A stretch of DNA of 64,000 nucleotides from Planctomycetota bacterium (GTDB lineage Bacteria; Planctomycetota; UBA1135; UBA2386): assembly GCA_965228735.1 (NCBI GenBank), contig OZ245838.1, forward strand, positions 2,848,001-2,912,000, in the 5' to 3' direction. The position numbers were made by a program, and so were the translations under genes. The notes beneath the pieces were generated by a model. The model did not search any database and was not told the origin of the DNA. It worked only from the letters and a program-made list of their open reading frames with translations. Positions 1-64,000 of the stretch are shown in pieces. The first letter of the stretch is position 1. Every line of letters starts with the position of its first letter.

Positions 1-1724
1 GTCTCCTCGGCGAACACGCGCGGCAGATCCGCGGCATCCGCCACGAACGTGCAGCGACCGTTGCCGAGCCGCGCGATCTCCTCGAGCAACACCGCGTCGC
101 TGTCGGTGTCGCTGCCGAGACCGATGACCGACACGGTCACGCCTTTGCTCGCCAGTTCGGGCACGAACGTGAGGTAGTCCGTCGGCTGCTCCGCGTCGGC
201 GGCGTCGGCGAACAGCACGATGTGGCGGTTCTTCTGCGGCGCGAGCGCGAGCTGGTTGGCACAGGCATGCAGCGCTTCGCCGACGTAGATGCCGCCGCCG
301 CCCGACGTGATCGACCGGATGCGGTCGCTGATCTCCGGATCGTCGTTCTTGATCGGCTGCATCTCGACGATCACGTGCGGCCCCGAGTCGACCGCGATCA
401 CGGCGACGGAGTCCATCGGCGACAGCAGCTCGACGGCGGTCGCGGCCCCGCGGTTCGCGAGGTCCATCTTGGTCTCCATGCCGGCCGTCTGCCCCATCGA
501 GCCGGAACGGTCGAGCGCGACGGCCATCGCGAGCCCGAAGCGGCGGTGCTCGTCGCGAATCTCCATCGTCACCGGCAGCACGTCCTCGACCGCCGTCTTG
601 TGATACCCACCGACGCCGAAGCTCGCGCGACCGCCGGTCATGAGCAGCCCGCCGCCGAGATCGCGCACCCACTGCGCCAGCGTGCCGATCGCACCGCGCG
701 GCAGCTCACCGGCCGGCACGTCCGCGAGGATCACGCAACGGAAGCCGTCGAGCCGATCGAGATTGAGCGGCGCGCCGAGCGGGGCGCTCGTGACGACGTC
801 GAGGCCGATCGCGCGCAGCGATCGCGTGAGGCGGTCCTCGCGGCCACCCGGCGTGATCGCGAGCACCCGCGGGGCCGCCGTGCCGCGGACGACGGCGAGG
901 CCGCGGTCGTTCTGCGGCAGCGGGTCGCCCTCGCGGCGCACCTCGACGGCGAACGTCGACAGCCCGGGTGACTGCGGCGCGCGGCGGAACTGCAGCACGT
1001 TGCGGCCCGGCACGAGGTCGATGCGGCCCTCGCGCGCGACCTCGCCGTCGACGAGCAGCCGGAACTCGGCGGGACCGGCTTCCACGGCCGAGACGATGCC
1101 CGACAGCACGAACGGTTCGCCGACCGCGACGGCGCTCGGCGCGAGCACGTCGACGACGGCGACGTCGGGGCCGGGCGTGCGGCCGACGAACTCGGCGTCG
1201 ATGCGGACGTTGCTGCGCAGCGCCGAGCGCAACGCCGCGTCGAGATCGGAGCCGGTGTGCTGCCCGTCGCTCACCACGAGCAGCGAACCCTGCCGCCCCG
1301 GCGAGATCAGCGCGAGCCCGGCCGTGACCGCGGCCGCGAGGTCGCTGCCGTCCGCATCGACTTCGCGCGCGGCCTCCGGCCAGTCGAACGGCGCGGTCGG
1401 CACGAGGTCGACGACGGGCTGTTTGCCGAACGACACGAGGCCGATGCGATCGCCGGGTTCGAGCCGTTCGGTGAGCTGCTCGGCCAGCTCCATCGTTCGA
1501 TCGCGGACGGCAGGCGGCATCGAGCGCGACCGATCGATCACGATGACGACATCGCGCCCCTCCTCGGCGCCCGGCACCCACGGCTGGGCGAGCATCGCGC
1601 AGACCAGGGCGAGGAACAGGACGCGCAGCGTGCCGACGAACGGGCGCGGCCAGATGCGACCGCGCAGGACGAGCAGCGCGAGCGGCAACAGCAGCCACGC
1701 TTCGGGCCAGGCGAAGCGGATCAC
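1..1724 (-). CDS. Double vWA-domain membrane-anchored protein (partial, runs off window start)
   Basis: GTG at 1724 overlaps the upstream TGA (GTGA). Reads MIRFAWPEAWLLLPL..., with MIDAS-like motifs VIVIDRSRSM and AVALDRSGSM. Absent from the ORF track because its stop lies outside the window. Confidence 0.85.
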   Translation of the reverse strand, partial: MIRFAWPEAWLLLPLALLVLRGRIWPRPFVGTLRVLFLALVCAMLAQPWVPGAEEGRDVVIVIDRSRSMPPAVRDRTMELAEQLTERLEPGDRIGLVSFGKQPVVDLVPTAPFDWPEAAREVDADGSDLAAAVTAGLALISPGRQGSLLVVSDGQHTGSDLDAALRSALRSNVRIDAEFVGRTPGPDVAVVDVLAPSAVAVGEPFVLSGIVSAVEAGPAEFRLLVDGEVAREGRIDLVPGRNVLQFRRAPQSPGLSTFAVEVRREGDPLPQNDRGLAVVRGTAAPRVLAITPGGREDRLTRSLRAIGLDVVTSAPLGAPLNLDRLDGFRCVILADVPAGELPRGAIGTLAQWVRDLGGGLLMTGGRASFGVGGYHKTAVEDVLPVTMEIRDEHRRFGLAMAVALDRSGSMGQTAGMETKMDLANRGAATAVELLSPMDSVAVIAVDSGPHVIVEMQPIKNDDPEISDRIRSITSGGGGIYVGEALHACANQLALAPQKNRHIVLFADAADAEQPTDYLTFVPELASKGVTVSVIGLGSDTDSDAVLLEEIARLGNGRCTFVADAADLPRVFAEE

Positions 1725-3478
1725 GCGCGCCTCCTGCCGAGCACCCACCAGTCGAGCAGCGCCGCGGCGAGCAGCAGCACCGCGAGCAGCCGCCGTTCGA
1801 TCGACGTGTCGCGCACCGTGTCGTCGCTCAGCGCAGCGGTGTCGGGGCGCATGGTCTTCGTCGTGAGCCGACCGAGATCGGACTCGGCCGGATCGTGGAA
1901 GCGCACGGCGGCCACGCCCCGCAGGTAGCCCTGCTGATCGAAGACGCGATGCAGCCCCGGCATCTGCGGCACCCAGCCGACGACGCGATCGCCGCGGCCG
2001 CGTTCGCGGGCATCCAGGGGATCGGCGAGCCACAGCACCGAGTCGGCGCTCTCTGCGATGAGCGTGCGGCGGAAGCGGATCTCGTCGCCGAGCGTGACGT
2101 TGGCGGCGACGAGACCGGGCACCTCGTCGCGCGCGACGTCGAGCAGGTTGGCGAACAGGAGCGGCCAGTCCGGCGAACGCACGAGGTTGCCGGCGCTCGG
2201 ATCGACGTTCACGCGCAGCCGGCGGCCCGCGCGCACGAACTCCTCGGTCATCAGCGCGCGGTTGCCAACCGCGACGACCACGCGGCCGGGTGGCGTCTCG
2301 CGACCGGCGAGCCAGACGACGCCGTGCAGGTGCACACCCGTGAGCCACGGGTGACCGCGGTCGACGACGAACGGGCCGCGCCAGCCGTCGCGTTCGCCGT
2401 CCCCGGCGGACAGCACGACCTCGGTCTGGCCCGCGATCGGTCGACCCGGACTGGTCGCGAGCACGAGCTGCGCGTTGAGCAGCTCGGCCTCGAGCACGTG
2501 ACCGTCGAGTGCTCCGAACACGCGATCGAGACCGAGGGCCTCGCGCTCCTCAGGCTCGAGCAGATCGCAGACCCGCACGGTGCGCAGCGGCTCGGGCGCG
2601 ACCCACGCGACGTTGTCGATCGCGAGCGCATCGTCGCCAAGCCGCACCTCGACCGGGCCGGCGCCTGCCGGCAGCGGCAGCACGAGGTCCGCGTGACCGG
2701 GCGCGAGGTCGAGCGTGCGGTGCAGCAGTTCGTTCTCCTCGAGCAGCACCTTGATCTCGGCGCTGGAGATCGCGCCGTACCGGCCGACCCGCACCCGCAG
2801 CTCTTCGCCGCCGGCTTCGCGCCGGAACCGCTGGGCGCTCAGGATCGCGGCGTTGGGCACCGCCTCGCCGACCGCGACGACGTGGATGTCGAGCGCGCCG
2901 CGCCCGAGGGCCGCGACCCCGGCCAGCTCGTCCGTGACGAACAGGACCTCGTCGGCGGCCGTCGCGAGCTCGCGCGCGAGCTCGAGCGCCGGCAGCGGGT
3001 CGTGCCGCGGCTGCGCGGGCTGCCAGGTCGCGAGCGCCGGTTCGATCTCGGAGGGCAGCGCGCGCGGGCCGACGAGGATCTCGCCGCGCGGGCCGGTGCG
3101 CAGCAGCGTGACGCGGTCACGGCTCGCGAGGTCGTCGATGCGGGCCCGCAGGGCGCGCCGCGCGGGCTCCGCGTCCTGCACCGCCATCGACGCGGAGTCG
3201 TCGAGCACGAACACGACGTGGCGCGCGGCGATCCCGCCCCACGATGGACCGGCGAGCCACAGCGCGAGGAGCGCGGCCGCGAGGCACTCGAGCCAGAGCG
3301 AGGGCGACCGCAGCAGCCGCGTGCGCGTGCGGCCCGCGGCGGTCACGAGCCGTTCGCCGGTGAACAAGAACACCGCCGCGACGCGCCGCTGCTGCAGCCG
3401 GCGGCGAAAGAGGTGCAGCGCGACGATCGCCGGCACGGCCAGGAGCGCGAGCAGCGCGAGCGGGTGGGCGAAGCTCAT
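1721..3478 (-). CDS. BatA-type N-terminal domain + vWA domain protein
   Basis: N-terminus MSFAHPLALLALLAVPAIVALHL (BatA-like), MIDAS motif VFVLDDSASM, C-terminal TM helix; ATGA overlap with the DUF58 gene. Confidence 0.85.
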   Translation of the reverse strand: MSFAHPLALLALLAVPAIVALHLFRRRLQQRRVAAVFLFTGERLVTAAGRTRTRLLRSPSLWLECLAAALLALWLAGPSWGGIAARHVVFVLDDSASMAVQDAEPARRALRARIDDLASRDRVTLLRTGPRGEILVGPRALPSEIEPALATWQPAQPRHDPLPALELARELATAADEVLFVTDELAGVAALGRGALDIHVVAVGEAVPNAAILSAQRFRREAGGEELRVRVGRYGAISSAEIKVLLEENELLHRTLDLAPGHADLVLPLPAGAGPVEVRLGDDALAIDNVAWVAPEPLRTVRVCDLLEPEEREALGLDRVFGALDGHVLEAELLNAQLVLATSPGRPIAGQTEVVLSAGDGERDGWRGPFVVDRGHPWLTGVHLHGVVWLAGRETPPGRVVVAVGNRALMTEEFVRAGRRLRVNVDPSAGNLVRSPDWPLLFANLLDVARDEVPGLVAANVTLGDEIRFRRTLIAESADSVLWLADPLDARERGRGDRVVGWVPQMPGLHRVFDQQGYLRGVAAVRFHDPAESDLGRLTTKTMRPDTAALSDDTVRDTSIERRLLAVLLLAAALLDWWVLGRRRA

Positions 3479-4299
3479 CGCGGTTCGAGCACGCCTCCCG
3501 CGAGCAATGCCCCTTCGCACATCGCATCGAGGCCGGCCGCGGGCACGCGCGTGTGCACGCCGCCATGGGCCGTGACCTCGGCGCGCAGAGCCTCACACAG
3601 GCGTTCGAGGCGCGTGCGGTAGCCAGCGATCGTGCGCGCGTCGAGCTGCACCTCGGAACGGTCGCCCGTCTCGCAGTCGACGAGCGTGAACGCGCCTTCC
3701 GCGGATGGCTCGATCTCCCACGGGTCCAGCACCTGCAGGCAGAAGAACCGCGCGGTGCTCGTGAGCGTCCGCCGGATGAACGCGTCGGACGCGGCCGGCC
3801 ACAGTCCGTCCGTGACGAGCACGCGCACGCCGCCCGGTCGCAACGGCACGAGCGGCAGCGCCGGCGCGGTGCCCGAATCGTCGAACGTCAGCTGGCCGGG
3901 ATCGAGCGGGCCGCCGCCGAGCCCGAGCACGCGCGCGCGCGAACCCTGGCGTTCGGACCAGCCGACGAGCGCATTCACGAGCTCGATCACGGCGCGCTGC
4001 TTGACCGGCGTCGACGCCATCGACGCCGAGCCGTCGAGCAGGATGTCGACGTGCGGCGCGACCTCCTCCTGGTGCAACCGGATGCGGAGCTGCTCGGTCC
4101 GCGCGTAGCCGCGCCAATCGAGATGCCGCAGGTCGTCGCCCGGGACGTAGTCGCGAAAGTCGAAGAACTCCTGCGAGCTGCCGACGCCGTGGCCCCGTCG
4201 TTCGCCGGCGCGGCCACGGAACCGCTGCGCGCCGAGGCCGAGCCGGTAGCGCGCGACGGCAGCCGCGACTGCGGCCGCCGCTGCCTGGTCGACCGTCAT
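3475..4299 (-). CDS. DUF58 family protein
   Basis: GSSQEFFDFRDYVPGDDLRHLDW signature and LLDGSASM; ATG at 4299 overlaps the upstream stop. Confidence 0.92.
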   Translation of the reverse strand: MTVDQAAAAAVAAAVARYRLGLGAQRFRGRAGERRGHGVGSSQEFFDFRDYVPGDDLRHLDWRGYARTEQLRIRLHQEEVAPHVDILLDGSASMASTPVKQRAVIELVNALVGWSERQGSRARVLGLGGGPLDPGQLTFDDSGTAPALPLVPLRPGGVRVLVTDGLWPAASDAFIRRTLTSTARFFCLQVLDPWEIEPSAEGAFTLVDCETGDRSEVQLDARTIAGYRTRLERLCEALRAEVTAHGGVHTRVPAAGLDAMCEGALLAGGVLEPR

Positions 4300-5897
4300 G
4301 ACGACTCGGGCGGCGCTGCCGCCGGCGCCCGCGCGCGCCGCACGGCCGAGGCCGCGAGCACTTCGCGCACCGCCCCGACGATCGCCGGCACCTGCAGCAC
4401 GACGACCCCGAGGGCGACGAGCCCGATGATCGTCGCGTGGTTGCCGTTCGAGGAATCGAACACGGCCTCGTTGATCGTCCAGAACGGATTCATCGCGTGG
4501 CCGACGTGCCAGCCGCGGACCCCGCCGCGGACGAACACGTCGATGAGCAGCGGCACGATGCAGAACAGGAACAGCAGGAACGGCAGCCCGAACCGCGCGA
4601 GGTGATTGCCCTGCACGCTCTTCGGCAGGCGACCGCGGAGCCAGAGGCCGAGCGCGAGGTAGATCACGGTGTACGACACGACGAGCACGGCGAACTCGTT
4701 GCGGTTGTCGAGGCCGAACGACCGCGACACCGAACTCGGCCAGGTCAGCAGCGCGAGCGAGCCGATCCAGGCGGCGGCGATCAGATAACACAAGTAGCCG
4801 CGGACGCGACCCGGCAGGAACGGGACGCTGAGCAGCGCGAGCACCGGCGACCGCGGCACGTGCGCGCGGACGCGCGGTGACAACCCGCGCTGCTCGGTGA
4901 CCATGAAGATGCCGAACACGGCCGCGCCGATGAGCATCGCGATCGTGCCCGCCACGAACGCCGGGACGCGGGCCGCCGCCGGCACGAAGAACGCGATCCA
5001 GCCGAACGCAGCGCCCACGACGACGAGCAGGAACACGCGGAAGCCCGACGACTTGTTCTCGTAGGCGTGCGCCAGGAACGTCGCGGCCGTCAGCCCCGAC
5101 ATGACGCACGACGCCGTGCCCGCCAGCACGAGCCCGCTCGTGACCATCGCGAGCGCGTCGCTGCGGAGCAGCCACGCGATCCCGCTCGCGTACCCGCCCG
5201 ACCCGATGAACGCGATGAGGCTCGTGCTGGCGATCGCGAGCGCGACCGCGACCGCGAGATTGGCGATGCCCTGCATCGCGGGCAGGACGCCCTGCGCGGC
5301 CGAACTGACGGCGAACGCGGTGGCTGCGACGCAGAACAGCAGGCCGAACGCGAGGCTCACGGCGATCGTCGGCACATCGACGCCGCGCAACAGATAGCTC
5401 GTCGCGAGCAACGGCGACAGGATCGACACGTAGAGGCCGAACTGCACCATCGCCGCCCCGAGCTTGCCGGCGATGATCCGCCACGGCTTGAGCTCCGAGA
5501 GCAGCAGCTGCTCGATCGTGCCGCCCTTGAGCTCGTGCCGCATCGACTGGTACGCCTGCATCGGCACGACGAAGATCAGCAGCGGCACGAGCGTCGCGAG
5601 GCCCGCGTCGAAGACGTTGCGGCCACCGGAGTCGGGATCGAAGTCGGCGGCGACGATCAGCGCGATCGAGATGACGACGATGCACGCCGCGAGCACGCTG
5701 ATGACGAACACGCGCCCCTTGAGCGCCTGCTGCACCTCGCGCACGACGATCGGGTTGAGCCAGTCCGACCACCGGCTCCAGCGTTCGCGCCGGCGCTCGG
5801 CCGCATCGATCGGGGGCTCGGGCACCGGCGCGGGGCCGTTCGGCTCGGCCGCGAGTTCGGCGAGGGCGGTGCCATCGGTCCGTGGCTGGTCGTTCAC
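4296..5897 (-). CDS. ABC-2-type transporter permease-like membrane protein
   Basis: Many TM segments, NPIVVRE and ELKGGTIEQLLLS...IIAGK motifs; coupled to the ABC ATPase gene. Confidence 0.8.
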   Translation of the reverse strand: MNDQPRTDGTALAELAAEPNGPAPVPEPPIDAAERRRERWSRWSDWLNPIVVREVQQALKGRVFVISVLAACIVVISIALIVAADFDPDSGGRNVFDAGLATLVPLLIFVVPMQAYQSMRHELKGGTIEQLLLSELKPWRIIAGKLGAAMVQFGLYVSILSPLLATSYLLRGVDVPTIAVSLAFGLLFCVAATAFAVSSAAQGVLPAMQGIANLAVAVALAIASTSLIAFIGSGGYASGIAWLLRSDALAMVTSGLVLAGTASCVMSGLTAATFLAHAYENKSSGFRVFLLVVVGAAFGWIAFFVPAAARVPAFVAGTIAMLIGAAVFGIFMVTEQRGLSPRVRAHVPRSPVLALLSVPFLPGRVRGYLCYLIAAAWIGSLALLTWPSSVSRSFGLDNRNEFAVLVVSYTVIYLALGLWLRGRLPKSVQGNHLARFGLPFLLFLFCIVPLLIDVFVRGGVRGWHVGHAMNPFWTINEAVFDSSNGNHATIIGLVALGVVVLQVPAIVGAVREVLAASAVRRARAPAAAPPESS

Positions 5898-6832
5898 TGC
5901 AGGTTCCCCTTCGTCGTGTGCAGGAAGATGTCCTCGAGATCGGCCTCGGTGCGCGCGAACTCGGCGACGCGGATGCCGGCCGCGAACGCGCGCTGGAGCA
6001 CCTCGCTCATCGCCTCGTCGTCGCCCGTGAACTCGAAGCGCAGCTTGTTGCCGTCGACGACGACGCCGCCGACGCCGGGCTGGGTCAGCAGGAACTTCTC
6101 GGCCTGTTCGGCCTCATCGATCACGCGCATCGCCACGGCCTGGTCCTGGGAGAGGCTCTGCTGGATCTCGGCGATCGAGCCCCAGACGACGCGCCGCCCC
6201 TTCTCGACGACGACGACCGAATCGCACGTCTCGCCGAGTTCCGGCAGGATGTGCGAGCTGATGAGGATGCCCTTGCCGGCCGCCGCGAGCTCCTTCAGCA
6301 GCGCGCGGAACTCGATGCGCGCGCGCGGATCGAGACCCGACGCGGGCTCGTCGAGGATCAGCAGCAGCGGGTCGTGCAGCAGCGTCTTCGCGAGATGCAG
6401 CCGCTGCCCCATGCCCTTGCTGAGCCCCGTCGCCGGCCGATCCGCGAACGTGTCGAGCCCGCAGAAGCTCGCGACCTGCCGCACCATCTGCACCCGCTTC
6501 CGGCCGCGCAGGCCGTAGGCGCGCGCGCTGAAGTCGAGGTACTGCAGCACGTCGAGGTTGGGGTACGGGTGGAACTGATCGGACATGTAGCCGATCCGCC
6601 GCCGCACCGCGCGCGGCTCGACGAGGACCGACACGCCGTCGACGAGCGCGTCGCCGCTGTCGGGGATGTCGAGCGTCGCGACGATCCGCATCGTCGTCGT
6701 CTTGCCGGCACCGTTGGGACCGACGAAGCCGGTGACCTGACCGCGCGCCATCTGGAACGACAGGTCGGATACCGCGCGGACCTTGCCGTACGCCCGGCTG
6801 AGGTCGTTCACCTCGAGGAGCGGCGCGGTCAT
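5894..6832 (-). CDS. ABC transporter ATP-binding protein
   Basis: Walker A GPNGAGKTT, signature LSKGM, Walker B LLILDEP, H-loop SSH. Confidence 0.95.
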   Translation of the reverse strand: MTAPLLEVNDLSRAYGKVRAVSDLSFQMARGQVTGFVGPNGAGKTTTMRIVATLDIPDSGDALVDGVSVLVEPRAVRRRIGYMSDQFHPYPNLDVLQYLDFSARAYGLRGRKRVQMVRQVASFCGLDTFADRPATGLSKGMGQRLHLAKTLLHDPLLLILDEPASGLDPRARIEFRALLKELAAAGKGILISSHILPELGETCDSVVVVEKGRRVVWGSIAEIQQSLSQDQAVAMRVIDEAEQAEKFLLTQPGVGGVVVDGNKLRFEFTGDDEAMSEVLQRAFAAGIRVAEFARTEADLEDIFLHTTKGNLQ

Positions 6833-8574
6833 CGGACGATGTCCTCCGGACCGAGGCGGCCGTAGACGAAGTGACGCTGCCGTTCGTAGTCGGGTGCGAG
6901 GCCGTGATCGGGCACCCACGGCGCCTCTGCGACGTGCGTCATGTAGGTCCCGCGGGGCAGCTCGCGGCCCGCGAACAGTGACTCGAACGACCCCAGCACG
7001 TGAAGTGTCGGCGAGACCTCGTTCGCCAGGTGTCCGCTGACGTTCTCCTCGAGTTCGCCGAGCCAGTCCTCGGCGTCGCTCGCGCTGATGCGGGTGAGCC
7101 GCCCACCATCGCCGAACCAGTACGCGCCGTCGTCGTCGCGCAGCAGCAACCCACCGGTCGGCTGGACGCCGCCGTCCGAGAGCAGTTCGAGATCGCCGTC
7201 CGGCAACCGACGGGCGCGCAGCCGCGCGCGACTGATGCCCTGGCGCGCGCTCACGAGCGCCGTCTCCGTGCGGGCCGGCACGACGTTGCCGAGGATCGTG
7301 CCGCGATCACCGTCGAACGACCACCGATGCCGACTGCGTTGATCCGGCCGCCGATACGCCGCGGGCGACAGCAGGATGCTGTCCGCACCGAGCGTCAGGT
7401 CGGACGGCGACAATCCGGCAAACAGCGTGCGGCTCGCGATCGTCGCGACCTCGTGATTCTGCTGATCGAGCACGGTCCACGACCGTTCGACGCCGCGCAC
7501 GCCGAAGCCGTCGTGCAGGATCGCGTAACCGAACATCAGCAGCGTGGTCCCGAGGCCGATCGCGGGCACGGTGACGAGCGCGAGCATCGGACGCTTGGCG
7601 CGCCGCAGCATGAACAGGTTGATCGGTCCGACGACGATCGCGAACATCAGGATCACGAACAGGAACACGAGCACGGGCGCCTGCGCGAGCCCGGGGATCT
7701 CCTGCCGCACCTGCAGACCGTGCTCGAGCGGCCAGACGCCGATGCTCTTGCCGGAGCCGAGCAGCCCGGGCACGAGGTGATCGAAGTCGAGCCGCGGCCC
7801 CGCGACGGTGACGAACCCGAAGCCCGTACGGGCGCGCTGGCCGTCGTCGAACGCCTCGAAGTTCTCGCGCAGTTCGCCGGGATCGAGCCGGTCGGCACCG
7901 ACGAGCAAGAGGCTGCCGCCGGCGTGGGCGAAGCGCCGCAAGGCCGCCTGGCGCTCCTCGTCGATCCGCGACATGCCGTCGACGACGACGAGCGGGAACG
8001 CGGTGTAGAGCCGCCAATCGCGCGGCGCGTCGACGGTCGGGCAGGTGACGACGCGCGGCTTGCTGCGCCGCTTGCCGGGCCACAGCTGCTGCACGAGCCC
8101 GAGCGTCGCGGGTTCGAAGTCTTCGTTGTCGCTGACGACGAGCGCCGCTGGTCCGTCCGTGCGACCCGAGGTCATGTATTCCTCGTAGATCGTGTTGTCG
8201 ACCGTGACGATCACGTCGAACGCGTAGCGCGACAGCACGGGCATCGGCAGGTGCAGGCGCGCGCGTTCGTACGGCCCGAGTCCGACGGTGCGCCGGAGTT
8301 CGACGCTGCTCTGCGTGTGGGTGCGGGTCGAGATCTCGACCCGCACGGCGTGGGCCGCGGAGTCCTCGTTCTGCAGGTCGACGAGGATGAAGCCGTAGCC
8401 GCCGCCCGTCCCGCTGCCCGTCCCGCTGCCCGCGAACACGGAGAATCCGAGGCCCATGATGCGCCGCTCATCGACCTTGTGATCGATCGTGAGGTCCTGG
8501 GCCCGGAGCGCGCCCCCAAGGAGCGGAACGATGAGCGAGCCGAAGATCAGCAGCAGCAGGGTCAGCGATCTCAC
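6829..8574 (-). CDS. Hypothetical membrane protein of the MoxR operon
   Basis: Signal peptide, two central TM helices (FLFVILMFAIVVGPINLF), translational overlaps on both sides. Confidence 0.8.
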   Translation of the reverse strand: MRSLTLLLLIFGSLIVPLLGGALRAQDLTIDHKVDERRIMGLGFSVFAGSGTGSGTGGGYGFILVDLQNEDSAAHAVRVEISTRTHTQSSVELRRTVGLGPYERARLHLPMPVLSRYAFDVIVTVDNTIYEEYMTSGRTDGPAALVVSDNEDFEPATLGLVQQLWPGKRRSKPRVVTCPTVDAPRDWRLYTAFPLVVVDGMSRIDEERQAALRRFAHAGGSLLLVGADRLDPGELRENFEAFDDGQRARTGFGFVTVAGPRLDFDHLVPGLLGSGKSIGVWPLEHGLQVRQEIPGLAQAPVLVFLFVILMFAIVVGPINLFMLRRAKRPMLALVTVPAIGLGTTLLMFGYAILHDGFGVRGVERSWTVLDQQNHEVATIASRTLFAGLSPSDLTLGADSILLSPAAYRRPDQRSRHRWSFDGDRGTILGNVVPARTETALVSARQGISRARLRARRLPDGDLELLSDGGVQPTGGLLLRDDDGAYWFGDGGRLTRISASDAEDWLGELEENVSGHLANEVSPTLHVLGSFESLFAGRELPRGTYMTHVAEAPWVPDHGLAPDYERQRHFVYGRLGPEDIVR

Positions 8575-9587
8575 TGCACGGCCTCCGGCAAATCGCGCGC
8601 GATCTCGGGCACCGCATCGAGCAGCGCGGCGACGACGTCCGCCGCCGTCGTCCCGGCGACGACCGCGGCGTGATCCAGCACGAGGCGGTGCGCGAGCGCG
8701 GCCTTCGCCGTCGCCTGCACGTCCGCGAAGTCGACGTTGGGTCGGCCCGCGATGAGCGCGGCAGCGCGCGCGGCCTCGCCGATCGCGATGGCGGCGCGCG
8801 GCGACGCGCCGAAGCGCACGGCCGTCTGCACCACGTTCGGCGCCGCGGCGTCACGCGGATGACTCGCGGCGACGAGGCGCGCGATGTAGCTCGCGACCGC
8901 TTCGGGCAGGAACACCTCGTCCACGAGCCCGAACAGCTCGTCGAGCTCGGCGGGCGTCAGCACGGCGTCCTGCGCCGGCGGCTGCCCCCGGCGACGCTCG
9001 CCGAGGATGCGCGTCATCACCGACGCGTCGACGCCCGGCACCTCGACCTTGAACAGGAAGCGGTCGAGCTGCGCTTCGGGCAGCGGATACGTGCCCTCGA
9101 GCTCGATCGGGTTCTGCGTCGCGAGCACGAAGAACGGCAGCGGCAGCGCGTGCGTCTCGCCGAGCACGGTGACGCTGCGCTCCTGCATCGCCTCGAGCAG
9201 CGCGGACTGCGTCTTGGGCGACGCACGGTTGATCTCGTCGGCGAGCACGACGCTCGCGAACAGCGGACCGGGTTGGAACACGAACGCGCGTTCGCCGCCC
9301 TTCTCCTGCAGGATCGGACCGCCGGTGATGTCGCCGGGCAGCAGATCCGGCGTGAACTGGACGCGCCGGAACGGCAGTCCGAGGAGCCGACCGAGCGCCT
9401 TGACGAGCTCGGTCTTGCCGAGCCCCGGCAGGCCTTCGAGCAGCAGATGGCCGCGCGCGAGCAGCGCGATGACCGCGAGGTCGACGAGCTCTTCCTGGCC
9501 GAGCAGAACCGAGTTGCAGCCGTCCCGGATGCGGCCGAGCAACTGCTGGCCGCGTTCGACCTCGGCGGCGGTGAGCACCTTCGTCAT
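8571..9587 (-). CDS. moxR: MoxR-family AAA+ ATPase
   Basis: EGLPGLGKT, RVQFTPDLLPGDITG, LADEINRASPKTQSALLEAM, ATQNPIELEGTYPLPEAQLDRF. Confidence 0.96.
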   Translation of the reverse strand: MTKVLTAAEVERGQQLLGRIRDGCNSVLLGQEELVDLAVIALLARGHLLLEGLPGLGKTELVKALGRLLGLPFRRVQFTPDLLPGDITGGPILQEKGGERAFVFQPGPLFASVVLADEINRASPKTQSALLEAMQERSVTVLGETHALPLPFFVLATQNPIELEGTYPLPEAQLDRFLFKVEVPGVDASVMTRILGERRRGQPPAQDAVLTPAELDELFGLVDEVFLPEAVASYIARLVAASHPRDAAAPNVVQTAVRFGASPRAAIAIGEAARAAALIAGRPNVDFADVQATAKAALAHRLVLDHAAVVAGTTAADVVAALLDAVPEIARDLPEAVQ

Positions 9588-11135
9588 CTACTTCTTCCTG
9601 GTCTCCGCGTCGAAGAACCGCCGCAGCACCGCGCGGTGCCGGGGCGCATAGTCGAGTTGCCACGTCGCGCCGCCGCTGCCGGCAGCCGCGCCGTCCCCGC
9701 TCCGCCCGGGAGCGACGTTGGGTCGCGGCGCGACGGTCGGCGCGACCCGCTCGGTGCGCACGGGCACCCAGCGATCGGGCAGGTTGCGATTCTTGGGCAA
9801 CGGCAGCGCGGCGCCCGCCGTGCCGGCCGTCGGGGCGTTCGCGAGGTCGAGCGCGGTGTGGCCCGGACCGCGTGCCCTGCCACCGTTGCCGGGGCCAGCA
9901 CCCTGGCCGTTGCCGACGCCGAACTGGCCCTCCCCGAACTGGCCGAACTGCTGCGCCAGGGCCTGCAGTTGCGCGAGCCGTGCTGCGTCGAGGCGGCCCG
10001 CGAGCGCGGCGAGGTCGCCGAGATCGAGGTCGGAGAACGCGCCGAGGTCGAGCCCCTTCAGGTCGAGATTGGCGAGATCGAGGTTGGCCAACCCGAGCTT
10101 CGCGAGATCGAGGTCGCCGAGATCCATGCCGTCGAGCGTCGCACCGAAGGACTGGGCGAGCATCGCGAGGCGCGCGGGATCGAGCGGCAGCTTGTCGAAG
10201 TCGAACGTGCCATCCGGGCCGCGCGCCGCCTCGAGCAGATCGCTCAGCGTGCCCGGCACCTCGCGCAGCAGACCGAGCTCGTTGAGCATGTTCGCCGCGT
10301 TCGCGAGCAGGCCAGTGTCGAGCAGGCCGGAGTCGAGCGGCCGCTCGCGACTCTCGCCCGGGGCCATCGGGGCACCACCGTTGCCTGCCGCGGCCGCGGC
10401 GAGCTGCAGCAGCTGCTCGCGTTCGAGGCGCTGCGCGAAGTCGTCGATGACGCGCCACTCCGGCACCTCACCCGCGTCGACCTGCTTCTCGAGATCCGCC
10501 AGCGTCGCGCGCAGCTCGCGTTCGACCTCGGCGGGCACGTGACCACGATCGAACAGACCGCGCAGCTCGTCGCCGAGACGCCCGACCTCGGCCTGGAACG
10601 TCGGCAACGGGGTCGCTGCCGGTGCGAGCGCCGGCGGGGGCAGCATCGCGGTCAGCGTGAACACCGCGGCGGCGAGCACCGGCCCGGGCAGGAGTCGCCC
10701 CCACCGCAGGCGCGGCAACGCCGCGGGCAGACCGGCCATCGCGTGCTGCAGGTGCGCGCGCCACGCCGGGTCCAGCTCGGCGCGTTCGGCCCCGGCACCA
10801 ACCCCGCCGGCGACCTGGTGCGCGGACAGCAGCAGCCCGCCGAGCTCGAGTCGGCGATCGAGATGCGCGGCCGCGGTCGGCAGGTCCGGTCGTTCGCGGC
10901 TCGCGCGATACCAGCCGAACGCGACGACCGGCACCACGAGAGCGGCCCACCACCAGTTCATCGGCAGATAACCGTCGAACAACCGCGCGCCGACGAGCGC
11001 GGCGGCCGCGAGCACCGCGATCACGAGGGTCGCCCGCAACGCCCCCATCACGAACCCCAGCGCCGTCAGGCGGCGGCGGAACGAGGCGATCGCGGCTTCG
11101 GGGGTCGGCATCGGTGCGTTGGGGTCGACGGGCAC
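9588..11135 (-). CDS. Hypothetical membrane protein, first gene of the MoxR operon
   Basis: About three TM helices, AAAHLDRRL motif, coiled/low-complexity C-terminal half ending RRFF; stop abuts moxR start. Start could be GTG 11135 or the ATG 8 codons downstream. Confidence 0.75.
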   Translation of the reverse strand: MPVDPNAPMPTPEAAIASFRRRLTALGFVMGALRATLVIAVLAAAALVGARLFDGYLPMNWWWAALVVPVVAFGWYRASRERPDLPTAAAHLDRRLELGGLLLSAHQVAGGVGAGAERAELDPAWRAHLQHAMAGLPAALPRLRWGRLLPGPVLAAAVFTLTAMLPPPALAPAATPLPTFQAEVGRLGDELRGLFDRGHVPAEVERELRATLADLEKQVDAGEVPEWRVIDDFAQRLEREQLLQLAAAAAGNGGAPMAPGESRERPLDSGLLDTGLLANAANMLNELGLLREVPGTLSDLLEAARGPDGTFDFDKLPLDPARLAMLAQSFGATLDGMDLGDLDLAKLGLANLDLANLDLKGLDLGAFSDLDLGDLAALAGRLDAARLAQLQALAQQFGQFGEGQFGVGNGQGAGPGNGGRARGPGHTALDLANAPTAGTAGAALPLPKNRNLPDRWVPVRTERVAPTVAPRPNVAPGRSGDGAAAGSGGATWQLDYAPRHRAVLRRFFDAETRKK

Positions 11136-11206
11136 GTCCCGGCAATATTCACGCTTTTCGCGATTCGCCCGGCCGCCGGCGCCCCACCGTACCGACCCCC
11201 GCGCGT

Positions 11207-12286
11207 TCAGACCACGGGCCCGGCCCCTGGTCGGTCACTTTCCTGCCCGCGGCCGGCCGCCGGCAACGCGCCGTGGTGATGCGTCTCTTCGTCCGGCTGC
11301 ACCGCCTCGTCGACGGTCAGCGGCACGAGGCCGGTGAACGGCTGCCGCCGCACGGTGCACGCTTCGAGATCGCACATCGAGCAGTACGTGCGCTCGCACG
11401 GATCGGTGTGGAACGACACGTCGCCGTCGCCCGGCATCTCGCGCACGACGTGCGCCGCGAGTTCTTCGGCGAGGTCGTGCGCGCGTTCGACGGTCCAGAA
11501 CTCGGGCACGACGAGATGCGCCGAGATGTGCCGGAAGTGGCCGGAACGGATCGCCCGCATCTGGTGCACCCGGATGACGCCGCCGCCGACCCGCGAACCG
11601 AGCACGTTGACGACTTCCTGCAGCAGTTGCGGGTCCTCTTCGTCGAGCAGCCCACCGGCAGCCCGCCGCACGACGCGCCAACCGGTGTTGAGCAGCAGCA
11701 GCGCCGTGACGATCGCGACCGCGGGATCGAAGAACGTCAGGCCCGTGAGGCGCACGAGTCCGAGCCCGACGATCGCGCCGAAGCTCGTCCAGAAGTCGGA
11801 GAGCACGTGCTGCCCGTCGGCCTCGATCGCAGCCGAACCGTGCCGCCGGCCATAACGGATCAGGAACAGCCCGAGCAGCCCGTTCGCGACGCCGGCGCCG
11901 AGCGTCAGCAGCATGCCGGTCTCGAGCTCGTGCAGCTCGTGCCCCTGGACCAGCGCCGCGATCGACTGCCACAGGATCGCGAGGGCCGCGAAGAAGATGA
12001 GTCCGCCCTCGAACGCCGCGGTGAAGAACTCGATCTTGCCGTGACCGAACGGGTGATCGCGATCGGCCGGCCGCGTCGCGTAGACCATGCCCGCGATCAA
12101 GAGCAACGCGGCGACGACGTTCACGATCGACTCGAGCGCGTCGCTGAAGACCGCCTGCGACCCGGTGAGCGACCAGGCCCAGAACTTCACGGCCATCAGC
12201 ACGATCGCCGCGATCAGCGAGAGCCCGGCGATGCCGACGTGCCCGCGCCCCGGCCGCTTCGCGCCGTGCCCGTGCCCACCGCTCAC
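11207..12286 (-). CDS. Cation diffusion facilitator (FieF-like) metal transporter
   Basis: SDALES, PADRDHPFGHGKIE and HVLSD motifs; start estimated at GTG 12286. Confidence 0.92.
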   Translation of the reverse strand: MSGGHGHGAKRPGRGHVGIAGLSLIAAIVLMAVKFWAWSLTGSQAVFSDALESIVNVVAALLLIAGMVYATRPADRDHPFGHGKIEFFTAAFEGGLIFFAALAILWQSIAALVQGHELHELETGMLLTLGAGVANGLLGLFLIRYGRRHGSAAIEADGQHVLSDFWTSFGAIVGLGLVRLTGLTFFDPAVAIVTALLLLNTGWRVVRRAAGGLLDEEDPQLLQEVVNVLGSRVGGGVIRVHQMRAIRSGHFRHISAHLVVPEFWTVERAHDLAEELAAHVVREMPGDGDVSFHTDPCERTYCSMCDLEACTVRRQPFTGLVPLTVDEAVQPDEETHHHGALPAAGRGQESDRPGAGPVV

Positions 12287-12455
12287 GACCGACCCCGCAG
12301 CCGCGCCGGAGCGCGGGAAGGTCCGGGGTCGTTCTGCGTCGAAGGCATGCCAGCCATCGTCGCGGCTGCGACGGGCCGGCGCAAATCGCATCCCGCGAGC
12401 CGAGGTTCCGCGGTTTCTCGTACCCTTCGCGCTCCTCCCCGGCATTGGGCCTCCC

Positions 12456-13100
12456 GTGAGCAGCAACGCCATCTCCGCGCCGATCACCCGTGCGGGCGCC
12501 GAGCCCGCACCCGCGAGCTCGCTCCCGAGTCTGGGGCACCCGAGTCTGGGGCACCCGAGTTTGGGGCACCCGGATCCGGCCCAGTTCGTCGGCGCGCACC
12601 AGACCGGACTCTGGCGCTATCTGCGCGCCCTCGGGTGTGAACCCGCGCGCGCCGAAGAACACTGCCAGGACGCGCTGCTCGCGGCCCTGAACGATCCGAT
12701 CGCGACGGCCCCCGCCGCGGACGCGGCCCGCTGGCTGCGGCGCGCCGCGAAGAACCTGTTCCTCATGCGGCTGCGGCACGAACGGCGCCGGCCCGAGGTC
12801 GCATCGATCGAAGCCGCGGAAGCGGATTGGCGGGCGTGGGGCGCGCTGGCCGACGGCGGCGACGCCGCGCTCGCAGCGCTCGACCAATGCCTCTCGAGCC
12901 TGCCGCCGCGCGACCGCGAGCTCGTGACGCGGCGATACGCGGACGACGAACCACGCACGACGATCGGCCGCGCGCTCGGACTCGGCGAGGCCGGGGTCAA
13001 GCAGGCGCTGCGACGGCTGCGCGCGCGGTTGCGGGCATGCGTGAGCCGGCGCCTCGCGGACGAGGACGAGAACGACAGCGAACGAGGACGAGGACGATGA
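12456..13100 (+). CDS. ECF-type RNA polymerase sigma factor
   Basis: Region 2 (LWRYLR..AEEHCQDALL..WLRRAAKN) and region 4 (CLSSLPPRDRELV..IGRALGL..VKQALRRLRARL); start approximate. Confidence 0.88.
   Translation: MSSNAISAPITRAGAEPAPASSLPSLGHPSLGHPSLGHPDPAQFVGAHQTGLWRYLRALGCEPARAEEHCQDALLAALNDPIATAPAADAARWLRRAAKNLFLMRLRHERRRPEVASIEAAEADWRAWGALADGGDAALAALDQCLSSLPPRDRELVTRRYADDEPRTTIGRALGLGEAGVKQALRRLRARLRACVSRRLADEDENDSERGRGR
12524..12572 (+). repeat. 15-bp tandem repeat x3 (CCCGAGTYTGGGGCA; encodes PSLGH)
   Basis: Read directly from the sequence. Confidence 0.95.
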
Positions 13101-14507
13101 CGACCGAGACCAACGAGACCGGCGGCGCGATCGACGCGCTGCTCGCCGAACGCGTCGGCGGCGTGACCCCGCCGGATCTGACCGACCGCGTGCTCGCCGA
13201 GTACGAGCGCGGATCTGAGGATCGCAGCCGCGCCCAGACCGCGCCCGCGGGCTGCGGCATGTTCGAAGGGAGCAGCGAACCGAACGGCGGATCGCGACTG
13301 CTCGCGGCCGCGCTGCTGCTGCTCGGCCTCGGCGTCGTGACCGCGACGCTGTGGTTCGGGCGGGCCGGCGACGGCGCCGCGCACTCGGCGACCGCTCCCG
13401 GCGAGCGCCAGCAGGATCCCCAGCAGGATCCGCGCGGCCAGCAAGCGCCCCCTGCCGAACCGCCGCCACCCGAACAGGCCGGCCCCGAACCGTCCGGTCC
13501 GTGCGCGATCCGGCTGCGCGTCGTCGACCCGCACGGCGGCCCCGTCCAGCAGTTCGCGTATCGCGTGCTGTCCGCGCAGGTCGAACCACCGGCCGCCCGA
13601 GTGGGCGGCCGCGGCCACGAAGCTGCTGCGGGCACTGCCGGGGTTCGATCGACAGGCCCGGCCGCGCGACTTCGACACGGACACGCTCGCGGTCGCCGGT
13701 CTGTCGCCCGGCCGCTACCGCGTCGTCGTCGACGCCCCGGGGTTCGCGCGCTCGGCGTCGCAGCCGTTCGTCCTGACCGCTCCCGGAGCCGACGAGGCGA
13801 CGCCCGCCGTCACGGTGAAACTGAACCGCGGCAGCTCGATCACGGGCACGATCACCGACGCGCAAGGCGACCCGATCGCGAACGCGAAGGTCACGCTCGA
13901 ATCCGTCGCCGACTCCGCGGCGAAGACGAAGCGGCTGCCGCCCGAGATCGCCGGCTGGCAGGAGTTCGCCGGCCGCTTCGACTTCGTGAGCATGTTGTCC
14001 GAAGGAACGGTTCGCACCGACGCCAACGGCCGCTTCCGCTTCCGGACGATCGCGCTCGGCGAATACACGGTCGGCGTCCAGCACCCGGACTTCTGCCCCG
14101 CGATCGGCCCGCCGTTCACCCTCGGCGCCGAACCGATCGAGATCCCGAAGCTCGAACTCGCGGTCGGCACGGCGGTGCACGGCACCGTCACGCTCGACGG
14201 TCGCCCCGCGCCCGAGATCCAGATCCGCCTCGCGGCGGGCACCACGGCCCCGGGACTGCAGCGCGACGGCAAGATCCGCCGCATCGCGCAGCACTGGACC
14301 GCGATCTCGGACGAAGACGGCAAGTTCACGTTCCCGACGCGCGTGCCGGCAGGCGACTACACGATCAGCGGCCGCGAGCTGAACACCGAGGGCAACCCGT
14401 TCCAGCTCCTGCTGCAGATCAAGGAGTCGCAGGTCGCATTCACGATCGAACCGGGGACGGCGCGTTCGCGCCACGACCTCGTGATCACATCGAAGAAACG
14501 CAGGTGA
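13097..14507 (+). pseudogene. Anti-sigma-like TM protein with carboxypeptidase-regulatory-like domains, apparent frameshift near 13590
   Basis: ATGA overlap with the sigma gene. N-terminus IDALLAERVGG..DLTDRVL plus a TM helix in one frame; protein-like sequence (GLSPGRYRVVVDAPGFA, SITGTITDAQGDPIANAKV) continues in another frame, open from 13341 to 14507. Confidence 0.7.
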
Positions 14508-14547
14508 AGGCCAGCTGACGCGGCGTCCCGTTCCGGGACCGCGTCGT

Positions 14548-14575
14548 TCAAGGACCAGCGGTTCCGACCCGATAG
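14548..14575 (+). promoter_or_regulatory. Putative sigma28 (FliA) promoter
   Basis: TCAAG-N15-CCCGATAG just upstream of flagellin, resembling the TAAA/TCAAG...GCCGATAA consensus. Confidence 0.65.
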
Positions 14576-14585
14576 CGGGGCCCGG

Positions 14586-15344
14586 ATGAGCCTCACGATC
14601 AGCAACGACTCGCACGGCATGTTGCGCGCGCTGTACGCGACGGACCAGCGCATGCAGCGGTCGTTCGCCCGTCTCGCCACCGGCAAACGGATCGCCTCGG
14701 CCGCGGATGACGCGGCCGGCCTCGCGATCAGCCAGCGGTTGTCCGCGCAAGAACGCGGCTTCCACCAGGGCGTGCGCAATCTCGCCGATGGCTACGGCTA
14801 CGCGGCGACGGCCGAGGGCACGCTCGGCTCGAGCGCCGACACGCTCGGTCGCATGCGCGAGCTCGCGGTGCAGGCGCAGAACGGCACGCTGAGCGCCGCG
14901 GACCGCGCGACGATCCAGGAAGAGTACGACCAGCTCGCGGCGACGCTCGACCAGACGGCGCCGGCCGCCGAGAGCAAGACGTTCACGGACGGCAACGGCG
15001 GCGAGGTGACGCTCGATGTCGCGGATGCGAGCGCGAGCGGCCTCGGCGTCAGCGGTCTCGATCTGTCGGACCCGACGTCGATCGACGCGATCGACCAGGC
15101 GATCGACGACGTCTCGTCGGCCCGCAGCTCGCTCGGCACGGCGATGAATCGCATGGAGTACCGCTCCGAAGCGGTGAGCGGCCAGGCCGAATCCGCGGCC
15201 GCAGCGCGCTCTCGGATCGAGGACGCGGACTTCGCCCAGGAAGTTGCGAATCTGACGCGGGACCGCATCCTGCAGCAGCTGCAGGTCTCGGGCCTGCAGA
15301 TGGCTGGCCGCAACAAGGGCGTGGCGCTCGACCTGTTCGCGTAG
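14586..15344 (+). CDS. fliC: Flagellin (short, 252 aa)
   Basis: RLATGKRIASAADDAAGLAIS, RMRELAVQAQNGT, SRIEDADFAQEVANLTR. Confidence 0.93.
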   Translation: MSLTISNDSHGMLRALYATDQRMQRSFARLATGKRIASAADDAAGLAISQRLSAQERGFHQGVRNLADGYGYAATAEGTLGSSADTLGRMRELAVQAQNGTLSAADRATIQEEYDQLAATLDQTAPAAESKTFTDGNGGEVTLDVADASASGLGVSGLDLSDPTSIDAIDQAIDDVSSARSSLGTAMNRMEYRSEAVSGQAESAAAARSRIEDADFAQEVANLTRDRILQQLQVSGLQMAGRNKGVALDLFA

Positions 15345-15407
15345 CCAGCGCACATCTCTCCGCCGCGACGACGCACGCGACCGCCGAGTTGCGCTACCAT
15401 CCGAGGC

Positions 15408-16955
15408 GTGTCCTGTCCCCGCCCTGGGTTCGTCCGCGCCATCACGCTTCCCGCCTTGGCCGTCTGGCTCGCGACCGCCGCGAGCGCGCAGCGCACCGCA
15501 CCCGAGGTGTTGCGCGCACAGGTTCCGAGTCGCGAGCTCGCCGTCGGCGAGGCGCTGCGGTTCGCCGACCGCGCGTGCCTCTGCGCGCGGCGCGACGGCC
15601 GCCCGTTCCTCATCTGGGATCGCACGGACTACCTGCCGATCCCGGACAGTGCGGACGGTGCGGCGACGTGGCTCCGGGATCACGGGGGCGAGCTCGGCCA
15701 CGGCGAGTTCGACGCCGTCGCTGCCGGAACGCGCGATTGGAACGGCGCGACGATCCGGCGCTTCACGCTGAGTCGGAACGGCATCGCGCTCGCCGACGCC
15801 GAGGTCTGGGTGTGCTTCGACGACCGCGGTTGCCTCGGCCTGATGAACCGCGTGCCGCGCGGGCTCGCCGCAGCACCGCCGCCACCAGCCGTCCCACCGG
15901 CCGGTACCGAACTGCAATACAAGGTGCGCCGCGCGAGCGGTCAGCGCGACCGCGTCGTGCTCGCCGAGGTGCGCCGCCAGCAAGCCGGCAACCACGAACG
16001 GATCGAGTTCGTCGACGCCGGCACGGTGTTCGCGCGCGAACGCAGCCAGCGCGCCGGCAGCCAGCCCGACAGCGCGGCGACGATCACCGACTTCTTCGTC
16101 GGCGGGTTCCCCGACCAGCTGCAGGCGGACGCGCGCGGCGTGATCTGGGTCTCCGATCCGACGCTGAATCGTCTGCTCGAGATCGACCCGCAGACCGGCA
16201 ACGTCACACCGCACTCGACGTCGCCCTGGACCCAGCCGGACGGCCTGTGCGTCGACCCCGACGGTCGCGTGTGGACCGGGCTCTACACGACGGGCAACGG
16301 CCTCGGCCTGTTCGATCGTGCGACCAACCAGTTCACGCGGTTCGCGCCGCCGACCTTCGGCTCCTACGCGATCCCGACGTGGCACCACAGCGGCCGCATC
16401 TATCTCACGGAGCATTCGCCCGCGACGCTGCACGTCTTCGATTCCACCACCAGCACGTGGCAGCCATCGATCGCGATGCCCGGCCTCTGGCCCGTGAGCG
16501 GGACCTACGACTCGACGTCCGGTGACCTGTTCGTCATGCAGTGGTCGAGCAACTCGATCGCGCGCGTCCGCGACACCGCGGTCGTCGCCAACCTGCCGAC
16601 GCCGATCACGGCCGGGCCGAGCTTCAGCGCCTCGGCCAACGGCAAGGTCTGGTTCTCCTACTGGTCGTCGACCCAGATCGGCGAGCTCGACCTCGACACC
16701 GGCGCGTTCACCACGCACAACCAGACGGTGAGCGGCGCCGGCGGCCCGATCGACGTCGGCCCCAACGGCCACGTCTTCCTCGGCACGCGCTTCACGGGCT
16801 ACATCATCGAGTTCGACCCGGTCGCCGGCACGTCGACCAATCACCCGATCAGCGGCACGCAGGGCGCGCTCAAGGACGGCCTCACGGTCGCACCCGACGG
16901 CTCGGTGTGGTTCACGAGCGGCAACGGCTACGTTGTCCGCTTGACCCTGCCGTAG
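15408..16955 (+). CDS. Secreted Vgb-like beta-propeller protein
   Basis: Signal peptide ending ASA; repeats PDQLQADARGVIWVS, PDGLCVDPDGRVWT, GLTVAPDGSVWFT. Confidence 0.8.
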   Translation: MSCPRPGFVRAITLPALAVWLATAASAQRTAPEVLRAQVPSRELAVGEALRFADRACLCARRDGRPFLIWDRTDYLPIPDSADGAATWLRDHGGELGHGEFDAVAAGTRDWNGATIRRFTLSRNGIALADAEVWVCFDDRGCLGLMNRVPRGLAAAPPPPAVPPAGTELQYKVRRASGQRDRVVLAEVRRQQAGNHERIEFVDAGTVFARERSQRAGSQPDSAATITDFFVGGFPDQLQADARGVIWVSDPTLNRLLEIDPQTGNVTPHSTSPWTQPDGLCVDPDGRVWTGLYTTGNGLGLFDRATNQFTRFAPPTFGSYAIPTWHHSGRIYLTEHSPATLHVFDSTTSTWQPSIAMPGLWPVSGTYDSTSGDLFVMQWSSNSIARVRDTAVVANLPTPITAGPSFSASANGKVWFSYWSSTQIGELDLDTGAFTTHNQTVSGAGGPIDVGPNGHVFLGTRFTGYIIEFDPVAGTSTNHPISGTQGALKDGLTVAPDGSVWFTSGNGYVVRLTLP

Positions 16956-17013
16956 CAGACCAGACCCCGAACACCCCGACCCCGACCCCGAAAGACCCGC
17001 TCAGGAACGAACG

Positions 17014-18420
17014 ATGCACGGGATCAGGCAATCCGACGCGGCTCTGCTCGCCCTCGCCACGCTCCTCTCGCTCGCGGCGGCGCCGGCGCAATCGGTGATG
17101 CGGCTCAGCACGGCGAGCGGACCGGGCTCGCGCCATCCGATCACGGCGCTCGACGCCGACGTCGTGGTGTGGGTCGCGTTCGTCGCCGGCACGCGCGAGC
17201 TCATGCTGTCCGCGACCGACGGCAGCGCGCCCGTGCAGCTCACGACCGGCGCCGACGTCCGCGTCGGGCACGGCACGTTCGACCAATGGTCGCCGATCTC
17301 CGTGAGCGACGATGGCGAACGGATCGCCTACTGGAACGCGCAGGGCGTGCACGTCCTCGACCGCATCGCGAACACGGACACGATCGTCGCGCCCGCCACG
17401 CTGGCGCCGATGCCGCAGCTCAGCGGCGATGGCACGCGCCTCGTCTACCAGGCGCCCGTGTCCGGACCGACGGGCGTCGCCAACCTCGAGGTGTTCGTCG
17501 TCGACGCGGATGGCGCGACCCCGCCCGTGCAGGTGACGACGGGCAGCGGCGGCGGCCGGCGTCTGCCGCACGTGCGCGGCGACCGCGTCGTGTTCCAGAA
17601 CCGCGTCGGCTACGAGATGGAGCTGTTCGTGCACGACCTCGCGACGAGCACGACGGGCCCGGCGCTGACGAACGGCAGCGGCGGCGGCAACCGCCACGGC
17701 CGGCTCACGCCCGACGGCGATGCAGTCCTCTACGAGGCCGTCGTCTCTGGCGAACAGACGGTGATGCGCCTCGACCTCGCCGGCACCACCCCGACCGTCG
17801 TCGGCGGCAACGCGAGCGGCACGCGCATGCCCGCGGGCGACGGCGACGACCAGATCGTGCTGCAGACCGGTGTCGGCACGCCCCTGCAACCGGGCGTCGA
17901 GCTCGTCGATCCGGCGGCGACGACCCTGTCGGGCGGCTCGCGCGGCGGTCACCGCCTGCCGCGGCTCGACCGCCACGGCCAGCTCGTCGTCTGGCAGGAA
18001 GAGGACCAGGGCCAGGTCGAGGTGTTCGCGCTGCGCCGGGTGTGGCCGACGACCGCGACGACGTTCGGCACGGCCGGCACCCCGTCCGTCGGCACGCTGC
18101 AGTCGTTCGACCGCCTGTGGCGGCTCAGCCAGGAGCTCGGCGTGCACACGCAGCTGCCGACGAATGCGCCGGCGTTCTTCGTCGTCGGGGTGCAGCAGCA
18201 GCAGGTCCCCGTCTCGGGCGCCCCGGGCAACACCCAGTACGTCGTTCCGGACAGCAGCATCGTGGTCCTGATCGATAGCAACGGCGACGCGATGGTCGGC
18301 ATCCCGCTCACGGCGAATCTGCTCGGCTTTGCGTTCTACGCCCAGTTCGCGCTCTTCGACCCGCCGGCCAACGCGCTGGGCGTCGTCGCGTCGGCCGCAT
18401 GGACCGTTCAGGTCCGCTGA
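17014..18420 (+). CDS. Secreted TolB/PD40-like beta-propeller protein with C-terminal domain
   Basis: Signal peptide ending APA; repeats SVSDDGERIAY, PQLSGDGTRLVY, LTPDGDAVLY; SD-like AGGA upstream. Confidence 0.8.
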   Translation: MHGIRQSDAALLALATLLSLAAAPAQSVMRLSTASGPGSRHPITALDADVVVWVAFVAGTRELMLSATDGSAPVQLTTGADVRVGHGTFDQWSPISVSDDGERIAYWNAQGVHVLDRIANTDTIVAPATLAPMPQLSGDGTRLVYQAPVSGPTGVANLEVFVVDADGATPPVQVTTGSGGGRRLPHVRGDRVVFQNRVGYEMELFVHDLATSTTGPALTNGSGGGNRHGRLTPDGDAVLYEAVVSGEQTVMRLDLAGTTPTVVGGNASGTRMPAGDGDDQIVLQTGVGTPLQPGVELVDPAATTLSGGSRGGHRLPRLDRHGQLVVWQEEDQGQVEVFALRRVWPTTATTFGTAGTPSVGTLQSFDRLWRLSQELGVHTQLPTNAPAFFVVGVQQQQVPVSGAPGNTQYVVPDSSIVVLIDSNGDAMVGIPLTANLLGFAFYAQFALFDPPANALGVVASAAWTVQVR

Positions 18421-18500
18421 CTCCCGGCCATCCTGGGTGCCCCGGCGCCGACTTTGCACGCCGCCGCAAACCGGCGATCGGCAATCCGACCCGGGCGGAG

Positions 18501-18528
18501 TTGACAGACCCGCGCCAGCGCGAATACT
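18501..18528 (+). promoter_or_regulatory. Putative sigma70 promoter for the protease gene
   Basis: Perfect TTGACA at 18501, 16-nt spacer, AATACT. Confidence 0.5.
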
Positions 18529-18642
18529 TGTCCGTCACCTGCCTCTCGACCGTCGGTCTCCTCCCCTGTCCAGGGAGCCGCTGGTAGACACCCAACGCGC
18601 CGTCCCATGGCGCGTTTCCCAGCAAGACTAACAGGTTAGCTC

Positions 18643-21609
18643 ATGCGTAGATTCCTCCTCGCGAGCCTCGCGCTCGCGGTCTCCCCGCTCGCTCAAGAGC
18701 CGGGCAAGTTCCCCTCCCCGCAGCAGGCCTACAACCGCTTCCTGGAGCAGACTCCGGGTCGCTGGATCGCCCAGTGGCATCCCGCCACGGGCACGCCGAG
18801 CGCCATGTACGGCAGCGGCCTGCGCCTCGACGGCTGGAACGAGAACTCGCTCGAACACGCTCGCGGGCACGCGAACGCGCTGCTCGTGACCTACCGCGAC
18901 GTGCTCGGCCTCGGCACCTCGACGTGGCAGGAGAGCATCGGCGCGCGCATGGGCCGCACCTGGTCCTTCAAGTTCGACCAGTACTTCCGCGGGCTGCCGG
19001 TCATCAACGGTCGCGCCGACATCCGCATCAACATGCGCGGCGTCGTCGCGCAGATGGGCAGCGTCGCGGTCCCGGTCCCGGCCACGTTCAACATCACGCC
19101 GAAGGTCGCGGAAGAACTCGCGACGGCGCTGGCGTGGGCGAAGGCGGGCGACCCGACGGGTGCGCCGCAGCCCGGCACGATCGCAGCACCGCGCCTCGTC
19201 ATCTGGGGCAACACGGCCGCCGAGGACGGGGAACCGACCCACGCGCTCGCCTGGGAAGTGCCGATCAGCAACGTCGACATCACCGGTCAGGGCCCGATCG
19301 GACGCCACTACGTCGACGCGCAGACCGGTGCCCTGCTGCACTACGCCTCGGACAAGCACGAGTGCCACGGCACCATGTGCCGCAATGCGATCCATCGCGT
19401 CGCCCCTCCGGAGGAGACGGCCGAGACCGCGCTGCCGGTCCCGACGACGGTCACGGTCCAGGCGTGGACGCGCACGGGCAACGACGCCTACAGCGCGCTC
19501 GTCAACACCCCGCTGCAAGGCATCGTCATCAACGTTCCCGGCGTCGGGCTCCGCACGACGGACCAGAACGGCGAGTTCGTGATCGACATCAACTCGCCCG
19601 TCACGATCTCGGTCGGCCAGCTCAACGGCACGCACTTCGACCCGATCGTCGGCTCGAGCGCCCCGTCGGCCTCGGTGACCGTGAACCCGGGCGTCGCGGC
19701 GACGCTGCAGATCGGCTCGGCCGGCTCGTCGACGGCGCAGGCCGCGCACCCGACGTCGGCCTACTGGGTCGACCGCACCAACGAGTGGTTCCGTTCGATC
19801 CTCGGCAATAGCGCGCAGCTCAACGCGATCAGCAGCGTCGACATCGACGTCAACATCAACAGCAACTGCAACGCGTTCTACACGAACAACTCGATCAACT
19901 TCTACACGGCCGGCGGCGGCTGCGCGAACACCGCGTTCTCGACCGTCGTCGCGCACGAGTGGGGTCACGGCATCGACGCGCAGTACGGCGGCATCAGCAA
20001 CAACACCGGCGACGGCCTGAGCGAAGGCTGGGGCGACATCATCGGGATGTACCTCGTGGACAGCCCGCTGCTCGGCAGCGGCTTCCAGTCGCCGAACGTC
20101 GCGCTGCGTCGCGGTGACAACAACCGCAGCTACCCGCAGACCGGTGCTGGCGTGCACACGGCCGGCCAGGTCTGGATGGGCTTTGCGTGGCGTCTGCGCG
20201 AGAACCTGCGCGCCAGCTACGGGACCCCGACGGCGATCGCGATCTCGGACGACATCGTCATCACGTCGATCGTCGCCGACGCGACCAACCAGGTCGACGC
20301 GGTGCGCGAGGTGTTCATCGCGGACGACGACGACGGCAACCTGCTCAACGGCACGCCGAACTACAACGAGCTCGCCGCTGCGGCGGTCACCAAGAACCTG
20401 CCCTACCCGGAGATCCAGTTCGGGCAGATCAGCCACACGCAGCTGCCCAACACCAACATCCCGCTGACGCCGCGCAAGGTCGTCTGCACGGCGCAGGAGA
20501 TCCTGCCCGGCGCGATCACCGCGGTGACGATGCGCTACCGCGTCGGCAACGGCGCGCTGCAGACGCGCAGCATGTTCCCGACGGGCAATGCCGACGAGTT
20601 CGAGGCGCTGCTGCCGGGCGTGCAGGCCGGTGGCATCAGCTACTGGATCGAGGCGACCCATACGAGCACCAGCGGCAACAACACGATCCGGCTGCCCGCG
20701 ACGGGCGACTTCAGCTACAGCGTGGACGGCTCGTTCTCGCCGTTCTGGACGGACGACTTCGAGGGTGCGTCGCTCGGCTGGACGCACGCCCAGGTCCAGA
20801 CGCAGGATGACTGGCAGCTCGGCACGCCGACCGGCAAGAGCGGCACCAGCCAGGGCGTCTCGTGGGCCGACCCGTCGAGCGCGGCATCGGGCGCCAACTG
20901 CTGGGGCAACGACCTCGGCCCGACGGGCTTCAACGGCGCCTACCAGCCCAACGTCTACAACTACCTGCGGTCGCCGATCATCGACTGCACGGGCAAGTTC
21001 GGCGTCGCGCTGCGCTTCAACCGCTGGCTGACCGTCGAGGAGGCCATCTACGACCAGGCGACGATCCTCGTGAACGGCGTCCAGGTCTGGCAGAACCCGC
21101 AGAACGGGCAGTTCCGCGACACCGCGTGGACCCAGGTCCAGTACGCGCTGCCGATGGCGGACAACAACCCGAGCGTCCAGATCGAGTTCCGCCTGCAGTC
21201 CGACGGCGGCCTGCACCTCGGCGGCTGGAACATCGACGACATCGAGATGGGTGAAGTCATCCCGGTGCAGTTCGACGCCACGCTCGAGATGCTGCCGGAG
21301 CAGGTCGTGCAGAACGGCCAGATCAACGCGTTGATCACGACGGGTATGCAGGCGCAGCCGTTCATCCTCGCGATCGGCTCCGACGCCGGCCCGACGCTGT
21401 TCCCGGGTGTGCCCCCGATCCTCGTCGGCGGTCCCAACATCATCAGCCTGCCGGCGTTCTCCAACGCGCTCGGCATCTACAACTTCTCGTTCAACGCCCC
21501 GCCGGTGCCGGGCGTGACCGGGATCACCTGGTACAGCCAGGTGGTGACGCTCGACTCGACGTCGCAGATCGTCACGTCGAACCAGTTCATCAACTTGTTC
21601 ACGCAGTAG
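18643..21609 (+). CDS. Secreted zinc metalloprotease (M4/M36 gluzincin type) with propeptide and C-terminal domains
   Basis: Signal peptide, FTP-like FDQYFRGLPV, CNAFY, HEWGH, third-ligand motif LSEGWGD, VHTAGQVW. Confidence 0.9.
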   Translation: MRRFLLASLALAVSPLAQEPGKFPSPQQAYNRFLEQTPGRWIAQWHPATGTPSAMYGSGLRLDGWNENSLEHARGHANALLVTYRDVLGLGTSTWQESIGARMGRTWSFKFDQYFRGLPVINGRADIRINMRGVVAQMGSVAVPVPATFNITPKVAEELATALAWAKAGDPTGAPQPGTIAAPRLVIWGNTAAEDGEPTHALAWEVPISNVDITGQGPIGRHYVDAQTGALLHYASDKHECHGTMCRNAIHRVAPPEETAETALPVPTTVTVQAWTRTGNDAYSALVNTPLQGIVINVPGVGLRTTDQNGEFVIDINSPVTISVGQLNGTHFDPIVGSSAPSASVTVNPGVAATLQIGSAGSSTAQAAHPTSAYWVDRTNEWFRSILGNSAQLNAISSVDIDVNINSNCNAFYTNNSINFYTAGGGCANTAFSTVVAHEWGHGIDAQYGGISNNTGDGLSEGWGDIIGMYLVDSPLLGSGFQSPNVALRRGDNNRSYPQTGAGVHTAGQVWMGFAWRLRENLRASYGTPTAIAISDDIVITSIVADATNQVDAVREVFIADDDDGNLLNGTPNYNELAAAAVTKNLPYPEIQFGQISHTQLPNTNIPLTPRKVVCTAQEILPGAITAVTMRYRVGNGALQTRSMFPTGNADEFEALLPGVQAGGISYWIEATHTSTSGNNTIRLPATGDFSYSVDGSFSPFWTDDFEGASLGWTHAQVQTQDDWQLGTPTGKSGTSQGVSWADPSSAASGANCWGNDLGPTGFNGAYQPNVYNYLRSPIIDCTGKFGVALRFNRWLTVEEAIYDQATILVNGVQVWQNPQNGQFRDTAWTQVQYALPMADNNPSVQIEFRLQSDGGLHLGGWNIDDIEMGEVIPVQFDATLEMLPEQVVQNGQINALITTGMQAQPFILAIGSDAGPTLFPGVPPILVGGPNIISLPAFSNALGIYNFSFNAPPVPGVTGITWYSQVVTLDSTSQIVTSNQFINLFTQ

Positions 21610-21634
21610 ACCGGCTCGAACGATCGTTCGATCA

Positions 21635-21683
21635 GAGACCGCCGTGCTCTGGCCAGGAGGCCGGAGCACGGCGGTCTCCGTTT
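21635..21683 (+). terminator. Intrinsic terminator-like hairpin
   Basis: GAGACCGCCGTGCTCTGGCC-agga-GGCCGGAGCACGGCGGTCTC (20-bp stem with one G:U pair) followed by CGTTT, 25 nt after the protease stop. Confidence 0.8.
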
Positions 21684-21713
21684 GGGTGGTGTGAGTGAGT
21701 AAGGTGCTGCCCC

Positions 21714-23429
21714 GTGCCCACCGCGCGCACCGCCCTCCTGCTGTTCCTCTTCGGCCTCGCGCTGCGGCTCCTGTTCTGGGCCGCGACGGGCGACCGGGGC
21801 GACGCGTTCGCGGCCGCGTTCCAGGGCGACGCGCCGGTCTGGACCGAGCTGGCCGGCGCGGCGCACCGCGGTGAGGAGAACGAGCTGTTCAAGCTGCCGC
21901 TGCGGCCGCCCGCGATGCTGTGGCTCGTGACGTTGCTGTGGGACGGCAGCCCGGACGGTGCGTGGCTCGTGCGGTTCGTGTTCGCGGTGATGGGCGCGGC
22001 GATCGCGCCGCTGACCTGGCTGCTCGTGCGGCCCCACGTGAGCCAGGGCCGGGCGCTGTTCGTCGGCGTAACCGTGGCCGCGGCGAGTTCGCTGCTGCAG
22101 CTCAGCAGCGGGCCACACTCCGAAGTGCCCTACCTCGCCCTCGTGCTCGTGACGCTGCTCGATCAGCGCCGGCTCGCGACGGCGGACGGCAGGGCGCCGG
22201 TCGGGATCGTGTTCCGCTGGGGCCTGCTGCACGGCGCTCTGTGCCTGCTGCGAGCGGAGCACGCGCTCACGTTCCTGATGTTGCTCGGCGCGCTCGGATG
22301 GCAGCGTCGGACGCAGGGCGGTAGCGGGCGGACCGCGGTCATCGCGATCGGGAGCGCCGCCCTCGCGCTTACACCGTGGCACTGGATCACGTTCGATCGC
22401 ATCGACACCTACAATACGGCCGGCGCGCCACAGCTGCCCGCCGCGGGCCAGCGCATCCCGGGGCAGCTGCCGTGGACGGCTGATGCTCTCGCGCGCCTGC
22501 AGACCCTGCCCGCGTTCCAACAGGGCCCCACGTTCCAGTTCGTCAGCGCGACGATCCGACAGCGCCGCGGCCGGCAGGTCGACGCGCCGGACCTCGACGT
22601 GATTCGCGAGGCCTACGACTGCTGGCCCGAACCGATCCCGTGGTCGTTCGTGTGCGTCTACGGCGGCTTGAACTTCTTCCTCGCGAACACGCCGGAAGCC
22701 GACGGCGGGTTCTCGGGCGCGGCCCTCGACCGCGTGCCGCCGCTCACGGGCGGACCGACGCGATACCCGCCCGGGCTGGTGTCCGTGCTGCCACGATCCG
22801 GGACTCTCGTCCTCAGCTACCCGCCCCACCTCGACCGGCTCGTGCACGGCTACGCGCGCGGGTTCGAGGAGCTCGCGAACGACCCCGGCGGCGCGACCAT
22901 GCGCACGGGCAAGAAGCTCTGGCACGCGACCGAAGGCATGGCGACCGGGCTCGGCGGCTACGCGCTGCCGATCGGCATGTCCGGCACGCGGCGGCAGGTC
23001 GACCTCGTCACGGCGCAAGGTGCGTGGCCGACGATCTACCGCGCGCTGCTGCTGCTAGCCGCGGTCGTGGGCTGGTGGCGGCTGCGACGCAGTGAATTCG
23101 CGGGCGCGGACAACGACGAAGTGGCGACGAACGAAGAACCGTGGCGCACCCCGTGGCTCGCGTTCGCGGCGAGCAAGCTGATCACGGTGGCGCTCTTCTT
23201 CGGCTACGCGCGCCAGGGCGCACTGTGCGTGCCGATCCTCTGCATCGGCCTCGCCGGCTGCCTGCCGCGCACGCTGCGGCCACGAGCGGTCTGGCTGCTC
23301 GCCGGCGCGCTGCTCGCGATCGAACTCGTGAGAACCTTCATCACCGATGTCACGATTGCGCTGCCGAACGGCGAGCCGAGCACCCTGCCGCCGCACGATG
23401 TGGCGGAGGTCCTCGTCCGCTACGACTGA
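21714..23429 (+). CDS. Polytopic membrane protein, probable GT-C (ArnT/PMT-like) glycosyltransferase
   Basis: First TM ending LALRL, then GDAP..W, LRPP, SEVPY and LLRAE motifs with many TM helices. Confidence 0.65.
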   Translation: MPTARTALLLFLFGLALRLLFWAATGDRGDAFAAAFQGDAPVWTELAGAAHRGEENELFKLPLRPPAMLWLVTLLWDGSPDGAWLVRFVFAVMGAAIAPLTWLLVRPHVSQGRALFVGVTVAAASSLLQLSSGPHSEVPYLALVLVTLLDQRRLATADGRAPVGIVFRWGLLHGALCLLRAEHALTFLMLLGALGWQRRTQGGSGRTAVIAIGSAALALTPWHWITFDRIDTYNTAGAPQLPAAGQRIPGQLPWTADALARLQTLPAFQQGPTFQFVSATIRQRRGRQVDAPDLDVIREAYDCWPEPIPWSFVCVYGGLNFFLANTPEADGGFSGAALDRVPPLTGGPTRYPPGLVSVLPRSGTLVLSYPPHLDRLVHGYARGFEELANDPGGATMRTGKKLWHATEGMATGLGGYALPIGMSGTRRQVDLVTAQGAWPTIYRALLLLAAVVGWWRLRRSEFAGADNDEVATNEEPWRTPWLAFAASKLITVALFFGYARQGALCVPILCIGLAGCLPRTLRPRAVWLLAGALLAIELVRTFITDVTIALPNGEPSTLPPHDVAEVLVRYD

Positions 23430-23443
23430 GCGAGCATGCCGCC

Positions 23444-24205
23444 CTACCACATGACCTGCCCACCGCACTGACTCAGCGCCTGCCCGGTCATCCCCGAAGC
23501 CCCGTCCGAGCACAGCCAGACGACGTGGTCCCCGATCTCCGCCGGTTCGAGGATGCGGCCCAGCGGCACCATCGACAGCGCGGTCTTGCGCGCCTCCTCG
23601 TAGGTCGTGCCCATCCCCTCGGCCATGAGCTTCATGCCGTCGCGGGCCATCTCCGTTTCGACCCAGCCGGGGCAGATCGCGTTCACGGTGATCTTGCGGC
23701 CGGCGAGTTCGAGGGCGAGCGCCTTCGTCAGGCCGATGACGCCGTGCTTGCTCGCGCAGTAGGCGGTGTAGCCCGGAACGCCGAAGCGGCCGAGGACGGA
23801 GCTGATGTTCACGATGCGGCCGCCGTCGGGCAGATGGGACAGCGCGGCGCGGGTCGTGAAGAACACGCCGTCGAGGTTGGTGCGCACGATCGTGTCCCAC
23901 CGCTCCGGGCCGGGCAGCGCGCAGGCGTTGGGGCCGCCCGTGCCGGCGTTGTTCACGAGCACGTCGAGACCGCCGAGCAGCTCTGCCGCGCGGTCGACCG
24001 CGGTCTTGATGCCGGCCTCGTCGGTCACGTCGCCGGTCACGGCGACGGCCTCGTGACCGAGCTTGCCGAGGTGCAGAACGGTCTCGTCGAGCTTGTCCTG
24101 CCGGCGCCCGAGCACGGCGATGCGATGACCAGCCGCGGCGAGCCGCTCGGCGATGCCGACGCCGATCCCCGTGCCGCCGCCCGTGACGAGGCAACGCCGG
24201 CTCAC
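23444..24205 (-). CDS. SDR family oxidoreductase
   Basis: TGGGTGIG, NNAG, YCASK, ICPGWVET; GTGA overlap with elbB. Confidence 0.95.
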   Translation of the reverse strand: MSRRCLVTGGGTGIGVGIAERLAAAGHRIAVLGRRQDKLDETVLHLGKLGHEAVAVTGDVTDEAGIKTAVDRAAELLGGLDVLVNNAGTGGPNACALPGPERWDTIVRTNLDGVFFTTRAALSHLPDGGRIVNISSVLGRFGVPGYTAYCASKHGVIGLTKALALELAGRKITVNAICPGWVETEMARDGMKLMAEGMGTTYEEARKTALSMVPLGRILEPAEIGDHVVWLCSDGASGMTGQALSQCGGQVMW

Positions 24206-24882
24206 GACCGCACCTCCGCAGCAACGAGCTCCATGACGGCGTCGACGAGCTTGCCGATGCCGGTCGCGACGTCGTTCACCCGCGCGTCGTACATGTAGGC
24301 CGGCGTCGTCACGATGCGATTGTCGCGGTCGATGACGCAATCCGTCACCGCGCACTCCTCGTGCACGGCCCCGAGCGCCTCGAGGGCGCTCGCCGTGGCC
24401 GCGTCGTTGCCGATCGTGAGCCGTGGCTTGCTGCTCCGACCGAGCGTGAGCGCGACGAGCGCCGGCGCGATGCAGATCGCGCCGATCGGCTTGCCGGCCG
24501 CGTGCGTCTCCCGCAGCAATCGCGCGACCTCGGGGTGGGCGCTCCCCTCTGATCCCTTCGTCGCGAAGTCGCTGAGGTTCTTTGCCGCGCCGAAGCCGCC
24601 GGGCAGCACCACGGCGTCCACCGCGTCGGCCGTCATGAACTGCAGGTCCGTGATCTGCCCGCGCGCGATGCGCGCGGACTCGGCGAACACGTCACGGGTC
24701 GCGCCCGCTTCCGGCTGCCCCTTGCCGTGGTGGATCACGTCCGCCTGCGGCATCACGGGTGCGACGCACAGCGTCTCGACACCGTGCCGATGCAGGTGCA
24801 TGAGGGTCAGGACGGACTCGTGGATCTCGGATCCGTCGAGGAACCCGGCTCCGGAGAGAACGACGGCGACTTTGGCGGCCAT
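24202..24882 (-). CDS. elbB: ElbB/ES1 glyoxalase (DJ-1/PfpI superfamily)
   Basis: LSGAGFLDGSEIHE, ESARIARG, PGGFGAAKNL, CIAP, TTPAYM. Confidence 0.95.
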   Translation of the reverse strand: MAAKVAVVLSGAGFLDGSEIHESVLTLMHLHRHGVETLCVAPVMPQADVIHHGKGQPEAGATRDVFAESARIARGQITDLQFMTADAVDAVVLPGGFGAAKNLSDFATKGSEGSAHPEVARLLRETHAAGKPIGAICIAPALVALTLGRSSKPRLTIGNDAATASALEALGAVHEECAVTDCVIDRDNRIVTTPAYMYDARVNDVATGIGKLVDAVMELVAAEVRS

Positions 24883-24913
24883 GATCAGATCATGCCGCCC
24901 ACCGCGGGTCAGG

Positions 24914-26410
24914 TCACGAAGCGGTCGGCGCGTCCGGACCGACGCCGGCGCCCGCCGGCATGAGCTCGGCTTCCCTCTGCTGCTGCACCTCTTCGAGGAT
25001 GTCGAGCGCCGCGACGCGATAGGCCTCGGCCAGCGTCGGGAAGTTGAAGATCGACTCCACGAACATGTGGACGTCGTTGCCGTTGTTGATCGCCAGCTGC
25101 GCCAGGTGAATCAGCTCGGTGGCGCCCTCGCCGATGATCTGACAACCGACGACGGCCAGCGTCTCCGGGTGCACGACGAGCTTGAGCATGCCGGCCGTGA
25201 CGTTGGCGATCTGACCGCGCGCCAGTTCTTCGAACTTCGCGCGCCCGACGAAGCAGCTGCCGAAGCGCTCGGTCGCCTTACTCTCGTCGAGGCCGATGCT
25301 CGAGATCTCGGGGATCGTGTAGATGCCGGCCGGGATGTCGTCGCTGCCCTGCCCGCGCGGCAGGTCGAACGCGACCCGCACGGCGCGGCGGCCCTGCTCC
25401 ATTGCCGCCGATGCGAGCGCCGGCGGGCCGATCACGTCACCGACGGCGAAGATGTGCGGCACGGCGGTCCGACAGTCCTCGTCGACCTTGATGTGGCCGC
25501 GTTCCGTCATCTCGATGCCGGCCGATTCGATCTGCAGGCCATCGAGGTTGGCGACCCGGCCGAGCGCGAACAGCAGCTTCTCGCTGCGGATCTCCTCGCC
25601 GTTGTCGAGCGTCGCGATCACGTTCTCGACGCCGTCCCAGCGCACCTCGGTCGCGCGCGCGCCGCCGATGTAGCGGCAGCCCTCGTGCGATTCGAAGGCC
25701 TGCACGAACACGTCCAGGATCTCCGCATCGAGGAACGTGAGCGGCCGCGGCGCCCGATCCACGATCGTGACCTCGACGCCGAGCGACGCGAAGATCGTCG
25801 CGTATTCGCACGCGATGACGCCACCGCCGAGCACGCAGAGCGACTTCGGCCGGTAGGCCATGCTCAGCACCGAGTCGCTGTCGAGCACGTGCTCGTGATC
25901 GACCGGCACGTCGTCGGGCGTGCGCGGGCGTGAGCCGGCCGCGATCACGATGACCTCGCCGCGCAGCATGCGCATCTCGCCGTAGATCGCCTCGACGAGC
26001 ACGGTCCGCTGATCGACGAAGCTCGCGCGGCCGTGGATCTGCTCGATGCCGTTGCGCTCGAGCTGCCGGCCCATGTAGCCGACGTGCGCCGTCACGACCC
26101 GTTCCATGCGATCCATTAGGCTCGCGAGCTGCAGGTCGGGGGGCACGTCCACGTCGATATGACGGCCCATGCGCGCCCGGAAGCCCTGCACGTAGGACGC
26201 CGATTCGCGCAGCGTCTTGCTCGGGATCGTGCCGCGATGAACGCACGCGCCACCGACGCCCTTGTCGCGCTCGACGACACACACGCTCTTGCCGGCCTTG
26301 GCGGCCTGCACGGCAGCCTTCTGGCCCGCCGGCCCGCTGCCGATCACGACGACGTCCCACAGCTCGGTGCCGTCGTCGCCGATCGTCGGCCCTGATACTC
26401 GATCGGTCAT
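24914..26410 (-). CDS. sthA: Soluble pyridine nucleotide transhydrogenase
   Basis: IGSGPAGQKAA, GGACVHRGTIPSKTLRE (single Cys), GIYTIPEIS, FNFPTLAEAYRVAA. Confidence 0.93.
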   Translation of the reverse strand: MTDRVSGPTIGDDGTELWDVVVIGSGPAGQKAAVQAAKAGKSVCVVERDKGVGGACVHRGTIPSKTLRESASYVQGFRARMGRHIDVDVPPDLQLASLMDRMERVVTAHVGYMGRQLERNGIEQIHGRASFVDQRTVLVEAIYGEMRMLRGEVIVIAAGSRPRTPDDVPVDHEHVLDSDSVLSMAYRPKSLCVLGGGVIACEYATIFASLGVEVTIVDRAPRPLTFLDAEILDVFVQAFESHEGCRYIGGARATEVRWDGVENVIATLDNGEEIRSEKLLFALGRVANLDGLQIESAGIEMTERGHIKVDEDCRTAVPHIFAVGDVIGPPALASAAMEQGRRAVRVAFDLPRGQGSDDIPAGIYTIPEISSIGLDESKATERFGSCFVGRAKFEELARGQIANVTAGMLKLVVHPETLAVVGCQIIGEGATELIHLAQLAINNGNDVHMFVESIFNFPTLAEAYRVAALDILEEVQQQREAELMPAGAGVGPDAPTAS

Positions 26411-27267
26411 GCCATCCCCTCGGAGACGAGTTCGGCTCGTTCCTTCATCGCGAGCAGCTCGTCGAGCTGGTCGGCGTACATGTTCAGCCCCTCGAGCACC
26501 TCGTGCTGCTGCAGGTCCTCGAGCCGGACCTCGTCGTAGAACTCGCTCGGCGACAGGTGCGTGGCGATCCCGTCCGCGAGGCAGACGGTCATGGCCATGT
26601 CCTTGAACGACTTCGCGTTCTCCCAGTCGTGGTGCAGCGCGATCGCCTCCTGGATCTGATCGGGCAGCTGCCATTCCTCGGCGAGCATCTTGCCGGCCGC
26701 GAGGTGTTGTTCGGTGACGGCCGCGAGCAGGTCCTCGGTCCTGATCTTGAGGTCGCGATTGCCGACGAGGCGATCGACGCTGTCGAGCAGCACGGCCTTG
26801 CCGATGTCGTGCAACAGGCCGCACATGAACGCGGTCTCGACGTTGCGCCGGCGCATGCGCGCGATCTCCTTCGTGTAGAACCCCGTGAGCACCGAGTGGC
26901 GCCAGAGTGCCCCGAGCAGTTCGGCGCATTCCGGGTTGCCGAACATGCGGCCGCGAACGGAGACGGCCATCGAGATCTCCGTGATGAGCTGCAGTCCGAG
27001 GCGGCTCACCGCCTGCTGCAGCGAAGCGACCGGCACCTGACCCGCGTAGGCCGCCGAATTGGCGACGCGCAGGACCTGCGACGCGATCGTCTGGTCGTTG
27101 TGGATCACGGACGACAACTTCTCGGCGTCCGTGTCTTCCTGTTGGCACAGGTTCATCACCTCCGCCGCGGTCCCGGGCATCGTCGGCAGCTGCAGCTGCT
27201 TCTCGGCGATCTTCCGGGCAAAGATCTGAGAGAGGTCGGCAGTGGCGATACTCATCGCCCCGTTCAT
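26407..27267 (-). CDS. HDOD domain protein
   Basis: LPTMP, DQTIASQVLRVANS, AVSRLG, LWRHS, GLLHDIGK, AIALHH; start at 27267 or 27255. Confidence 0.93.
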   Translation of the reverse strand: MNGAMSIATADLSQIFARKIAEKQLQLPTMPGTAAEVMNLCQQEDTDAEKLSSVIHNDQTIASQVLRVANSAAYAGQVPVASLQQAVSRLGLQLITEISMAVSVRGRMFGNPECAELLGALWRHSVLTGFYTKEIARMRRRNVETAFMCGLLHDIGKAVLLDSVDRLVGNRDLKIRTEDLLAAVTEQHLAAGKMLAEEWQLPDQIQEAIALHHDWENAKSFKDMAMTVCLADGIATHLSPSEFYDEVRLEDLQQHEVLEGLNMYADQLDELLAMKERAELVSEGMA

Positions 27268-27376
27268 CGGCACTTCCGCACCCGACCCCAACAGGGATTC
27301 CACCACCCTCCCGCTACCGCCCACGGCGCGGGTTGCACAACTGCGCTCCGCCGCGAGAATGTCCGGTCCGCCCGCG

Positions 27377-29272
27377 ATGCTCCTCGCCCCCACCCGTTCC
27401 CTGCAACGCGCCCTGCGCATTCTGGCCACCGCGGCGACCGTGACCGCGCTCGCCGCGCCCGGCGTGGCGCAGCAGCCCGCGGCATGGGCGACGAAGGCGA
27501 TCCCGGGGGGCGTCGATCCGACGCGGATCGACGGGCGCGGCAAGCTCACGACCTACGACGCGGGCACCGAGCTGCACGTGTTCTCGGCCGTCCACCGGCG
27601 CTGGCAATCGCTGCCGAAGTCGCCCGGTGCGCCGCTCCGCATCATGAACGACTGCCTGCTCGTGATGGACGGCACCACGTGGACGGCGTTCTCGAGTTAT
27701 GCGGGCCGCTTCGAGCCGCTGACCGTCGGTGCCAGCGCGCAGCTCGTGAACCCCGGCTCGCAGAAGAACGACTCGATCCTGCTCGTCGACGACGGCGCTG
27801 CCGCGCACGCGTTCAGCTGCTTCACCGGGACCTGGACGACGCGCGCCCTGCCGCCGACTACGGGTTTGTCCGTAGAGCGCCACGTCGCGCTGCTCGCGGA
27901 CGGCGCCAACGTCAGCGCGTTCGACGGGTTCACCGGCACGTTCCACGACCACACGCTGCCGCAGCCGGCAACCGCCCTCGACTGCGGCGGCACGGCCGGG
28001 CTCGCGCTCGCGGCCGGCACCGTGCACGCGTTCTCGGCCCACCACCGGACATGGACGAGCCACGCGCGGCCGAACGGCACGCTGCTCGCGCGCGGCGACG
28101 ACTGGGCGCTGTTCTACGACAGCAACCAGATGGTCGGGTACAGCGCGCTCGAGGGGCGCTTCGCGACGTTCCCGGTCGGCGCGACGAACGTGCTCCTCCA
28201 GCGCGACCTGTTCGGCATCGTCGATACCACGGTCGGCCCGATCGCGTTCTCGGCAGCGCGCACGGCCTTCACCCCGGGCGTCGGCCCGAGCACCGCGACG
28301 ATCCGCGCGGGCAACGCGACGGCGATCCTCAGCGATGCGGGGCAGGTCACGGCCTACAGCGCGGTGACCGCCACGGCCGCGACGCTGGCGGCGGCCTCGA
28401 CCGCCGAAGGCGTCGGTGACTGCATCGCGTTCGCCGTCGACACCGCGACGGGATCGCCGTGGTGTTTCTCGGGGCTCACGGGCACGTGGCACCAGGCACC
28501 GGTCGACACCGTGCCCGGCCCGCCGCAGGCGACGGCGACGTCGATCCTGCTCGCGGCGACGAACGGCGCCTACGCGTTCACGGCCAGGAGCGCGACCTTC
28601 GTGCCGCTGGCCCGACCGGGGCTCGCGCTCATCGGCAACGACCAGAGCTCGGTCGCCGCCGCGTGGGACGCGACGCACCTGCACGCGTTCGACGCTCGTG
28701 CCGGGCTCTGGCGCAGCACGCCGCGCACCGGCACGACCGCTCCCCTGGTGCAGATCTGGCGCACGGCGATGTTCCTGCTCGACGGCTCGACCCTGCACGG
28801 CTTCGGGAGTCAGGACGGCACGTGGAGCGCGCTGCCCCTGACGCAGAACTACCAGTTCGGCCGCGCCAACTCGGAGAGCAGCCGCGTCGCCACGGCCAAC
28901 GCGCTGCACGCGCACGCGGCCGTCCCGATGACGATGGCGCACGCGCAGTTCCCCGAGTTTCGCAGGCCGCAACCGACCGGCACGAGTGCGCGATTCTCGG
29001 TCGCGCTGCCGGGCGGCGGCGTCGCGGTGTTCGCCGGCGGCATCTTCGCCGGCAGCACGACGACGATTCCGGGTCTCGGCGCGCTCCACCTGCAGAGCCC
29101 GCTCGCGACCGTGCTCGGCACGGCGTCGGCACCGACGGAACGCGCGACGTTCGAGTTCCCCGTCCCGAACGTCCCGACGCTCACGGGCACGCAGCTCGGT
29201 TTCCAATCGCTCGCCCTGCCGACGCAGGGCCCCACCTACCTCACCGACGCGACCGGCCTCTACGTGCTCTGA
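27377..29272 (+). CDS. Secreted beta-repeat hypothetical protein with C-terminal domain
   Basis: Signal peptide; about 12 repeats of a (H/A)AFS..TGTW-like unit; start approximate. Confidence 0.8.
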   Translation: MLLAPTRSLQRALRILATAATVTALAAPGVAQQPAAWATKAIPGGVDPTRIDGRGKLTTYDAGTELHVFSAVHRRWQSLPKSPGAPLRIMNDCLLVMDGTTWTAFSSYAGRFEPLTVGASAQLVNPGSQKNDSILLVDDGAAAHAFSCFTGTWTTRALPPTTGLSVERHVALLADGANVSAFDGFTGTFHDHTLPQPATALDCGGTAGLALAAGTVHAFSAHHRTWTSHARPNGTLLARGDDWALFYDSNQMVGYSALEGRFATFPVGATNVLLQRDLFGIVDTTVGPIAFSAARTAFTPGVGPSTATIRAGNATAILSDAGQVTAYSAVTATAATLAAASTAEGVGDCIAFAVDTATGSPWCFSGLTGTWHQAPVDTVPGPPQATATSILLAATNGAYAFTARSATFVPLARPGLALIGNDQSSVAAAWDATHLHAFDARAGLWRSTPRTGTTAPLVQIWRTAMFLLDGSTLHGFGSQDGTWSALPLTQNYQFGRANSESSRVATANALHAHAAVPMTMAHAQFPEFRRPQPTGTSARFSVALPGGGVAVFAGGIFAGSTTTIPGLGALHLQSPLATVLGTASAPTERATFEFPVPNVPTLTGTQLGFQSLALPTQGPTYLTDATGLYVL

Positions 29273-29290
29273 TTCGCGCCGGTCCGTTGA

Positions 29291-29836
29291 TCAACAGTCG
29301 GCGTCGATCGCCGCGATCACGTCCGCTGGGGTCGCGGCGACCGTGTAGATGCCGCGGTAGTGCTCCTGGATGAAGCCGCCCTGGAAGCCGTGCTCGATCG
29401 CCGCGAGCAGCGGTTGCCAGTAGCCGAGCGTGTCGAGCAACACCACCGGCCGGTCGTGGAAACCGAGCTGCTTGAACGACAGCGTCTCCGCGACCTCGTC
29501 GATCGTGCCGAGGCCGCCGGGCAGCGCGACGAACGCGTCGCCGCGCTCCGCGAGGCCGCGCTTGCGCAGCCGCATGTCGGTCACGGCCTCGACCTCGTTC
29601 GCCCGTTCGCAGTGGACGTTCTTGTCGATGAATTCCTGCAGGATCACGCTGATCGTGCGCCCGCCGGCATCGCGCGCGCCGTCGGCCACGGCGCCCATGA
29701 GGCCGTAACGGCCACCGCCCCAGACGAGGTCCCAGCCGCGTTCGGCGATGCGGCGGCCGAGTTCGCGCGCGGGCTCCTTGAAGGCCGGGTCGATCCGTTC
29801 ACTCGACGACGCGAAGACGGTGATGCGTTTGCTCAT
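29291..29836 (-). CDS. LOG family nucleotide phosphoribohydrolase
   Basis: GGGRYGLMG, MRLRK, PGGLGTIDE. Confidence 0.93.
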   Translation of the reverse strand: MSKRITVFASSSERIDPAFKEPARELGRRIAERGWDLVWGGGRYGLMGAVADGARDAGGRTISVILQEFIDKNVHCERANEVEAVTDMRLRKRGLAERGDAFVALPGGLGTIDEVAETLSFKQLGFHDRPVVLLDTLGYWQPLLAAIEHGFQGGFIQEHYRGIYTVAATPADVIAAIDADC

Positions 29837-30390
29837 TCCTGCTCCAGGCGGTTGCCGCGGGCAAGCCAGCGGTCGAGGAGCATGAGCCCGGCGAGCGACT
29901 GCCCATCGCCGCACTCCTGCTCGACGAGGCGGGCGCGCGCCTCATCGAACGGCAGGCGGTGCACCTCGATGTGCTCGCTCGGCTCGAGCTCCTGCCCCAC
30001 GAACTCGAGGTCGCGGGCGAGGAAGAAGTGACAGCGCTCGGTCGAGGCCCCCTTGTACGGCGCGAAGAACCCGAGCTCGTCCCAGCGCGTCGCGACGACG
30101 CCGGCCTCCTCGCGCAGTTCGGCCTCGGCGACGGCGCGCGGCGAATCGCCGGGCTGCATGCCACCGATCGGGAACTCGAAGAGCCGCTGCCCGAGCAGGT
30201 AGCGTTCGACCTCGAGCAGCAGCGTCGTGCCGTCAGGGAAGTGCGGGACGATCCCGCAGCTGCCGGCCATGTCGATGTAGAAGTACTCGCCCTCCGAACC
30301 GTCGCGCTGCACGTAGCGGTCGCGGCAATAGCGGTGCCAGCGGTTGTCGACGAGGACCTCGCGATCGATGCGGGAGAACGGCCGACCCAT
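29833..30390 (-). CDS. NUDIX hydrolase (ADP-ribose pyrophosphatase-like)
   Basis: Nudix box GGMQPGDSPRAVAEAELREEAGV. Confidence 0.9.
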   Translation of the reverse strand: MGRPFSRIDREVLVDNRWHRYCRDRYVQRDGSEGEYFYIDMAGSCGIVPHFPDGTTLLLEVERYLLGQRLFEFPIGGMQPGDSPRAVAEAELREEAGVVATRWDELGFFAPYKGASTERCHFFLARDLEFVGQELEPSEHIEVHRLPFDEARARLVEQECGDGQSLAGLMLLDRWLARGNRLEQE

Positions 30391-33080
30391 CAGCGCGAGA
30401 TCCAGAAGAAGAACTGCCGGCGGTTGTCGCTCTCCTCGTAGAACCACGGCCACGCGAGGTCGAGCGCGATCGGCACCTCGAGGTACGGGATCTCGATGCG
30501 CAGGCCGACGCCGCTGCTCAGGCGCAGCTCACCGAACGACGGGTCGTCGATCCTGGTGCCGAGGAGCCCGAGGTCGGAGAACACCGCGAAGCGCAGCAAC
30601 TCGCGGTCGCGCACCTCGTTCTCGAGGCGCGTCGCGACGAGCGGGAACGTGAGCTCCAGCGTCGCGTTGTAGGTCGCCTCGCCGCCGAGCGGCCGACCGA
30701 ACTGGCTCGGGCCCGCGTCGCGGTAGTCGAAGCCGCGGAGGTTGCGGCCGCCGAGATAGAACCGCTCCGTGAGGAAGACGTCGTCGCTCTTGCCGAACGC
30801 GTGGGCCACGCCGAAGAAGTGGTCGAACCGCAGCACCGTGCGGTGGTCCATCTCGTTCTCGGTGAGCCACGTGTAGGCCTCGGCCGTGTGCACGAACTTG
30901 TAGAGGTTCGCGCCGCCGCCGAGGAAGCCGCCGACGACCTCCGCCGACACCGACAGGTCGAGCCCCTCGGTCGGCCGCCGCAGGTTGTCGAGGTCGCGGT
31001 AGCGCGCGCTGAGCCGCAGCCCGCGCAGCTCGGTGTGGCCCTCGGCGTCGTAGGCGAACACCGTCGCGTCGCCCGCGAGGTCCTCGATCTCCACCGTGTC
31101 GTGGCGCGCGGCGATGCCGATGTTGAAGTGGTCGGTGAGATTGCGCCCGATGCCGACCTCGCCGCCGAGCGTGTCCGACGTGTAGCCGTCGGGCTCGCGG
31201 CGGATGAGGCGCAGGCCGGCGACGCGCAGGTCCCACGTGTCGTAGTGATCGCCGAAGAGGTCGGGCTCGAGCCACGACACCCGGAACTGGCTGTAGCGAC
31301 TGCCGGGCGCGAGCAGCACACCGAGCTGCTGGCCGCCACCGTGGAACGCGCGGTTGTCGAGCATCTCCTCGAGCATCGTCGCGGGGTTCCACGAGCTCGG
31401 CGGGTTCCACAGGTCGAAGTTGCGCTTGTTGTAGCTGATCGACGCCTGCGCACCCTGCCCCGTGCTGATGCCGACGCCCCAGCGCAGCTCACCCGTGCGG
31501 CCCTCCTGCACCTCGATCGCGAGATCGAGCAGGTCCTCCTCGCCGGCGACGGGTTCGAACTGCACGATCGGCCCGCGCAGCGCCGCCTGGTCGGTGAAGA
31601 AGCGCGTCTGCTCGAGGAAACGCAGCGAGCGCCGCACCTCGCGCATGTCGACGCGTTCACCGGGCCGCGCGCGCACCCGGCGGCGGATGACGGCGTCGCG
31701 GGTGTACTGGTTGCCGCGAATGACGACGTCGCGCAGCGTCTTCGGCCCACCTTCGTAGACCTGGAACGTGACGTCGACCTCGGCGCCCTCCTCGGGGTAG
31801 TTCTCCTGCGGCGGCCAGAAGACGCGGCACGCCGTCGGGTCGTTCCCCATCCCGCGGAACGTGGCCGGCGGATGACCGCGCTCGCCGTAGAAGTCCTGGA
31901 TGTCGAGCCAGTCGCGTTGCAGGCGCGCGTGGTCGTAGAACTCGCCGGGCTCGACCTCGAGGATGGCGCGGATCTCCGCGGGCGAGTAGAGCGGCGAGCT
32001 CACGGGCTGCCCCTGGCCGTCGACGTGCTGGATCGTGATCGACCGGATCCGGTAGCGCGGCCCCTCGACGATCGCGAGCACGATGTCGACCTCGGTCCGA
32101 TCCTCACTGAACACGACGTTGGCGAGGTCGACGGTCGCATCGAGGAAGCCGCGGCTGCGGTAGAACAGCCGCAACCGGTCGAGGTCCTCTTCGAGCACCT
32201 CGCGGCTGTAGCCGACGCCGCGCGCGAGCCCCCACGCCGGATCGCTCTGGATGTGCGAGTCCCGCAGCAGGTAGCTGCCGGTGCCGGCGAACCCGAACCC
32301 CGGCTCGGAAGCGAACGAGTCGTTGCCCAACGCGATGATGTCGCGAACCGTGACCTTGGTCCCTTCGTCGATGCGGAACTCGAGCGCGCGCCCACTGTCC
32401 TCACCGCTGTTCTCGCCGCCCTCGATCGGCCGCTGCCGCAGCTCGACGTTCGCGAACGCGAACCCGTCGCGGTGGTAACGCGACAGCAGCACCTTGCGCA
32501 TCGCCTCGGCCTCGTTCGACGTGACCTGGCGATCGCCGTCGAGGCCGAGCAGGCTGTTGACCGTGTCGCGCGACAGGCTGTCGAGGCCACGGAACTCGAC
32601 CCGCTCGAACACCTCGATCTCGCGTTCGATGATGAACGTGAGGATCACGCCGTCGTCGGCCTCCTCGAGGAACGCGGACACGACGAGCCGACGCTCGTGC
32701 CAGAGGTTCTCGCAGTCGGCCGTGACCCGCGCCGGGTCGTAGATCTGTCCGACGCGCGTCTCGAGGCTGCGCGTCAGCGAGTCGGCCGTCTGCGCGTCGA
32801 CGAACTGCGCCCCACCTTCCTGCGCTCGCGCGATGCGGATCGCGCGCACGGTGCGCGTCTCACCGGCGGGCTCCTGCGCGCCCGGATCGACCGGCTTGCC
32901 GGGGTCACCGACGGGCCGCTCCCGAAGGGTCGGCTGCACGTCCGGCCGCGGATCCTGACCACTGCCTGGTGGGTCGTTCCCCTGGTTGCGCTGCGCGCCC
33001 GGCAGCACGCCCGACTGCGCCGTGAGTGCGCCGGAGCACGCGCCGAGCCACACCCCGAGCACGAGCAGAACCGTCGCCAA
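30390..33080 (-). CDS. bamA: BamA/Omp85 outer membrane protein assembly factor
   Basis: POTRA repeats (GNQYTRDAVIRR, FYRSRGFLDA), ERFYLGG..LRGF, aromatic-rich C-terminal strand; TTG start at 33080 is an estimate. Confidence 0.9.
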   Translation of the reverse strand: MATVLLVLGVWLGACSGALTAQSGVLPGAQRNQGNDPPGSGQDPRPDVQPTLRERPVGDPGKPVDPGAQEPAGETRTVRAIRIARAQEGGAQFVDAQTADSLTRSLETRVGQIYDPARVTADCENLWHERRLVVSAFLEEADDGVILTFIIEREIEVFERVEFRGLDSLSRDTVNSLLGLDGDRQVTSNEAEAMRKVLLSRYHRDGFAFANVELRQRPIEGGENSGEDSGRALEFRIDEGTKVTVRDIIALGNDSFASEPGFGFAGTGSYLLRDSHIQSDPAWGLARGVGYSREVLEEDLDRLRLFYRSRGFLDATVDLANVVFSEDRTEVDIVLAIVEGPRYRIRSITIQHVDGQGQPVSSPLYSPAEIRAILEVEPGEFYDHARLQRDWLDIQDFYGERGHPPATFRGMGNDPTACRVFWPPQENYPEEGAEVDVTFQVYEGGPKTLRDVVIRGNQYTRDAVIRRRVRARPGERVDMREVRRSLRFLEQTRFFTDQAALRGPIVQFEPVAGEEDLLDLAIEVQEGRTGELRWGVGISTGQGAQASISYNKRNFDLWNPPSSWNPATMLEEMLDNRAFHGGGQQLGVLLAPGSRYSQFRVSWLEPDLFGDHYDTWDLRVAGLRLIRREPDGYTSDTLGGEVGIGRNLTDHFNIGIAARHDTVEIEDLAGDATVFAYDAEGHTELRGLRLSARYRDLDNLRRPTEGLDLSVSAEVVGGFLGGGANLYKFVHTAEAYTWLTENEMDHRTVLRFDHFFGVAHAFGKSDDVFLTERFYLGGRNLRGFDYRDAGPSQFGRPLGGEATYNATLELTFPLVATRLENEVRDRELLRFAVFSDLGLLGTRIDDPSFGELRLSSGVGLRIEIPYLEVPIALDLAWPWFYEESDNRRQFFFWISR

Positions 33081-33126
33081 TCCTGCAGGCCGGATGCTGC
33101 TCGATCCGACCTGCCGGCTGGCGCAC

Positions 33127-34473
33127 TCACTGCATCGGTTCTGCCCTGCGCGTGTAGTTCTCAAAACGCATGTATTCGCGGAAGAAGCGCAGCACGACCT
33201 CACCGGTCGGGCCATTGCGCTGCTTGGCGATGATGACTTGTGCGAGCCCGGCGTTCTCTTCCGTGGGTTTGAAGTACTCGTCGCGGTGCAGCAGGATGAT
33301 GACGTCCGCATCCTGCTCGATCGCGCCCGACTCGCGCAGGTCGCTCATCCGGGGGCGGTGATCATCGCGGCTCTCGACGTCGCGATTCAACTGCGACAGC
33401 GCGATTACGGGCATGGAAAGCTCCCGCGCGATGGCCTTGAGCCCGCGCGAGATCGCCGAGATTTCCTGTTGACGGCTCTCGACGCGGGTGCCCGCGGTCA
33501 TCAGCTGCAGATAGTCGACGACGAGCATGTCGATGCCGTGCTTCTGCTTCAGCCGGCGGCACTTGGCGCGCAGCTGCGTGATCGAGATGCCGGGCGTGTC
33601 GTCGACGAAGATCCGGGCCTCGTAGAGCCGCGCCGCCTCCTCCTGCAGCCGGCGATACTGCTGGTCCGTGATGCGCCCCTTGCGCATCGCCTGACCGTCG
33701 ATCTGCGCCCGACAGCACAGCATGTTCTGGATCACCTGCTGCTTGCTCATCTCGAGCGAGAAGAACGCCACGCCCGCGCCGAGGCTCGCGACGCGCTCGG
33801 TGAGGTTGAGCGCGAACGTCGTCTTACCCATCGACGGCCGCGCCGCGATGATGATGAGTTCCCCGGGCTGCAACCCGCCCGTCATGTCGTCGAAGTCGTA
33901 GTACTCGGTGCCGAGCCCCGTGAGCCGGCCATCGCGTTCCCGCAGGCGGTCGATGCGCTCGAACGTGAGCTGCAGCACGTCCGCGATGCTCGACGCCTCG
34001 CCGGCCTGCTCGAGGCGCGCGATCTCGAAGATGCGTCGTTCGGCGTCGTCGAGCAGGTCCTTGGCCTCGGTCTCGTTCGTGTAGGCCTGCTGCTGGATCT
34101 CCATGCACGTCGCGATGAGTTGCCGCTGCACCGACTTCTCGCGCACGATTTCGGCGTGGTAGGTCACGCCGGCCGCGGTCATCACGCTCTCCATCAGGTC
34201 GAGCAGTTGGCCGTGACCACCGGACTCCTCGAGCTTGCCGGTCCGCGACAGCTGCTCTCCGACCGAGATCGGGTCGGTCGCCTGCCGATCGTTGTAGCTC
34301 ACGACGATCGACTCGAAGATCAGCTGATGGCGCCGCAGGAAGAAGTCCTCCGGCTTGAGGAACGTCACGTCCGCCACCGCGTCCGGGTGCAGCAGCAGCG
34401 CCCCGATCACCGATCTCTCGGCATCGAGATTCTGCGGCGCCGAACGCCCCTCGCTGAGCTTGAAGTCCACCAT
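33127..34473 (-). CDS. dnaB: Replicative DNA helicase
   Basis: PQNLDAERSVIG, AARPSMGKT, VVDYLQL, LSQLNR, DLRESGAIEQDAD, KQRNGPTG; no intein. Confidence 0.98.
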   Translation of the reverse strand: MVDFKLSEGRSAPQNLDAERSVIGALLLHPDAVADVTFLKPEDFFLRRHQLIFESIVVSYNDRQATDPISVGEQLSRTGKLEESGGHGQLLDLMESVMTAAGVTYHAEIVREKSVQRQLIATCMEIQQQAYTNETEAKDLLDDAERRIFEIARLEQAGEASSIADVLQLTFERIDRLRERDGRLTGLGTEYYDFDDMTGGLQPGELIIIAARPSMGKTTFALNLTERVASLGAGVAFFSLEMSKQQVIQNMLCCRAQIDGQAMRKGRITDQQYRRLQEEAARLYEARIFVDDTPGISITQLRAKCRRLKQKHGIDMLVVDYLQLMTAGTRVESRQQEISAISRGLKAIARELSMPVIALSQLNRDVESRDDHRPRMSDLRESGAIEQDADVIILLHRDEYFKPTEENAGLAQVIIAKQRNGPTGEVVLRFFREYMRFENYTRRAEPMQ

Positions 34474-34702
34474 ACCGCGTCGTTCCGAGCGTCGCTCAGG
34501 GATACCGATCGCGACGCCAACGGACAAGGGACGGCCCGCTCGAGTCCGGTGCACAACCGGTGGAAAGGCCGCGGGAAACCCGACCGCGCAAGCGGCGAAG
34601 TCCGGCTGCACCCGCGCTCACTCGTGAACGCGGCTGTGAAGAGTTTTCACTCCGAGGTTTTTGCTGCCGGCCGCCCACTTCGCGGCGATCGTTTCGATCC
34701 GA

Positions 34703-36490
34703 TCAGTTCGGATCGATGACCCGCCCCTGCGAGTTGTCGTCCCCGAGTTCGATGACGCCGCGCGACGACAGCTCCGCGAGCACGTCGCACGCCTCGTCGT
34801 AGCCGATCCGCAGCCGCCGCCGCAGGAACGCGGCCGAGGCGCGCCGCGTCTCGAGCACGACCTGCCGCGCCTCGTCGAGCAGTCTCTCGTCGAGGCCATC
34901 GCCGAACAACGACTGCTGGCGACCCCCGTCCTCCTCGTCGAGTTCGCGTTGCCGCTCCCGCCGCGACCGGAAGCGGCGACTCGGCGCGGGTTCGATCTCG
35001 GCCGCGGGCTCCGCCGCATCGGCCGCCTCGGACTCGGGCTGCGGCTCTGGCCCTGGCTCTCGCGCTGGCTCTCGCGCTGGCTCCGGATCCGGGATCGGCT
35101 CCGGGCGCGGGATCGCGAAGACCGGCTCGTCGGCATCTTCGGCCGCCGCTTCACGATCTTCCGAATCGACACCGTCGTCGTCCTGAGAGCCATCGTCGTG
35201 CCCGTAGCCGGCGGCCGGCAGGATTGCTCCAGCCGCGGCCGGCGCCTCGTCGACCCCGCGCGATTCCGGGTTGTCGATCTCCTGGCTGTCCGGCGCGACC
35301 GGCAGCCACTCCTGCGGCTCGGCGCCCTCGGCTGCGTCACTGGTCGTCGCGTCGGCGGACTCAGCGGTCTCGGCCTCGGTCTCGGCCTCGGCCTCGGCCT
35401 CGGCGCCGCGCGCGTCGGAGCGCCGCACCTCTTCGTAACGGCGCTCGAAGTAGGACCGCCGCCGCGCGCGACGCGGCTCCGCCACGACGTCGGGCACCGG
35501 ATCCTCGACGGCCGGCTCGACCTCGGGCACGTCGCTGGCCTCGGAGAACTCGTAGGCCTCGGCATCGGCCAGCTCGGGCTCGGCCTTCGACGCCCCAGCC
35601 GACTCCACCGGCGCCGGTTCACTCGGTGCCGACTGCCGTTCCCCGACGAGCTCCGCGAGCTCATCGCTCGACAGATCGGCCGCGTCCCGGGCCACCGCGC
35701 GCTCGGGCGCAGGAGCCGGTGCGGGGTCATCGTGCAGCGAGATCGTGTCCCGCGCCGCCGCGTCGGACGCGCGCACCTTGCGCCCCGATCCGCCGGCAGC
35801 ACCCGGCCGCAACGGGGCAGCCTCGGTCGCCGGCGCCGGCGAACCCATGGTCGCGGACGCGAGGCCCTTGAGGTGATCGGTGACCTCGGGCTCGACGCCC
35901 TCGTCGGCCGCGGCTTTGGCGGACGCCGGCTTCGCGCCGCCCGCACCGCGATACATGGACCGCGCATACAGCCGTTCGAACGTCTCGCTGAACAGGAAGT
36001 CGGTCGCGAGCAGCAGCGCGCCGAGCGTCGTGACCGACGCGAGCAGCATCGAGGGGTAGTAGCCGAACGCCGCGACGAGCCGCGCCGCGAAGAACGCGCC
36101 GAGCTCGCCGAGGTGCGGGCGCGCGTCGACCTGTTCGCCGACGTTCATGAACACGCCGAGCATGACGAGCACGGCGACGAGCCGGATCACGCGGTTCAGC
36201 GGCCGCTCGACGCGACCCGTGAAGAACCAGATCGACGTCCAGATCAGCAGCAGCAGGAAGAACATCACCGCCGGCGCGAAGCCGAACGTGCGATAGATCG
36301 CGGCGTAGATCGTCTGGAGCCACGACTCGACGGCGATCGTGTGCTGGTAGAAGTGGAAGTAGAACAGCGCCGACAGCGAGAAGACCGCGATGCAGAACGG
36401 AATCAGCAGCGCGCCGCGTTGCAGTCGGCCGGTCTCGTTGGGCTCGGCCTGGTTGGATCCGGCCGGACCGCCGGGCTGATTGTCGGTCAT
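34703..36490 (-). CDS. Motor-less FtsK paralog (membrane domain + acidic linker + gamma-like winged helix)
   Basis: N-terminal TM region aligns by eye with the neighbouring FtsK; C-terminus DEARQVVLETRRASAAFLRRRLRIGY..RGVI is FtsK-gamma-like; no Walker motifs; SD GAGGGG. Confidence 0.85.
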   Translation of the reverse strand: MTDNQPGGPAGSNQAEPNETGRLQRGALLIPFCIAVFSLSALFYFHFYQHTIAVESWLQTIYAAIYRTFGFAPAVMFFLLLLIWTSIWFFTGRVERPLNRVIRLVAVLVMLGVFMNVGEQVDARPHLGELGAFFAARLVAAFGYYPSMLLASVTTLGALLLATDFLFSETFERLYARSMYRGAGGAKPASAKAAADEGVEPEVTDHLKGLASATMGSPAPATEAAPLRPGAAGGSGRKVRASDAAARDTISLHDDPAPAPAPERAVARDAADLSSDELAELVGERQSAPSEPAPVESAGASKAEPELADAEAYEFSEASDVPEVEPAVEDPVPDVVAEPRRARRRSYFERRYEEVRRSDARGAEAEAEAETEAETAESADATTSDAAEGAEPQEWLPVAPDSQEIDNPESRGVDEAPAAAGAILPAAGYGHDDGSQDDDGVDSEDREAAAEDADEPVFAIPRPEPIPDPEPAREPAREPGPEPQPESEAADAAEPAAEIEPAPSRRFRSRRERQRELDEEDGGRQQSLFGDGLDERLLDEARQVVLETRRASAAFLRRRLRIGYDEACDVLAELSSRGVIELGDDNSQGRVIDPN

Positions 36491-36595
36491 GCGCCCCTCC
36501 GCGGGCTGGTGCTGCGATAGGTCCGATACCACCGGACGAGCGGCGAAGCTAACACCGAGTGGCCGACGCGACAAGCAAGGGCCAGATCCCGCGGC

Positions 36596-39500
36596 TCACG
36601 CATCGCGGCTGTCCTCGTCCTCGTCCTCGTCCTCTTCGAGCTCGTCGTCCTCGAGGTCCTCGCCGTCCTCGTCCTCCTCGTCCTCCTCGTACTCCTCGCC
36701 GTCCTCGTCGTCGTCCTCGAGCTCCTCGTCGTCCTCTTCGCCTTCGTCCTCGAGGTCTTCGTCTTCGTCTTCGTCCTCTTCCTCTTCCTCTTCCTCTTCT
36801 TCCTCGTCCTCTTCCTCGTCCTCTTCTTCCTCGCCCTCGTCCGCTTCGTCTTCCTCGGCCTCGTCCGCCGCCGCGTCCTCGTCGTCCGCCGTGATCTCGA
36901 CCGTCTCGGCCGCATCCACCGCCGCCGCGACTGCCGCCTCGATGTCCTCGCCTTCCTCGACGACGATCACGTCCTCGGCGTCGACCTCTTCGTATTCGGC
37001 CTCCTCGCCGCCCTCGAGGTCGGCCATCGCGTCCGCCATGTCGGCCTCGCGCTGCTTCCACTCGTCGAGCGTCATCATGACCTCGCGCGACTTGCTGCCG
37101 ACGAACGGACCGACGAGTCCGTCGGCCTCCATGAGCTCGAGCAGGCGGGTCGCGCGCGTGTAGCCGACCGACAACGCCCGCTGCAACAGCGTCGCGGACC
37201 CGCGTTGCTGCCCGAGGATCACCTCGACCGCGTCGTTGTAGAGTTCGTCCGACTTCGCGGCGCTCGGCCGCGAACTGCTCTGCGTCTGCACGAGGTCGCG
37301 GTTGAACTGCGGCTCCTGACCGTGCTCCTCGAGATGCTGGATGACGGCCGCGAGTTCTTCGTCGGCGACGAACGCGCCCTGTGCGCGCAACAGCGCCCCA
37401 CCGCCCGGCGGCATGTAGAGCATGTCACCGTGCCCGAGCAGCTTCTCCGCGCCATTGGCGTCGAGGATCACGCGCGAGTCGATCCGACGGTTGACGCGGA
37501 ACGCGATCTGACACGGCAGGTTGGCCTTGATGATGCCCGTGATGACCTCGCTGCTCGGCCGCTGCGTCGCGAGGATCACGTGCATGCCGACGGCGCGCGA
37601 CTTCTGCGCGAGGCGCTGGATCGAGTCCTCGACCTCGTTCTGCGCGACGTTCATGAGGTCGGCGAACTCGTCGATCACGATCACGATGTACGGCAGCTGC
37701 ACGCGGTCGGGCTCGAGCGCCTTGCCGATGCGCCGTTCGACCTCCTGCTGTCCGAGCCGGTTGTAGCTGCGGATGTGATTCACCCCCGCGGCCGACAGCA
37801 TCGTGTAGCGGTGCTCCATCTCCTCGACGGCCCACTGCAGCACCGCCGGCGCCTTCTTCATGTTCGTGACGACGTCACAGCACAGGTGCGGCACGCGCTT
37901 GTAGGCCTGCAGCTCGACCATCTTGGGGTCGACGAGGATCAGCTTGACCTGGGCGGGCGACCGCGTCATCAGGACCGACAGCAAGATCGCGTTGATGCAG
38001 ACCGACTTGCCGGAGCCCGTCGTGCCCGCGATCAGCAGGTGCGGCATGCGCGCGAGATCCTCGACGATCGGGTTGCCCGCGACGTCCTTGCCGAGGTAGA
38101 GCGGGATGCCGAGGTCCTCCGATCGCCCGAACTGGTCGAGCAGATCGCGCATCAGCACCTTCTGCCGTTCCTCGTTCGGCACCTCGACGCCGACCGTGTC
38201 CTTGCCGGGGATCGGCGCGACGACGCGCACCGAGATCGCCTTGAGCGCCGCCGCGAGATCCGACTCGAACGTCGTGATCTTGTTGACCCGGATATGGTCC
38301 GCGAGCCGCAGTTCGTACTGCGTCACCGCCGGCCCGACGGACGCGGCGACGACCTCGGCCTCGACCTTGAAGTTCGCGAGCTTCGCGACGATCGCCTCAC
38401 CACCCTGCGTCAGCTGCTCGGACGTCGCGCCGATGTCGCCCTGCACGGGCTCGGAGAACAACTCGAACGGCGGGAACGGGTAGGCCTCGTCGAACGGCAG
38501 ATCGCTCTGCTGGCTCGACTTGCTCGGCGCGCGCTTGCTCGGCCGCTTGCGCACGATGCGGATCTTGACGGGCTTCTTCGCGGGCGCCGTCGGCTCTTCG
38601 ACCTCGTCGCCCGCGAGCTGCGCAGCGACGGCGTTCTGCGCCGGGTCCGAGCCATCGCTCGCAGCCACCGCACCGTTCGTGCTCGGCGCGGCGGCCGTCG
38701 CCGGCGCACCGGCATCCGAGTCGTGCTCCGCGTCGGCGCCCGTCGCCGTATCGACGTGCCCGCCGGAGTCGGCCGCGGCCTTCGATCGCCGCGAACGCGG
38801 CTTGGCCGCCGCGCTCGGCGCCGCATCTGGATCCTGCACGGCCTCGACGGCCGCGGCGGCCGCCGACTCGACGGCCTCGGACTCCGCGGCGGCGGCAGCA
38901 GCGGCCGCGGCTGCCGCAGCTTCGCGCTCGGCCGCGATCTCCTTGCGCCGGCGGCGGCGGCCGGACTTGGGCGGCGCGACGACCGCGGTGACTGCCGGCT
39001 CGGCAACGGCGTCCGGCTCGGCCGCCTCGTCCTCGTCGACGTTCGCGGCCGTTTGCGTGCGCCCCCGCCGAGACCGCACTCCCGACCTGCCGGCCCCGTC
39101 GCCGTCCCGGTCCGCGACGTCCTGCTCGGGCATGCCAACGGCGCCACCCTCGACCGCGAGCGCCGGCCGCGCGCGCTCCCGCCACCAGGCGACGACGCGC
39201 TGCCACAGCTCCTCGCCGCCGGCGAGCGCGCGCATCAGCATCTGCGAGAACAGCCATTCCGTCACGAGCAGCAGCGACACGAGCATGCCGAACCCGACGA
39301 TGAGCAACCGCCCCGAACCACCGAAGGCCGCCTCGAGACTCGGCGACACCGTCGCGCCGAAGATGCCGCCCGCGCTGTACGGCGTGAGCCCGGAGAACCC
39401 AGCGTCGCCGGCGCGACCGGCCAGCAGGATCGCGAACATCATCGCGAACGCGAGCGCGCCGACGGCCTTGATGATCGGCTTCTCGACCCGACGCCCGATG

Positions 39501-39838
39501 AAGAGCAGCACGCCGTGCGTGAGCAGCACGAGCGCCGGCACCCAGCCCGCATAGCCGAGCGGACAGACGAACGCGAACGCCAGGTAGTAGCCGACCGCGC
39601 CGCCGAGATTCTCGAGCCCGGCGCTCGGGATGCCCGCGTCGCCGGCGAGTCGAAACGTCGACAACGCCAGCAGCACGTAGAGCGCGAAGCCGCTGAGCCC
39701 GAGCGCGAGCAGCTCGCGGGAGCGTTGCGACAGGCCGGGCTCCGGCACGTCCTCGAGCGGCACGAACTTCGTGCCGCGGCGCTTCTTCGGCTGGTCTTTG
39801 GCGTCGGTGTCGGTCTTCTTGGCTGTCGCGCGGCTCAT
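36596..39838 (-). CDS. ftsK: DNA translocase FtsK with long acidic C-terminal tail
   Basis: Membrane N-terminus, MPHLLIAGTTGSGKS, VIDEFADLM, ATQRPS, DSRVILD, gamma domain LLQRALSVGYTRATRL. Confidence 0.97.
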   Translation of the reverse strand: MSRATAKKTDTDAKDQPKKRRGTKFVPLEDVPEPGLSQRSRELLALGLSGFALYVLLALSTFRLAGDAGIPSAGLENLGGAVGYYLAFAFVCPLGYAGWVPALVLLTHGVLLFIGRRVEKPIIKAVGALAFAMMFAILLAGRAGDAGFSGLTPYSAGGIFGATVSPSLEAAFGGSGRLLIVGFGMLVSLLLVTEWLFSQMLMRALAGGEELWQRVVAWWRERARPALAVEGGAVGMPEQDVADRDGDGAGRSGVRSRRGRTQTAANVDEDEAAEPDAVAEPAVTAVVAPPKSGRRRRRKEIAAEREAAAAAAAAAAAAESEAVESAAAAAVEAVQDPDAAPSAAAKPRSRRSKAAADSGGHVDTATGADAEHDSDAGAPATAAAPSTNGAVAASDGSDPAQNAVAAQLAGDEVEEPTAPAKKPVKIRIVRKRPSKRAPSKSSQQSDLPFDEAYPFPPFELFSEPVQGDIGATSEQLTQGGEAIVAKLANFKVEAEVVAASVGPAVTQYELRLADHIRVNKITTFESDLAAALKAISVRVVAPIPGKDTVGVEVPNEERQKVLMRDLLDQFGRSEDLGIPLYLGKDVAGNPIVEDLARMPHLLIAGTTGSGKSVCINAILLSVLMTRSPAQVKLILVDPKMVELQAYKRVPHLCCDVVTNMKKAPAVLQWAVEEMEHRYTMLSAAGVNHIRSYNRLGQQEVERRIGKALEPDRVQLPYIVIVIDEFADLMNVAQNEVEDSIQRLAQKSRAVGMHVILATQRPSSEVITGIIKANLPCQIAFRVNRRIDSRVILDANGAEKLLGHGDMLYMPPGGGALLRAQGAFVADEELAAVIQHLEEHGQEPQFNRDLVQTQSSSRPSAAKSDELYNDAVEVILGQQRGSATLLQRALSVGYTRATRLLELMEADGLVGPFVGSKSREVMMTLDEWKQREADMADAMADLEGGEEAEYEEVDAEDVIVVEEGEDIEAAVAAAVDAAETVEITADDEDAAADEAEEDEADEGEEEEDEEEDEEEEEEEEEEDEDEDEDLEDEGEEDDEELEDDDEDGEEYEEDEEDEDGEDLEDDELEEDEDEDEDSRDA

Positions 39839-40503
39839 CCGGCTCTCCCGCTTTCGTGCAGCGCGACCGCGGCGTCGACGATGCGGCGCGCGGTCACGGA
39901 CTTGTCCTGGCGCGGCAGTCGCTCGTCGCGACCGTCCGCAAAGCAGAGCACGACCTCGCTGCCCGTGGCATCGATGGCGTCGTGCAGGTTCACCACGACG
40001 AAGTCGAGGTGCTTGTGGCGCAGCTTCTCCCGGCCGCGGGCGATCGCGGCCTGGAGCCCGGCACGGGTCGATTCGAGCGCGAAGCCGACGACGACACGCG
40101 GCGCGGCCGCCCCGCTTGCCTTGCTCGAACCGAGCCCGGCGACGATGTCAGGATTGCGTACCAGGTCGATCTGGATCCGTTCGGCCGCACGCGGCGGCTT
40201 CCCGGCCTTGCGATCGACGGGTCGGTAGTCCGACACCGCGGCGGCCGCGATCGCGACCTCCGCGTGCTCGAACGCCGCGACCGCCGCCCGCTGCATCTCG
40301 AGCGCCGATACCACGGGCACGACCGTCGCCCCGGCCGGCGGCTCGATGGCCACCGGTCCGAGCACGAGGGTCGGCGCGTGACCGGCCGCGAGCGCCGCGG
40401 CAGCGAGCGCACACCCCATGCGGCCCGAGCTACCATTGCTCAGGTACCGAACGTCATCGAGGTACTCGCGGGTCGGACCCGCGGTGATCACGATGGACGC
40501 CAT
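39835..40503 (-). CDS. coaB: Phosphopantothenate-cysteine ligase (stand-alone CoaB domain)
   Basis: ITAGPTREYLDDVRYLSNGSSGRMG, AAAVSDY, VVGFALE; no CoaC domain. Confidence 0.9.
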   Translation of the reverse strand: MASIVITAGPTREYLDDVRYLSNGSSGRMGCALAAAALAAGHAPTLVLGPVAIEPPAGATVVPVVSALEMQRAAVAAFEHAEVAIAAAAVSDYRPVDRKAGKPPRAAERIQIDLVRNPDIVAGLGSSKASGAAAPRVVVGFALESTRAGLQAAIARGREKLRHKHLDFVVVNLHDAIDATGSEVVLCFADGRDERLPRQDKSVTARRIVDAAVALHESGRAG

Positions 40504-40758
40504 GCCCCCGCACAGAGACCAGTATCCGCCACGCGTCCTATCGTAGTAACACGCTCTCGGCAGGGGAGAAAAATCGAATCCTGGGCTCTAGTTGTTGCGA
40601 AACGAAAACGTTGTGCGTTCAGGCTCCGCCTGACTTTGGAAACCACTGCCTTGCCCCCCTCTTCGCAACTCGTCGACGTCCCGTCGACCATCGATCGCCA
40701 GCGCGGCATCCGGACCTCACCCGTCGCCTCTTCCGGTTGGGCCTCTTCCGGTTGGGGC

Positions 40759-42360
40759 GTGACGGCACTGCTGCTGGCCACCGCGCTCCCCACGGCCCTC
40801 AGCGGGTGCTTCTCGCCCGGCTACTACAAGGACTGGGCCGACGACCAGGTCTACGGCATCCTCGCCGACAAGACGGAGGACGTCACCGGCGTCCGCAAGA
40901 CGTTCGACATCGTGCGGCCCGTGGACACGCTGCGGAAGCGCCTGCTCGAGTCCGACGAGCCGGTCAAGCTGACGCTGCTCCAGGCGCTCGACGTCGCGGC
41001 GGAGAACAGCCGTGACTTCCAGCGCCAGAAGGAGCAGCTCTACCTCGCGGCGCTGTCGCTGACGCAGGCCCGCCGGGACTTCCAGTTCGTCTTCGCCGGC
41101 GGCGGCGGAGCGGCCATCGACGGCGTCGACGACGACGTCGCGGACGTGAGCCTCAGCGACGACCTGTCGACCTCGGCCGACACGCCGTCCGGCGGCCGCG
41201 TCGTCGCGGGCTTCGTGCAGACGTTCCTGCGGTCGGTGATCAACGGCGACGGGTTCGACGGCAGCTCGATCCTCAACCTCACGCTGACGCAGCCGCTGAT
41301 GCGGGGCGCGACGCAGCGGATCCGGCAGGAGCCCCTGCGCCAGGCCGAACGGGACGTGGTCTACGCGGTCCGCGCATTCGAGCGCTTCCGCGTGAACTTC
41401 GCCCAGCGGGTCGTCACCGACTACTGGAACCTCGCGGCGCAGATCCGCAACCTCGCGTCGGTCGAGGCCAACCTGCGCAGCCTGACGACGTCGCGCGAGC
41501 GCATCGAGGAGTTGTTCAACGCCGGTCGCTCGACGGTGACCGACTTCGGCCGTGCGCAGCAGAGCGAGTACGGCGCCGATGCCCGCCGCGTCACGGCGAC
41601 CAACCAGCTGCAGGCCTCGCTCGACCGCTTCAAGCTCACGCTCGGTCTGCCGGTCACGGCGGCCGTCGACGTCGACCCGGCCGAGCTCGACACGCTCGTC
41701 GAGCGCGGTGTCACGCCGATCGAACTCGACCAGGACACGGCCATCGGCATCGCGCTCCTGCGGCGCTACGACTACCAGACGGTCGTCGACGAGGTCGCCG
41801 ACGCGGGCCGTCGGATCTACGTCGCCGAGGACGCGCTGCGCTCGTTCCTCGACTTCAACGCGGCCCTCAGCGTGCCGGGCGAGACCGGCAGCAGCCTCAA
41901 CCTCGACTGGTCGCGCGTGAACTGGTCGGCCGGCTTCGACCTCGACCTCGCGCTCGACCGCTTCAGCGAACGCAACGCTTACCGCAGCACGCTCATCAGC
42001 TTCGAGGTGGCCGTGCGCGCTCGCGAACAGTTCGAGGACCAGATCGCGACCGACGTGCGCGCTTCCCTGCGTGACATCGGCACCGCGATCGACAGCTACA
42101 ACATCCAGAAGGTCGCCGTCGATCTCGCGCGCCAGCGCGTCGAAGCCACGACCGACCTCTACGACGCGGGCCGCATCCAGGCGTTCGAGAAGCTCGACGC
42201 CCAGGACGACCTGCTGTCGGCGCAACTCGATCTCACGGCAGCGACGGTCGCCTACGCGGTGGCGCGCCTGCAACTCATGAACGACCTCGAAGGCGTCGCG
42301 CTCGAACCGCGCGGCCTGCGCTTCGATCCCAAGCTGCCGATCCCCGACTCGGCGGAATGA
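40759..42360 (+). CDS. TolC-family outer membrane efflux lipoprotein
   Basis: Lipobox LSGC, LTLTQPLMRG, duplicated helical halves; start uncertain (GTG 40759 or TTG 40651). Confidence 0.88.
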   Translation: MTALLLATALPTALSGCFSPGYYKDWADDQVYGILADKTEDVTGVRKTFDIVRPVDTLRKRLLESDEPVKLTLLQALDVAAENSRDFQRQKEQLYLAALSLTQARRDFQFVFAGGGGAAIDGVDDDVADVSLSDDLSTSADTPSGGRVVAGFVQTFLRSVINGDGFDGSSILNLTLTQPLMRGATQRIRQEPLRQAERDVVYAVRAFERFRVNFAQRVVTDYWNLAAQIRNLASVEANLRSLTTSRERIEELFNAGRSTVTDFGRAQQSEYGADARRVTATNQLQASLDRFKLTLGLPVTAAVDVDPAELDTLVERGVTPIELDQDTAIGIALLRRYDYQTVVDEVADAGRRIYVAEDALRSFLDFNAALSVPGETGSSLNLDWSRVNWSAGFDLDLALDRFSERNAYRSTLISFEVAVRAREQFEDQIATDVRASLRDIGTAIDSYNIQKVAVDLARQRVEATTDLYDAGRIQAFEKLDAQDDLLSAQLDLTAATVAYAVARLQLMNDLEGVALEPRGLRFDPKLPIPDSAE

Positions 42361-42388
42361 CCCGAATCACTCCATTGTGCAACTGAAC

Positions 42389-44659
42389 ATGTCCATCCAA
42401 CGATCGCGCATCGCCGGCCTCCTCGCCGGCGCCGCCGCCCTGGCCGCATGCCAAGGCGAAGACACGACCACGGCGAGCGTGGTCAACACCTACACCGTCA
42501 GCCGCGAGGACCTGCCGATCAACATCAAGGAAGGCGGCGAGCTCGTCGCCGTCAACGAGACGGTCGTGCGCTCGCAGCTCGAAGGCAATGCGACGATCCT
42601 GAGCCTGATTCCGGAGGGCACGGCGGTCCAGAAGGGCGACCTGCTCGTCGAGCTCGACGTTTCCGGCGTCGAGAAGGAACTCGCGTCGCAGGAGATCGCG
42701 GTCGAGAAGGCGCGCAACGCCCTCGAGCAGGCCAAGACGCAGCAGGAGATCCTCGAGAAGCAACTCGAGACGACACGCACGACCGCGGAGTCGCAGCAGA
42801 AGATCGCCGCGATGGAGCTGCAGAAGATGCTCGGCGCCGCGTCCGCGGCCGCCACGGAGGGCAAGAATCGCGACATGATCGCGCGCCTCACGGAGCTCGT
42901 CACGCCGCAGCCCGAAACCGAGATCCCGGCCGTCGCCAACGCCGACAACGGTGACGGCAAGTCGACCGCGGAGCGCAAGTCCGGCGAGATCCTCACGGCC
43001 AACCAGACCGGCAGTCAATCCCAGCGGCGCCCGGTCGACGCCGCAGCGCCCGCAGGCACGCTCATCCAGCAGGTCAAGCCCGAGAATTACGCCGGGCTCG
43101 TCGATACCGCGATCGCGCTGCTCGAGGTGCCCGGCGATCCGAGCGACCCGCTCGAGCGCGACATGGGTGAGATGGCGAACAAGATCCTGCAGCAGGCGGA
43201 CCAGATCCGCCTCGCGATGGCGCAGCTCAAGGTCGCCGAGGACACCGTGTTCCACAGCCGCCGGCTCGCGGCCAAGAAGTTCATCACGCGCAATGAACTC
43301 GAGCGCGACGAGCTCGACTACCAAAGCCAGGCGTCCAAGGTCACGATCGCGTGGAACGACCTCGACCTCCTGATCAACTACACGCTGGAGCGCGACCTGA
43401 TCGAGCTGCGCCAGAACCTCGCGAACGCGAAGCTCGAGGTCGAGCGCGTAATCGCGTCGAACGACGCCGAGCGCAAGAACTCGCAGTTCGACGTCACGGC
43501 CAAGCAGAAGGAGTTCGAGGTCGCGCAGGAACGTCTCGACGTTCTGCGTCGCCAGGTCGACAACGCTGTCATCTACTCGCCGGGCCCGGGCCTCGTCGTC
43601 TACTCGCGGGTATCCCGCGGCCGCGGCGACAGCGAGTCGGTCGAGGAGGGCACGACCGTCCGCGAGCGCCAGCCGATCATCATTCTGCCCGACAACTCCG
43701 AGCTGAAGTGTGAGATCAAGGTCCAGGAGGCCATGATCGACAAGGTTCGGATGGGACTGCCCGCGCTCATCAGCGCCGAGGTCCGGCCCAATGACACGAT
43801 CACGGGTCGCGTGACCTACGTCGCGCCCGTCGCGGACTCCGGCAGCCGCTGGAGCGGCAACGACAAGAAGGTCTATGCCACGCACGTGCTGCTGGACAGC
43901 GGCAAGACGGGCGGCGGCCTGAAGGCCGGCATGAAGGCGTCCGCGACGATCACCGTCGACATGATCGAGGACGTACTCACGGTTCCGATCCAAGCCGTTC
44001 GTCGCGACCGCGCGGTGAACTACGTCTGGCGCCATACTGCGAACGGCCCGGAGGCGGTCGTCGTCGAGGTCGGCGCGCACAACGAAGAGAAGGTCGAGAT
44101 CACGAGCGGCGTCAGTGAGGGCGACCGGGTCTACCGCACGCCGCCCGGTGGTCAGGCCGACCCCAAGTTCCCGCAACCCGAAGCGCCCAAGGTCGACCCG
44201 GCCGAGGTCGAGGCCGCCGCCGCGAAGGCGAAAGCCGAAGGCAACGACGGCGGCGATTGGCGACGCGGCGGAACCGACGGCGATGAGGGCAGCTCGCGCC
44301 GCCGCGGCGGTTCCCGGAAGGCCTACACCGAGATGGATGCGGCCGAGGTCGCCGCCGCCCTGGAGCGCCTTCGCGGCATGGCCGACCGCATGCCGGAGAG
44401 CATGCGCGGCAGCATGACCGGCATCATCCAGGCGCTCGAAGCCAACGATCTGCAGAAGGCGCAGGACCTGTCCGACGCCATGCGGGCTCAGTTCCGCAAC
44501 CGCTCCGGCGGCGGCGACGGCGAACGCAGCGGCCGAGGCGGCGAACGCAGCGGCCGAGGCGGCGAACGCAGCGGCCGAGGCGGCGAACGCAGCGGCCGAG
44601 GCGGCGAACGGGGCGAACGCGGCGGCCGCGATGGCGTGAGCCGCCGCCAGGGAGGCTAG
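42389..44659 (+). CDS. Periplasmic adaptor (MacA/HlyD-like) lipoprotein, unusually long
   Basis: Lipobox LAAC, lipoyl-like EGTAVQKGDLLVELD, IYSPGPGLV, VLTVPIQAV, GVSEGDRV. Confidence 0.9.
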   Translation: MSIQRSRIAGLLAGAAALAACQGEDTTTASVVNTYTVSREDLPINIKEGGELVAVNETVVRSQLEGNATILSLIPEGTAVQKGDLLVELDVSGVEKELASQEIAVEKARNALEQAKTQQEILEKQLETTRTTAESQQKIAAMELQKMLGAASAAATEGKNRDMIARLTELVTPQPETEIPAVANADNGDGKSTAERKSGEILTANQTGSQSQRRPVDAAAPAGTLIQQVKPENYAGLVDTAIALLEVPGDPSDPLERDMGEMANKILQQADQIRLAMAQLKVAEDTVFHSRRLAAKKFITRNELERDELDYQSQASKVTIAWNDLDLLINYTLERDLIELRQNLANAKLEVERVIASNDAERKNSQFDVTAKQKEFEVAQERLDVLRRQVDNAVIYSPGPGLVVYSRVSRGRGDSESVEEGTTVRERQPIIILPDNSELKCEIKVQEAMIDKVRMGLPALISAEVRPNDTITGRVTYVAPVADSGSRWSGNDKKVYATHVLLDSGKTGGGLKAGMKASATITVDMIEDVLTVPIQAVRRDRAVNYVWRHTANGPEAVVVEVGAHNEEKVEITSGVSEGDRVYRTPPGGQADPKFPQPEAPKVDPAEVEAAAAKAKAEGNDGGDWRRGGTDGDEGSSRRRGGSRKAYTEMDAAEVAAALERLRGMADRMPESMRGSMTGIIQALEANDLQKAQDLSDAMRAQFRNRSGGGDGERSGRGGERSGRGGERSGRGGERSGRGGERGERGGRDGVSRRQGG
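44519..44610 (+). repeat. 21-bp perfect tandem repeat x4.4 (GGCGAACGCAGCGGCCGAGGC; encodes GERSGRG)
   Basis: Read directly from the sequence. Confidence 0.95.
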
Positions 44660-44662
44660 GGC

Positions 44663-45439
44663 GTGCAGGCAGCGCAACAGAGCAGCGAGATCCAGGACAG
44701 CGAGATCATCGCCGAGTTCGTCGACGTCCACCGCCACTACAAGATGGGCGACAACGTCGTGCGCGCCCTCAACGGCGTGTCGATGCAGGTCGCGCGCGGC
44801 GACTACCTGACGATCATGGGCCGCTCGGGGTCCGGCAAGAGCACGATGCTCAACCTGCTCGGCTGCCTCGACCGTCCGTCGGCCGGCGAGTACCGAGTCG
44901 GCGGCCGCGACGTGAGCCGCCTCGACGACGACGCGCTCTCCGACGTGCGCGGCCGCGAGATCGGGTTCATCTTCCAGTCGTTCAACCTGATTCCGCAGCT
45001 CACGGTTCTCGAGAACCTCGAAGTGCCGCTGTTCTACCAGGGCCGCGTCGGCCCCGAGTCGCGGAAGAAGGCGGAGTATCTCGCCGATCGCGTCGGCCTC
45101 GGGCAGCGCCTCGAGCACAAGCCGCTCGAGCTCTCGGGCGGTCAGCAGCAGCGCGTCGCGATCGCGCGTGCGCTGATGAACGACCCGCTGTTCCTCCTGG
45201 CGGACGAGGCGACCGGCAACCTCGACAGCAACACCGAGCGCGAGATCCTCGACCTGTTCGACGACCTGCGCAGCGATGGGGTGACCATCGTCATGGTCAC
45301 CCACAACCCGACCGTCGCCAAACGCGCAGACCGCACCCTCTGGCTCAAGGACGGCGAGGTCGAGAAGCTCGTGGAGAACGACGGCGCCAAGCGGCCCGCA
45401 GCCGGCGTCGGCGCGACCGCCGAGGGAGCCGGCGAGTGA
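44663..45439 (+). CDS. ABC transporter ATP-binding protein (MacB/LolD-like)
   Basis: GRSGSGKS, IGFIFQSFNL, LSGGQQQRVAIARAL, LLADEATGNLD. Confidence 0.96.
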   Translation: MQAAQQSSEIQDSEIIAEFVDVHRHYKMGDNVVRALNGVSMQVARGDYLTIMGRSGSGKSTMLNLLGCLDRPSAGEYRVGGRDVSRLDDDALSDVRGREIGFIFQSFNLIPQLTVLENLEVPLFYQGRVGPESRKKAEYLADRVGLGQRLEHKPLELSGGQQQRVAIARALMNDPLFLLADEATGNLDSNTEREILDLFDDLRSDGVTIVMVTHNPTVAKRADRTLWLKDGEVEKLVENDGAKRPAAGVGATAEGAGE

Positions 45440-46707
45440 TCCTCCGCGACAGTTGGCGCATCGTCCGCCTCGGGCTCAAGAGCCTGATGTTGCACAAGCT
45501 GCGCAGCTCGCTCACCACGGCCGGCATCCTCTTCGGTGTGGCGTCGGTGATCGCCATGCTCGCCGTCGGCGAGGGGGCCAAGGTCGAGGCGCTCGAGCGC
45601 TTCAAGGACATGGGCGTCACCAACCTGATCGCCCGCAGCAAGAAGCCCGCCGAGAGTCTGTCGAACAGCCAGAGCTCGGCCTGGATGCCGCTGGCCTACG
45701 GCCTCATGTACGGGGAGGCCGACCTCATCGCGTCCTCGTTGCCCGATGCCACGGTCGTCCGCGTCCGTGAGATCAAGCGGCCGATGATGCGCGGCGAGTT
45801 CTTCCACAGCTCGATCGTCGTGGGCACGGAATCGCGATTCCTCGACGTCACCAACATGACGGTGCGCGAGGGCCGCTGGCTGAGCGACGTCGACAACGCG
45901 CGCCTCGCCAATGTCTGCGTCCTCGGCGCGACGCTCGCGCGCATCCTGTTTCCGCTCGAGAACCCTATGGACCAGACGATCCTCGTGGGCGACGACGATC
46001 GGTATCGGGTGATCGGCGTGCTGGCGGACCAGGGCCGCACCGCGGGTGCCGGCAGCACGCCGTACGACGAGTGTCTGTTCATCCCGATGAAGACGTCGCA
46101 CCGGCGCTTCGGTGTGACTCTGACCAACAGCTCGGGCGGTTCGTTCTCGCGCGAACGCGTCGAACTGCACGAGGTGAAGGTCAAGATGCCGACGTCGGAG
46201 GATGTGGCGGCAGGCGCCCGCATCCTGCGCGATCTCATCGACCGCGAGCACAAGGACCAGAACGACGTCCTGATCACGGTGCCGCTCGAGCTGCTGCAAC
46301 AGGAGGAGGCGAGCAAGAAGATGTTCAACATCGTGCTCGCCGTCATCGCCTCGATCAGCCTGCTCGTCGGCGGCATCGGCATCATGAACGTGATGCTCGC
46401 CACCGTGACGGAGCGGACGCGCGAGATCGGCATCCGCCGGGCGCTGGGCGCCAAGAAGCGGCACATCATCCAGCAGTTCCTCGTCGAATCCGGCGTGCTC
46501 TCCGCGCTCGGCGGCATCGTCGGGGTCGCGCTCGGCGTGGCGCTGCCGTTCCTCATCACGCTGTGGTTCGAGCAGAAGACGATCATCCTGCCGCAGCACG
46601 TCGTGCTCGCGTTCGGGATCTCGGCCGCCGTCGGCGTCGTGTTCGGGATCTATCCCGCCTGGCGCGCCGCGAACATGGACCCGGTCGACGCGCTGCGCCA
46701 CGAGTAG
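45436..46707 (+). CDS. ABC transporter permease (MacB/FtsX family)
   Basis: KLRSSLT, ISLLVGGIGIMNVML..ERTREIGIRRALGA, DPVDALRHE. Confidence 0.96.
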   Translation: MILRDSWRIVRLGLKSLMLHKLRSSLTTAGILFGVASVIAMLAVGEGAKVEALERFKDMGVTNLIARSKKPAESLSNSQSSAWMPLAYGLMYGEADLIASSLPDATVVRVREIKRPMMRGEFFHSSIVVGTESRFLDVTNMTVREGRWLSDVDNARLANVCVLGATLARILFPLENPMDQTILVGDDDRYRVIGVLADQGRTAGAGSTPYDECLFIPMKTSHRRFGVTLTNSSGGSFSRERVELHEVKVKMPTSEDVAAGARILRDLIDREHKDQNDVLITVPLELLQQEEASKKMFNIVLAVIASISLLVGGIGIMNVMLATVTERTREIGIRRALGAKKRHIIQQFLVESGVLSALGGIVGVALGVALPFLITLWFEQKTIILPQHVVLAFGISAAVGVVFGIYPAWRAANMDPVDALRHE

Positions 46708-46744
46708 CCGCGGCGCTCCCGCGGCTCGCCCGGAAGCGGGCGCG

Positions 46745-47836
46745 TCAGGCGACGGCCTGCCACTGCGCGAGCGTGGCGAGGCCGACCTCGACGAGCTCGA
46801 TCGGCACCGTGCCGTCCGCCGCGGCGGCCCGCAAGCCGTCCCGCACGGCAGCGCTGCTCGGTGCCGCGCCGGATATCCGTTCGACGATCGCCGCGACCCG
46901 CACGATCGCTGCCGCCAGGCTGTCGTTCGGTCCGAGATCGGCGAGACTCGAGCCATGCGGCCGGCGCCAGGCCCCTGCGACCACGGCGCTGAGCAGCCAG
47001 AACTCGTCGAGCCCGCGCTCGAGCAACCAGCCCGTGCCCGCGGGTCCGGGCCGATCCGGGTCGATCGCGGCCCCGACATCGTGCAGCAGCGCCGCGCCAC
47101 CGAGGTCGGGCAGGCGTTCGTCGGGCCAACCGGCGACGCGCGCGAACGCGACGGCGAGCACGGCCACGTGCAGACTGCGGTAGAGCAGCACGTCGTCGCG
47201 TTGCAGCAGCATCAGCGGCTCCATTCCGCCGGCGAGACCGAGCATGCGATCGACGACGCCGGCGATCGCGACCTTCGCCTGGTGCGGCGGCATCCAGCTC
47301 GACGAGCCGAGCGCGACGATCAGGTGGTGCTGCAGGAAGATCGATCGCAGACGCGAGTCGGGCGCCTCGTCAGCCACGGCGTGACGTTCGAGCGGCACGG
47401 GCCGATCGACGTCCCGCAGCGAGGTCGTGACCCCAGCAGTGCCGAGCAGGTTGCCGAACGGCGCCATCGGGCCATCCTTGCCACCGCGCGACGCCGCGGC
47501 CTGCGCCCCGGCCCAGCACAGCAGCGCCGGCTCGTCGATCGCTTCATCGAACATGACCTCGCCCACGGAGTGCTCGCGAAACAGCGTCGCGATGCCGTTG
47601 GCTGCGGCGAACACGTCGACGCTCATCGGCAGCATGTGCCCGTTCACGTGCAGCACGCCGCCGACTTCCTGCAGCATGAGGAAGCGCTCCGTGCCGAGCG
47701 CGGCGTGCACCGCGGCGAGCGCGTCCGAGAGGGCGCGCCGAGCGTCGGCGCTCGCAGCCCCGGGGTCGAGGCGCACCGACCCGATCAGCGCCCAGAGCGA
47801 AGTGACGCAGTGCCGGTAGACCTCGTCACCGATCAT
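46745..47836 (-). CDS. Degenerate HD/HD-GYP-like domain protein
   Basis: SLHVAVLAVAFAR..LGGAALLHDVG; the later HH and GYP motifs are not recognisable. Confidence 0.6.
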   Translation of the reverse strand: MIGDEVYRHCVTSLWALIGSVRLDPGAASADARRALSDALAAVHAALGTERFLMLQEVGGVLHVNGHMLPMSVDVFAAANGIATLFREHSVGEVMFDEAIDEPALLCWAGAQAAASRGGKDGPMAPFGNLLGTAGVTTSLRDVDRPVPLERHAVADEAPDSRLRSIFLQHHLIVALGSSSWMPPHQAKVAIAGVVDRMLGLAGGMEPLMLLQRDDVLLYRSLHVAVLAVAFARVAGWPDERLPDLGGAALLHDVGAAIDPDRPGPAGTGWLLERGLDEFWLLSAVVAGAWRRPHGSSLADLGPNDSLAAAIVRVAAIVERISGAAPSSAAVRDGLRAAAADGTVPIELVEVGLATLAQWQAVA

Positions 47837-47844
47837 CGGCGGAC

Positions 47845-48210
47845 TCAGCCGATGTGCTTCTGCACGAGCTCGATCAGTTCGTCGGGCTCGAACGGCTTGC
47901 GGAAGTAGTCCGCAGCGCCGAGGTCGGAGCTCTTCTGATGGCCCTTGTTGTGCTCACGAGCCGTGAAGATGACGACCGGGATCCCGGAGGTCGCGTCTTC
48001 GCGCTTGAGCCGCGACAGCGTCTCCCAGCCGTCGATGCCGGGCATCATGATGTCGAGCAGGACGAGGTCCGGCTTGGCCTCGCGGGCCTTGGCGATGCCG
48101 TCCTCACCGTTCATGGCCGACTCGACACGGAAGCCTGCGGCCTCGAGCACCATCTGGGTCGAGACAATGATCAGCTTCTCGTCTTCGATGATCAGGACTG
48201 TGCGTTCCAT
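47845..48210 (-). CDS. Single-domain response regulator
   Basis: IIEDE, LLDIMMPGIDG, FTA, KPF. Confidence 0.96.
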   Translation of the reverse strand: MERTVLIIEDEKLIIVSTQMVLEAAGFRVESAMNGEDGIAKAREAKPDLVLLDIMMPGIDGWETLSRLKREDATSGIPVVIFTAREHNKGHQKSSDLGAADYFRKPFEPDELIELVQKHIG

Positions 48211-48223
48211 TGCGTGACTCTCT

Positions 48224-49825
48224 CTAGACCAGCGCGTCGCTCTGCTCGCTACTGCCCTCGGTTACCGGCGTGCTATCGGCGTCCCGGGTCGGCAAGGCGA
48301 AGGAGAAATCGGCACCTTGTCCCAATTGGCTCGAGACCTCGATGCAACTGCCGTGTGCTTCGACGATCCCCTTGGCCACGAACAGGCCGAGACCAGCGCC
48401 GCCGTGGTGGCGGGTGAGCGGGTCCTCGACCTGGAAGAACTTCTCGAAGATCCGCCGCTGGTAACGCGGATCCACGCCGATGCCGTTGTCCCGAACCCGG
48501 AACCGCGGCGCCCCTCCCTCGGATGGAGTGATGGAAACTTCGACAGTCCCACCGTCCGGCGTGAACTTCACGGCGTTCTCGACGAGCGCCTGGCACGCGC
48601 GCCTGAGGTCGGCGCGGTCGACGAACACCTCGCGGTCCTCGACGTTGCTCGCGATCTCGAACTGCAGGTCGATCCGGCGATCGCGTGACGACTGCTCGAA
48701 CGGCGACAGCAGCCCGGCGGCGAACTCCGAGACGGGGCACGCGTCGCGATCCTGGCCGTAGTCGGCGGACTCCAGGCTGCCGAGGTTGATGAGCTTGTCG
48801 ATCTGGTGCTCGAGCCGCAGGGACTGCTCGCGGATCGATTCACAGACCTCGCTCTGCGTCGCCGTGAGCTCGCCGAGCGTCCCCTTCGTCATCATCGTCG
48901 AGAACGTCTTGATGCCCGTGAGCGGCGTGCGCAGCTCGTGCGCGACGATCGACAGATACTGGTTCTTGAGCTGGTCCGTCTTGAACTCGGCCGTCACGTC
49001 CTTGAGGACCGACAGGGCACCCGCGGGCCGGCCGCGGTAGTCCGAGACCTGCGACGTGCTGCACTGGATGTAGACCAGGTCCTGCTCGTTGTGATGGACC
49101 TCGACGGTCTGCGTGACGTCCTTCTTCGATTCCTGCTGCAGCCGGTCGTGGTCGCGGGCGAGGGCTTCGACGAGTTCGCTCTGCCCCCCCATGGCGCGCA
49201 GCGGCTTGCCGATCGCCACGAACGACTTCGTCCCCAGCAGGTTCTCGGCGACCGGGTTGAGGAGCGTGACGTTGCCGCCGCGGTCCACGAACACGATCCC
49301 GTCCATGATGTTGGTGATGATGGTCATCAGTCGTGACAGATCGAGAAAGAAGGTGTCCTGACTCTCCTGGAAACGCTGCGCCTGCTCGGCGCAGCGGTGC
49401 CGCAACTTGGTCGCGAGATACTCGTGCCGCCCGAGTTCGTCGCGCTGACGCCGGGCATCTTGGCCGCGCCGCGCCGCCGCCGTGAGGACCGCCGAGATCG
49501 TCTCTGGGTCGTCGGCGGGCGAGACGAGGCCCGCCGCGCCCAGGCGGAGAGCGAGTCGACAGGCGGGCACCGACGGCGCCTCGTGAGTGCCGAGCACGAG
49601 CGGCGTCGCGTATTCGGCCGCGAGACCGGCGAGTTCGCGACCGTCACCGCAGAGGCGCAGATCGGCGAGCAGGATCGCGGGGTCACCGTCGGCGAGCGCG
49701 AGCCGGGCAGCGCTCAGCCCCGCGACGGTGGTCGATTGCCAGCCGGCGTCGCCGACTCGACCTCCGATCGCGTCGGCCAGTCGGCCGTCGGCGTCGGCGA
49801 GCAGGATCCTCTTGGTGATCGCCAT
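48224..49825 (-). CDS. Cytoplasmic REC-like/PAS histidine kinase
   Basis: PAS (DGIVFVD..NPVAE), H-box AHELRTPL, ENAVKF, DNGIG, GAGLGL; no TM helix. Confidence 0.93.
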   Translation of the reverse strand: MAITKRILLADADGRLADAIGGRVGDAGWQSTTVAGLSAARLALADGDPAILLADLRLCGDGRELAGLAAEYATPLVLGTHEAPSVPACRLALRLGAAGLVSPADDPETISAVLTAAARRGQDARRQRDELGRHEYLATKLRHRCAEQAQRFQESQDTFFLDLSRLMTIITNIMDGIVFVDRGGNVTLLNPVAENLLGTKSFVAIGKPLRAMGGQSELVEALARDHDRLQQESKKDVTQTVEVHHNEQDLVYIQCSTSQVSDYRGRPAGALSVLKDVTAEFKTDQLKNQYLSIVAHELRTPLTGIKTFSTMMTKGTLGELTATQSEVCESIREQSLRLEHQIDKLINLGSLESADYGQDRDACPVSEFAAGLLSPFEQSSRDRRIDLQFEIASNVEDREVFVDRADLRRACQALVENAVKFTPDGGTVEVSITPSEGGAPRFRVRDNGIGVDPRYQRRIFEKFFQVEDPLTRHHGGAGLGLFVAKGIVEAHGSCIEVSSQLGQGADFSFALPTRDADSTPVTEGSSEQSDALV

Positions 49826-49919
49826 GGCACGGAAAGCGGAATCATGGACGCACGATCGCCGTCGGCCGCGAGCCGCAGCCGGGAAGCGTCCGTTCGAGGG
49901 GGCGCTGGCGCGCCAGCGC

Positions 49920-50306
49920 TCAGCCGTTCTTGATCGCCGAGAGCGCGTCGTCTTCCGTGTCGAAGATCGACAGGTGCTTGCTGATGCGCATGATCTCGAA
50001 GATCTTGATGATGAACGGCTTGATGTTGCTCAGGTAGAGCTTCGCGTTCCGGCAGGACGTGACGTTGTTCGCCACGATGATCAGGCCGACACCGCAAGAA
50101 TCGATGATCTTGACGCTGTCGAGGTTCAACACGAAGTGTTCGTAGCCTTCCTCGATCTTGCTGTTGATCGCTTCCTTCAGCGACTCCTTCAGCGAGTCGG
50201 TCACATAGAAGTTCAGGCTACGATCGTTGAAGGAGATGATGACGGTCCGATCGTCCTTCAGCGTGGTGATGGACAGGCCCTGGCTCTTCTTTCCGACGAT
50301 TTCCAT
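49920..50306 (-). CDS. STAS-domain anti-sigma factor antagonist
   Basis: LNLDSVKIIDSCGVG with the phosphorylatable Ser, IFDTEDDAL; SD GAGGG. Confidence 0.92.
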   Translation of the reverse strand: MEIVGKKSQGLSITTLKDDRTVIISFNDRSLNFYVTDSLKESLKEAINSKIEEGYEHFVLNLDSVKIIDSCGVGLIIVANNVTSCRNAKLYLSNIKPFIIKIFEIMRISKHLSIFDTEDDALSAIKNG

Positions 50307-50490
50307 TGTTCCCTCGATGATCATGGGGCGCGATCGGTCGCACCTTCGCTCCGCGGTCATCGACCACCCCGCCGCGCGAGTTGAGCAGGGCCGGGGTATT
50401 TGTCCGGATGCCGGCGGCCCGGATCGCGCGCCCCCGCGGCGGAAGCGCCCATCGCACCGCCCTCCGGCGCGGCTGGCCCCGGGGAACGCC

Positions 50491-51300
50491 CTACGGCGCC
50501 GAATCCTCGGCCTCGCCACCGGCCGGACCACCCTCCGGACCATCAGCCGCGGCACGCCGTTCGCCCGGCGGCTGCGCGGGGCCGGGTGGCGCCTCGACCT
50601 CCTCGCCGTGGTAGCGCGCCCGCACGTTGGCCCGACCGATCTCGGCGAGGACGTCCGGACTCTTCTTCAGCCCGAGCTGGTTCGCCTTGTTCGCCACGCT
50701 CGCAACCGTCCGGCCGAGCTGCTGCGCGATCTCGAGGTTGTCGCGGTCGGGATAGAGCGCGCGCAGGGACCGGATCTCGGCCTCGGTCCACCGCGGCATG
50801 CGCGCCCGCCCGGCACCACCCTGCTTCTGGCGTTCGGTCGCCGCGAAGCGCTTGTCCTTGGCGAGGCACAGCTGCCGCGCCATCTCGGCGATGTCGCCCT
50901 GCGCCCGCTGCAGACAGACCTCGAGATGGGCGTCTGACCGCGAGCCGTAGAACTCCTTGAGGCGCTGGCGCTCGGCGGCACGCCACGGCCCGGTGCGCAG
51001 GTCCTGGCGCAGCTCCCTGGCGCGAGCCTCGACCTGGGCGATGGGCCGCCCGAGCATCGCGCTGAGGAGCCGCATCTCGACCGCCCCCCAGGCGTCCCGC
51101 AGCAGCCCGTCGTCAGCCGCGGCCCACGGTCCGCGCCGCGGAGCCACGCGCATGATCTCCATCGCCTTGCGGTAGACGCTCGCCGACGACCGCCGCAGCA
51201 GGGTGGCCGCATCGTCTACGCCACGCCGCGGCAGCAGGTGCCGGAGCCGTTCGAGCTCCTGCACCGACCAGTTGCCGCGTCGCAGCGATCGCCCGCTCAT
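50491..51300 (-). CDS. Protein with four Myb/SANT-like helix-turn-helix repeats
   Basis: Repeats start RRGNWSVQE, RRGPWAAAD, RTGPWRAAE and RMPRWTEAE, each ending with (L)xR...V/I...A..L; ATGA overlap with ptsI. Confidence 0.8.
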   Translation of the reverse strand: MSGRSLRRGNWSVQELERLRHLLPRRGVDDAATLLRRSSASVYRKAMEIMRVAPRRGPWAAADDGLLRDAWGAVEMRLLSAMLGRPIAQVEARARELRQDLRTGPWRAAERQRLKEFYGSRSDAHLEVCLQRAQGDIAEMARQLCLAKDKRFAATERQKQGGAGRARMPRWTEAEIRSLRALYPDRDNLEIAQQLGRTVASVANKANQLGLKKSPDVLAEIGRANVRARYHGEEVEAPPGPAQPPGERRAAADGPEGGPAGGEAEDSAP

Positions 51301-53063
51301 GCCCCGAGATCCTCCGCTGCCTCGGACAGGAACCGCGCCCACCGCACCTGGATCTCTTCCTCGACGAGCTGCCGCACCGCGCGCGTCGACTGCATCGCCG
51401 CTGCCCGGGCCGCCAGCTCGCGACACTCGGTCTCGCTGAAGCTGCGGAGCATGAGCTTGACGCGCCGCAGGAACACCGGCGCCATGGACAGCTCCCGGAT
51501 CCCGAGTCCGACGAGGATCGGCGTGAACCAGTGATCGCCGGCGATCTCACCGCAGATCGACACCCGCTTGCCGCCCGTCGCCGCGATGTCGGCGATCTGC
51601 TTGAGCGTGCGCAGGATGCCCGGATGGAACGGGTCGTACATCTTCGCGACCCGCTGGTTGTCGCGGTCCACCGCGAGCAGGTACTGCACGAGGTCGTTGG
51701 TCCCGACCGACACGAAGTCGACGAGCGGCAGCACGTCGGGCAGGACCTGCACCATGACGGGCACTTCGACCATCACACCGAGCTCGATGTCGGCGTCGTG
51801 ATCGATGCCGTTCTCCTGCAGGTCCTCGATGAGTTGGTCGAGGACCTCGCGGCAACGCACGACCTCGCTGCGCGCGGTGACCATCGGCAGCAGGATACGC
51901 GCGTGACCGAGCGCGCCGGCGCGCAGGATCGCGCGCATCTGGGTGTAGAGGATGTCCGGCCAATCGAGGCACAGCCGGATCCCGCGCCAGCCGAGGACCG
52001 GGTTGCGCTCCTCGGGCATGCGGAAGTAGCCGAGCGGCTTGTCGCCGCCGACGTCGAGCGTCCGGAACGTCACAGGCTTGCCCCCGGCGCTCTCCATGGC
52101 CTGGCGATACATCGCGACCTGCTCGTCCTCGGTCGGGAACTGCCGGCGCTCCATGAACGCGAACTCGGTCCGGAACAGCCCGACGCCCGCGACCTCGTCG
52201 GTCTCGAGCCCGCTGAGGTCGTGCACGCTCTCGGCGTTGGCCAGCAGGTCGATCTGCGTGCCGTCGAGCGTGACGGACGGCTGCAGCCGGATCTCGGCCA
52301 GGCGCTTCTCGACCGCGCGCTGCTCGTTCTGCAGTCGTTCGTAGTGCTGCAGCTCTTCCTCGCCCGGATCGAGGATGACGATGCCGGCATCGCCGTCGAC
52401 GATGACCTCGGTGCCGGTCGCTGACTCGAGCATGAGGCCCTCGATGCCGACCACGGCCGGGATCCCGAGGGAACGACTGAGGATCGAACCGTGCGAGTAC
52501 TTGCCGCCGTGCGCGGTGATGATGCCCTGCAGGTGGGTGCGGTCGAGGATGCCCGCGTCGCTCGGCAGGAACTCGTCGGCCGCGAAGACGAAGTCTCGGC
52601 CGTCGGCGATGTACTTCCGGCGCTCGCGCGTCATGCACGCGGCCACGAGCTGGCGACCGATGTCACGCAGGTCGGCCGCGCGTTCGCGCATCGCCGGGTT
52701 GTCCATCTTCTCGAAGACCTCCTCGTAGCGCGCGATCACGCGCTGGAAGGCGGCCTCGAGGTTGACGCCGTTCTCGATCTCGGCTTCGACGTCCTGCCGG
52801 AAGGTCGGGTCGTGCACGATCGCGAGCTGCGCATCGAAGATCCCGGCGTCGTGGTTCTCGATCGCGGTCGCGAGTTCTTTGCGGAGCCCGAGGAGCCCCT
52901 CCGTAACGGACGAGATCGCGGCGGTCAGGCGCTGCTTCTCGGCCTCGAACCGCTCGGGACCGACCTTGTACGTCGGGATCTGATCGAGCGTCGAGTGGAA
53001 CTGCACGATCGGCGCGATCGCCACGCCCGGCGCGGCGGCGATTCCTTTGAGCTTCCGGACCAT
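51297..53063 (-). CDS. ptsI: Phosphoenolpyruvate-protein phosphotransferase (PTS Enzyme I), no GAF domain
   Basis: GGKYSHGSILSR (active-site His), GVGLFRTEF, RTLDVGGDK, SVGTNDLVQY, ICGE. Confidence 0.96.
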   Translation of the reverse strand: MVRKLKGIAAAPGVAIAPIVQFHSTLDQIPTYKVGPERFEAEKQRLTAAISSVTEGLLGLRKELATAIENHDAGIFDAQLAIVHDPTFRQDVEAEIENGVNLEAAFQRVIARYEEVFEKMDNPAMRERAADLRDIGRQLVAACMTRERRKYIADGRDFVFAADEFLPSDAGILDRTHLQGIITAHGGKYSHGSILSRSLGIPAVVGIEGLMLESATGTEVIVDGDAGIVILDPGEEELQHYERLQNEQRAVEKRLAEIRLQPSVTLDGTQIDLLANAESVHDLSGLETDEVAGVGLFRTEFAFMERRQFPTEDEQVAMYRQAMESAGGKPVTFRTLDVGGDKPLGYFRMPEERNPVLGWRGIRLCLDWPDILYTQMRAILRAGALGHARILLPMVTARSEVVRCREVLDQLIEDLQENGIDHDADIELGVMVEVPVMVQVLPDVLPLVDFVSVGTNDLVQYLLAVDRDNQRVAKMYDPFHPGILRTLKQIADIAATGGKRVSICGEIAGDHWFTPILVGLGIRELSMAPVFLRRVKLMLRSFSETECRELAARAAAMQSTRAVRQLVEEEIQVRWARFLSEAAEDLGA

Positions 53064-53165
53064 CCGATGGCATGAGGTTTTCGGGGACCGTGCAGCACTT
53101 TGCAACAGACGGCTTCATCCGCGGAACCACGGATGCCGATTCTGGGCTGTGCACCGGAGGCATCG

Positions 53166-54662
53166 ATGAACAGAGCGGACGGAAACAAGGGGCTGCCGGG
53201 TTTCTTGGATGAACAGGACTCGGCGAATTCCCTGTCGGGGAATGACCCGCAGCGGACGGACGACGCGGCGCCGGACGTCGAGGACGACGAAGACGTCGAA
53301 ACGCTCACGGACGACGACGCATTCGGGGAAGCCGAATGCGATGACGGCGACGTGACGGCGAACGGCGACGACGATTGCGGCGATAGCGACGATGACGAGT
53401 TCTACGACCACGCCGAGGGCGACGACGAGAACGCGACGTTCGGCGAAGGCGACTTCGATTCGGACGAGTTCGACGACGAGGACCACGACGACGATGACGA
53501 CGACGACGACGACGTCGCGCCCGAGCCACGTCGGAGTCGCTCCTCGCGAACCCGCACTCGCCGCAGCCGGCGCACGGCGGCGCCTCAGACCAGTGGCGGC
53601 GGACTCGCGACGGGGTTCGGCATCGTTCTGCTGATCGGCGGCATCGGCCTCGGCTTCGCGGCCGCGGCGCAGCAGAACGTCGCGCAGTTCGGCCTCACGC
53701 CGACGACGCTCATCGTGCTCGGTGGCGTAGCGCTCGGCGTCGGCTCGGTCCGGCGCGGCCTCGGCAAGCTGCACCAGGGCATGTTGGACAGCCAGGAGCA
53801 GAGCGCGAGCGAGCTCGAGGCTCAGGTCAGCGAGGTCGTCGAGCAGCTCGAACAGCGCGCGACCCCGGACCTGCCGCAGGAAGGCCTGACCGGCGACGTG
53901 CAGCACGTCCTCCTCGCCCTGCAGAAGCAGGACGAGAAGACGAACAACCTCACGAAGGCGATCAAGATGTACGGCAAGCCGCTCATGGACATTGCCAACC
54001 ACGGGACGGAGCTCGCGGCCGCGCTCGCCCAGCTCAAGACCGAGGTGGAGACGCACGGCGAGAACGCCAAGAAGGCGTGGACGCACATCGACAAGCAGGT
54101 GCGCGCGTCGGGCGGCGAAGCCGCGCTCGAGAAGCTCGGCAAGTTCGAGGTTGCGATCCAGGCGCTGTCGCAGCGCCTCGAGGAGAGCGCGAAGACGCTG
54201 ATCCGCGTCGAGGAAGCGGCCGGCAAGTCCAACGAGCAGCTGCAGCAGCTCTCGCGCGGCGAATCCGTCGAAGCCGCAGCGAAGTCGCTCGCCGACCAGC
54301 TCGACCAGGCGACGAACAACCTGCAGGGCAGCATGAGCGACCTGCGCGACGGCAACCTCGGCGAGCTCGACACGACCGTGCGCGGTATCCAACGCGACGT
54401 CGCGACGGTCGCGACCGCCGTCTCGCAGATCCAGGCCGCGATCAAGAGCGGCGCGACGGCGCGCCCGGCGCCGACGTCCGCACCGGCGGCCGCGGCCAAC
54501 GGCGGAGCGTCCGCGCCGGCGCCGAGCGCTCCCGCCCCGGCCGCGGTCGGCGGCGGCGGCGGCGACGGCGAGGAGTCCGCCGGCTACTCCACGGGCAAGC
54601 GCCGCAGCGGCGGCAAGAACGTGCTCGGCGCGATCGCCAAGCTCAAGCAGATGAAGGGCTGA
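53166..54662 (+). CDS. Hypothetical membrane protein: acidic N-terminus, two TM helices, long coiled coil
   Basis: SD GGAGG, typical codon usage, D/E-rich first ~120 aa, heptad-rich C-terminal half. Confidence 0.85.
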   Translation: MNRADGNKGLPGFLDEQDSANSLSGNDPQRTDDAAPDVEDDEDVETLTDDDAFGEAECDDGDVTANGDDDCGDSDDDEFYDHAEGDDENATFGEGDFDSDEFDDEDHDDDDDDDDDVAPEPRRSRSSRTRTRRSRRTAAPQTSGGGLATGFGIVLLIGGIGLGFAAAAQQNVAQFGLTPTTLIVLGGVALGVGSVRRGLGKLHQGMLDSQEQSASELEAQVSEVVEQLEQRATPDLPQEGLTGDVQHVLLALQKQDEKTNNLTKAIKMYGKPLMDIANHGTELAAALAQLKTEVETHGENAKKAWTHIDKQVRASGGEAALEKLGKFEVAIQALSQRLEESAKTLIRVEEAAGKSNEQLQQLSRGESVEAAAKSLADQLDQATNNLQGSMSDLRDGNLGELDTTVRGIQRDVATVATAVSQIQAAIKSGATARPAPTSAPAAAANGGASAPAPSAPAPAAVGGGGGDGEESAGYSTGKRRSGGKNVLGAIAKLKQMKG

Positions 54663-54700
54663 GCCGGCCGGCCGCGGCCGGTTGCGTTACGCTGCCGGCC

Positions 54701-54934
54701 GTGACCGAACGCGACTCCACAGCGGCCCCCACCCCGCCCGACTCGGCCGTTTGCCCCTCGTGCGCGCGCCCCAACGGCTGCGCGATGGCCCGCGACCCCG
54801 CCGCGGACGGCGCCGACTGCTGGTGCAAGTCGGTCACGTTCGCAGAAACGACCCTCGCCCGCATCCCCGATGCCGCGAAGGACCGCGCCTGCATCTGTCA
54901 GCAGTGCGCAACCGGCCGGCAGCAACGCAACTGA
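54701..54934 (+). CDS. Cysteine-rich CWC family protein
   Basis: CPSC..NGC..CWC..CICQQC pattern. Confidence 0.88.
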   Translation: MTERDSTAAPTPPDSAVCPSCARPNGCAMARDPAADGADCWCKSVTFAETTLARIPDAAKDRACICQQCATGRQQRN

Positions 54935-54935
54935 C

Positions 54936-55047
54936 ACCCGTACGGAACCAGGTTCATGCTGCCGGCCCCGGAGGCGCCACCCGCGCGGCGAACGGCCTGC
55001 CGCCGGCAGCATGAACCTGGTTCCGTACGGGTTGGTTCCGTACGGGT
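54936..55047. repeat. 31-bp perfect inverted repeat with 35-nt spacer plus 15-bp terminal duplication
   Basis: ACCCGTACGGAACCAGGTTCATGCTGCCGGC at 54936-54966 and its reverse complement at 55002-55032; TGGTTCCGTACGGGT repeated at 55033-55047. Confidence 0.95.
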
Positions 55048-55051
55048 TACG

Positions 55052-55549
55052 TCACTCGATTTCCACGAGCAGGGCGCCGGCCGTGACGGCGTCGCCCGTC
55101 TTGCACAGCACGCGCACGACCTTGCCGGCGGACTCGGCGCAGAGCGGGTTCTGCATCTTCATGGCCTCGAGCACGACGAGTGCTTGCCCGGGCTCGACCT
55201 CGGCCCCGGCCTCGACCTTGACGTCGACGACGATGCCGGGCATCGCGGCGCGGAGCTCCTGCTTGCCCGAGGTCTTGTTGCCGGCCACGGCCATGGCCGC
55301 GCGCTCGCGCCCGTCCTCGACCTCGACGACGAAGCGTTCGCCGACGACCGCGAGATCGACCTTGCGACCGTCGATGGCCGCGGCGACGTCGTAGCTCCGA
55401 CCGTCGACGAGCAGCGAGAACAGCGAGTCGTCGACCCGGGACAGATCGAGCTCGTAGGTCCGGTCGCCGGAACGCGCGACGAGCCCGTTCGCAGTCTGCT
55501 CGAACTCGAACTCGCGCTCCTCGTCACCGACCTTGGCGTAGTACTTCAT
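55052..55549 (-). CDS. Biotin carboxyl carrier protein
   Basis: AMPG..VVLEAMKMQN biotinylation motif. Confidence 0.95.
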   Translation of the reverse strand: MKYYAKVGDEEREFEFEQTANGLVARSGDRTYELDLSRVDDSLFSLLVDGRSYDVAAAIDGRKVDLAVVGERFVVEVEDGRERAAMAVAGNKTSGKQELRAAMPGIVVDVKVEAGAEVEPGQALVVLEAMKMQNPLCAESAGKVVRVLCKTGDAVTAGALLVEIE

Positions 55550-57048
55550 CGCATCGACCTCCCGAGCTGCGCGGCGCGGCCCATCATCGCCCAGCGGGAC
55601 GCCGCCGGACCGCCCCCACCGCCGTCCGACGCCGCAGCTCGCGCCGCCGCGCGCTCGCGCTGCAGGTACCGCGTCGCGGCCGCCGCGAGCATCGCGAGTT
55701 CACGGCGGTCCGCGGTCGTCGCGCGGTCCATGCGTGCGAGGATGCCGGTGTCGTAATCGCCCTCGACGAACTCCGCGTTGCGCAGCGTCGCGAGCGCGAC
55801 CGGCATCGACGTCGCGACGCCGACGAGAACGAACTCCTTGAGCGCACGCTGGCAGCGCGCGATCGCCTCCGCCCGATCGGCGCCGTGCACGACGAGCTTG
55901 GCGAGCATGCTGTCGTAGTGCGGCGTGACCTCGAGCCCCGCGTAGATCGCGCTGTCGAGCCGCACACCCGGACCGCCGGGCGCGCCGACGCGCTTCACCG
56001 TGCCGAGCACCGGGAAGTAGGTCACCGGGTCCTCCGCGTTGACGCGGACCTCGATCGAGTGCCCGTGCGGCGTCGCCGGCTGGGTGACCTTCTCGCCCGC
56101 CGCAACGCGGATCTGCTCGCGCACGAGGTCGACCCCGTAGCGCATCTCGGTCACGGGGTGCTCGACCTGCAGCCGCGTGTTCATCTCGAGGAAGTAGAAC
56201 TCGCCCTCGCTGTAGAGGAACTCGACCGTGCCCGCGCCGACGTAGTCGACCGCGCGCGCGAGATCGCAGGCCGACTGCCCCATCCGCTCCCGCAGCTCCG
56301 GCGTGAGGGCCACGCACGGGGACTCCTCGACGAGCTTCTGGTGCCGGCGCTGCACCGAGCACTCGCGCTCGCCGTAGTGCACGACGCCGCCGTGCTGGTC
56401 CGCCATGAGCTGGATCTCGACGTGGCGCGGCCGCGTGACGAACTTCTCGAGGTAGACGCGATCGTCGCCGAACGAGCTCTTCGCCTCGGCGCGCGCGAGC
56501 TCGAACGCCGGGATCAGCCCGGCCTCGTTCTCGACGATGCGGATGCCCTTGCCGCCGCCGCCGGCCGCAGCCTTGAGCATCACGGGGTAGCCGATCTTCC
56601 CGGCCGCGGCCGCGAGCCGGTCGGCCGTCATGTTCTCCTGCAGCCCGGGCACGAGCGGCACGCCCGCCTGCTCGGCGATCTTGCGCGCCTCGACCTTGTC
56701 GCCCATCGACGTGATCGCGGCGGGCGGCGGGCCGAGGAACGCGATCCCGCGCTCCTTGCACGCCTTCGCGAACGCGGCGTTCTCGCTCAGGAACCCGTAG
56801 CCCGGGTGCAGCGCGTCGCACTCGAGCCGCGTGGCCGCGCCGAGCACCTTGTCGAAGTCGAGATAGCTGTCCTTGGCGGATTCGCCGCCGAGCGCCACTG
56901 CGTGATCCGCGCGGCGCACGTGCAGCGCGTTGCGGTCCGGCTCGGAGAAGATCGCGACCGTCTCGATGCCCATTTCCTGGGCCGTTCGAATGACGCGCAG
57001 CGCGATCTCACCGCGGTTGGCCACCAGGAGTCTGCGGAAGTAGGGCAT
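55546..57048 (-). CDS. accC: Biotin carboxylase subunit of acyl-CoA carboxylase
   Basis: VANRGEIA, HPGYGFLSEN, GGGGKG, ECSVQRRHQK, EMNTRLQVEHPVTE, YDSMLAK. Confidence 0.93.
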   Translation of the reverse strand: MPYFRRLLVANRGEIALRVIRTAQEMGIETVAIFSEPDRNALHVRRADHAVALGGESAKDSYLDFDKVLGAATRLECDALHPGYGFLSENAAFAKACKERGIAFLGPPPAAITSMGDKVEARKIAEQAGVPLVPGLQENMTADRLAAAAGKIGYPVMLKAAAGGGGKGIRIVENEAGLIPAFELARAEAKSSFGDDRVYLEKFVTRPRHVEIQLMADQHGGVVHYGERECSVQRRHQKLVEESPCVALTPELRERMGQSACDLARAVDYVGAGTVEFLYSEGEFYFLEMNTRLQVEHPVTEMRYGVDLVREQIRVAAGEKVTQPATPHGHSIEVRVNAEDPVTYFPVLGTVKRVGAPGGPGVRLDSAIYAGLEVTPHYDSMLAKLVVHGADRAEAIARCQRALKEFVLVGVATSMPVALATLRNAEFVEGDYDTGILARMDRATTADRRELAMLAAAATRYLQRERAAARAAASDGGGGGPAASRWAMMGRAAQLGRSMR

Positions 57049-57113
57049 CGGGGCCCCGAAACGTAGCGCCCCGCCATGCGAAATCGAGCGCGCTGGCCGG
57101 TAGAACGGAAGGC

Positions 57114-58187
57114 ATGACACGACTGCGCGTTCTCGTCGTCGGCTGCGGCAACATGGGCACGTCCCACGCCCGGGCCTATCACGCCCTGAGCGACGATTTC
57201 GAGATCGTCGGGCTCGTCAGCCGCGGCCCGGAATCACGCGAGCGGCTGAGCCGGGAGCTCGGCGGTCGCGCCACGTTCGCCGACTTCGAAACGGCCTACG
57301 CCGAGACCAGGCCCGACGTCGTCTCGATCAACACCTACCCGGACACCCACGCCGCGATCGCGCGCACGGCGCTGGCGGGCGGCTCGCACCTGTTCGTCGA
57401 GAAGCCGCTCGCCGAGAGCGTCGCGGAGGCGCAGGAGATCGTCGACCTCGCGCGCGAGCACGGGCGCAAGGTCGTCGTCGGCTACATCCTGCGGGTCCAC
57501 CCCGCGTGGCAGAAGTTCATCGAGGTCGCGCAGGGCCTCGGCAAGCCGCTCGTCATGCGGATGAACCTCAACCAGCAGAGCCGCGGCAAGGACTGGGCGA
57601 CGCATCGCGCGCTCATGGACTCGATGTCGCCGATCGTCGACTGCGGCGTGCACTACGTCGACGTGATGTGCCAGATGACGCGCAGCAAGCCGGTGCGGGT
57701 GAGCGCGATCCAGGCGCGGCTGTCCGACGAGCTCAAACCCGGGATGTACAACTACGGCCAGCTGCAGGTCACGTTCGAGGACGGCTCGGTCGGCTGGTAC
57801 GAGGCCGGCTGGGGCCCGATGATGAGCGAGGTCGCGTATTTCGTGAAGGACGTCGTGGGACCGAAGGGCTGCGCGTCGATCGTCGATCGCGACGGCGAAC
57901 GCAAGGACGGCAGCGCCGACGTCGATTCGCATACCGCGACCAACAGCATCCGCGTGCACTGGCAGGATCGCGACAGCAACGACGAGTTCACGAAGCCCGA
58001 CGAGTGGATCGACACGACGGACGAACCCGACCACGACGGGCTGTGCCTGCGCGAGCAGCAGTACCTGCTCGACGCGATCCAGCAGGACGTCGACCTCACC
58101 GACCATCTCGCGGACGCGGTCAACAGCCTGCGCATCGTGCTCGCCGCGGATCAGTCGGCGCGTGAAGGGCGGACGGTGGAGTTGTGA
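57114..58187 (+). CDS. Gfo/Idh/MocA family oxidoreductase
   Basis: VVGCGNMG, HLFVEKPLA, DCGVHYVD. Confidence 0.93.
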   Translation: MTRLRVLVVGCGNMGTSHARAYHALSDDFEIVGLVSRGPESRERLSRELGGRATFADFETAYAETRPDVVSINTYPDTHAAIARTALAGGSHLFVEKPLAESVAEAQEIVDLAREHGRKVVVGYILRVHPAWQKFIEVAQGLGKPLVMRMNLNQQSRGKDWATHRALMDSMSPIVDCGVHYVDVMCQMTRSKPVRVSAIQARLSDELKPGMYNYGQLQVTFEDGSVGWYEAGWGPMMSEVAYFVKDVVGPKGCASIVDRDGERKDGSADVDSHTATNSIRVHWQDRDSNDEFTKPDEWIDTTDEPDHDGLCLREQQYLLDAIQQDVDLTDHLADAVNSLRIVLAADQSAREGRTVEL

Positions 58188-58723
58188 AGCCCACGCTGCT
58201 CCTGGTCTCCGCCACGCTCGTCGCCGCGTGCGCCGCGACCGGCGATCGCGCGATCGAGTCCCCGGCGCTCGCCATCCCGAGCTACCCCGCCGACGATCCG
58301 CGCCCCCAGACCGGCGGATTCGTCCGGGAAGTGCGACTCGCCGAGACGACCGTGGGTGAGACCAGGTTCATCCTCATGGCATTCCGGGTCGGCGACACGC
58401 TCACGCTCGGCGCGATGACGGAGGGGCCGTTCGAGGGCTCCGCCAACTTCCGCCTCGGCAAGCGCGGACTGGAGTTCGACTTCGCCGCCGACCACGGCGA
58501 GATCGCCGTGACGACGACCAACCCGCCGGCCGGCGCCGAACGACCGCGCGGGCAGCAGGCCGGGTTCCGCGACTATCGCTGGATCAACGTCGAGCTCGAG
58601 AGCGACCTCTGGCTCCCGGACGGGGCGGCGCTGCTCGGCCTGCGCTTCCGGGACCGGCTCGGCCAGGTGACGACGCTGCCCGTGGCGGGCGGGGCATTCG
58701 CGGCCCGGCTCGAAGCCCGCTGA
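58184..58723 (+). CDS. Hypothetical lipoprotein
   Basis: Lipobox VAAC; GTGA overlap with the upstream gene. Confidence 0.75.
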   Translation: MKPTLLLVSATLVAACAATGDRAIESPALAIPSYPADDPRPQTGGFVREVRLAETTVGETRFILMAFRVGDTLTLGAMTEGPFEGSANFRLGKRGLEFDFAADHGEIAVTTTNPPAGAERPRGQQAGFRDYRWINVELESDLWLPDGAALLGLRFRDRLGQVTTLPVAGGAFAARLEAR

Positions 58724-58750
58724 CAGGCGCCCCGAGCCTGGGCACCGGCG

Positions 58751-60301
58751 CTACAGCGGGATGTTCCCGTGCTTCTTCGACGGGTTGGTGTCCCGCTTGC
58801 TGCGGCACAGGTCGAGCGCCTGGATCAGCGCCGGGCGCGTGCGGCGCGGTTCGATCACGTCGTCGACGAAGCCGTGGGCCGCGGCCTGGTAAGGGTTGGC
58901 GAAGCGCTCGCGGTACCCCGCGACGAGCTTCTCCTCCTCGGCCTTGGGATCGGACGCCGACTTGATCTGCTGGCGGAACACGATCTTCGCCGCGCCCTCG
59001 GCACCCATGACCGCGATCTCGGCAGTCGGCCACGCGAGGTTGACGTCACCGCGGATGTGCTTGCTGCTCATGACGTCGTAGGCGCCGCCGTAGGCCTTAC
59101 GCGTGATGACCGTGAGCTTCGGCACCGTGGCCTCGCAGTAGGCGTAGAGCAGTTTCGCGCCGTGCGTGATGATGCCGCCCCATTCCTGTTCCTTCCCCGG
59201 CAGGAACCCCGGCACGTCCTCGAACGTGATCAGCGGGATGTTGAACGAGTCGCAGAAGCGGATGAACCGGGCGCCCTTGATGCTCGCCTTGATGTCGAGC
59301 ACGCCGGCCAGGTGGTTGGGCTGGTTGCCGACGATGCCGACGACGCGGCCACCGAGCCGGGCGAAGCCGACGACGATGTTGCGCGCGAAGCGCCCGTGGA
59401 TCTCGAAGAAGTCGCCGTCGTCGACGACGTGCTTGACGACCTGCCGCATGTCGTACGGCTGATCGCTCGACGGCGGAATGATCGAATCGAGCGCCTCCTC
59501 CATGCGGTTGGGATCATCGCTGCTCTCGCGGAACGGCGGGTCGTCCGCGTTGTTCAGCGGCAGGAACGAGAGCAGCTCGCGGATCTGCATCAGACACGCC
59601 GCGTCGTCCGGCGCGGTCAGGTGCGCGACGCCGGAGGTCTCCGCGTGCACCGCGGCCCCGCCGAGTTCCTCGCTCGTCGTCTCCTCGTGCATCACGGTCT
59701 TGACCACGTCGGGCCCCGTGATGTGCATGAAGCTCGTGCCCTCGACCATGCAGACGAAGTCCGTGATCGACGGGCTGTAGACCGCGCCGCCCGCGCACGG
59801 CCCCATGATCGCGCTGATCTGCGGGATCACGCCGCTCGCGAGCGTGTTGCGCAGGAAGATGTCGGCGTAGCCACCGAGCGACACGACGCCCTCCTGGATG
59901 CGCGCGCCGCCCGAGTCGTTGAGCCCGATCACCGGCACGCCCATCTTCATGGCCGCGTCCATGATCTTGAGGATCTTCTGGGCGTGCGTCTCCGACAGGC
60001 TGCCGCCGAAGACGGTGAAGTCCTGCGAGAACAAGAACACCGGCCGACCGTCGATCTTGGCGCTGCCCGTCACGACACCGTCGCCGAGGATCTGGTTCTG
60101 CTCGCTGTCCATGCCGAAGTCGCGGCAGCGGTGCGTCACGAACCGGTCGATCTCGGCGAACGTGCCGGGGTCGACGAGCAGGTCGATGCGTTCGCGCGCC
60201 GTGAGCTTGCCCTTCTCGTGCTGCGCCGCGACGCGCTTCTCGCCGCCGCCTTGCATCGACTTCTCGCGCAGCTCGAGCAACCGCTTCATCGGATCGGTCA
60301 T
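58751..60301 (-). CDS. pccB: Propionyl-CoA carboxylase beta (carboxyltransferase) subunit
   Basis: [44 protein letters not shown]. Confidence 0.93.
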
Positions 60302-60777
60302 CGCCCCGCCTCCCCGTTGCCAGCCGCGCCGGAATGCGGCCCCCCAGAGTGCGGATCCCCGGCATGCGGATCCTCGACGAGCTCGGTCAGCACGCCGTCC
60401 ATGCCCTTGGGGTGCACGAACGCCACCCGGCAATCGTGCGCGCCCTTCTGCGGCCCGTCGTCGATCATCGGCGCGCCGCTCGCCTTCATGCCGTCGATCG
60501 CCTGCTGGCAATCCGCGACCTCGAACGCGAGGTGGTGGATGCCGGTCCCGCGCTTGCTGATGAACCTGCCGACCGGCGTCTCCTCGCCGAGCGGCTCGAG
60601 CAGCTCGATCCGGGTCGAGCCGGCCGCGAGAACCGCGACCTTGACCCCCTGCTCCGGCACCTCGTCCGTCGACACGAGCTCGAGCCCGAGGCCGTCGGTC
60701 CAGTGCGGGAGCGACTCGGCGATCGACCGGACGGCGATGCCGATGTGATGCAGATTGCGCGCGCCAGATGCAGTCAT
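60298..60777 (-). CDS. mce: Methylmalonyl-CoA epimerase
   Basis: [40 protein letters not shown]; coupled to pccB. Confidence 0.94.
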
Positions 60778-60918
60778 TCGGCCGGGGATGCTAGAGGGAG
60801 CTCGGGCGAGAGCGAAACAGAAGTCGGCTTCCACGCTCCCGCGGCTCCGGGTTCGGCGGGCCCGTGCGCGGCCCGGTTCGGCGATTGCTTTCCGAACCGC
60901 GCCGAGCATGCTGCTGCC

Positions 60919-61758
60919 GTGCCCGAACTGCCCGAAGTCGAGACCGTGCGCACCGGCGCCGAGCCGCACCTCGTCGGACGGCGCGTGCTCGATCTCGAGT
61001 TCGCGCGCAGCGATCTGCGCTGGCCGATCCCGATCGACGAGCTCCAGGGCCTGCGAGGTCGCACGTGCACCGCGGTCACGCGCCGCAGCAAGTTCATCCT
61101 GCTGCACTTCGACGGCGACGGCCGCCCGATCGCGCTCGTGCACCTCGGCATGACGGGCCGCCTCGCCGTCGACGTCCACCCGCGCCGCCGCGCGCTCCCG
61201 GAATGGTAGAAGCACGAGCACTGGCGCATGCAGCTCCCCGACCGCCTCGTGCGGTACGTCGACCCGCGCCGCTTCGGCGCGCTCGGGCTCACGTCGGCGA
61301 GCGCGGCCGGCGAGCATCCGTGGCTGCACGCGCTCGGCCAGGAACCGCTGGAGCCGGGCTTCGACGGCGCGTTCCTGCACCGCGTTTCGCGCAAGAAGAA
61401 GTGCAGCGTCAAGTCGCTGCTCATGGACGGCCGCATCGTCGTCGGCGTCGGCAACATCTACGCGAGTGAATCGTGCTGGCTCGCGAGCGTGCGCCCGCGA
61501 CGGGCAGCCAGGTCGCTCACAAGATCCCAGTGCGACGCGCTCGCGGAAGCCGTGCAGCAGGTTCTGCGAGCGGCGATCGCGTCGGGCGGCACGTCGTTCC
61601 GCGACTTTGCCGGCGTCGACGAGGCGGCCGGCTACTTCGCGCGCGAACTCAACGTCTACGAACGTGACGGCGAGGCGTGCAAGCGATGCGGTGAGGATGT
61701 GCGGCGCACCGTCGACGTCGGCCGGAGCACGTATTGGTGCGCCGGCTGCCAGCGCTGA
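60919..61758 (+). pseudogene. mutM: Formamidopyrimidine-DNA glycosylase with in-frame TAG at 61207-61209
   Basis: PELPEVET start, RRSK, HLGMTG, then W*KHEH, DPRRFG, GVGNIYASE and C-terminal zinc finger CKRC..CAGCQ, all in one frame. Confidence 0.9.
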
Positions 61759-61798
61759 ACGGCGCGCCCGGGCCGCGCAGCCGGCATCCCACCCCGGC

Positions 61799-62893
61799 CT
61801 ACGTGTCGAACGAGATGATCCAGAGCAACCGCACGCGCGTCTCGTCCGGGCGGCTGTCGACCTTGATCAGCCCGAGCAAGGCGTGGAACACGTTGCGCGT
61901 CTCGGTCTCGCGCGTGGAGCTGTCCGACACGTACGTGTTCTTGTTGCTCATGATCAGGCCCCACGGACCGATCGTCCACCGGTCGGCGAAGACGCCGTCC
62001 TGGAGCTTGAAGATCAGCGGCACCCAGACGTTGGTCTCGCCGCTGTAGTCGTGCAGGTCGATCTCGGCCTCGTAGCTTGGACTCCCCGCGCGTGACACCG
62101 TGACGCGCATGGGGTCGCCGTTGCGACCGCGGCTCGCGATCTCGCGTGACAGCTCACTCAGGGGCGGGACGGGCTTGCCGTCGACCTCGTCGATGATGTC
62201 GCCGCCGCGGATACCGGCGATCCACGCGGGCGAACCGACCTCGACACGACCGACGACGACCGCATTGCGCGCCTCGCCGTAGATCTTCTCGCACCAGTCC
62301 TCGGGGATGCCGCGCAGGTGCACACCCGCGTACGGCCGCCGCGACTGCGACGCCTCGAGCGCGACGCTCTCGGTGTTGGTCACGCGCTCCTCGAGCAGCT
62401 TGACGGTCAGCGGCAGGTCGAGGCGTTCGCCGCCACGACCGATGCTCGCGACGACCGGCTCGCCGACGTCGAGTCGGGCTTCGGCGTCGACGACGTGCGA
62501 CAGGTAGGTCGTGTCGCGTTCGCCGATCGAGTAGAGCACGTCGCCCTGGCGGACGCCGGCAGCCTGCGCCGCCGAACCCTCGTAGACGCCATCGACGAAG
62601 AGCCCCGAGTACGGCCGCAGCCCGTGGCGCTCGGCAACGGCCTTGTCGATCTCGCGCAGCTGGAACCCGAGGAACGGACGCTCCCGATCGACCGCCGTCG
62701 AGACCAGGAGCGAAGCGTCACCGCCAGCACCGCTCTGGATGCGGTAGGTCTCGGAGCTGCCGTCCGGCAGCTCACGCTGCGCGAGGACGTAGTCGGGGCT
62801 GCCGACGATCTGCTGCTCGCGGTAGGTCACGCAAGCGGTGAGCGGCAGGAGCAGGAGGCTGAGGACGAGGACGGACGAGCGGTTTCGGATCAT
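61799..62893 (-). CDS. Tandem PDZ-domain lipoprotein
   Basis: Lipobox LTAC; two PDZ units (PFLGF..GSAAQAAGVRQGDVL, PYAGV..GSPAWIAGIRGGDII); no protease domain. Confidence 0.88.
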   Translation of the reverse strand: MIRNRSSVLVLSLLLLPLTACVTYREQQIVGSPDYVLAQRELPDGSSETYRIQSGAGGDASLLVSTAVDRERPFLGFQLREIDKAVAERHGLRPYSGLFVDGVYEGSAAQAAGVRQGDVLYSIGERDTTYLSHVVDAEARLDVGEPVVASIGRGGERLDLPLTVKLLEERVTNTESVALEASQSRRPYAGVHLRGIPEDWCEKIYGEARNAVVVGRVEVGSPAWIAGIRGGDIIDEVDGKPVPPLSELSREIASRGRNGDPMRVTVSRAGSPSYEAEIDLHDYSGETNVWVPLIFKLQDGVFADRWTIGPWGLIMSNKNTYVSDSSTRETETRNVFHALLGLIKVDSRPDETRVRLLWIISFDT

Positions 62894-63048
62894 TGCGGTA
62901 GGAACGGCCACGAATGCGATGACAGCGCAGGACGTGCCGTTACGTGGCCGGGACCGGATGATTTCTGCCGGATCCGGGCGTTCTTGCCGAGCCGGGTGAC
63001 GGCCTCGGGGCCGCGCGGCGCCCGCAAACGCCGCGCGCGGCCCGCAGC

Positions 63049-64000
63049 TCACTTCACGAGCGGCACTTCGAGGCGCTGGGTACCCTCGAACGTGTTGCCG
63101 TCGAAGATCCAGTCCTGGAAGTAGAGCGTCATCGGATCGAGGAACTCGGGGAGCGCGATGGTGTAGGTCACCTGCTGGCCGAACTGGAACGGCAACGTCG
63201 CGAGGTAGGCCGGGCCGAAGGCGTCCACGAGCAGGCGGCAGCCGGGCGTGACCGCGGGATGGATGACGGGCGCATCGTGCGGCGCGAACGCGACGACGAC
63301 GAAGTGGCCGGCCGGGGCGTTGTTCGTGACCCGCAGGTAGTTGAACTCGGCGCCGATCTGCTGATTGCCGATCCACGCGATCGTCGCAGGGCTGCAACCG
63401 AAGCCGGACGTCGTGTCCGGGGCCACGGCATCGTAGGTGAGCGTGTGCCCGTAGAGCGGATTCGTCGCCTCGTCCGACCCGTACGCCATGAGCACGTCGT
63501 TGTGATCGTTGTCGAAGACGCACGCCGGCCCGACGAGGTTGTGACCGCTCGGATCGAAGATCTTGACGTACGACTCGGTAGCCTCGCCGTTGTAGCCGAC
63601 GCGCGAGTAGTACGCCGAGCCGAGCCCGGCGTTCACCCAGCGGTAGGTCGCCACCCAGTGCGAGTCGTCGTTCGTGTCGAACGCGAGGCCGCTGACCCGC
63701 CAGGAGCGCAGGTGAGCCGCCTGCAGCAGCACCGGCGGCCGGTCGGCACCCGCATCGGGCAACGTCGCGCCATGCGACCAGTCGAACCGCTCGAGACGAA
63801 CCGAGTAGCCGAGCGGCGACTGCGTCTTGCCCGGCACCTGCGACAGCCAGTTGGCCGCGAACACGACGGCGTAGCGCCCGTTGTTGCCTTCGACGATCGG
63901 CTCGAGCAGGTGGTGGGTCCCGGCCGCGGAGAGGTCGCTGCGCCACGTGCCGAGCGACATCGAGCCGTCGTTGCCGACGCGCCGCGCCACGAGGTCCCAC
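63049..64000 (-). CDS. Hypothetical (probably secreted) protein, C-terminal part only
   Basis: Open frame with protein-like composition running off the window end; C-terminal domain resembles those of other secreted proteins here. Confidence 0.8.
   Translation of the reverse strand, partial: WDLVARRVGNDGSMSLGTWRSDLSAAGTHHLLEPIVEGNNGRYAVVFAANWLSQVPGKTQSPLGYSVRLERFDWSHGATLPDAGADRPPVLLQAAHLRSWRVSGLAFDTNDDSHWVATYRWVNAGLGSAYYSRVGYNGEATESYVKIFDPSGHNLVGPACVFDNDHNDVLMAYGSDEATNPLYGHTLTYDAVAPDTTSGFGCSPATIAWIGNQQIGAEFNYLRVTNNAPAGHFVVVAFAPHDAPVIHPAVTPGCRLLVDAFGPAYLATLPFQFGQQVTYTIALPEFLDPMTLYFQDWIFDGNTFEGTQRLEVPLVK

Follow-up and report, generated by a model that had tools for sequence, protein, structure and literature searches.

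Which role could a protein built from four Myb-like repeats have in a bacterium, and why should its gene lie directly behind that of Enzyme I (EI) of the PTS? The question is raised by one locus in a 64,000-nt stretch of a Planctomycetota genome (contig OZ245838.1; the whole stretch is called the window below). A preliminary description of this DNA had proposed a multi-HTH DNA-binding regulator, translationally coupled to ptsI and linked to PEP/PTS status. A computational analysis of the protein, its homologues and its genomic setting is reported here.

Repeat architecture and conservation

All four of the repeats described earlier, each with a Myb-like start and an HTH end, are present in the translation of the gene. 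Its features are as follows:

50491..51300, minus strand: four-repeat HTH gene (Myb/GcrA-type), 269 aa; core at aa 7-232, variable and low-confidence tail at aa 233-269
51142..51279, minus strand: repeat 1 (aa 8-53), basic (median charge +6), moderately conserved
50998..51135, minus strand: repeat 2 (aa 56-101), lowest conservation (36% mean pair identity), third helix variable
50851..50994, minus strand: repeat 3 (aa 103-150), third helix variable, flanks conserved (YGxRxDxDL, LAKDK)
50662..50799, minus strand: repeat 4 (aa 168-213), highest conservation (58% mean pair identity), predicted reading head
50605..50658, minus strand: conserved C-terminal helix (aa 215-232, GRxNVxxRY; N225 and R229 invariant)

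The repeats are about 46-48 aa long, and five of their six pairings score above shuffled sequences (p 0.001-0.004), the exception being repeats 1 and 2 (p 0.07; 1000 shuffles for each pair). An AlphaFold2 model (pLDDT 89.5, pTM 0.70) was built from an alignment of 52 of the 59 homologues, two duplicates having been omitted along with five rows that were close or long-tailed. It predicts four three-helix units (H13-50, H61-99, H108-143 and H173-209) with extra helices at H150-159 and H215-232, followed by the low-confidence tail; repeat 4 modelled from one sequence gave a poor result (pLDDT 67), which was left unused. The three-helix HTH repeat fold claimed in the preliminary description thus agrees with both the predicted model and the structural matches described below.

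The core of the protein is strongly basic (median net charge +18, pI 10.8), with a positive median charge in all four repeats (+2 to +6). Conservation is uneven: exposed positions of the third helix score 0.58 in repeat 4, against 0.42, 0.33 and 0.30 in repeats 1, 2 and 3, and seven residues of repeat 4 are invariant (P169, R170, W171, N188, A192, K205 and K213). The concentration of conservation in the third helix of repeat 4 is what would be expected if one helix reads a fixed target, and the alignment points to one main reading head, probably repeat 4, helped by repeat 1. Conserved surface motifs are also found beyond the HTH cores (LAKDK and GRxNVxxRY). Charge and conservation together suggest DNA binding and regulation, and the protein may be a sequence-selective core DNA-binding transcription regulator that acts genome-wide and is co-expressed with a regulatory EI, a reading to which an even chance of being correct is assigned.

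Kinship of the repeats

Structural comparison places the repeats among small nucleic-acid-binding HTH units. Repeat 1 matches Cef1/CDC5, Reb1, SNAPc and R2R3-MYB (Z 6.4-6.9, rmsd 1.2-2.1, 44-47 positions aligned), and the best structural match of repeat 4 is the DNA-binding domain of GcrA (5yiu; Z 6.4, rmsd 1.5, 47 aligned, 34% identity). Myb-family nucleic-acid-binding domains and GcrA-DBD likewise make up most of the top rows of the full structural search (VIA). For units this short and helical, Z values of 6-7 are modest; they reflect a common predicted arrangement, not function. For the whole model, repeats 2 and 3 were barely covered, and there was no match at E 0.001 in a Foldseek search of the PDB and none at Z>=8 in VIA. 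CDC5/Cef1 chains dominate the Foldseek PDB list (E >= 0.05) and top the VIA list; in BFVD, a phage D5 protein ranks second (E 1.6e-4).

The profile of the family matches c-Myb R1-R3 (E 1.4e-5), Cef1 (E 1.1e-4) and, weakly, Cbp2 (E 0.15). Pfam family PF00249 is matched by 47 of the 52 aligned members at E up to 0.05, and some homologues carry this label in databases; the query itself falls below the gathering score (19.4 vs 24.4 bits). Canonical Myb repeats contain three regularly spaced Trp residues. In this family, 49-52 of the 52 rows have the first Trp, and 0-2 have one close to where the second or third would be. SANT domains have an acidic surface and bind histone tails rather than DNA; this identity is at odds with the positive median charge of all four repeats. 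At E 0.001 the profile matches 12,375 clusters, a total unsorted by taxon that includes unnamed many-repeat proteins, and by these matches the repeat type appears widespread in prokaryotes and phages. With a single one of the three Trp retained and a repeat so frequent among prokaryotes and phages, the protein qualifies neither as a canonical Myb nor as a eukaryote-specific one. The eukaryote-typical character ascribed to it earlier is therefore withdrawn, also in view of the score below the Pfam cut-off; of the proposed multi-HTH regulator, the HTH fold and a basic surface like that of DNA binders stand, and the canonical Myb/SANT identity falls.

Phage relatives are found in PHROG_323 ('transcriptional regulator, D5-like'), which the query matches over several repeats (E 6.4e-22), as do all 52 members (best E 1e-39). 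An Acidovorax phage AP1 protein aligns over three repeats (probability 98.6%), and a tblastn search of phage records returned one record. T5 D5 was rejected as an orthologue (hhalign probability 1.2%, E 0.043, 40 columns). Similar repeats were also seen in other settings: in unnamed many-repeat proteins (P0144, P0196, P0122 and L067), one of them fused to an SF2 helicase; in several consecutive genes of a Lactobacillales MAG; and, within the same phylum, in 80-aa lysine-rich single-repeat proteins of family f89 (L098, L099, L100 and L102), possibly small nucleoid proteins.

The phage matches bear on an alternative in which the protein is an abundant nucleoid-associated protein, coating DNA with little sequence preference in the manner of T5 D5 or of Cbp1 with Cren7. 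Such a protein could well be very basic, with four heads, universal and single-copy, as this one is. The match of all 52 members to PHROG_323 and the rank of the phage D5 protein in BFVD accord with it, as does the formation of chromatin-like structures by Cbp1, together with Cren7, described in PMC10883916 (for further comparison, see PMC13405049 and PMC12630848). However, T5 D5 itself is remote by the hhalign comparison, conservation is concentrated on one recognition helix, and the non-consensus motif before ptsI (see below) does not suggest very high expression. Nucleoid coating is considered unlikely, though the best placed of the alternatives.

Class-wide occurrence

The gene is close to universal in its class: a match, almost invariably a single one, was obtained in 200 of 201 class genomes, some of which measure only 1.8-2.5 Mb; 39 of 41 relatives also have a match, and a profile search of the source genome found one copy. 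Among 301 genomes of the phylum, in which 8-9 candidates per genome were scored, full-length matches occur in all 18 of its own order and in none of the other 283, of which 5 (single query) or 9 (profile) contain short weak matches. The named homologues are from Planctomycetota and are listed in databases as hypothetical or under automatic HTH/Myb labels.

One homologue (P0303) comes from the cultured Engelhardtia mirabilis, which 10.1101/817700 places in Saltatorellota/OM190/UBA1135. From this placement, the class is likely Saltatorellota/OM190, a deep-branching planctomycete group. A literature search returned no description of the four-repeat family; neither 10.1101/817700 nor PMC11032199 contains the word 'Myb' in its main text, and the supplements of these papers might list the family among clade-specific orthogroups. 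The repeat type is not new, and the distinctive trait of the family is its class-wide fixation.

Gene order and putative promoters

The following features surround the gene in the window:

51297..53063, minus strand: ptsI (EI-A), a catalytically intact Enzyme I whose stop overlaps the ATG of the repeat gene
53077..53105, minus strand: promoter-like TTGCAA-N17-GAAAAC before ptsI
53113..53140, plus strand: promoter-like CTTCA-N17-GCCGAT of the divergent gene
53166-54662, plus strand: divergent gene, whose product has an extended acidic N-terminal part, a coiled coil and two predicted hydrophobic segments
50359..50385, minus strand: promoter-like CTCAA-N16-GTCGAT before the STAS gene
49920..50306, minus strand: STAS-domain gene (anti-sigma-antagonist-like)
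46745..49825, minus strand: PAS-HisKA-HATPase kinase, single-domain response regulator and HD-like protein, which accompany the STAS gene and lie outside the universal pair

The upstream gene encodes an Enzyme I (TIGR01417, 517 bits vs a cut-off of 342); its ATG is taken at 53063, and EI reference sequences begin one codon later. As stated in the preliminary description, the ATG of the repeat gene (51300-51298) overlaps the ptsI TGA (51299-51297) as ATGA in the window, with a GGAGG just upstream, inside ptsI.

Across the class, all 81 loci fetched, each from a distinct genome, have ptsI immediately upstream in the same orientation; this count excludes four duplicates, three loci truncated by a contig end (G039, G027 and G012) and G137 (adjacent, with the gene partial). 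By printed coordinates, EI is adjacent in 60 of 61 genomes, 12 of which overlap the 81; the EI coordinate on the gene's own contig was used where printed, and the one miss (G123) proved adjacent once fetched. In total, ptsI-A is directly upstream in 129 of 129 genomes checked, from at least eight families, though these related genomes are non-independent samples; in two of them a gap of about 1 kb has no evident gene. The flanking genes turn over, with a GBBH-like gene, Tex or a tRNA synthetase in other families. The spacing is less constant than the order: overlap occurs in 34 of the 81 loci, a short gap in 8 and a gap of more than 60 nt in 39. Translational coupling thus fits the overlap in the window and is not general.

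Three genomes are without the gene. In G066, EI-A and the nearby Tex gene are also missing and the absence is probably an assembly gap. In G026 and G035, members of genus g25 with fragmented assemblies (85% and 93% complete), EI-A is followed 150-200 nt on by the STAS gene, and no trace of the repeat gene was found at the locus or elsewhere in the assemblies. This is a real loss at the locus, by which the explanation of all misses as assembly gaps is rejected; it follows that neither EI nor the cell always needs the repeat gene. The conservation of the ptsI linkage proposed earlier accordingly holds in all 129 genomes checked and is qualified by one genus that keeps EI and the downstream genes without it.

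Promoter-like patterns accompany several of these genes. A TTGCA-N-GAAAA-type pattern precedes ptsI in 20 of 20 upstream regions of family f1, the motif of the divergent gene recurs in 18 of 20 f1 regions and that of the STAS gene in 36 of 40 loci, all of them picked out by eye in the very sequences that were counted, which are related to one another; shuffle controls therefore flatter them. The CTCAA/CTTCA-N16/17-G[CT]CGAT motif, which we take from its consensus to be sigma-28-like, occurs in related form on both sides of ptsI and suggests one alternative-sigma regulon; the separate STAS motif suggests that the downstream block is transcribed separately. A genome-wide motif scan revealed no regulon, with the ptsI-type motif occurring about once per spacing and the CTCAA motif swamped by codon periodicity, and a generic sigma-70 scan found nothing. 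In family f9, the repeat gene has its own TTG-N-[CG]ATACT motif (18 of 20, likewise read by eye), so its expression can be uncoupled from that of ptsI.

The neighbours are less widely shared. An orthologue of the STAS gene was found in 9 of 61 class genomes; the protein is unusually conserved where present (72-95% identity in f1 and f7, about 68% in f3) and was absent from f9, f10 and f2 in the same 61-genome search. The STAS and kinase genes as one unit with the repeat gene were considered and rejected, given their own promoter-like motif and occurrence in 9 of 61 genomes. The product of the divergent gene has no significant Pfam match; its homologues adjoin ptsI in f1, f7 and f3.

Gene order might also be a relic. 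In this alternative, a DNA-binding passenger without any tie to the PTS landed behind ptsI in the class ancestor and has stayed through promoter use or slow rearrangement. The clean loss in genus g25 with ptsI kept, the promoter-like motif of its own in f9, the gaps of more than 60 nt in 39 of 81 loci and the want of a conserved His in the protein would all suit a passenger. The neighbourhood is also sticky in general: other neighbours persist across families too, and the STAS-kinase block stays with ptsI even where the repeat gene is lost. Against this stand the turnover of neighbours on both sides and the lack of any relocated copy among 129 genomes from eight or more families, including those in which the gene is preceded by a promoter-like motif of its own. 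Chance retention is on balance held to be distinctly improbable.

The phosphotransferase system of the class

The source genome was initially a candidate for having a single EI, which was ruled out by a second paralogue:

L165:4038-5798 (G000:C1 about 3667040-3668800), minus strand: EI-B, second Enzyme I paralogue, also in L107, L108, L109 and L112

In each of the aligned loci, EI-A retains the His together with the complete set of PEP-site motifs, and it has a lineage-specific motif before the active His. EI-B, in the copy of the source genome and the four others read, keeps the phospho-His motif and has lost the catalytic Cys, GTND and GGDK of the PEP-binding domain. Two EI N-terminal matches are present in most of 121 class genomes, and EI-B is a candidate for a pseudo-EI shared across the class, which might take phosphate from HPr or serve as a scaffold. 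Every repeat-gene copy checked follows EI-A; none follows the degenerate EI-B.

HPr-family matches occur in 121 of 121 genomes. Strong HPr matches are missing in all three f8 genomes, which retain both EI-A and the repeat gene. EIIC family PF02378, the sole EIIC family searched, was found in 2 of 61 genomes. The PTS is thus likely mostly without EIIC, in keeping with the regulatory role proposed for Planctomycete EI in PMC2405797. No HPr kinase scored over the cut-off. Other PTS-related frames were observed in passing. One (L142:2115-3455) encodes about 450 aa and carries an HPr-like domain at its C-terminus (PF00381 over cut-off); many f9 and f10 genomes have frames of comparable length with a second, weak HPr match, and the three f8 genomes have HPr matches of this weak kind only. 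An hpf-EIIA-HPr cluster lies elsewhere in the genome (L061:329-1761), with a second EIIA at L063.

Regulators under PTS control (of the PRD or EIIA-domain type) contain a PRD or EIIA domain or a conserved phospho-His. Neither domain is among the Pfam families listed for the query or the 52 members, and no His is conserved in the protein, the best His column reaching 19 of 52 rows, which makes direct phosphotransfer unlikely. A PEP/PTS-status link is suggested by gene order; this much of the PTS-linked regulator proposed earlier survives, and phosphotransfer to the protein is disfavoured.

The PTS could still act on the protein directly, through phosphorylation-dependent binding to EI-A (or HPr/EIIA) and release to DNA according to the PEP/pyruvate ratio. 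The one-way dependence of the repeat gene on EI-A, never EI-B, would fit such an output, as would the lineage-specific motif of EI-A, the conserved surface motifs LAKDK and GRxNVxxRY, and the retention of EI-A with the repeat gene in the three f8 genomes. However, no His is conserved in the repeat protein, genus g25 retains EI-A in its absence, and no fused form was found at E 1e-10 among longer proteins, a weak search because multi-repeat proteins of such length turned up in the cluster search. A complex prediction for EI-A with the repeat protein (score 0.01, mark 0.32) has no bearing either way. Direct output is rated as improbable, slightly below chance retention.

Proposed mechanism and implications

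The reading that is preferred here remains a sequence-selective DNA-binding regulator co-expressed with EI-A. On this model, the major groove would be read by repeat 4 through the RMPRW arm, the conserved third helix and the C-terminal helix. Repeat 1 would supply a further DNA contact, and repeats 2 and 3 would space the units and grip the backbone; one molecule might then span a long site in the way of Cbp1/Cbp2 and Myb proteins. Shared transcription with ptsI, which is strict in roughly half of the loci, would keep the regulator aligned with the phosphorelay. Any PEP/pyruvate signal would arrive indirectly, for example by contact with HPr or EIIA, and not by phosphorylation of a His of the protein. 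RNA binding, as in the spliceosomal Myb repeats of CDC5/Cef1, is very improbable: these proteins dominate the Foldseek PDB list and top that of VIA, and a gene for the S1-domain protein Tex is a near neighbour in f10, but the Foldseek matches are not significant (E >= 0.05) and the prokaryotic relatives with tested function (GcrA and Cbp1/2) bind DNA, according to PMC5887438 and PMC3597662.

The gene provides an understudied planctomycete lineage with a signature that is nearly universal and with a candidate for a core regulator, which the cultured carrier E. mirabilis makes testable and which could reveal an output of transporter-less PTS systems. More broadly, multi-repeat Myb-like HTH proteins are commonplace among prokaryotes and phages, as a module capable of fixation, and this bears on the origin of the eukaryotic Myb repeats. 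In the most far-reaching scenario, a phage-type repeat protein was domesticated at the Saltatorellota/OM190 root as a master regulator, switched directly by the regulatory EI relay and coupling PEP status to global transcription (perhaps also to the shape-shifting and division modes of the clade), unlike PRD/EIIA-Ntr control; this is a long shot.

Comparison with known systems

By analogy, the protein would work like GcrA-DBD, Cbp or Myb repeats, and it differs from each of these in composition. With eukaryotic Myb proteins (c-Myb, CDC5/Cef1, SNAPC4 and Reb1) it shares tandem three-helix repeats and a [GP]xW[ST]xxE start; unlike them, it has repeats of about 47 aa with the first Trp only, and no activation domain. 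GcrA of Caulobacter (PF07750), a global bacterial regulator, consists of one HTH plus a sigma70-interacting domain, according to PMC5887438. Its N-terminal three-helix DBD matches repeat 4, with a W-T start and a K..LGL end in common. In contrast, there are four HTHs here, the GcrA matches span the HTH only and the sigma-binding domain is absent; the methyl-pocket residues R33/N34 are not kept at the aligned positions, in an alignment that is short (E 0.5). The query has no NCBIfam match to the GcrA family NF050816, and the E. mirabilis homologue reaches 15.6 vs 280 bits, over profile positions 3-40 only.

Archaeal CRISPR-repeat-binding Cbp1 and Cbp2 are small proteins with only two to three Myb-like HTH repeats and basic linkers that occupy a long DNA site, about 25 bp being covered by the linked HTH domains of Cbp2, as PMC3597662 describes. 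Cbp2 (PDB 2LVS) is the best, if weak, sequence match of repeat 4 among natural proteins in the PDB (E 0.016-0.018); the present family differs in having four repeats, in being bacterial and in its tie to ptsI, and the loci read gave no sign of a connection to CRISPR. T5 D5, a DNA-binding protein of 255 aa, is annotated as a requirement for replication and late transcription. Whereas D5 and the PHROG_323 proteins belong to phages, the four-repeat gene is a fixed part of the chromosomal core.
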